This document shows, piece after piece, positions 1 to 64,000 of a stretch of DNA of 64,000 nt. How positions within the stretch are numbered: position 1 is the stretch's first letter; every line of letters begins with the position of its first letter. This stretch comes from Octopus sinensis (lineage: Eukaryota): positions 248,001-312,000 of the forward strand of contig NC_043014.1 in assembly GCF_006345805.1 (NCBI RefSeq), given 5' to 3'. The notes beneath the pieces were generated by a model. That model did no database searches. It saw only the letters and a program-made list of their open reading frames with translations, and had not been told where the DNA came from. The position numbers and the translations under genes were made by a program.

Positions 1-514
1 CAAAATGTTTTATGATATTTAGTGTGAGTCCTTTAAAAACCCACCTTCACTGGAAGGGTGATATTTTGTCTTTTGCTCCTTTCCTGAAGTACTGGTCTCT
101 GCCAGACATCTTCAAACCAAAGAGTGCAGCTAGAAATTTCAAACCAATCTTATTAATACCACTGAAAATTTTAAATATGAGACTCTAAACTCCAAGAGTT
201 CTGTGTTCTTGTCAGGAGCAACTATTCCTGGTATTATTAGCATTTGAAGACACAGTGATGAAGCAATTTCAGACAAATTCTATAATTAGTGGCACATCTG
301 ATATCATGTCTGATGAGAAAAAAATGACAAAAAAAAATTTTTTGAAATAATAAGTTTATGGCAACAGTTTCTGTTGAATGGAATTTTTGAAAAGATCCTT
401 AAGAAACTACTCTTCATTGTTTAATGTCATTTAGTCTTAATGACTGAGATGATCACTTCTAGTTTCACTTTCTTGCATTAATTTTGCTCAACAAATTTTT
501 TCTGTTAATTGAAG

Positions 515-20627
<20,113 letters not shown>

Positions 20628-21457
20628 CTTAATGCTAATATTAATCTCTATATTCAAGCAGCAATGAACCTAACTTCATCATTGTTTCCTTATCTCTGTA
20701 CAGCTGCCATTGTTGCTGACTGCCAACATCTGAATGGAAAGACAGTTGCTGCTTCCAATTGGAATATTTTGAAACAATGACATTGAGTGGTAAGACAAGA
20801 ATCCTAGATGTAATCAGGAAGTTTGTTTGTGTTTAGTAATTTGATCGGCATTTTCCTTTATATTCTTTTTGCATATTTACACTTGAAATCTTCTTGAAAT
20901 CTTTTCTGATCTTCAATAGAATTAAGAGACATGATTGCAACTGTAATCAGGAGTGTACAGAAGAACAAATAAGACAAAGCGAAAATAATCTGAAATAAAA
21001 GGAAAGATTGTCTAATTCACCTTTTTATACATATTTTTTAAAATAAAATAATCAACCAAAATGACATTTACTTGACAGCTTGGTTACACCATTCTGTAAA
21101 ATAATAATTTATACTTATTTCTCTCACGATACAGACATTGTTTTATGAATGAGCTTTCAAAGGTCCTGTATTTCAGTGAAGAAGGAAAAGAAATTGACAG
21201 CAATCATAACGAACTTTCTCCAATATATTTGCATCGTAATTAAGAGGAATCGGTGTCAACAAATGGATGAAATGGTGACACAGTCTCAGCTTGCTTTATT
21301 TGTTTTCTCTACAGCCTCTCTCCACTTGTATTACTGTTGTTGTTGTTAAGGAGCTGAGTTGAACCAAATTGTTGTTGTTTTGTATTGTGGAGCTACACAC
21401 ACAATAAGTTCTTTTTGTCTTCCATGTTTAATTCTTTAATCATACAAGCTGAGATGT

Positions 21458-21580
<123 letters not shown>

Positions 21581-22489
21581 TCTCATGCTCCATCAATGTC
21601 TACCATTATATTAAGCTAGATTTATCTTTCTGTGATAAATCTAAAATATTGCTGTTTCTGTCTACAAAAGATTAGAAACAATTCTTTATTTCGTATTTTG
21701 TCACAAAACTCTGCTTCCATTACTTAAATAGGTGTGACAAAAGTACTTTTCTCAACCCCAGTGCATCACTGGTACTTGTTCTATAAAGCAGAAATGGATG
21801 AAATTTTTCTTTAATGGGTTTAACTCAAAACAATAAGTTATTTCGGTGGATATCAGGAAATGTCTAGTTCGGCGCTGGACCCGTCTGTGCAACTTGACTG
21901 CCTCAATTAAAAGTGAATTTTGACATCTTTCTAGTGATCTCTTTTTTACAACAGAGACGGGTAGTGTACATTCATGGTTCACTAAGATATATATATAGAC
22001 AGATAGACATGGAAGGGGTATATGTGTGTGTATATGTCTGTGTGTGTGTACACCAAAAGTTGACTCAGATGTTATATATATTCACAATATATTGTATTGT
22101 GGATGAATCTACTTCTAGCTTTTGTGGGGGGGGGGATATGGATATCACAGCTTTTGGGGGGAAATATGTATATCACAGCAGTGTCATCAACTCCTTGAAC
22201 AACTCCAGTAATTTCATACAACAGCCCCTTTGTACTGACAACAGTCAGACCTTTCACAGTGACCACGGCCACCCACTTATCCTTTAATCCACTCACAGTA
22301 ATCTTTCACCATTTCACTTACTGTGATTGGGTTGAGAAAGTAGTTTGGGGCCTCTCGTTTACCAATATTGCCAGAGATGTGTCATTCTTACAGCAGATTC
22401 TAATAGTTTGTCTCTCCATTGTTCAATGGAAAGAATTCTAATATGTTTCCTGGAACAGCCTTTAGAAAAGATTGAAATACTTTAGAAAA

Positions 22490-23410
22490 TTTAATTTTCT
22501 TGATTATTGAAGCAGAATCTCTCTCTCAGCATCTATTATCTGGAGATAAGACAACAGTCTGTTGCTGTTGTAATACTTTCATATTGTATATTACTGGAGT
22601 CTATCTGGGCTTCATACTCTCAGCCTTTCTCTTCTTGCTTGTAATTAACTTCATGACTAAGAAACTAATCATTGGGAGCACTGCAAGACTGGGAAATGGG
22701 AAGGTTTTTGTGGGGTTTTAAGCTTCAATGATGACTTTGCCCTGCTGCAAGAAACAAGAGCTGACCTGCAAGAAATAAGAACCAACCTTGCAAAATAAAC
22801 AAGGAAAATTAGCTGTGGAAAGATGAAAGTGATGCAGATGAATACCCGAACACAATCTTCTATCTTCATCCAACACAAATTTCTCCTGTGTGGGTGGTGC
22901 AAACAATAATATAGCAAGCATAAAAAGTACTGTAAAGAGCACAACCGGTAAAGCATAGGCCATGTTCCAGTGTATGCACCAAATTTGAGAGACAATAAGC
23001 ATCAGTACTAACATAGAGGCCCAGTTATAAATTTCAATAGTTTTAGGGTTCTTCACACCAGTGAAACCTGGGGAAATGTCAGTGAAGGCAGCCCACAAGG
23101 TGAACACATTCCACTGATGGGGTCTAAGAAATATCCTCAAAGTCACTGACAAGACAGAACTACATGTGAATAAAGTCCTTCCAAGAAGCAATTCCACCAC
23201 ACAAGACATATTGATCCAGTTTAAACTATTCAGATATATTTTGTAGCTGGCTTTTACTTGACTAATGACATGGACAGAGGAGGTAGAAAAACAGAAGGGC
23301 CTGTCCAAGAGCAGCTGGTGTTGGACATTGCAGGTAGACCTCAAATAGATGGGAACCAGTTTAAACCGACCATACAGGAAGGAGCATGCTGCCTGAAACA
23401 TCTAACATGG
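22490..23410 (+). mobile_element. RTE-clade LINE, RT C-terminal half and 3' end, decayed
   Basis: TGVYLGFILSAFLFLLVI (GVxQGC.LSP.LF), FNDDFALL (FADD), VLHTSETW, KVNTFH*WGLRNILKV, SW..TLQVDLK, across frameshifts. Confidence 0.75.
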
Positions 23411-23649
23411 GAAAACTGATTAAGAGTCAAGATTCACTTTATATTTCTAGATGTTACAAGATGGGACATCACTAAAAACATCTGAGGCATCAAGTGGCAA
23501 CTGGGTGAGGTTCTTTGGTGAGAAGGAACCCCGTGGAGCAAAGTGGAATTTCCAGTCCTTGTTAGAAGTGTTTCTGTGATGTGAGAGTATCTCTGAACAG
23601 ATAAAAGTCTCAGGTCAGAATCCAAAGACTTTATAGATATCAAGTCACA

Positions 23650-25350
23650 GCCCATAGCAAATTATGCCTTAGGACACAGTTGAGAGAATTTCTATAGTAA
23701 GAAGTTCCTAGGACACTGGTCAGAGAGCTACTATGAAGTGAAATATTCATATGCAGAGGAAATCAATGTTTCAGGGTAGAGTCGTTAGAGTTTCTATTGT
23801 ATGAAGTGACACAAAGAGCAAATTTAAATCTTGAGTGACATTCAAAACAGAATCCATGGTATTCAGTGCTACTACAGCGAAAATTAATGTTTCAAGCATG
23901 AGTTCAGAGAGATTCTATGGTGTGAATTGTCATCACTGACATTAAAAATACCATGCTACAGTGAAGAAATTTTCTGTGGTCTGAACTGACATCACAGTAC
24001 GAATTTAAGTGTCAGATCATAATCAAAAGAATTTCTAAGGTGTGAAGATACACCACAGAACAAATAAAATCTCAGACCAGAGTTCAACAAGTTTCAATGG
24101 CTGAAAGTGGTGGCACACAGCATGTGTCTAAAATGTAAATTCAAGTCTATGGCTACTGCTAAGAGAGTTTCTTTAGTATGGCATAATGGCACCACAGAGC
24201 CATTATGTTATCAGGTCACTGTCAAGAGTGTTTTTTATGGCACAAGGTGTCTCTTTAGCATATATTAATGTTTCAAATGACAGAGTTTGAGGTGGGGGTA
24301 AAGTGGCACTGCGGGGCAAACTGATGTCACAGTCAAGAGAGATTTTATGGCATGATATGTTGCTACTCGCTGTATTGAAGCCTCAAACCAAATTCATGAG
24401 AGTTTCTGTGATGTGAAAAAGCATCAGAGAGCAAATTAAAATCTTAAGCCATGGTTGAGGATGTTTCTGTGGAAAGTTGAGAGAGTTTTAGGATATGCAG
24501 ACACACCTCAGTGAAAATTAAAGGGATAACATAGTGTTGGGATAGTTTATATGGTGTGAAATGGTACCTTATATCAAATTTAAATATCTGGCCACAACTG
24601 AGAGAGATTCTAAGGTATGCAGTGTCAGCAGAGGGGAAATTAGAATCTCAGGTCATCGACAAAAGGGATTCTATTTTATGCAGTGGCATATGAATATCTT
24701 CTGCCCCCATCAAGAGTGGTTCTGTAGTGCGGAGGAACACTGCACAGCAAATTCAATTCCAAGTTCCAGTTGAAAGAGTTTCTGTGGCATCAAGAGAATT
24801 CGAGTGAGGAGAGTTTCTATCACATGTAGTGACATCAAAGATCAGATAATGTCTGAGGCCACATTTGTGAGAGATTCTATGGCATCAGGTGGCAAGATGA
24901 AACCAAATATAGTTTCAGTTCACAGCTGACAAAGCTACTTTGGCTTTAAACTGTTCTGCAGAGGAAATTAAAGACTCAGACTGAAGTTGTGAGAGTCTCT
25001 TATTGCATGATGTGAGAGTCTCTTATTGCACGATGTGGCACCACAGAACAAACTCTAGTCTCGGGTCACAATCAAGAGAGTTTCTGTCATGGAAAGTAAC
25101 TCGGTGAATTATAGGGAATATTTCAGGTCACACTTGCGAGTGGCTGTGATGTGAAGCATCAATGAGTAAATTAAACTTCCCAGCTGGAGTTGATAGAGTT
25201 TCTCTGATGCAAAATGAAGTGTCAGGCCACAGGATAGAGCAAATTTAATCTCAGGCCACCGTTGAGAGAATTTTGATGGTGTGAAGTGGTTTCACAGAGC
25301 AAATTTAAGTTGAGAACGTTTCTATGGTGTGAAGAGACACCATGAGTTAA
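23650..25350. repeat. Highly degenerate tandem array, unit about 60-61 bp, roughly 27 units
   Basis: Recurring blocks gagagtttct(a/g)tgg-tgtgaagtg-cacagagcaaattaa-tctcagg-cacagtt; measured spacing of 60-61 nt between homologous motifs (e.g. 23796, 23856, 23917). Confidence 0.8.
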
Positions 25351-25389
25351 AATAAAGTCTTTGTTCCCTCAAATGCTTCAAAATTCCGT

Positions 25390-25779
25390 TGATTGTCCTC
25401 TGACAATCCTAAATGCACAAACTGATGAATTTTCCCCACATTTCCAGAGGTGACACTCATTGCAGGTCTTCCAAGGACGTTCTTCCACTTTTGAAGCACC
25501 CATGCCACTCAAAACTTTTGCCTCATCACCATAAGCTTGCCAAAAGCATGCTCAATGTCTCTGTAACAGACTTCCCAAGGTTAACTCAAAATTTCATGTT
25601 GGCCCTTTGTTCCAACTTTCTGTCTATGACAAAAATTGCAGACTACAGCATACACACGTGATTACAAAAACGCAAATTTCACAACTTGCAAAGAAAACCC
25701 AGTGATGTCCCTCAGCACCCAGCCTCATGAAGGTCTGTGCTACAGAACTGGTGCAGAAACTTTTTGATACTACCTCATA
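25390..25779 (-). mobile_element. Tc1/mariner relic: left TIR plus transposase N-terminus
   Basis: The end reads TA-tgaggtagtatcaaaaagtttc (mariner-like TIR). The minus strand gives DRKLEQRANMKF*VNLGKSVTETLSML / QAYGDEA / FEWHGCFKSGRTSLED / NVGKIHQFVH, the paired-like HTH of mariner transposases. Confidence 0.8.
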
Positions 25780-26399
25780 ATTCTCTTTAGAAAATGTAAA
25801 CAGATGATACCAAACAGCCACATAAAAAGCATTCTGCTACAATTGGACGGTAAAAAGAATTAAATAAACAACAAACTCAAATTTTCTGAATGTATTTCCT
25901 AAAACTGAAACCAATCACAATGGTTTGTGTTTATAATGTTTCCCTAATGAGATCCTGCTGTATTGGCATATTTCCCCTGCTTTCCTTTTAACATATCAGA
26001 TTCTGTCTTGAGCAGGAGAATTAAATGTTTTAGAATTATTAAATTACTCTTCTGAAAATGATCTCCTTTCCTTTATAAAATTTCTAATAGTTTCCATTAG
26101 GTTTTTGTCTTCTTTTCCCAAGAGGTAAACATCAATTGAATAAAAATGGTTTTACATCATTTAGATCATCACCACCTACTTGATTCCTTGGCATCACGAG
26201 AAATGGAGGGTGTCCACCCCACCACAGGATACATTCAGGAGCAGGTAACACCAAAATGACTGTCTTTAAACTTGTTTAATCTCGTTAATGCATCAAATGA
26301 AACCATGAAGTTTAATTTTAAAAATCAACACAATTTCAATAGAGTTTGTAAATGTTTATTTCCCGTTGTATAATTATGAAATGTTCATTTTAATTCCCT

Positions 26400-26990
26400 A
26401 AATCCAGGTAAATGTAAATAGAGGCTATGTGTAACTTCTTCAAGTGGTCACAACCAAATGTGCTTTGCAATGCTGTACCAGGAATCTCTGACCCATCACC
26501 ACTATTGGTATATCGTGTTTCATGTTTTGTGTCTCAGCTAAAAACATTGATGTAGCTTAGTGGCTGTCATCCCGTATTAGGACATTAGAATATAACATCT
26601 GTTCGGATGTTAAAACCAACCAGCACTGAGCAATGATTATGGAGATGGGTAGAGTGCGTCCATAAACTGCCTCTTAGATTTTGTGTTCGTGTAATCAGAT
26701 ATTTTGAACCATCTTGAGAAATTTGTTCTACGTATGTAACCATCAAGATGATCTTGAACCTCTGTTCTTCGTAGTCCAACTTTCTGCTCCATGGAAGTGA
26801 ATGCTCTGAAGATGGTGAGAAACTTTGAAATACTTGGCTCGCTGGTTGATAGTGTACAAAAAGGTTGTCTGTCAGTAGAGAGTGAAAGAGTAAGGAATGC
26901 ACGGTGCTGACTAGAAAGGATAGAGGTGGCATCATCTTTCTTGTGGCTGAGAAATGTGCTGCTCTTGGTCATAGCTGACACATAAGAGGA
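26400..26990 (-). mobile_element. Non-LTR retrotransposon (RTE/RTE-X-like) C-terminal relic
   Basis: Frameshifted HGAESWTTK...LDGY...KMVQNI*LHEH...VYGRTLPISIII. Confidence 0.55.
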
Positions 26991-27547
26991 AGAGATAGGA
27001 AATTCTCTCTGTTATATAGACTATGGTCAGTAATGTAGGTCAAATCCAAAACAAAGGAGTGACCTTTCCTTGACCAGCACAAGTCCTAGGGGATTGAGTG
27101 CTTCCTCATCAATTATCTGGTGTTGAGAAGATTTCCTGCTCATGTTGACAAGCAGCAAGCAGGTGGACTTGGTTTCAAATCTCAGACAGGGTCAGGCTAG
27201 ACCCTTACACTACTACCCAGCTAGAGAGTTTCTATAAAAAAAAAAGAAACGAACAATCTAGGGAAAAGAGTGCAAAAATGCATTTAAAGACAAGGTGAGA
27301 ATAAGGTTGAATTGTGAAAAGTATTTTGTTGTTGGTAGATGTGAGGCAAGGCTGACAAAACTGATGCATATGAGGAGAGAGAACCTTGAAAAGATATATG
27401 GGACAGGAATCTATTCATGTGAGTCTGAATAGCGGTGTCACTTTGCTTGCACAGGATGCAGAATATGCCAGTTGGTGCACAACTGAGGCAGAGTGAACGA
27501 GCATACACACGTGTGCAAAATGTGCTAGTTGTTGCATGACGGAGGCA

Positions 27548-27640
27548 GTGAGTGAGCATGAAAGGGCGTATATGATATCAGCTGAGGTGAGTGAGTGTGA
27601 AAGGGCGTATATGATATCAGCTGAGGTGAGTGAGCATGAA
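27548..27640. repeat. 39-bp tandem repeat, about 2.4 units
   Basis: gtgagtgagcatgaaagggcgtatatgatatcagctgag repeated. Confidence 0.9.
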
Positions 27641-30600
27641 CAGTCTCGATCCATGAAACTGGTTGTATTTATAACAGTCTTCAGTCGATAGAAAAATGGA
27701 CAAACCTCAGCTGAATATTCAGGTTAGATCTAATTCATCTGAGCTTAATTGCATCAAGCTGGTCATTAAAAACTCATCAATCATTGATTCAAGTGACAGG
27801 ACAAAGAAGTTTTTCCCACCACAAACTGATTTGGTGGGTGAAAGTGCGACCAGTAATTCTGAGATGCGCTTTCAAATCTCAGGTGATAGAACTGATATTT
27901 GTTCTTTATATGTATAATGAAGCCAAACAAAATAATGATGTTTTGAATGTATTTAACACATTTCAGATAAAAGGGAATTTCAGCTCTTACACAAGATCTT
28001 CAGTTAAGACATCAAAATATGTACAAAATAATATAATTCACCCTTTATATCTGGTCAAAGCAGCTTAAATCTCCTTCTAGATGAAGAGAGAACATGGCCA
28101 GAAGGGTTGGAGTATTGGTAGTGTAAGTCTGGGAGTGAGTCTATTACGTCCCAATGAAAACCTTGAGATGTATTTAATTAGATTCTAAATTCAAACAAAT
28201 TGCATGTGATAGGAGACAAAACTAGAAATCTTACTCCATGAATCCTCATCCTTAGAAAGATTAAGGAAGGAATTATACAAGTTTTTCAAAACTTTTATTT
28301 ATCTCATTTGGAAAATGAGTTACCACTGTTAATTTTCAAAGCCTAACCTTAGATTTAATCTCACAAACTTACCAACCATACTATGAGCCTAACAAGAACC
28401 TACAATATGTTCATAGACTTTCTAACCTTCCACTTTCAATTAGGAAGAGTATAATTAACTATGTATCCATTAAGATCTCTAATCTTTCCTTTACAGTATT
28501 ACAATGGAGCGATTAAATGAAGTCGTTATGATCAAATGATAAACACTACAATAGCACTAAACTTAAGCAGGTTACTTGCACCAATAATTAAATGAAAAGG
28601 ATTTAGCATACAAATTATGGACCCTACGAACCTTAGGAATTACCATAAGGAAGGCCATCTGCTTAACCCATTCATGCCAATCATCCGTTTAAACTGACCC
28701 TTAATTTATAAGGGTATAAAACAAATACTTGATACAAAATGTGATTTGTGTATGATCCGTATCAAAGAATGAAACATGTTCTTAACGTGTCTGCAGTCTG
28801 TAACGGATTCCAATGAAATGTTCTTCAGTTGTTATCAAGGTTAAAATAATCTGAATTTTCAGGCAATTCCATTCACTCGAAAAATTTCATCATGGATTAA
28901 TTTCACAATGGATTAATCTTATAAGTCTGGAAATAGATTAGCCACCCACACAGATAATAGCAACTATATTCTAAGAAAGTGTTGAGAGAACTGAACTGCA
29001 AAAAGTTTTCAGAGAATCCATCCCTGCTCAGGTAAATGTTTTGGCCCTTAACTCATTACCTGAAGGAGAAGAGCAAGCCACATCCAGGTTATGACTCCTG
29101 GCTGCCCTTCGACTGATACTTTTTAGCCACTTAGATATTGGAGACTTAGGCATTTGAACTACTTGGAAATTTCATTGAATTGGAACTCCTCTCCATTGAT
29201 TCAGAATTTATTCTTGAATAAGAAATCATTTTGGTTGTCATGGCAGCAGTGAAACATCAATGCTATCACAATGACTCCTACTTTCATTAGTTAACATACA
29301 AAACATTTGCCCTTCAGGCTTTGGTCATGTTCTCCTCAGAGACTGGGAGTTGTTTCATTAAATCCAAAGTAGATTTGCCAACAAACCTTCATCCTTACTA
29401 CTTAACTCACCTTGTGCTGTACATAGACAAAGACTTTCCTTAAAACCTTTGCTCTCCCAAGAAGTGCTGCCTTCTGTATGACTTGCAACCTTGCACCATT
29501 TCCAGTTTTATCGGTACACTCCGTGAAACTGTCCAATACGCATCCCAATACTCCGATCACCAAACTCTCTCATGCACCAAATGGCAGTTGCTAAAAAGCA
29601 TTCGTGAGGTAAAATCATGTAGCAACACCAAATGGCAGTGCCCCAGCATGGCCACAGCTCAAGAGCTGAAACTGGAAAACAAACATAAACATATGCATAA
29701 ATATATATATATATATATATCATCATCATCATCATGCATATATATATATATGCATATTTTTCATTGGACATATCACTCAGAAAGCCCCACAGGCTGCAGT
29801 GTGCTCATGACTGTGATAAAAGCGTGCGACTGTAAGAAAAAAAAAAGTCCTCAAAAGAATATACCAACCAGAGGAGGCCTGAATTTTGCAGGCAACTTGC
29901 TTAGAAGAACTGTATGTAACTCTGGCTAAAAATACTGCTAAAGGTTGGAGCAGATCCCTTTCATCTCTGGTGCCAGTCGCTCACTAAAGTACAGCTAGTG
30001 CTTGCTGTTGAGTGAATGGTGAAGGGAAGAGCAACCATTTTCAAAAAGCTTTAAAAACATAGAAACAACATCAAATAGATTGTTGGGTTTTTCTATTATT
30101 CTGTGCAGGACCCTCTTGAGGTATGGATAACCTGGACAGAGGCTCAGGAACCCCAATTCTGATCTATGTATGTTGTGGCTTGTTGTCAATAAAAGATACC
30201 ATAGGGCCCAGTGCATTGATTTTCCTGGGGTTGAAGTAGCTATAAAGCTGCTAAGGTAGCTCTAGTTCTGGGTGCGAAATAAAGGACCACACCCTGTGGG
30301 GAAATGCTGTGAGATTTGTTCAACCTCTGCCAGTATTGGAAGAACGGATACAAATTAACAAGGAAGGGTATTTGTAGTTTCTGAATTATTTAATTTAATC
30401 TTTCCTGAACAGATTAACCCTTTCATAGCCTTGTTACTAACAAAATACACCAACCTCTGTGTTGAGTTAATTTTCCAAAAAATAGTCAAGTACTTCAGAA
30501 GATTATGAAGCTGGTGTTTGGGATATGTTTTATAAACAAAACTCAATTTCAAATCCTTCTAGGGTCAGCATTGCCCTTCATCCTTTCGGGGTTAATAAAA

Positions 30601-31852
30601 TGAAGTACCAGTCAGACTTGCCCCCTTCTCTCACCCTTAAATTGCAGGCTTTATGCCAAAATTAGAAAGAATATCTTAAAGCATTTCTATGTAAAACATG
30701 TTGGAATTTTCATGTATGATTGTATTACGATGAAGGACATCAAAGAAACGGGGAGTTTTATGGAAGGAATTAAATGCCTTAAGTAACCGAAAAGTAAATT
30801 CTATTGGTTGAAAAAAGAAAAAGAAAGAAAAAAGGACGAGCATCTCATGGTCAAGTTTGCTGAGTAACCACCTGGTTCCTGGTTCAATCCCTCTTCTGAA
30901 CAGTTTGGGCGAGTGTTTTCCACTGCAGCTTTGGGTTGACCACAGCCAAGCAAATACAATATGGAAACTGCATCAAGTGGTGTCCTTTTACATGAAAGGG
31001 TAAATTAACCATTCAATAATCAGAGATCAATAAAATTAATTGATAGAATTGAATAAAACTTTTAACCCTTTACTTGTCCAGAGTGTTTTTTGTAAGTTTA
31101 TTCCAAAGCATGCAGGTTTGTTTTCGGGCTTTTTTGGTCAGCCGTTTGTTTCACACATTGGGAGTAAAGATTAAATTGATATTCTGTAATAATGAAAATC
31201 ACAGGTTGTGCAAGATGATAATCTCAATATATGGAGAGCAACTGACTTTTGGCCATGCCCCACCAAATCATTTCGAAAATCCTGATGCCCCCTTCTGATA
31301 TTTAATTTTTGTTATTCAAAATTTGGATTACAACATTACCTGGAAGCAAAAATAAAAAAAAACGTGTAGGAATCACACACACTAAGTGTTTGTAATTAAT
31401 TACCTACACGTTTTCATATACCACTAAATCAAAATATTCCCCACATCCCCTCAGCAAACATTTTACCAAATTCGACACTTTAGAGACATCAAATCCTTTT
31501 ATTAGTTGGAGAGCTTTGTTGTAAAGATCTGATGTCTCTAAAGTGTCAAACCCGACAAACCCACCGAAAGGGGGGGGGCAAAGAATATTTTTTTAAAACT
31601 CATTTTCGAATTGCTCCCTTTCTCTTATTGGTATCGTGTACAAAAGGTGACCCACCAAAATATCACAATGCTCCACCCAGTGGGGCAAGTACCCCCAATA
31701 CAGAGGGATGCTGCTGGTTTAAAAACTAAGCTACCCAGCTATTCCAAATTATTCCTTATTAAGGGGAAACTGTGTCCATGTTCAGCATATATATATATAT
31801 ATATATATGTTGCATATATACATAAAACATAACAAATTTTCGTTTTTTTACT

Positions 31853-31858
31853 TTTATT
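31853..31858 (-). terminator. Candidate SRPRA polyadenylation signal (AATAAA)
   Basis: tttatt on + equals AATAAA on -, about 450 nt past the stop. The hexamer is common in AT-rich DNA, so this is weak. Confidence 0.35.
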
Positions 31859-32307
31859 TAATAAAAATTATAGATTTTAATAACAAACTTCTACTCCAGG
31901 TTTTATCAGCATAACTTAACTTATAGAGGCACACACACACACACACACACTTTTGTACAGTTTTCATCTTGAAGTGTGAATCCAATCAAAAGGATTTTCT
32001 CAACTTTTGATTTACAGAAGAAATCTGCTTCCAATGCCAGTCAGTAGAAAGAAATCCATAATCGTGTGTGTGTGTGTGTGTGTGTGTGTAGATGTGTATG
32101 TGGGGGGTGTATGCATATATATATATATAAAGAGAGGGGGGGGAGAAAGACTGTTGTGTTTGTGTGTGTGTGCATGTAGGTAAAGATGTGTGAATGTGGT
32201 GTCAGGCAGTTAATAGAATCTCTAGAAAAGTCTCTACAAAAACATGAAACAACCAAGTGAATAATGCACCCAGTGACCTCAGTATGTTGCTGTTGTTGTT
32301 GTTTGAT

Positions 32308-32436
32308 TTAAGCCTTGAGTAGAGCCTGGACAACAGCTTTGGTATTGAGATTCCTGAGGTCAGTGTATGTCTGACCTGTGCCCACAAACACAATTGGTTG
32401 ACCTGTAGTGTAGGTCATAGAGATGGCAGCTCCCAC
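32308..32436 (-). CDS. SRPRA: SRPRA terminal coding exon
   Basis: tttcag|GTG GGA GCT ... GCT TAA; [42 protein letters not shown]. Confidence 0.97.
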
Positions 32437-35400
32437 CTGAAATTGAAAGAAAAAGATCATTACTTATTATCCAGCAGGGACACACACAGTTTTATATTAT
32501 GTGACCCTTATAAGCTTGGGGCCATAAAGCTAACTCACAAGGATCCATTAGACTACATTAGTCTTCTTCATTAACAAAGTTATTGATGATGATGATGATG
32601 TTGGTTAGGCCCAGATCAGCTGTGATTCAGTAGCTCACAGCTGGTCAAAGACATTCCAGTTATGACCACATATTTTGAATTGAATGTTTCATTTCAAATT
32701 TGGCTGTAATTTGCTGTGCTTGAGAAGACCCGTCAAGCCAAGTGAAATCTTAGTTGTGGCTGGTGTCATGTATCTGGTACCCATGCCATTGGCACATAAA
32801 AAGCACTTTTCAAGTGTTGGGCCTCATGGAGCCAAGGTAGCCAATGCCATTGGCACGTGTAAAGCACCTTTCGTATGTTGGGCCTCTCAGAGGCAATGGC
32901 CTTTGGCATTATGTCGTGCTTCAGAAGACCCATCAAGCCAAGCAAAATCACAATCGTGACAGATACTGGTGTCATCCAAATGGCACCTGTGCCAGTGACA
33001 CTCTTAGAGTGGTTGGCATTAAGAAGGGCAACCAGCTGTAGAAAACCATGCCAAATCAGGCTGGAGTCTGGTGCAGCCTTCCAGCCTTGGTCAAACCGTC
33101 CAACCCATGCCAGTATGGACAATGGACGCTAAATGAGGAGGATTTCCCTCTTTTTAAAACAATTGTGATTTGAAAGAGATTAAACTGTTATTACTAGCTG
33201 GTCAAATAAACATGTACAGCTTCCGTGTAAAGCATGACGTGCTGGATGAAAAAGGAACAAGGGATGTTGTGACTCTCATGCATTTCCAAGAGACACAAAG
33301 GCTCTGACACAATGCATAGCAACTGTCGAACATTGTCACGGAAGAAAACAAGGTTTCTAATCCCAGGCTCAAGAAGTGGATTATGAGTAACTTTTTAAAA
33401 GACACTCCTCCTCTCCACCCAACCACACGCCCTTCTCATCCGTTCCTTCCACACTCCACCTCTTCACTTTTCCTGCACATTCTACGAAATGTCCGCTGTG
33501 CCCAGCAAACCTAAGCATTTGGAGAAAGTAAAGCAGTAAATATCTAAAAAAAAATGTTATGAATGACAAAAGAAGCTTCTCTCTACCAACCTTATCATCA
33601 ATGGTATCAAACTTTGTAAGGATGATCCCATCAATTAGACGTGGATTAGCCATATTCGAATTATCTGCCAAAGCCTGGTTAAATTTGGTCAGCTGATCAA
33701 CAGCTTCGTTTCCAACCAGAGCCTCTCCAACAAACAGAACCAGATCCGGCTGGTTCACTTTAATTAGCTGTAGGACAGAAGCAAAATAGAAAATTAAATG
33801 AAACCTTGAACTCCGTCAGTTTAGAAAAGGAAGATGAATTCACATGGAACCGCAAAACTAAAACACTGGAGGTTCAAGGGTTTACGTAATTAACCCGAAA
33901 TCAAGTAATTAAATTCTTTGGTAAAGCTGTTTTGATCATCACAAATGGCACAGAGGAACAAAAGTGACACTGTTTAATAAAACCATTCCTTACAAGGATT
34001 TTCTTAAGTTTTAACCCCATTTAACGGATTAAATATTTCGGTCTTGCATTGACTGGGCAAATCTAAGTTTACTGCACCCACATACATCTCCCCAACATCT
34101 GACGGCTGTTGGCCCACACCTAATCAAGCAGTCTATGTCGATCCATGCTTATCGTGTACATTAACAGCAGCCATGGAACGTAAATATATTTTCTGTAACA
34201 AAATATAGGAATTGGTTTTCGAGCTGAGATTTTACTGCTGAGGCAACGGATCAAGAATCTGCGACCAACACTTTTTCACAAGTAAAGATTACTTGACGCA
34301 TATTTAAAGTTGCAATGCTGAGAATTTTGTACAAGTACCAGGTGCTATGATTTCAGTTTTTCACTTTGACTAGGAATTGTAACCATTTGTTTTTATACAT
34401 TAGCTAGTATTTTGTTTTGTTTTTTTGGTGAAGACATCAATATACCAGAGACATTTGAAAGACAGTCAAGAAATTGGTGAATCATTTCATAAAGAATGAA
34501 GAAAAAAGCTACTTACTTTTGCCAAAGCTTTCATCAATGGAACATTGTCTTGCATTCTCCCAGCAGTATCAATAAGGACAACATCGATACGATTGTCACG
34601 AGCTTCAAAGAAAAGATTTCAAGAAATCTTCAAATACAAATAACTTGTACACAGCTTCAAACACACACAACAACAAACTCTCCAGCTTCTTCCATGCAAA
34701 ACTCTTAGAGCCACACCTGACAAACAGAAGTTTCTCACAGATTATGTAGCCAGGAGCCATTTAAAAAGATATATTGCTGTTGTTCATGTTGTTGTTATGA
34801 TAAACGAAGTACCAGTTGAGTACGGGGTCAATGTCATTGACTACCCCCAACCCCCAAATTTCAGGCCTTGTGCCTAGAGTTGAAAGAATTATTATTATAG
34901 GGGTGTTTGCATCCCAGCCATATGACTTCAAGAGCAAGTGCCTTCTACTCGAGCCCTGAGCAAACCAAAGCTTTGTGAACGGATTTGGAAGACGGAAACT
35001 GAAAGAATATCCTGTGTGTGCACACCTCCTTGCTTTGACATCTTGGGATGGTTGTAAATGATTGTCACTGTTTTTATACAAGCAATGTCATCTATGTTCA
35101 GTATTCTGTGGAGACATGCCTGACCCGGGGGGGAGGGCATTACTTGGGAACAGGTGGGGGTTGGTGACAAGAAAGACCTTCTGACTCAATAAACTTCCTC
35201 TGATTCATGGGATTTTGTGTTTTGGCAGGGGTTGCATCACACACAATCTTCACAAGATTATTAGTGTAGCTGGAGGGAAGTGGGGGGGGGGCTGTTCCTA
35301 ATGACTCAAAGGATGCAATTAACTTGTCTCTCTATACAGGAAAGGGAGTCAGAATAATAAATTGTGGTAACCAGAGAGGTGTTGATTTACTGTGAAAGGT

Positions 35401-38400
35401 TCTGGCAAGTATTCTTCCATGCCTCAATAAACACCTTGTAAATGGCATCCTCTTCAGAATCTCAATGAGGAGGCTTCTGTTCTTGTAGAAGAGCAACGGA
35501 AGGGATTCTTCACAGTTTGCCAAATGCAGGAAAAGTGCTATGAACAGAACATGCATCTTGTCCAGATTTTTATTGATTTAACAAAGGCCTTTGATATTGT
35601 AAACAGAGCCTCCCTGTGTTCAATACTCAGCAAATTTGGGTCACTTTCTATCAATAATTAAATCAGATCATGATAGGATGGAGGCAGAGGTGATTGTTGG
35701 CAAGGGTCTGGTGAATCCCATTCCTGTAGAGAATCGTGTTAAGCAAAGAACCATCTTCGTCCCGATTCTCTTTTTCTTTTGTTTCATTGTTATTTTCACT
35801 CGTGTTTTTGCTGTGGATTGTTCTTATGGAAGAATATGTAAGGCACAAATCTTCTGGTTGTCTCTTCAACTTGCATAGATTTGCTGCCAATTCAAAAGAG
35901 TTTCAGTTTCTTTTTCATGACCTTTATGCAGCTGATTGCAACTTAGTTGCTCATACAGTTGAAGATGTGCAAATTCTTAAGGATCATATTTCTGCATCTT
36001 GTAAAGCATTTCGACAAGACCGTTGTAATGTTGCAGCCTAAGCTTGGTAACATAAGTTCTGAAAATGGTAGATCATTCTGTCTGTTAGGGCAGCACACTC
36101 AGCCATTCTTGCTCTTTGGATGATGAAATATTTTAAAGTCTTCAGAAAGCAACTAATTCCTTTAGTGCTCTTAAATTTTGTGCCTGGTCCTGACATGGTA
36201 TTACAAGGTGATTCAAGTTGCTGTGGACCCTGCATGTGTACTGATGTCGTTCCTTTACTCATGTGAGACGTGGACCCTTTACGGGTCTTTGAGTGCTTCC
36301 ATTAGAGATATCTGAGACACATTCTGAATGTTGGCTGGTCCTGGTATCTCTTCCATCTCTTTACAAACTGAATTCAAATTCTGCTATGGTCCACTCTACC
36401 TTTCAGGGTCAATAAATGAAGGCCCTATCAAGTACTGAAGTCAATCTCATTTGCCAAACCCAAAACCACACAAATTTCTGGTCCTAAAATTATGAAACTG
36501 CAATTGCCACTATCATCAGCATCATCATCAATTTTTACACCAGAAATTAAATGACTTTAACCAGACAAAAGTTTGACCAGATGATGGTTGTAAGAATTCA
36601 AAGCAGACCACAAATTAGGATAAATAATACATCAGAAAGAAAGATTCTAAAACCAATATTAAGAATTGTATAACAAAAACCCAAATCAGATGATATTCAC
36701 CCAAAATAAATGCAGTCCTTTGAGTGATGGCCAAATTTTTGTGTGAACCCAAAGGCAATAATTCTGTAATTTCTATCATAAATATTAGCTTTAACTGATC
36801 TTTATAAGGTTTTTTTTTTATGAAATCCTCAGTAAATAATGATTCACATTAATTTTGGAATATCATATTTTATGTTTGACCTCATCGGTCATAATAAAAT
36901 TTCTTTTTAAGATTCCAAACTCAACCAATCAGTCATGTCCTTGTTAGAATTGGTTTTGTAGTTAGCAACCATTTATAGAAGAGAGAGAAGTCTATTGGAA
37001 ACTGGACTGAGATGCAAGACCAAAGTTGTTGACAGTTTAAGTTTTTGGAACAGGTTACATGAATAATAATGCAATAGGATAGAGGTTACAGTTGTTACCT
37101 GAGTAACAGTTAGAGCAACCCACACAACAACTGATGCAGTCAGAGCAGTGGTGGTCATGATTGAAATACCTTTTATATTTCTTGTGTGTTGACTTGGGGT
37201 CAGCAGTAACCCAAAGAGACTTTGACCTGGTAGTATGTGCCGTACTTTCAATAATTGCTTTAAGGTGCCTCCATAGTGGAGACACAGACAACAACGTCTC
37301 AGGTCTGCCATCCAGAACTCAACAGACTATCAAAGATAGGGCAGGTAGGGGGACAGAAGGCTACACGAGGAGAGATGAAGTACTTTGATCAAGGATACAA
37401 TAGACTAGCTGAAACCAAGATTGAACCCATGACCCCCTCAACCACCCACAATCAGGGAAGCACTAACAGAACAGCCAAAGTGGAGGTGTGTAATGACGGG
37501 ATGGGAAGGTAGCGATAGAACAGCCATAGTGGAGGTGAATAATGATGATGGGGTGGAATCTCTTCTTTCTCAAAGAAACCAAGAAAACAAATCTGGAAGT
37601 AACTTACCAAAGTTGATTGCCTCCATTGCGATGCTGGCAGCATCTTTCCCATATCCCTTCTCATACAACTGCACCATTTGAACGCCACCATGCATTTCAG
37701 GAGAATGAAGTGCATTCAGTTTACGTGTGTGAGTGCGCAACTGTTCCACTGCCCCTGCACGGAATGTATCACAGGCAGCGATCAGGACACGCAGACCATT
37801 CTCGACCAACCAAAATCCCACCTAAAAAGATGAGCAGACAGGCATTGAGTTCAATCCTTGCATGAACAAACCAACAAGGTGGGACGATAGCTAAATCTCC
37901 TTGAAATCATACAAAAATATTATAGGAAAATTTATAAAGAAAAATTACAGTTAACGAGTCATTTTCTTTTTTAATAAAAATAATTTAAAGAAAAAAAAAT
38001 CTTTGTTTTGACAGCAGCAGATCACATGACACCATTCACAGTTTATGTTAGTCTGAAGATGAAAGTTCGTTAAGAAAAATGATGAGATGAAAAAGATTTA
38101 CCTTGGCCAAATTAGTTGACTTGCCAACGCCATTAACACCACAAAATGTGATGCAGTAAGGACGGCGCTGTTGTTTTGCTTCCATTGCATCACGAAGGAT
38201 ATCAATTCGTCTCCTGGGTGACAGAATTTGAACACAGGATTCATTCAGGGTATTTTTCACTGTCGTTGTGATACCTTAAATAATTGAGATGTTTATAAGA
38301 CACACAGACACTGTTAATGACATGCTTATGAATATTGTCTTGATAAAGCTTCAGGTAACTTCTGCATACAAACTAATAAGCAGGTACACACAGGCCCCTT

Positions 38401-41400
38401 TCACTGTTTCCTTCCTGCTTTTGCCATTCATACTGGAAGTGACCTCTTGACTATTTCTGGTCATTTCAGCCATAAATGGTTGTCCGTGTGTGCTCAGTCG
38501 TTACACACCTCCACTAAGGCTGTTCTTTGTAGTTGTGATAAAAATAAGAACTCATCCCTTAAATAACAAATGTACAAGGAGAAATTCAGTCCACTGATGT
38601 AAGATAAGATCAGAAGGAGATTCCTACATCTACATTGGTGTAAGTAAGGATAGGAATGCTAGCTTTAGTCTAGAATGGGAAAAAATTAGCATAGCTGTAC
38701 CTCGTGTAATAGGAAGCAAAAAATGCAACTTGTGCCTGGAGGAAATTTTCAAGATTTTTACAGCTAAATACCAGTTGCATAATTGGACTGGAACAGGCCT
38801 TAAGATGTCTGCATTTGCATGGGAAGTCCCTTAAATATTTCTATAGTTTAGTATCCACTACACAAATGGGAGTTAAGGGTTAAATGTCAGGAAAATATCT
38901 GGTTTGACTTTCAAATAGCTGTTGATATTCTCACTAAATTAAAATATTCATTTTAAAAATCATAGCAACACATACAGGAGACGTAGACACTACACAGAAA
39001 CACAAACTGATTACAGAGAAATGTTCATCTTGACATCATAAGCTTCTTATATCACAGGTATCTAATCTAATCTGACAGAATTTAATTTATTTTTATCTTT
39101 CTTTAATCCAAGTTAATACCAAGCTGTTGTACAAAACACTAACATAAATACTTTGATCTACTTAAAAGGGTTATGACTCAGTTTCATCCTTAAACTAAGG
39201 TCAAATGGGGTCTTATACAAAGTAAATTTTTATAGCCCCATCCAGTTTCTAAGTCTCCCCTTCACTTTCTTATTTCTTAAACCATAGCAAAGTAACAAAA
39301 CTCATCAGTAAAATCAGTTTGCTTCAAACCACATTTGTGGACAGACCCTGAAGGAAGGTGCATCACTGAAAATAGCCGGAGCAAATGCAACTTCAAATTC
39401 TCTAAGTAGTAGAAACATGTGTTGGTCGTTTAAACTAATTACACTGTATAATTAACTGTAATAACAAAGCTAAAACAAATATGAAGATGTACCAATGTTC
39501 ATTTTCTTTGTTTTGGATTTACACTCCCTAAAATATTCATAATCCAGTGAAGCAAGCCCAGGATTTACTCGTTGAATAGATTAGTGGGATTATCACTGTA
39601 AGTAATCCTTGGTGCTTTTTACTACTTGATGCAGTTGGCCTGAGCCTAGACTATACCTGAGTGCTCATACGGTACCCACCTGGATAATTTATCCACATTG
39701 TACCCATCATATATTTATATGGGTTGTCTTTGTTTCGGCAGGGTTTTTACAGCTGGATGCCCTTCTTAACATCAACCACCTTACAGACAGTGAAACCTGG
39801 TGCAGTCTTCTGCCGAGCCAGCTCCTATCAAACTCTCTAACCCATGCCAGCATGGAAAAACGAATGATAATAATGACCATATAAATACACACACATGCAT
39901 ATCCATACAGCAAATACAATAGATTCATTTGCCAATTTCTGTACACTTACTATCAAATGTTCCAAGCACTTTTCCTTCCAGTTTTGCAGCAACCGATTCA
40001 CAGAGTTTCAATGCAATATCAGATGCTACATTCTTTGCTGGATTAAGGGAGAAAAATTGAAACTTGAAAGAAACGGAGAATTCAGGAAAAAAATTTAATT
40101 ACAACAAACTGTTTACTTACGACACAACTGATTCTTAGTTAAAATATGATACGTAATATTTCCGTGAAATATATTCATAGATTTAAAAGAATCTCTACAA
40201 AAGGAGATTACTCCTGTTCACTGTTAGCATTAGGTAGTAGATTATCTGAGAATGTTAGCTGCGATAGACTGACAGTGTACATTGCCTTGGTAGACTAGTG
40301 TTTTACCCAGGGGTAGATTTATCTTTCCCCAGGAACCATGGTTTTGCATTTACATTTAAAAGCTTTTTATAGCTTAGATGAGACGGTGGCATAAAGAGAG
40401 CTAAAGAAAGCATAAGGACCTGTTATGTGTGTATGCGTTATTGTTTTTCTGTATATTTGTACAGAAATACTGGTGAGAAATATGTAAACACAGACACACA
40501 TATCTGCTGGCAATGCTCCAGCTTAGCCTCAGCCAAATGGATTAATCTAACAAAAGGATTATTATAAAGCAATAGCTCCCAAATGCAAACAGCAATTTCA
40601 GATGTGAGAAGAGCAACAACCCTCACTGAAAGGACCAAAACCACATTTCTATCTCCACATTAGGCCCAAATCAGTTTGTGCTGGGTTTTCTGTTCACAGG
40701 AGGGGGCATGATAGAATCACCACAACAACTATGTCGCACATAATTTATGTTAATTAGAGTAAGTTGGGCAGTCTCCATGACCCTTTATATGGTCTCTCTG
40801 AGACTTGGTGGGGTGTGGATAGATTCCATACAAGATGGCCAAAGCTGAGGTCACAAAAAGAACAGATACAAAAAGCAGAAGCCTTAGATTAGCAATAAGG
40901 AATAAGGATCTGCAGTTCAAATCCAATCAGAGGCTAAACTAATTAAACTGTAATGATTTTAATATTGTAAAAAAAAAAGCTGCTAAATATAATTAATTAC
41001 TCTAAATATGACGATAGATTACTTAAAGAGAACCTTGATTCTATTAAAGTCTACCATAACAAGGTCTGCCCCGACCCCATTTCTTCAGGGTTTGAGAACA
41101 AATGAAATGATAATCTGCAAAATGGTTGAGCAGGAAGTGGTGAGAATACAAGGTTCAAATAGTGGCAACGGCTGAAAGGACTTACCAATTAAATGGTCTT
41201 TCATTTTGTCAACAACAGGTTGAATATCTTCCATAGTCAGTGTTTTAGAACCAACCAAATTCTTGAACATGGTGAACATTCCAAAACCACTGCTTTTGGA
41301 TTTGGCTGTAGAACTGTTGGAGGAGGAGATCAGAGTGAAGACAGATTTGTCACTTTGGTTAGAAAAACACATTACTCTCTAACAAACGCATGTGCTGCGC

Positions 41401-41858
41401 CTAAATGCAAATATACAAAAAGTACAAGTACACATCTGCACATCTGGGCAATATGCACAGAAATGCACATGCCTCAGTGCACAGTATGCATGCATGTAAT
41501 GATCAAAGGTTATATACCTATTCATGCAAATCATCATCATTTAACGTCCATTTCCCATGCTGGCATGGGTTGGACAGTTTGACAGGAGCTGATCAGCTGA
41601 AGGGCTGTCCAGGTTCCATGTCTGCTTCGGCATGGTTTCTATGGCTGGATGTCCTTCCTAACACCAATAATGCATGTTAAAGCAAAATGAGCTGACACAC
41701 GTAACATTACAAATCTATAACATGAGGATTCTGCCTCTCGCTAATCATTGTACTAATGTGGGTAGGACAGGTTTATAAATCTCAGTATTAGCCTGACCTA
41801 ATAAATTGACTTTCTTTGGCATAAACGCTAATGAAACACAACACACGTGCATGCACAA

Positions 41859-41889
<31 letters not shown>

Positions 41890-44800
41890 AACATACAAAT
41901 ACTAAACATGTACAATCTACTCCACTCTTAAGTGTAAAAACACCTAACTTAATCCATTATCTCATTTATTAGAGACAGGAAAAGCTGTGTGAATATATCA
42001 TTTTACATCCATTTTTCCATGCTAGCATGGGTTAGATGAATATATTACTAAGGCCCTTCCAATTGCTTACCCTTTATTTTTCGAGTAAAGGCTCACTTAT
42101 TTTACACATCTTTGAAGATATGAAGTGAGGAGACAACTGTTTGACACAACAGCATATAACAGCCTGCAACATTTGCAGAGCACATGTAGTGGGCTTCTTT
42201 CAGTTTCCATTTACAAAATCCACCCAGAAGGTATTGGTCACTTCGGGGCTAAAGCAAAAGATACTTGACTAGGTTGCCAAGCAGAGGGACTGAACCTGAA
42301 ACCATTTAGTTCTATCATAATGCAGGGCCCCTTGGGCAAGAGCCTTCAGGTACAGCCCTAGGTTAACCAATGTCCTGTCAGTGGATTTAGCAGATGCGTT
42401 TGCATGTGTGGATGTTTATATTCTGCGTCTTGGCATAAAACAAAGAAAAGACACTTTTTAAACACTCCACAGCTCAGAAAGTGTCTTGTAGTCCTCTCCT
42501 TTTGAGGACACAGGGAATGAAAAAAACCCTTGCTAAAAAGAAAAACAGGATAGAATTAGCAGTAGAAACAGCATCCAGTTATAAATTTAATGCCTCAAGA
42601 AATATTCCTCCAACCCATGCAATCCAGGAAAACCAGATGTAAACAAAAAAAGAAACAGAAATCAAGAAAAACAAAATCTCAGTTGCCATCCCTGAAACCC
42701 CTCAGGCTTACCTTTTCTTACTTGGTTTTTGGACAATTTCTTCTTCGATTTCTTCCTCCTCGCTGCTACTCTCCGGTTCCATGTCCTTCAAGTCACCCAT
42801 CATTTGTCCTTTCATATTCTGGGTTAAAAACCAAAAAAAAAGAATGAATAACTGACCTCTTGTGCAATAGCAATCATCATTGTCATCATCATCATCTTCA
42901 GCATCACCAACACTACCATCATCACCACCACCATCATCATCATCAGTATATGAAGGGTTAAAGTGTTTGTTTTGCAACAAGGGTTCACAATTTGTTTCCT
43001 GAGATGGCATCTTGACAATCAAACGTCTTTCACAACAACCTCATCAATCAAGAAACCTTGTCATGGGAAATTTGACAGCTGGAAATGGTCGGAAACCCAT
43101 TACACACACACACACACACAGGTTGGCAGAATGAATGCAGAAATACCATGTGGTATTTAATGCCATTACACTTTTGTCCCTTTACACACTCGACCATCAA
43201 TGAAATCAACAAAATATTGGGATTAATGAAACCTGCTAAAATTGCAAAAGGTGGTGCTCCAGCATGGCTACAATCCAGCAAAAGGTGGTGCTCCAGCATG
43301 GCTACAATCCAGCAAAAGGTGGTGCTCCAGCATGGCTACAATCCAGCAAAAGAATGAAATAGAACAACAGACTTACCAAATCATGTGAAGTGAGGTTTTT
43401 CACCACTTCAGCATCAGTGATGTCACCATTCACTAAACCATTCTTAGAGCTAAAGTCCAAACTTTCCGCATCAGTTTTGCTCACACAGTTGTCCCATTTG
43501 CGAGCGACTTTGCCCTTCTTCTTCTTATCTTCTGGGCTCTTGCTGTTACCAAAAAAGAAAAGAAAACACATTTAGTCATTTATTTGCTCTCAATCAATGG
43601 AATGTGTTTGTGTAAAGCTGTGTAGAAAACACAGCAACCTGTCAAAATTACTAATTTCTCCTGATAGTGAGAAAATTATAAACTGCCTTAATTAATTTTC
43701 AGCCCAAGGAAACAGGGACGAGTGACCGAGACTTTTGGAGATTTACTGTGCTTGAGAAGACATGTGAAGCCAAGTGAGATAATAGTCATGGCTGATGCCA
43801 GTGTTACATAAATGGCACGTGAAAAGCACCCACTATAGTCTTGGGGTGGTTGGCATTAGGAAGAGCATCCAGCCATAGAAACCAGGCCAAATCAGATTAG
43901 AAACTGGTGCAGCAGTTTTCAATCAAACCATCCAATCCATGCCAGCATGAAAAACAGACATTAAATGATGACGATGATGGGGGTTTTATTAGGGGTGTCG
44001 AAATCACTTATGGAGAAACTGTTCCCAACTGTGGTCAACCTACAGTTTCAAATTAATAGCAGAACTTGAAGCAGTTCAGTAGTGCTACACCAGAAAGCAA
44101 GCGTCAATGGAAGAGTTGAGTTACCGAGAGAGATTGAAAGAGCTATGGACTCTACTCCCTGGAGTGATACATGTATTGAAGATCCTGGAGGGGCTGCACC
44201 AAACTTTGGTATCGAGAGCAATACCAGCCCCTGAACTGTACGTCACTGCACTGTTCCAAAGGTCACAGCTATTCCGTCTGAGTGAGGACCGTGCGCTGCA
44301 ATAGGTTGGGATTCAAGGGCCCATGATTATATGATGCCTTGCCAAAACATCTGAGCGATCTTCATGGAGTAGGGGGTAGATGTATGTAGAGAGAAACTAT
44401 GCAGCAGAGTGTCAAAAGGCTTGTATTTTAATTTTGCACCTTTGTGTCTATCGTTTATACTTTAGTCAGAAAAACAATTTAATGAATAATGAATGCAGTA
44501 GGTTTGTTGTCCAAGAGCTGGATTGCTCATTGCTGAAACCAACAAGAGATCCACAATCACATATACAAGAGAGAGAGAAAGTGTGTGTGTGATTGTGGAT
44601 GCACGGATGTATGCGTGTGTCCCCTCATACAACTCATAAGTGCACTTTCAACATTGGCATCCATTGCATTCCCAAAAACAATAGCACCATGCCCACTCCC
44701 AGAGAGAAAGCTAATCTACAACACGTTCACTTTCCTGGTAAAACTTGGTAAAATGAAATAAAAGCCCACAAACCTAACATCTTGTTGTTGTTGTTGTTTT

Positions 44801-47800
44801 GCAGGTTTTTTCTTGAACTTTTTCTCAATATTTCTTCGAATAGTTTCTTCATCCAATTCTCCAGCCGTGTCTTTGATCACAGCCTCCTCTTTCACTGGTG
44901 CCGCTGCCATTTTAAATGCTACTTCAGTCGGACGGACTAAAACAAAGACAACAAACTAAAATATCAAATGAAACAAATATTTCTTAGGTTTGAAGTTTTT
45001 CACTAAACAGAAATATCCTGTACCATGATGCACACACACACACACACACACCAAATATCTACTCGGAACTGGTTACTGCCCAGAGCTGGTCCTTATATAA
45101 AGCAGTTAAGTGTGATTTGAAGGAGATTTGACTGCTGTTTTCAACAGACTGAGAAAACCGACCCTCTTTAGCGAGGTACAAGTGTGCAGAGAATTCCAGT
45201 TACCCTCTCTTAAAATCTCTCCACATTGAGATAAACCAGATTGAGGTTTACCTCAGAATCTCTTCATTTCAGTATGTCCATGCATGTTAACAATACACCT
45301 AACTTTTCACTGAATATATTAAATGCTAACAACAACAATAATAATGTCAAATTTTGGCACAAGGTCAACAATTTTAGGGACACATAATTAGTTAATTTCA
45401 TTGACCCCTGTACTCAACAGATACTTATATTTTACTGACCCCAAAAGGATGAAATGCAAAGAGGGCTTTAACAGGATTTCAACTCGGAATGTGGATGAGG
45501 ATAATCGTTTGTAACATAAGTACAATGACTGAACTTGGGTAGGAGCTCAGTTGACCATTTCAACCTCAGTACTTGACTGGTACTTTATTTTATCCACCCC
45601 AAAAGTACAAAAAAGAAAATTGACCTAAGCAGGATTTGAACTTAAATTGTAAAGTGCTGAAATACCTTCCCCGAGATATCTTTAACAATTCTGCCACCCT
45701 TGGATAAGACAAAGCTTTTTGTATGAGGCGCTAACAATTCAAAAACCTGCCAATCACAAAATGCTGCAAGAAGAATATTTAAACCAATTGAAGACCTGCA
45801 AATTCAGTGAAACCTCAACGTACAGCAATGAAGACTCAGGAAACGCATGAAGAGCGGAAAAGGCCTGAATGGATTTTGTGGGAGAGAAGCTTACAAAGGT
45901 CAGAAAGTAAAAGATTTCTCAGTGTTTCTAAGTGGTTCCAAGCAGATGAAATTGTGAAAGACATGATTGAAGAGCATCATGAAGATAGGGAGGATATTGA
46001 TAATGGAGTGATGAGGGTGACGATAATGGTGGGGGAGGGGGATAAGGGTGGGGGAGGGGGATGAGGGTGGGGGAGGGGGATGAAGGTGGGTGAGGGTGGT
46101 GATCCTACCTTTGTTATTCTTTTCTTCTTTTTTCTTCTTGTCTTCTTTTCTATTTTCTATCATCGACGCCACAGTTTTTTTCGACTTCTGGGATTCTTCA
46201 TAACTCTTCATCTTTCTGCAAAAATAACCAGAAACAATTAACAGAGATAAATAAATAAAAAAACTGAAACTAATTCATAAAATAAGAGATATTCAACCCA
46301 TGGATTTCACGTAAAAAAAGCAAAATATATAAATTCAACATTAGCTAATTTGACACACCCACTGAATCAATATCGTGTTACTATAAACTATTCTCAGTCA
46401 TGTACACAAATGAACACCACAACAGGACTTCCTAGAGTAATTCACTTTGCTAATTAATTGGATTCCTCACACTCTACCATTAAATGCCTGCACTGCTGCT
46501 CTTGCCAGTTACCAAACTAAACCATTGTTTGCTGGGATGTGTTTGAGGTACCATCAGAGTCAGAAAAGTTTCTCCCTCATTGATGTTAGAGACTGGAATG
46601 CTTTCATCATTTGGCACAACACACCACCGCAGGCATATACGAAACATCGCAGAGATTTATGGAACACAGCCTTTAGCATCTAAACCCCATTGGGATATAC
46701 TAAGCACAAACTTTATCATCCAATTTTATATCAATGCTAACCTGGCTAAAACTAATGCCATTTCTATGTTGACAACTCTAAGAAGCAAAGTATATCCAAT
46801 TGTAAAATAATTGCCATTAGTCTATGCAAATGTTTCAATTTGCACAACTATCAACAAAAGTACACAAGAAAAAAATTAATTTCACAAAGTGGACTTGTTT
46901 GTGACCAAATGACCAGTCATTCAGTTCTTAAAAACAGCATACAAGTGTAACATTGCACTACAGATCTCAGTAACACTTTACTCCTTGATAGACATATGTG
47001 TACTTGAAAAAGTACACATCATTAATACAGATATGATACGGAGACCAAAATTATCTCAAAATCTTCTCCACAGCAAAGCCATGACCACCACGTCCTAACC
47101 AATATGAACAGCAGAATAATTATAGAAATAATGAGGAAAAATACATTTCATATTTAATCAAGAAAAACTATGATCAACGTATGGAAGGGGAGATGAGTTA
47201 AGTGATGTGTTGAAGGTAGCATCAGAGTCAGAAAAGTTGAAACCCTCACTGGTATTAGAGACTAGAAGAAGACTTCATCATTTGATACAACACATCAGCA
47301 GGAGATTAGCGAATTAAAGACTCACAATTCAAAGCTAGAAAACATTGAACTTGTTACACTGAGAATCCCAATGTCTCCATAACAAAGCACAATTTACAAA
47401 ACAAAAGCAAAGGGGACACATTTTATATCATAAAAAGTTGCACACAAATAACATCCACTCCATCACTGCAATTCGGAAACCAAAACGGCTATCTTGGGAG
47501 AAGGGGTTGTAGGTCGGTCGAGCTTACATAAATACCATTTTTATTAAGTAAAATATTTTTACAGGAGGGAAAAAATTAAAAGTAGAAATTATTGAGGAAA
47601 AAACCCCCAAATTAGACGTCCAAACGGAGACGCAAATTATCTCAAAATTCTTCTCCCCACAGCAAACAGGCAATTTACCTCCAAATCTTGGCCCCCAAAT
47701 ATGAACAGCCTCACAAATATGTAAAGCAAATAGCTGAGCCTGGTGAACCACGAATAAACCGGTTCTATTCTGATTCGATTATCTTACAACTCCACCCAGG

Positions 47801-50800
47801 TCCATTGACAACCGATGATAGCCTTTGCAGCCGATTAGGTTCACTGGTCAAGTAGCGAAGAAGCACCAGTTACCTCCCTTACATCACGCCTGATTTCTTT
47901 TCTCTCTTGACCCTTTTTCCTAACCCTTTTTGGCTACAGAAAAGGGAAGACGGGTGTTGTGTCTGACAGTGTCCTTCTTATTGACTCATATTTCACCGTG
48001 GAATAAGAAATGTCCATTTTCCTTAATCAGACCAGCAAGAACCAAACATACAAAAATAGATGTAGACATTTGAAAAACAGTTTTACTAATGGCAGTGCTC
48101 CAGCATGGCCGCAATCAAATGACTGAAACAAGTAAAAGAGTTATGTTGTGAAGCTGGGAGTAAACAAATTTGATTTTATCTAGATTAGATGACAAAATGG
48201 AAGCGGCTTAGTTTGAACCTGTAATTGCCAGGCCAATAACCCAGATGTTTAACCCCTCCTCCACTAGTGCGGTTTGGCAACCAATCTATGTCTTTAAGGT
48301 ACCATCAGAGTCAGAAAAGTTGAAACCCTCATTGACATTAGAGACTATAAAAAGACTTCATCATTTGGTACAGTAATTTGGGAGGTAAGAAGACTATAAT
48401 TCATATCAACAGTTTGTTTTCTGTGTGAAATACTTTTTAGAAATGGACCCTAGTGGCGCAAAAGCAAACAGAATAAACTCTACCGCTTTTGGAAAACAAT
48501 CAGTTTTGCACTCCATGATACGTGTAGCCACTAAGGTGACATGTGGCTGGTGGGGTGCAACCAATTTTATTGTAGGAAATAGGGAATATGCCATTCCATA
48601 TCTATGCATACATACCTTTAAATTTTCCTTATTTGCTTGTATATTCATTATTAATCTATATAAGAGCGAAACCAAAAACTGTACATTAGCCACATAACAT
48701 TGGAACCTGTACTTGTTGTATATCTAAAATTCTCTTTGTCTTCCCATTTGTTCGCAATGCATTCTCCAACGGCTCAACCAAATCAAATCAGATTTTACAT
48801 GGTAATAGTATCAGACCCCATCAGTGTCAACATGTCATTTTTCTTTCCATTTGGATTAAAACAATACAAAAGTGGCACTGATTCGGTAAAACAAGTCAAA
48901 CATGAGAGAATAACATCTATATTGTAATGTGACATAGGATTGTTTCACTTTTAATTCTAATTACATCCTAATGTGAGCAACATTACACATCGGCTTCTTT
49001 CTGTCTTTACAGGAACGGTGTGTCAGTGTGTGTTGACTGACAGAACAGACAGCTGAAGGGGAAACCCTTGACAAAAGACAATGAGGTGGCAGGCCCAAGG
49101 GATAGAAAAATACACATTTACCATTCAATTCTCAGTTAATAATTATCACAGCAACTGCAAATTTACCGTTAAATTAGCAATCCATACATGTGCTTCTATT
49201 TGGTTCATTTATTCTGCATACAAAAATAAAGACATATTACATACATACAACTGCTTACACGAAAAGAGATTTCTGTATAATTTCTTCTGTGTTCATAATT
49301 TTTGGTTTACAATATTGATAGAACTACCCCACCAAAGAAAAGACGTAATCTCTCCAGAAACAAGTACAAAGCAAGGAGGATTTTAGAAGACCAAAGGCAA
49401 GAGAGAGAGACGGTGAAACATTCTCAAGATCAGCAAAGGGATGCTGCAGCACATCAAAGGGGGTCTCAAGAGAGAAGCGAGATGAGACTTTCCCAAGATC
49501 AGCAAAGGGATGCTGCAGCACATCAAAGGGGGTCTCAAGAGAGAAGCGAGATGAGACTTTCCCAAGATCAGCAAAGGGATGCTGCAGCACATCAAAGGGG
49601 GTCTCAGAGAGAAGCGAGATGAGACTTTCCCAAGATCAGCAAAGGGATGCTGCAGCACATCAAAGGGGGTCTCAGAGAGAGAAGCGAGAGGAGACTTTCC
49701 CAAGATCAGCAAAGGGATGCTGCAGCACATCAAAGGGGGTCTCAAGAGAGAAGCGAGATGAGACTTTCCCAAGATCAGCAAAGGGATGCTGCAGCACATC
49801 AAAGGGGGTCTCAAGAGAGAAGCGAGATGAGACTTTCCCAAGATCAGCAAAGGGATGCTGCAGCACATCAAATGGGGTCTCAAGAGAGAAGCGAGAGAGA
49901 CTTTCCCAAGATCAGCAAAGGGATGCTGCAGCACATCAAAGGGGGTCTCAAGAGAGAAGCGAGAGAGATGAGACTTTCCCAAGATCAGCAAAGGGATGCT
50001 GCAGCACATCAAAGGGGGTCTCAAGAGAGAAGCGAGAGAGAGGAGACTTTCCCAAGATCAGCAAAGGGATGCTGCAGCACATCAAAGGGGGTCTCAAGAG
50101 AGAAGCGAGATGAGACTTTCCCAAGATCAGCAAAGGGATGCTGCAGCACATCAAAGGGGGTCTCAAGAGAGAAGCGAGAGGAGACTTTCCCAAGATCAGC
50201 AAAGGGATGCTGCAGCACATCAAAGGGGGTCTCAAGAGAGAAGCGAGAGGAGACTTTCCCAAGATCAGCAAAGGGATGCTGCAGCACATCAAAGGGGGTC
50301 TCAAGAGAGAAGCGAGAGGAGACTTCCCCAAGATCAGCAAAGGGATGCTGCAGCACATCAAAGGGGGTCTCAAGAGAGAAGCGAGATGAGACTTTCCCAA
50401 GATCAGCAAAGGGATGCTGCAGCACATCAAAGGGGGTCTCAAGAGAGAAGCGAGATGAGACTTCCCAAGATCAGCAAGGGATGCTGCAGCACATCAAAGG
50501 GGGTCTCAAGAGAGAAGCGAGATGAGACTTTCCCAAGATCAGCAAAGGGATGCTGCAGCACATCAAAGGGGGTCTCAAGAGAGAAGCGAGATGAGACTTT
50601 CCCAAGATCAGCAAAGGGATGCTGCAGCACATCAAAGGGGTCTCAAGAGAGAAGCGAGATGAGACTTTCCCAAGATCAGCAAAGGGATGCTGCAGCACAT
50701 CAAAGGGGGTCTCAAGAGAGAAGCGAGATGAGACTTCCCCAAGATCAGCAAAGGGATGCTGCAGCACTTAATCCAGAATCATTAAACCAACTTTGTTTTA

Positions 50801-53800
50801 ATGATTAGACAAGGGTCCAACAGAACAGCTCTCAGAAACACACTACGTACAAATTCGTTCTTCACAACTCCTGGAGCAGCTTCCAGATATAATCCATCCC
50901 ATTCTTATAAAAAAGATAATCTTGTCCAAATTGTTGTGTATAAACTCAAATTGTCATTTCTGCAAAGCTTTAAAATTTCCAAAGGAAACTAACGGGATGT
51001 GCTGCTCAGGTGGGCAGGTAACATTGTCAGCACTACCAACTCTTTCTCAACCACTTATGGATCTTCTGGAAGGTACTTCCATCCAGTCAAAGGATTTTCT
51101 GAAGAATATCAGACAATACAACTCTGCATTCCAAATGACATCGTTTGGTTCATCTAAGGAGATAGTTGACCATGGATTTACACCGACGTTCAAAGTTCAA
51201 GGGCAAGATCACCTCATTGGTTCTCCGTTACGCACAAATGAACAACCACAGTTCCTGCAAATTTACTTTATGAATGATGTTGGACAACAAACCTGAGGGA
51301 GGTGTCCAAACTGCAGGCGATGGGTCAAGTTAGACGCAGCACCGACTGCTGCAAAGGAGGAGTATATCCACTGACAACATATCAGTGCATTCAAATATCA
51401 CATGCCCACCCCACCTCCAATTTTCCAGGATTGGTTAGGGCTTGGAATACACCAAACAGACAAATCACAAGTCGCTTAGTCGAATTGGCCATCGTTTAAT
51501 CCACAATGTTTTTTCATCAATGTTGCACTTTCCCGTATCACCTCTTTCAACATAACTGTAGTTTATTATATATATATGTATCAAATGAAAAACAGGAAAC
51601 AAAGGATGTTGCGGTACATATGTTTCAGGCTTTATAGAATAACTTATTCTTACATCGACATAACAGATAGTTCAAAAGCCTTCTGCAGCCGCGTGCAATT
51701 GCTACACCAAAGACTTGTATCACATTATAAAAGGTTTGAGAAAAAACATTTGGAATTGTTTACCATTATAAACAATACCAAAAATATATTTGTGTTCTGA
51801 GTTCTACTTTCCTGTTTCCATCAGCATGCACACACACACACATACATACATATATATATAAATTCAACAATAGCTAATTTGACACACCCACTGAATCAAT
51901 ATCGTGTTACTATAAACTATTCTCAGTCATGTACACAAATGAACACCACAACAGGACTTCCTAGAGTAATTCACTTTGCTAATTAATGGATTCCTCACAC
52001 TCTACCATTAAATCCTGCACTGCTGCTCTTGCCAGTTACCAAACTAAACCACTGTTTGCTGGGATGTGTTTGAGGTACCATCAGAGTCAGAAAAGTTCTC
52101 CCCTCATTGATGTTAGAGACTGGAATGCTTTCATCATTTGGCACAACACACCACCGCAGGCATATACTAAACATCGCAGAGATTTATGGAACACAGCCTT
52201 TAGCATCTAAACCCCATTGGGATATACTAAGCACAAACTTTATCATCCAATTTTATATCAATGCTAACCTGGCTAAAACTAATGCCATTTCCATTATCAT
52301 TGCTGACAACTCTAAGAAGCAAAGTATATCCAATTGTAAAATAATTGCCATTAGTCTATGCAAATGTTTCAATTTGCACAACTATCAACAAAAGTACACA
52401 AGAAAAAAATTAATTTCACAAAGTGGACTTGTTTGTGACCAAATGACCAGTCATTCAGTTCTTAAAAACAGCATACAAGTGTAACATTGCACTACAGATC
52501 TCAGTAACACTTTACTCCTTGATAGACATATGTGTACTTGAAAAAGTACACATCATTAATACAGATATGATACGGAGACCAAAATTATCTCAAAATCTTC
52601 TCCACAGCAGAGCCATGACCACCACGTCCTTACCAATATGACCACCACAATAATTATAGAAATAATGAGGAAAAATACATTTCATATTTAATCAAGAAAA
52701 ACTATGATCAACGTATGGAAGGGGACATGGGTTAAGTGATGTGTTTAAGGTAGCATCAGAGTCAGAAAAGTTGAAACCCTCATTCGTATTAGAGACTAGA
52801 AGAAGACTTCATCATTTGATACAACACATCAGCAGGAGATTAGCGAATTAAAGCCCGACAATTCAAAGCTAGAAAACATTGAACTTGTTACACTGAGAAA
52901 CCCAATGTCTCCATAACAAAGCACAATTTACAAAACAAAAGCAAAGGGGACACATTTTATATCATAAAAAGTTGCACACAAATAACATCCACTCCATCAC
53001 TGCAATTCGGAAACCAAAACGGCTATCTTGGGAGAAGGGGTTGTAGGTCGGTCGAGCTTACATAAATACCATTTTTATTAAGTAAAATATTTTTACAGGA
53101 GGGAAAAAATTAAAAGTAGAAATTATTGAGGAAAAAACCCCCAAATTAGACGTCCAAATAGAGACGCAAATCATCTCAAAAATCTTCTCCCCACAGCAAA
53201 CAGGCAATTTACCTCCAAATCTTGGCCCCCAAATATGAACAGCCTCACAAATATGTAAAGCAAATAGCTGAGCCTGGTGAACCACGAATAAACCGGTTCT
53301 ATTCTGATTCGATTATCTTACAACTCCACCCAGGTCCATTGACAACCGATGATAGCCTTTGCAGCTGATTAGGTTCACTGGTCAAGTAGCGAAGAAGCAC
53401 CAGTTACCTCCCTTACGTCACGCCTGATTTCTTTTCTCTCTTGACCCTTTTTCCTAACCCTTTTTGGCTACAGAAAAGGGAAGACGGGTGTTGTGTCTGA
53501 CAGTGTCCTTCTTATTGACTCATATTTCACCGTGGAATAAGAAATGTCCATTTTCCTTAATCAGACCAGCAAGAACCAAACATACAAAAATAGATGTAGA
53601 CATTTGAAAAACAGTTTTACTAATGGCAGTGCTCCAGCATGGCCGCAATCAAATGACTGAAACAAGTAAAAGAGTTATGTTGTGAAGCTGGGAGTAAACA
53701 AATTTGATTTTATCTAGATTAGATGACAAAATGGAAGCGGCTTAGTTTGAACCTGTAATTGCCAGGCCAATAACCCAGATGTTTAACCCCTCCTCCACTA

Positions 53801-56800
53801 GTGCGGTTTGGCAACCAATCTATGTCTTTAAGGTACCATCAGAGTCAGAAAAGTTGAAACCCTCATTGACATTAGAGACTATAAAAAGACTTCATCATTT
53901 GGTACAGTAATTTGGGAGGTAAGAAGACTATAATTCATATCAACAGTTTGTTTTCTGTGTGAAATACTTTTTAGAAATGGACCCTAGTGGTGCAAAAGCA
54001 AACAGAATAAACTCTACCGCTTTTGGAAAACAATCAGTTTTGCACTCCATGATACGTGTAGCCACTAAGGTGACATGTGGATGGTGGGGTGCAACCAATT
54101 TTATTGTAGGAAATAGGGAATATGCCATTCCATATCTATGCATACATACCTTTAAATTTTCCTTATTTGCTTGTATATTCATTATTAATCTATATAAGAG
54201 CGAAACCAAAAACTGTACATTAGCCACATAACATTGGAACCTGTACTTGTTGTATATCTAAAATTCTCTTTGTCTTCCCATTTGTTCGCAATGCATTCTC
54301 CAACGGCTCAACCAAATCAAATCAGATTTTACATGGTAATAGTATCAGACCCCATCAGTGTCAACATGTCATTTTTCTTTCCATTTGGATTAAAACAATA
54401 CAAAAGTGGCACTGATTCGGTAAAACAAGTCAAACATGAGAGAATAACATCTATATTGTAATGTGACATAGGATTGTTTCACTTTTAATTCTAATTACAT
54501 CCTAATGTGAGCAACATTACACATCGGCTTCTTTCTGTCTTTACAGGAACGGTGTGTCAGTGTGTGTTGACTGACAGAACAGACAGCTGAAGGGGAAACC
54601 CTTGACAAAAGACAATGAGGTGGCAGGCCCAAGGGATAGAAAAATACACATTTACCATTCAATTCTCAGTTAATAATTATCACAGCAACTGCAAATTTAC
54701 CGTTAAATTAGCAATCCATACATGTGCTTCTATTTGGTTCATTTATTCTGCATACAAAAATAAAGACATATTACATACATACAACTGCTTACACGAAAAG
54801 AGATTTCTGTATAATTTCTTCTGTGTTCATAATTTTTGGTTTACAATATTGATAGAACTACCCCACCAAAGAAAAGACGTAATCTCTCCAGAAACAAGTA
54901 CAAAGCAAGGAGGATTTTAGAAGACCAAAGGCAAGAGAGAAAGACGGTGAAACATTCTCAAGATCAGCAAAGGGATGCTGCAGCACATCAAAGGGGGTCT
55001 CAAGAGAGAAGTGAGATGAGACTTTCCCAAGATCAGCAAAGGGATGCTGCAGCACATCAAAGGGGGTCTCAAGAGAGAAGCGAGATGAGACTTTCCCAAG
55101 ATCAGCAAAGGGATGCTGCAGCACATCAAAGGGGGTCTCAAGAGAGAAGCGAGATGAGACTTTCCCAAGATCAGCAAGGGATGCTGCAGCACATCAAAGG
55201 GGGTCTCAAGAGAGAAGCGAGAGGAGACTTTCCCAAGATCAGCAAAGGGATGCTGCAGCACATCAAAGGGGGTCTCAAGAGAGAAGCGAGAGGAGACTTC
55301 CCCAAGATCAGCAAAGGGATGCTGCAGCACATCAAAGGGGGTCTCAGAGAGAAGCGAGATGAGACTTTCCCAAGATCAGCAAAGGGATGCTGCAGCACAT
55401 CAAAGGGGGTCTCAAGAGAGAAGCGAGATGAGACTTCCCCAAGATCAGCAAAGGGATGCTGCAGCACATCAAAGGGGGTCTCAAGAGAGAAGCGAGATGA
55501 GACTTTCCCAAGATCAGCAAAGGGATGCTGCAGCACATCAAAGGGGGTCTCAAGAGAGAAGCGAGATGAGACTTTCCCAAGATCAGCAAAGGGATGCTGC
55601 AGCACATCAAAGGGGGTCTCAAGAGAGAGCGAGATGAGACTTTCCCAAGATCAGCAAAGGGATGCTGCAGCACATCAAAGGGGGTCTCAAGAGAGAAGCG
55701 AGATGAGACTTTCCCAAGATCAGCAAAGGGATGCTGCAGCACATCAAAGGGGGTCTCAAGAGAGAAGCGAGATGAGACTTTCCCAAGATCAGCAAAGGGA
55801 TGCTGCAGCACATCAAAGGGGGTCTCAAGAGAGAAGCGAGATGAGACTTCCCCAAGATCAGCAAAGGGATGCTGCAGCACATCAAAGGGGGTCTCAAGAG
55901 AGAAGCGAGAGGAGACTTTCCCAAGATCAGCAAAGGGATGCTGCAGCACATCAAAGGGGGTCTCAAGAGAGAAGCGAGATGAGACTTTCCCAAGATCAGC
56001 AAAGGGATGCTGCAGCACATCAAAGGGGGTCTCAAGAGAGAAGCGAGATGAGACTTTCCCAAGATCAGCAAAGGGATGCTGCAGCACATCAAAGGGGGTC
56101 TCAAGAGAGAAGCGAGATGAGACTTCCCCAAGATCAGCAAAGGGATGCTGCAGCACATCAAAGGGGGTCTCAAGAGAAGCGAGATGAGACTTTCCAAGAT
56201 CAGCAAAGGGATGCTGCAGCACATCAAAGGGGGTCTCAAGAGAGAAGCGAGATGAGACTTCCCAAGATCAGCAAAGGGATGCTGCAGCACATCAAAGGGG
56301 GTCTCAAGAGAGAAGCGAGAGGAGACTTTCCCAAGATCAGCAAAGGGATGCTGCAGCACATCAAAGGGGGTCTCAAGAGAGAAGCGAGATGAGACTTTCC
56401 AAGATCAGCAAAGGGATGCTGCAGCACATCAAAGGGGTCTCAAGAGAGAAGCGAGATGAGACTTTCCCAAGATCAGCAAAGGGATGCTGCAGCACATCAA
56501 AGGGGGTCTCAAGAGAGAAGCGAGATGAGACTTCCCCAAGATCAGCAAAGGGATGCTGCAGCACATCAAAGGGGGTCTCAAGAGAGAAGCGAGATGAGAC
56601 TTTCCCAAGATCAGCAAAGGATGCTGCAGCACATCAAAGGGGGTCTCAAGAGAGAAGCGAGATGAGACTTCCCAAGATCAGCAAAGGGATGCTGCAGCAC
56701 ATCAAAGGGGGTCTCAAGAGAGAAGCGAGATGAGACTTCCCCAAGATCAGCAAAGGGATGCTGCAGCACATCAAAGGGGGTCTCAAGAGAGAAGCGAGAT

Positions 56801-58462
56801 GAGACTTTCCCAAGATCAGCAAAGGGATGCTGCAGCACATCAAAGGGGGTCTCAAGAGAGAAGCGAGATGAGACTTTCCCAGATCAGCAAAGGGATGCTG
56901 CAGCACATCAAAGGGGGTCTCAAGAGAGAAGCGAGATGAGACTTCCCCAAGATCAGCAAAGGGATGCTGCAGCACATCAAAGGGGGTCTCAAGAGAGAAG
57001 CGAGATGAGACTTTCCCAAGATCAGCAAAGGGATGCTGCAGCACATCAAAGGGGGTCTCAAGAGAGAAGCGAGATGAGACTTCCCCAAGATCAGCAAAGG
57101 GATGCTGCAGCACATCAAAGGGGGTCTCAAGAGAGAAGCGAGATGAGACTTCCCCAAGATCAGCAAAGGGATGCTGCAGCACATCAAAGGGGGTCTCAAG
57201 AGAGAAGCGAGATGAGACTTTCCCAAGATCAGCAAAGGGATGCTGCAGCACATCAAAGGGGTCTCAAGAGAGAAGCGAGATGAGACTTCCCCAAGATCAG
57301 CAAAGGGATGCTGCAGCACATCAAAGGGGGTCTCAAGAGAGAAGCGAGATGAGACTTCCCCAAGATCAGCAAAGGGATGCTGCAGCACTTAATCCAGAAT
57401 CATTAAAACAACTTTGTTTTAATGATTAGACAAGGGTCCAACAGAACAGCTCTCAGAAACACACTACGTACAAATTCGTTCTTCACAACTCCTGGAGCAG
57501 CTTCCAGATATAATCCATCCCATTCTTATAAAAAAGATAATCTTGTCCAAATTGTTGTGTATAAACTCAAATTGTCATTTCTGCAAAGCTTTAAAATTTC
57601 CAAAGGAAACTAACGGGATGTGCTGCTCAGGTGGGCAGGTAACATTGTCAGCACTACCAACTCTTTCTCAACCACTTATGGATCTTCTGGAAGGTACTTC
57701 CATCCAGTCAAAGGATTTTCTGAAGAATATCAGACAATACAACTCTGCATTCCAAATGACATCGTTTGGTTCATCTAAGGAGATAGTTGACCATGGATTT
57801 ACACCGACGTTCAAAGTTCAAGGGCAAGATCACCTCATTGGTTCTCCGTTACGCACAAATGAACAACCACAGTTCCTGCAAATTTACTTTATGAATGATG
57901 TTGGACAACAAACCTGAAGGAGGTGTCCAAACTGCAGGCGATGGGACATGTTAGACGCAGCACCGACTGCTGCAAAGGAGGAGTATATCCACTGACAACA
58001 TATCAGTGCATTCAAAAATCACATGCCCACCCCACCTCCAATTTTCCAGGATTGGTTAGGGCTTGGAATACACCAAACAGACAAATCACAAGTCGCTTAG
58101 TCGAATTGGCCCATCGTTTAATCCACAAATGTTTTTTCATCAATGTTGCACTTTCCCGTATCACCTCTTTCAACATACCTGTAGTTTATTATATATATAT
58201 GTATCAAATGAAAAACAGGAAACAAAGGATGTTGCGGTACATATGTTTCAGGCTTTATAGAATAACTTATTCTTACATCGACATAACAGATAGTTCAAAA
58301 GCCTTCTGCAGCCGCGTGCAATTGCTACACCAAAGACTTGTATCACATTATAAAAGGTTTGAGAAAAAACATTTGGAATTGTTTACCATTATAAACAATA
58401 CCAAAAATATATTTGTGTTCTGAGTTCTACTTTCCTGTTTCCATCAGCATGCACACACACAC

Positions 58463-58503
<41 letters not shown>

Positions 58504-60923
58504 AATTCAACATTAGCTAATTTGACACACCCACTGAATCAATATCGTGTTACTATAAACTATTCTCAGTCATGTACACAAATGAACACCACAACAGGGT
58601 TCCTAGAGTAATTCACTTTGCTAATTAATTGGATTCCTCACACTCTACCATTAAATGCCTGCACTGCTGCTCTTGCCAGTTACCAAACTAAACCATTGTT
58701 TGCTGGGATGTGTTTGAGGTACCATCAGAGTCAGAAAAGTTTCTCCCTCATTGATGTTAGAGACTGGAATGCTTTCATCATTTGGCACAACACACCACCG
58801 CAGGCATATACGAAACATCGCAGAGATTTATGGAACACAGCCTTTAGCATCTAAACCCCATTGGGATATACTAAGCACAAACTTTATCATCCAATTTTAT
58901 ATCAATGCTAACCTGGCTAAAACTAATGCCATTTCCATTATCATTGCTGACAACTCTAAGAACCAAAGTATATCCAATTGTAAAATAATTGCCATTAGTC
59001 TATGCAAATGTTTCAATTTGCACAACCATTAACAAAAGTACACAAGAAAAAAATTAATTTCACAAAGTGGACTTGTTTGTGACCAAATGACCAGTCATTC
59101 AGTTCTTAAAAACAGTATACAAGTGTAACATTGCACTACAGATCTCAGTAACACTTTACTCCTTGATAGACATATGTGTACTTGAAAAAGTACACATCAT
59201 TAATACAGATATGATACGGAGACCAAAATTATCTCAAAATCTTCTCCACAGCAGAGCCATGACCACCACGTCCTTACCAATATGACCACCACAATAATTA
59301 TAGAAATAATGAGGAAAAATACATTTCATATTTAATCAAGAAAAACTATGATCAATGTATGGAAGGGGACATGGGTTAAGTGATGTGTTTAAGGTAGCAT
59401 CAGAGTCAGAAAAGTTGAAACCCTCATTGGTATTAGAGACTAGATGAAGACTTCATCATTTGATACAACACATCAGCAGGAGATTAGCGAATTAAAGCCC
59501 GACAATTCAAAGCTAGAAAACATTGAACTTGTTACACTGAGAAACCCAATGTCTCCATAACAAAGCACAATTTACAAAACAAAAGCAAAGGGGACACATT
59601 TTATATCATAAAAAGTTGTACACAAACAACATCCACTCCATCACTGCAATTCGGAAACCAAAATGGCTATCTTGGGAGAAGGGGTTGTAGGTCGGTCGAG
59701 CTTACATAAATACCATTTTTATTAAGTAAAATATTTTTACAGGAGGGAAAAAATTAAAAGTAGAAATTATTGAGGAAAAAACCCCCAAATTAGACGTCCA
59801 AATAGAGACACAAATTATCTCAAAAATCTTCTCCCCACAGCAAACAGGCAATTTACCTCCAAATATCAACAGCCTCACAAATATGTAAAGCAAATAGCTG
59901 AGCCTGGTGAACCACGAATAAACCGGTTCTATTCTGATTCGATTATCTTACAACTCCACCCAGGTCCATTGACAACCGATGATAGCCTTTGCAGCCGATT
60001 AGGTTCACTGGTCAAGTAGCGAAGAAGCACCAGTTACCTCCCTTACATCACGCCTGATTTCTTTTCTCTCTTGACCCTTTTTCCTAACCCTTTTTTGCTA
60101 CAGAAAAGGGAAGACGGTGTTGTGTCTGACAGAGTCCTTCTTATTGACTCATATTTCACCGTGGAATAAGAAATGTCCATTTTCCTTAATCAGACCAGCA
60201 AGAACCAAACATACAAAAATAGATGTAGACATTTGAAAAACAGTTTTACTAATGGCAGTGCTCCAGCATGGCCGCAGTCAAATGACTGAAACAAGTAAAA
60301 GAGTTATGTTGTGAAGCTGGGAGTAAACAAATTTGATTTTATCTAGATTAGATGACAAAATGGAAGTGGCTTAGTTTGAACCTGTAATTGCCAGGCCAAT
60401 AACCCAGATGTTTAACCCCTGCACTATTGTGGTTCGGCAACCAATCTATGTCTTTAAGGTACCATCAGAGTCAGAAAAGTTGAAACCCTCATTGACATTA
60501 GAGACTACAAAAAGACTTCATCATTTGGTACAGTAATTTGGTAGGCTTTGCATCAGTCAGCTGGTCTTCCTCTAATACAGTAATTCTCTTGGTGATAATA
60601 AATTGATGGTCGTATTAATAGGCAATCTATTCACTAATTACTGCTTACACCCTCACAATTTATTTGACGATTTCTTGGTTCAATTTTATGTCCGTTTTGT
60701 CATGCTAATATGGATTACACAAACATATTACTGAGGCTTCAGTCTTACAGGCAGATACTCTCTGTAGTGTCAAGCGTTGCCTGTTCTTCATATAAGTTAT
60801 CTTTTATTCCATAAGTCTTCAAAGGCGCAAGGCCAAAAGACAATTTAGTGACAGGGGAAATAGAATCATGACTTGTGACTCAGCAATTTGCAGAGAAGCA
60901 CAGACACACACACAGAGTAACCA

Positions 60924-60959
<36 letters not shown>

Positions 60960-62151
60960 TATTATCATGGTTCAACATCCAGTTCTCCATACTTGCATGG
61001 GCCAGACAGAATTTGTTGAGACAGAATTTCTACAAATGGATGTTCTTCCTGTCACTAACCCTCAACTGTCTCTAAGTAAGGTAACATTTTGTAAAGGCCA
61101 GACATGATTTAACTGAAGACTGGAAACAAAGAACACCACTGGATGACAGTAACATTCATTTCACACCTGATAAGCTTTTTTTCAGTTTCCATCAATCGAA
61201 TCCACTCACAGGACCTTTGTCAGCCTGGGGCTTGAGTAGAAGATTCTTGCCCAAGGTGTCCTGCATTGGAACTGAACCAGACACTATGTGGTCGAGAAAC
61301 AAACTACTTCACTATACAGCCATGCCTGTGTCTATAAACAAAAACCTTAAACAAGTTACTCTATTTATAATTCCACTCTGTATTTAGTCATACAAATGCT
61401 ACTTTTGCTTCTCCACACAGAGTTAGACTGTTGCCCTGAAGAGTTCTAATAAAACAGGAATATGTCCAGAGTTATCACTACACTGCCAAACACCAGGCTC
61501 AGTCCTTACTATACTTCATATTAATTTCAATTAAAATTGTGGGGTTATCTCCTCTCGTCCAAATTTCCTACTAAGAATGTTGTTTTAATTAAAATCCCTT
61601 GACTTAAATACATCCACAATGCTCTTGTCCAATTTACATCTCTAAGCATCCATGTCATGACCACCACTTCTGACCAGTCATTCTATGAGTAAATTACACC
61701 AAATTCCTGTCCTTCCCATCCTCTGCACCACTTCTCTTCATTACACATGTTGTCTCCAGTCTACTTTGGACCCTATCTACTCTCTCATCTCTCACACTGA
61801 CTACTAAACATTTCTTTTGAAATTCTCTTCTTTCCTGAGTCTAAATATGATCTTTTCACACAAAGGTTTACAAACATAAATATGATGAGTGATTTGAACT
61901 CACAACCTTTAATTCTCCAGATTTCACCATAACAATAACCAAAATATTTTACCCTACCTCGGCTTCTGGGCTTGCAAAATGCTTTCATCCACCGTTTCCT
62001 TGAGTAGAAGATTGAAATCTTCTCGAAAATCAAAATTTCGAGATATATTTCCCCGTTGAAGGTCATCTTTATATTTATTCCGAAACTCCACTTGGATGGC
62101 AGTCAGAAACTTGTCGACATAGGACAGTTGTAATATCTTTTGATACGCTAC
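32308..62151 (-). CDS. SRPRA: Signal recognition particle receptor subunit alpha, 5'-partial spliced gene; exons in transcript order 62151-61958, 46215-46109, 44936-44774, 43542-43377, 42818-42712, 41352-41186, 40037-39951, 38274-38102, 37821-37608, 34602-34517, 33767-33591, 32436-32308
   Basis: 589 aa assembled with all phases consistent. SRX/longin part ([16 protein letters not shown]), charged linker, and NG GTPase domain with G1 [27 protein letters not shown]3 DTAGR, G4 TKFD and C-terminal [27 protein letters not shown]. Confidence 0.97.
32712..33140 (+). mobile_element. SINE family 1 copy with internal duplication
   Basis: agaagaccc(g/a)tcaagccaag occurs twice (about 32722 and 32923), followed by the family 3' part. 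Confidence 0.7.
33591..33767 (-). CDS. SRPRA: SRPRA exon (G4 TKFD)
   Basis: cctacag|CTA ATT ... AAG|gttggt; [20 protein letters not shown]...[10 protein letters not shown]. Confidence 0.97.
34517..34602 (-). CDS. SRPRA: SRPRA exon (G3 DTAGR)
   Basis: ctttgaag|CT CGT ... AAA|gtaagt; [29 protein letters not shown] (not in the ORF track). Confidence 0.96.
35340..36345 (+). mobile_element. RTE-BovB-like LINE reverse transcriptase fragment, antisense in an SRPRA intron
   Basis: [14 protein letters not shown]...[53 protein letters not shown]...[15 protein letters not shown]. Confidence 0.85.
37608..37821 (-). CDS. SRPRA: SRPRA exon (G domain)
   Basis: tttttag|GTG GGA ... TTT G|gtaagt; [16 protein letters not shown]...EKGYGKDAA. 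Confidence 0.97.
38102..38274 (-). CDS. SRPRA: SRPRA exon (P-loop G1)
   Basis: tttaag|GT ATC ... AAG|gtaaat; [21 protein letters not shown]. Confidence 0.97.
38590..38800 (+). mobile_element. Penelope-like element GIY-YIG endonuclease remnant
   Basis: YIYIGV followed by [27 protein letters not shown], resembling the C-terminal GSKxCxLCLxE motif of Penelope ORFs. Confidence 0.55.
39951..40037 (-). CDS. SRPRA: SRPRA exon (N domain)
   Basis: ttaatccag|CA AAG AAT ... GAT A|gtaagt; [29 protein letters not shown] (not in the ORF track). Confidence 0.95.
41186..41352 (-). CDS. SRPRA: SRPRA exon (start of N domain)
   Basis: aaccaaag|T GAC ... ATT G|gtaagt; [32 protein letters not shown]. Confidence 0.93.
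41534..41672 (-). mobile_element. SINE family 1 copy, inverted
   Basis: Reverse complement reads ggtgttaggaaggacatccagccatagaaaccatgcc...cccatgccagcatgggaaatggacgttaaatgatgatg. Confidence 0.75.
42712..42818 (-). CDS. SRPRA: SRPRA exon (acidic linker)
   Basis: aacccag|AAT ATG ... AAA AG|gtaagc; [23 protein letters not shown]. Confidence 0.9.
43244..43352. repeat. 34-bp perfect tandem repeat x3.2 derived from a SINE 3' tail
   Basis: gcaaaaggtggtgctccagcatggctacaatcca x3; the related motif ggcagtg(c/t)ccagcatggcc occurs at about 29635 and 48091. Confidence 0.9.
43377..43542 (-). CDS. SRPRA: SRPRA exon (linker, RKWD...LDFS motif)
   Basis: ggtaacag|C AAG ... TTG|gtaagt; [12 protein letters not shown]...LDFS. 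Confidence 0.9.
43745..43979 (+). mobile_element. SINE family 1 copy
   Basis: tgcttgagaagac...ggttggcattaggaagagcatccagccatagaaacc...catgccagcatg...ttaaatgatgacgatgatg. Confidence 0.75.
44000..44400 (+). mobile_element. CR1/L2-type LINE 3' fragment
   Basis: [25 protein letters not shown]...VLKILEGL matches the conserved post-RT region of CR1-group LINEs. Confidence 0.7.
44774..44936 (-). CDS. SRPRA: SRPRA exon (linker)
   Basis: gttttag|TC CGT ... GTT AG|gtttgt; [18 protein letters not shown]; a second in-frame donor is possible 5 nt earlier. Confidence 0.82.
46109..46215 (-). CDS. SRPRA: SRPRA exon
   Basis: ttttgcag|A AAG ATG ... AAA G|gtagga; [20 protein letters not shown]. Confidence 0.92.
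49302..51637 (+). mobile_element. Internally deleted Helitron RepHel relic, copy 1
   Basis: N-terminus [17 protein letters not shown], then 23-aa repeats, then the Cys motif [23 protein letters not shown]..., [18 protein letters not shown]...PTFKVQGQ...PQFLQIYF typical of Helitron RepHel N-termini. It jumps directly to frameshifted helicase C-terminal remnants (NFP..RAW..., [32 protein letters not shown]). The Rep (HUH) domain and most of the helicase are absent. Confidence 0.85.
49421..50767 (+). repeat. 69-bp minisatellite, about 19.5 units (encodes [23 protein letters not shown])
   Basis: Unit gagactttcccaagatcagcaaagggatgctgcagcacatcaaagggggtctcaagagagaagcgagat, counted as 69 nt. Confidence 0.97.
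54836..58260 (+). mobile_element. Internally deleted Helitron RepHel relic, copy 2
   Basis: Same architecture as copy 1 with a longer repeat array; ORFs 54836-56392, 57543-57917, 57923-58423 (VALSRIT) and 58063-58260. Confidence 0.85.
54955..57387 (+). repeat. 69-bp minisatellite, about 35 units
   Basis: Same unit; recurrent variants ttcccc and gagaggag, plus 1-2 nt indels in homopolymers and AG runs. Confidence 0.97.
60965..61325 (-). mobile_element. SINE family 1 copy with probable tRNA-like head
   Basis: Reverse complement starts caggcatggctgtatag...ggttcagttcc (A/B-box-like) and continues with the family body; related heads at about 4775-4945 and 11570-11750. Confidence 0.6.
61958..62151 (-). 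CDS. SRPRA: SRPRA exon (SRX domain)
   Basis: cttacccag|GTA GCG TAT ... CCG AG|gtaggg; [28 protein letters not shown]...QAQKP. Confidence 0.93.
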
Positions 62152-62460
62152 CTGGGTAAGAGACAGAAAGGGACAGATGTAAACAGTGTCACAACAAAGA
62201 CATACGAGAGATGTAGGCAGTATAACAGTGTGTTGCAGTAGACATACAACAGATGTATGTAATCTGTACCTCACAAGACCTATACAACATATATAGTTAA
62301 TACCTCAAAGTAATCTCAATTTTAAGTCGTTACAAGCAGTTACCAAGTTTTTCCTGAAAAGTCAAGTTCTGTTAAAACCACACTGTTCTCTCAGCTCAGC
62401 AATTCTGCGGAAACCAAAGCTAAATCCAAGCTTTGCAGATTATTCGCATTTTAGGATTAA

Positions 62461-62545
62461 TTTAGCATTTAAACTGGCCATATCAAACTCAAATATTCTA
62501 CTTGCTTTACATTGAAACTGGCCAGGCCCAGCCTCTCAAACTTTA
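62461..62545 (-). mobile_element. Fragment of the same MITE family, reverse orientation
   Basis: tttagcatttaaactggccatatc...aaactggccag resembles the reverse complement of about 2745-2825. Confidence 0.5.
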
Positions 62546-63684
62546 GACGGAACCACTTTGGGAAATTTTGCGGAAACTGTAGGCCATAAAGAACAAAATA
62601 GAATGAATAATAAAAAACCTTCATGTGGTCACTTGACCTGCTAGAAACAACAGCCAAATATCCATCAAACCATATCTTAACATTTTAAAAATGAAAGGAC
62701 TTTGGAATTACACAGTGCTTCAAAAACACTGGTTTGTTCTATAAGAACTGTCCTGGAGCTAAATAACAACCACCACCAACTGAAAATCTAAAGAGTAGAT
62801 GATAAATACTTCAGTACAACTGAAGTACATTTGTTGGATGTCGATCAGATGGGAAGAGAGATTTGGCCAACAGCATTAGCCATGGTTGAGTGGTTGAAGA
62901 AGTTCACTGCACAAACACAAGATCTCCAAGTACAATGCTATAACACAGCACTTTGAGCAAATGTGTTTTACCTTTGCCTCAGCTCACCCCAAACCATGGG
63001 AGAGTGGAAACTGTGTGGAAGCCCACCCTATGGATGGTGTCCATTAATTCAAAGATGCAACCATGTCATACACTGTTATACTGATTCTGTCTGAGAAATA
63101 CTTAACCACAGCTCAAACAACTGAATTCTCATCATTAAAAACCAATCAAAGTATAATTAATTTGTAAAACTGACTGAAAAAACATGAAATTTTTGTTGAG
63201 ATTTTTTGTAATTTGTTGAATATTTTTATAAGGGCTCCCAAAACCCACCCGACCATACTGGATGAGATTAGGAGAAAGAGAAAGAGCTAAGTCAGAGAGA
63301 ATGGTTTGTAGATATTGCAGAATTGAAGGGAGGAACGTCAGCCTAGAAATGTTGAAAGAGAAAGAAGTATGGGAAGTTGAAGACTTACCACGAATACCAG
63401 TTCGTATTCATTGTCCAAGCGATACTTTAAGGTCAGAGATTCGTGAGTGTAGGAACTACTGCCACTTCTCTCCTGAATAACAAAAAACAGGCATTTCACA
63501 AAAATTGATAAGGACACAAAAGAAAAAGAAAACCTAATTAAACAACTGAGATGTGGTGGTCTTCATGACTATACTCTGGACTGTTAACTCATGCATTTAC
63601 AATATTTAGCTCTAAATTAAAGTTTCAACCATCGATCCTCACCAATAATGATTAGAGATCAAACCAATCGTAACGTATTGATTT

Positions 63685-63890
63685 CAAATTTTAGCACAAG
63701 GCCAGCAATTTCAAGGGAAGGGCTAAGCTCAATACATGAACTCCAACGTTCAACTGGTCCTTATTTTATCAATCTCCAAAGGATGAAAGGCAAAGTCAAA
63801 GTTGGTGGAATTTGAACTTTGAATATAAAGAGAGGACAAAATGCCACAAGACATTTTACCTGGCACACTAACAATTCTTGCCTGCCTAAT
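63685..63890 (-). mobile_element. SINE family 2 copy
   Basis: ttcaaattttagcacaaggccagcaatt...ttattttatc...ggcaaagtc...gaatttgaact, the reverse complement of the 18240-18465 motifs. Confidence 0.7.
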
Positions 63891-64000
63891 TGTAAAATAG
63901 AAAATTATTATCATTATTTATTATATTTATCTTCCACACTGGCTGGAGTTAAACGATTTGACAATATCTGATGAGCTGAACGCCTGCCTTGAGCTCCTGT

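Follow-up and report, generated by a model that had tools for sequence, protein, structure and literature searches.

The locus considered here raises the question of whether two long arrays of a 69-bp repeat, readable as tandem 23-aa units similar to the STPR DNA-binding repeats, encode a protein of variable copy number or are the debris of a transposon. The original prediction, made for the window (the whole stretch of 64,000 nucleotides analysed here), proposed the former, with the frame breaks taken as possible long-read errors, and kept a dead minisatellite derived from a transposable element as its fallback.

Structure of the arrays and their Helitron flanks

The consensus of the 69-nt unit obtained with Tandem Repeats Finder is identical for the two arrays, which comprise 19.8 and 35.8 copies (Table 1), close to the approximately 19.5 and 35 units predicted. 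Translation confirms a 23-aa consensus unit without a stop, read in the frame continuing from the Helitron-type N-terminus, and both arrays terminate in the expected ...(N/K)QLCFND*. Array 1 consists of units of 69 nt (12), 68 nt (three), 73 nt (two), 70 nt (one), and 67 nt (one); array 2 of units of 69 nt (24), 68 nt (ten), and 66 nt (one). Exact 69-nt intervals, equivalent to 23 residues, hence make up 36/54 over both arrays, and the frame is broken in 7/19 intervals of array 1 and 11/35 of array 2. The unit variants are M8R (9 units), S11P (13), R23M (one), and one synonymous change.

Table 1. Features of the repeat block and of its surroundings in the window.
Feature	Position	Strand	Remarks
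SRPRA exon, presumed charged linker	46110-46216	-	downstream end of host intron; ORF 45900-46211(-)
Macro unit 1	46325-51853	+	5529 bp; contains Helitron relic copy 1
RepHel N-terminus relic, copy 1	49326-49397	+	BLASTP to extended P0073 N-terminus
69-bp array 1	49398-50767	+	97% matches, score 2517
Post-array Helitron relic, copy 1	50768-51464	+	no Rep or helicase after
Macro unit 2	51854-58496	+	6643 bp; contains Helitron relic copy 2
RepHel N-terminus relic, copy 2	54860-54931	+	ACC instead of ATG, as in copy 1
69-bp array 2	54932-57388	+	97% matches, score 4660
Post-array Helitron relic, copy 2	57389-58085	+	ORF 57543-57917; stop and frameshifts as in copy 1
Partial macro unit 3	58497-60545	+	first 2049 bp of the unit alone; without Helitron relic
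SRPRA exon, SRX domain (~human residues 68-132)	61969-62151	-	upstream end of host intron; tblastn E=4e-8

Protein similarity supports the assignment of the flanks of the arrays to the N-terminal part of a Helitron RepHel ORF, in agreement with the Helitron-type N-terminus of the original prediction. The N-terminus together with the repeats aligns in register with the N-terminus of the RepHel protein P0073 (BLASTP, 42% identity over 127 aa, E=3e-15) and, more weakly, with that of P0074 (E=4e-5); the observed score of the unit against P0073 is reached by 1 of 2000 unit shuffles. At the start region, relatives have ATG-CCA-CCA-AAG, and both window copies have ACC-CCA-CCA-AAG, with ACC (49326-49328 in copy 1) occupying the position of the ATG start; in relative L002 this region reads ACC ATG CCA CCA AAG AAA. 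An in-frame TAA (49296-49298 in copy 1) lies 30 nt upstream of the ACC. The region upstream of the relic shows no DNA similarity to the upstream regions of relatives, as just 166 bp of coding sequence align (73%).

The relic downstream of array 1 starts with a decayed last repeat containing a stop, followed by an AFxYxP-like segment in the frame of 50801-50992, a frameshift, and the ORF 50922-51296 with a CxxCxAxKF...CCxxGxV... segment; the ORF is closed by the in-frame TGA at 51294-51296, and weak similarity continues to ~51464. The stop and the two frame changes after the array are identical in both copies. Searched against 1.84 billion representative proteins, the ORF 50922-51296 has 2871 matches at E<=1e-3, with identities of 58-67% for the best (67% for P0073), and Helitron_like_N and PIF1 are present in the matching proteins themselves or in neighbouring genes. 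The Cys-rich pattern located upstream of Rep, CxxCxAxKF...CCxxGKVxL...YNSxFQMTSFG, is found in the ORFs of both copies, with invariant columns C, C, A, E, C, N, F, and S. A tblastn search of the whole 64-kb window with 13 RepHel proteins, several of them with Rep and/or helicase domains, yields no similarity past ~51464 and 58085, and no Rep (HUH, Helitron_like_N) or PIF1-type helicase anywhere.

As predicted, the arrays run antisense to SRPRA: minus-strand SRPRA exons lie on either side, and the repeat block occupies ~90% of one SRPRA intron. The exon at its downstream end, presumed from similarity to human SRPRA to encode the charged linker, has an TTTTTGCAG acceptor and a GTAGG donor on the minus strand (boundaries by eye), and the macro repeat starts ~107 nt from the acceptor.

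Relation of the unit to STPR domains

STPR repeats have strictly 23 residues with conserved Glu1, Thr/Ser2, and Arg9, and the STPR domain, which is known from Bombyx FMBP-1 and human ZNF821, binds DNA along the major groove, that of FMBP-1 preferring AT-rich DNA (PMC4856987); STPRs are also among the domains stably carried by HLE1 Helitrons in the HELIANO survey (PMC11417382). The alignments with P0073, P0074, and FMBP-1 fix the register of the window unit as G1 S2 ... R9 L10. Compared with the FMBP-1/ZNF821 domain (PF21107, 5D23), the window unit is likewise a 23-residue tandem helical unit and keeps Ser2, Arg9, and Leu10; however, Glu1 is replaced by Gly, and the DNA-contact residues Arg6 (replaced by Ser), Tyr16, and Arg20 are lost. 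FMBP-1/ZNF821 have four repeats and are rich in basic residues, whereas the window has 20-36 repeats of a unit with four Arg and one His against four Asp/Glu, that is, with a net charge of ~0.

Direct comparisons do not connect the unit with STPR. Neither four window units nor the N-terminus with seven units match the Pfam STPRs family at E<=1 (four canonical STPR units, the positive control, score 105 bits, 2.8e-30), and a Pfam scan of the unit in the three + frames finds no STPRs and no Helitron family; the sub-threshold matches Spp-24, P311, and PccH were taken as noise. In the PDB sequence search, the window peptide does not match FMBP-1, and a match to the bacterial 4KWY (E=0.0026) was rejected, its alignment being gapped and compositional. 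The similarity of the unit to FMBP-1, including the E4/R9/L10 positions on which the original prediction relied, is equalled by 413 of 2000 composition-preserving shuffles. The unit is thus tied to STPR through intermediates and through its position in the protein.

The intermediates are the relatives. A 23-column HMM trained solely on their units recognises 10/10 window units in the STPR frame, 0 in either of the remaining + frames, and all four FMBP-1 units. Of 92 relatives, 12 match STPRs (best E=1.3e-13). The repeats of P0074 (36 bits) and P0089 (33 bits) exceed the gathering threshold of 27 bits for PF21107 and are thus genuine STPRs by the Pfam standard, and P0074 aligns in register with the FMBP-1 structure 5D23 (PDB search, E=0.0038). 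Of the 20 relatives whose N-terminal periodicity is clear, 19 have a period of 23 aa, which supports 23-aa N-terminal repeats as a family trait of these Helitrons. The Helitron/STPR origin of the repeats is thereby supported, but only indirectly: the predicted STPR-like character holds through the relatives and the 23-aa period, and fails for Pfam and PDB matches of the unit itself.

Compared with the STPRs of HLE1 RepHel proteins, the window repeats are alike in position, between an MPPKK-type basic start and a CxxC...CC region, and in the 23-aa/69-bp period and register (S2, R9, L10, QDQ). The relatives, however, run on into Rep and the PIF1 helicase, whereas the window ORF is broken and truncated. 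They have 1-5 units (in one case 12), against 20 and 36 in the window, so that the predicted expansion is supported: the window arrays are far longer than in any relative examined. At the DNA level, 69-bp repeats are present in L002 (3.5 copies), L003 (3.9), and L005 (10.7); with 3.5-11 copies of a 69-bp tandem repeat encoding the repeats of relatives, the coding sequence is itself a minisatellite and therefore probably prone to slippage or unequal exchange.

Tandem duplication and origin of the locus

The arrays are part of a larger tandem duplication, with 2.4 copies of a 5.5-6.6 kb unit spanning 46325-60545 in an A-B-A-B-A layout that ends directly after an 85-nt element. Self-BLAST gives 98.4% identity between 46325-50767 and 51854-56290, and 96.9% between 46325-48385 and 58497-60545. 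The flanks of macro units 1 and 2 differ by 30 substitutions in 3073 bp and 9 in 1086 bp; partial unit 3 has 40 substitutions relative to unit 1 and 32 relative to unit 2. Unit 2 is longer than unit 1 only because of its longer 69-bp array and a (TA)n longer by 20 bp. The junctions of the macro repeat are clean (CA)n(TA)n microsatellites. A Helitron rolling-circle concatemer was rejected as the source of the macro repeat, as no Helitron-like ends are found at 46325 and 60545, and an LTR-like A-B-A structure finds no supporting protein similarity.

The observed anatomy, homology, ORF lesions, and shared variants are best joined by the fallback of the original prediction, with a probability of about 0.8 judged from the sequence: the locus is probably a dead transposon-derived minisatellite, grown from a broken Helitron fragment in an SRPRA intron. 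As expected for such a minisatellite, the array is head-to-tail and its unit is homologous to a part of a transposable element. A canonical (HLE1) Helitron would have inserted antisense into the SRPRA intron, and only its 5' coding part would have survived, with the MPPKK-type start, the 23-aa STPR-type repeats, and the Cys-rich pre-Rep region. In the dead copy, one ancestral unit would have been amplified, presumably by slippage or unequal exchange, into a long homogeneous array, which then, without constraint, would have gained frame-breaking indels of 1-4 nt and non-conservative substitutions. Tandem duplication of the entire 5.5-kb segment to 2.4 copies probably came afterwards, with subsequent drift in array length (20 versus 36 units) and in variant frequencies; this order of events is likewise presumed. 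The array would thus be neutral, length-unstable intronic DNA that presumably is not expressed and makes no protein.

Helitrons with STPR domains and minisatellites linked to Helitrons have both been published before. The locus shows in clean form how a repeat lying in codon phase within a transposase ORF may turn into a minisatellite once selection is lifted. In intact elements, the canonical Helitron STPR repeats are encoded by 69-bp DNA tandem repeats of ~1 to 12 copies, and this copy-number variation raises the question of how RepHel binds DNA.

Alternatively, the relic and array might be a mobile non-autonomous Helitron spreading the 69-bp repeat, that is, the seed of a dispersed satellite. 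Helitron families consisting largely of minisatellites are on record for bivalves, Drosophila, bats, and frogs, e.g., the Helentron-borne satDNA of Crassostrea gigas (PMC7492417) and the 166-bp arrays of Xenopus Heli2Xen (PMC12001565), and in the relative P0072, too, a 5' coding fragment of a Helitron is repeated in tandem. Like these elements and DINE-1 of Drosophila, the window has a tandem array of variable copy number in a rolling-circle transposon; however, their repeats are non-coding internal or terminal parts, dispersed in many copies, whereas the window unit is a codon-phased piece of a transposase ORF with one (duplicated) known locus. Helitrons begin with 5'-TC, end with a 3' hairpin followed by CTRR, and insert at A|T. 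A simple, crude scan of the 400-600 bp downstream of the relic finds no GC-rich hairpin with CTRR-T, and the boundaries of the macro repeat are unlike Helitron ends. Self-BLAST of the 64 kb shows the unit and the relic nowhere else, and JGI metagenome contigs give 0 exact matches to the core of the unit; we regard dispersal as unlikely.

It is quite unlikely, too, that live Helitrons of the host lineage, or a transcript from an internal ATG, carry STPR arrays of 20-36 helices, so that the fossil would record a live state. In that case, encoding by a 69-bp coding minisatellite would make the number of DNA-reading helices of the transposase a trait that evolves fast and varies in copy number. 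As Helitrons insert at AT sites and the FMBP-1 STPR favours AT-rich DNA, recognition of the target or of the element ends could depend on the array. Helitron N-termini might also have been domesticated as host STPR transcription factors.

An assembly artefact, with tandem-placed haplotypes or mis-assembly producing the 5.5-kb duplication and/or the array-length difference from one true copy, is very unlikely. The copies do differ by ~1%, comparable with the heterozygosity generally known for bivalves, and units 1 and 2 differ chiefly in the length of their arrays. However, the first 2 kb exist in three distinct versions, pairwise 1.0-1.9% apart, and therefore in more than two haplotypes can give; moreover, the window contains no N or gap, and the microsatellite junctions are clean.

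Indels and coding capacity of the arrays

Returning to the array as a dead minisatellite, the indels deserve separate consideration. They lie in G, T/C, or A/G runs or in an AG dinucleotide run, which agrees with the predicted slips of 1-2 nt in location and mostly in size, except for a +4 (GAGA) insertion in two neighbouring units of array 1. These two adjoining 73-nt units carry the identical insertion yet differ at the ATG/AGG site, and the penultimate units of array 1 and array 2 share an identical GGGG deletion. The unique flanks of the copies are separated by just four single-base indels over 4159 bp, and 1359 bp of SRPRA exon sequence align without frameshifts. At least some of the frame-breaking indels are thus real and inherited, contrary to their explanation as read errors; some 1-nt homopolymer indels could be long-read consensus errors inside the repeat.

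The unit is open not only in the STPR frame but also in a second + frame, in the third + frame of the AGG variant, and in two minus-strand frames, because the + strand is T-poor; openness in the STPR frame is therefore uninformative as to coding. The variants M8R and S11P, both common, are non-conservative, and S11P puts Pro directly after the conserved R9-L10. AlphaFold2 predicts a single continuous helix for 7.4 in-frame units (pLDDT 91, pTM 0.38), a result that does not discriminate, since any charged Ala/Gln/Arg/Glu repeat yields one.

The predicted copy-number-variable STPR-like DNA-binding protein, of ~860 aa for copy 2, could appeal to this confident helix, to a unit that is open and, where the array begins, continues the frame of the basic N-terminus, to an in-frame ATG in every unit, and to the majority of indels being in homopolymers or AG runs; but it is very improbable, since the ancestral start has no ATG in either copy and a TAA upstream, 18 frame-breaking units (11 in copy 2), some of them inherited, would have to be repaired, the downstream ORF is broken, STPR Glu1 and Arg6 and the net positive charge are gone, frequent variants are non-conservative, and the repeat peptide has no match at E<=1e-3 in 5.8 billion proteins (word-indexed search). 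A start codon followed by an uninterrupted frame through the array, as in a protein-coding VNTR gene, is absent, and the longest ATG ORF (55016-56392, 458 aa) is pieced together from stretches of all three frames.

The locus itself is of little significance: a 14-kb repeat block, unstable in length and probably polymorphic. It could serve as a VNTR marker; for assembly and gene prediction it will be a complication, since a unit open in several frames gives long spurious ORFs.

Paired arrays in a tandemly repeated segment of an SRPRA intron

The original prediction of two arrays with a 69-nt unit encoding 23 amino acids in frame is borne out by Tandem Repeats Finder, by translation, and by the intervals obtained after cutting both arrays at a fixed anchor. 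The consensus given by Tandem Repeats Finder is identical between the arrays. Array 1 has twelve intervals of 69 nt and seven others (68, 68, 68, 70, 73, 73, and 67 nt); in array 2, a length of 69 nt occurs 24 times, 68 nt ten times, and 66 nt once. The reading frame of the Helitron-type N-terminus upstream runs into the arrays and gives the 23-aa unit, and the exit peptide of both arrays ends with (N/K)QLCFND*. That this frame is open means little, because the + strand is poor in T: a second + frame, the third in units of the AGG variant, and two frames of the minus strand likewise contain no stop. Running from 55016 to 56392 (458 aa), the longest ORF with an ATG in the arrays passes through all three unit frames. 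Substitution variants among units are M8R (n = 9), S11P (n = 13), R23M (n = 1), and one synonymous change. Both common variants are non-conservative, and one sets Pro beside the conserved R9-L10. The first unit and the decayed last unit are unlike the homogeneous array units.

Features of the repeat block, the Helitron relic, and SRPRA
Feature	Positions	Strand	Remarks
Array 1	49398-50767	+	19.8 copies, 97% matches (Tandem Repeats Finder)
Array 2	54932-57388	+	35.8 copies, 97% matches (Tandem Repeats Finder)
Macro unit 1	46325-51853		self-comparison
Macro unit 2	51854-58496		self-comparison
Partial macro unit 3	58497-60545		first 2 kb only; self-comparison
85-nt element copies	46537-46618, 47205-47289, 48288-48372		equivalent places in units 2 and 3
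Post-array ORF, 124 aa	50922-51296 (copy 1), 57543-57917 (copy 2)		Cys-rich region
SRPRA GTPase-domain exons	38260-32311	minus	
SRPRA Lys/Glu-rich linker exon	about 46216-46110	minus	recognisable splice signals
SRPRA SRX-domain exons	63481-63377 and 62151-61969	minus	

The two arrays are parts of a 5.5-kb tandem repeat (macro unit), not independent insertions. Over the 4159 bp outside the arrays, 39 substitutions and 6 indel events separate macro unit 1 from macro unit 2, and partial unit 3 diverges from them by 1.6-1.9%. Microsatellites of the (CA)n(TA)n type lie at the junctions; the window is free of N. Each macro unit also holds an 85-nt element three times in direct orientation, the copies being 81-90% identical. 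In partial unit 3, the third of these copies directly precedes the end of the macro repeat (60545); hence, this element is a candidate mediator of the duplication.

Given the exon positions on the minus strand, the 14.2-kb repeat block occupies about 90% of a 15.8-kb SRPRA intron in antisense orientation. Only about 107 nt (46217-46325) lie between its start and the linker exon's splice acceptor, and an effect on SRPRA splicing is possible. The nearest SRPRA in the protein collection is that of Dreissena polymorpha (89% identity over 210 aa), a match from which the analysis took the host to be a bivalve of another species. Another SRPRA intron contains a perfect 34-bp tandem repeat, GCAAAAGGTGGTGCTCCAGCATGGCTACAATCCA (43244-43352; 3.2 copies, 100% matches), and a 1.8-kb (AT)n microsatellite lies at 9582-11407 (about 934 copies, 79% matches, region of 16% G+C).

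The 23-aa repeat in Helitron relatives and its relation to STPR

Related Helitron proteins carry 23-aa repeats at the same place as the window: P0073 (EESEDDRARRLTQDQARHATARQ, 4-5 copies), P0074 (SESDEQRSSRLAQDQQCHRTARA, 4 copies), and P0089 (about 12 units). Clear internal periodicity upstream of the CxxC motif was seen in 20 relatives, in 19 of which the period is exactly 23 aa, and three unrelated contigs of relatives show 69-bp tandem repeats in DNA, with 3.5 (95% matches), 3.9 (89%), and 10.7 (85%) copies. With the P0073 N-terminus extended from its contig to the true MPPKK start, the window N-terminus and repeats align to it in register (42% identity over 127 aa, E = 3e-15); for P0074, E = 4e-5. 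Since repeats inflate alignment statistics, the unit was shuffled and then repeated as a control (2000 shuffles); the observed score was reached by one shuffle for P0073 and by 73 for P0074. A 23-column HMM built from the relatives' units alone finds 10/10 window units in the array frame and 0 in the other two + frames. Judged by sequence, the window repeat is the N-terminal repeat proper to this Helitron family.

The unit had also been described as STPR-like, which stands for some relatives but not for the unit taken directly. Against Pfam STPRs (PF21107, threshold 27 bits), four canonical STPR units used as a positive control score 105 bits, while the window unit gives no match at E<=1; P0074 and P0089 exceed the threshold (36 and 33 bits), and 12 of 92 relatives match at E<=0.01 (best 1.3e-13). 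For the window unit, the profile search proposed as a check is negative with Pfam STPRs, but positive with the relatives' HMM, which also detects 4/4 FMBP-1 repeats. The crystallised STPR domain of FMBP-1 (5D23) gives an in-register alignment with P0074 (E = 0.0038). A PDB search with the window repeat did not recover FMBP-1. Against the FMBP-1 STPR sequence, 413/2000 shuffles score as high as the window unit; hence, the E4/R9/L10 resemblance, earlier offered as evidence, is not significant alone. Compared with the STPR criteria (strictly 23 residues, Glu1, Thr/Ser2, Arg9, basic; PMC4856987), the unit still has the right length together with Ser2, Arg9, and Leu10; Glu1 and Arg6 are gone, and it lacks a net positive charge. 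Tied to STPR by homology through its relatives, it descends, on these comparisons, from a repeat of STPR type, has decayed, and is by test no member.

Stable carriage of STPRs by HLE1-group Helitrons is already published (PMC11417382). Most added Helitron domains sit in separate ORFs (HELIANO survey, PMC11417382), whereas P0089 (Leptopilina heterotoma, L005 6001-8529) has STPRs and Helitron_like_N within one predicted protein; in contig L003 (1210-4108), an STPR ORF is followed by a Rep ORF 61 bp further on. From these arrangements, STPR repeats look like a part of RepHel itself.

Helitron relic and coding capacity

The 124-aa ORF contains the motif CxxCxAxKF...CCxxGxV...FKVQGQ of the region preceding the Rep domain of Helitron transposases. 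A word-indexed search gave 71 matches to it, and a search of 1.84 billion representatives gave 2871 at E<=1e-3 (best 58-67% identity), with Helitron_like_N and PIF1 after or within the matched proteins wherever context is available. In tblastn, RepHel similarity ends at about 51464 (copy 1) and 58085 (copy 2), and 13 RepHel proteins, several with Rep and/or helicase, reveal neither domain anywhere in the window. A simple scan found no Helitron 3' end (hairpin and CTRR) in the 400-600 bp after the relic.

Frame breaks in the arrays had been put down as possible read errors. Two neighbouring 73-nt units share a GAGA insertion, yet differ at the ATG/AGG site; a GGGGG-to-GGGG deletion is common to the penultimate units of both arrays; single-base indels in the unique flanks number only 4 in 4159 bp; and 1359 bp of aligned SRPRA exons show no frameshift. 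These data argue that at least some array indels are real. The missing start codon and the post-array lesions stand even if all of them were errors: where relatives have ACC ATG CCA CCA AAG, both copies have ACT ACC CCA CCA AAG, with TAA 30 nt upstream of the ACC codon and no in-frame ATG before either array. Beyond each array, a segment with homology to ...SFFSAPGAAFDYSP...VQIGG of P0073 lies outside the exit frame of the array, with a stop between; the CxxC segment is in a further different frame, closed by TGA. The stop, frame changes, and TGA are identical in copies 1 and 2. Together with the absence of Rep and helicase, this argues against the proposed array-encoded protein. The repeat peptide has no match at E<=1e-3 in 5.8 billion proteins (word-indexed search); the in-frame units are predicted by AlphaFold2 to form one long helix, which is not discriminating.

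Proposed history and known minisatellites

With 20 and 36 units, the window arrays are outliers among the relatives compared, which have 1-5 units (one has 12). Such lengths fit an array that expanded once constraint had been lost; alternatively, live copies in the same genome may carry equally long arrays. Under the former reading, a Helitron would have inserted into the intron, then undergone truncation and ORF decay, followed by amplification of one ancestral unit and by the 5.5-kb duplication. The array was probably already multi-unit at that duplication, because both arrays share M8R, S11P, and several types of indel. Independent turnover would then have produced the present differences in length and in S11P frequency (2/19 units in one array vs 11/35 in the other). 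Slippage and unequal exchange, the standard mechanisms of array change, are assumed here.

The window arrays belong to the known class of transposon-derived minisatellites; an exact match of the unit core was found in none of the JGI metagenome contigs. Helitron-linked minisatellites are well known from bivalves, flies, bats, and frogs (PMC7492417, PMC12001565); those are non-coding parts of the element, whereas the window unit is part of the transposase ORF, in phase with its codons. The annotated protein P0072 of Cordylochernes scorpioides (UYV69010.1) is built of a truncated Helitron N-terminus of 171 aa (MPRRSRP...FGARQVVTN), present three times head to tail and in frame; hence, 5' coding fragments of Helitrons are found in tandem elsewhere too, in parallel to the macro repeat of the window.
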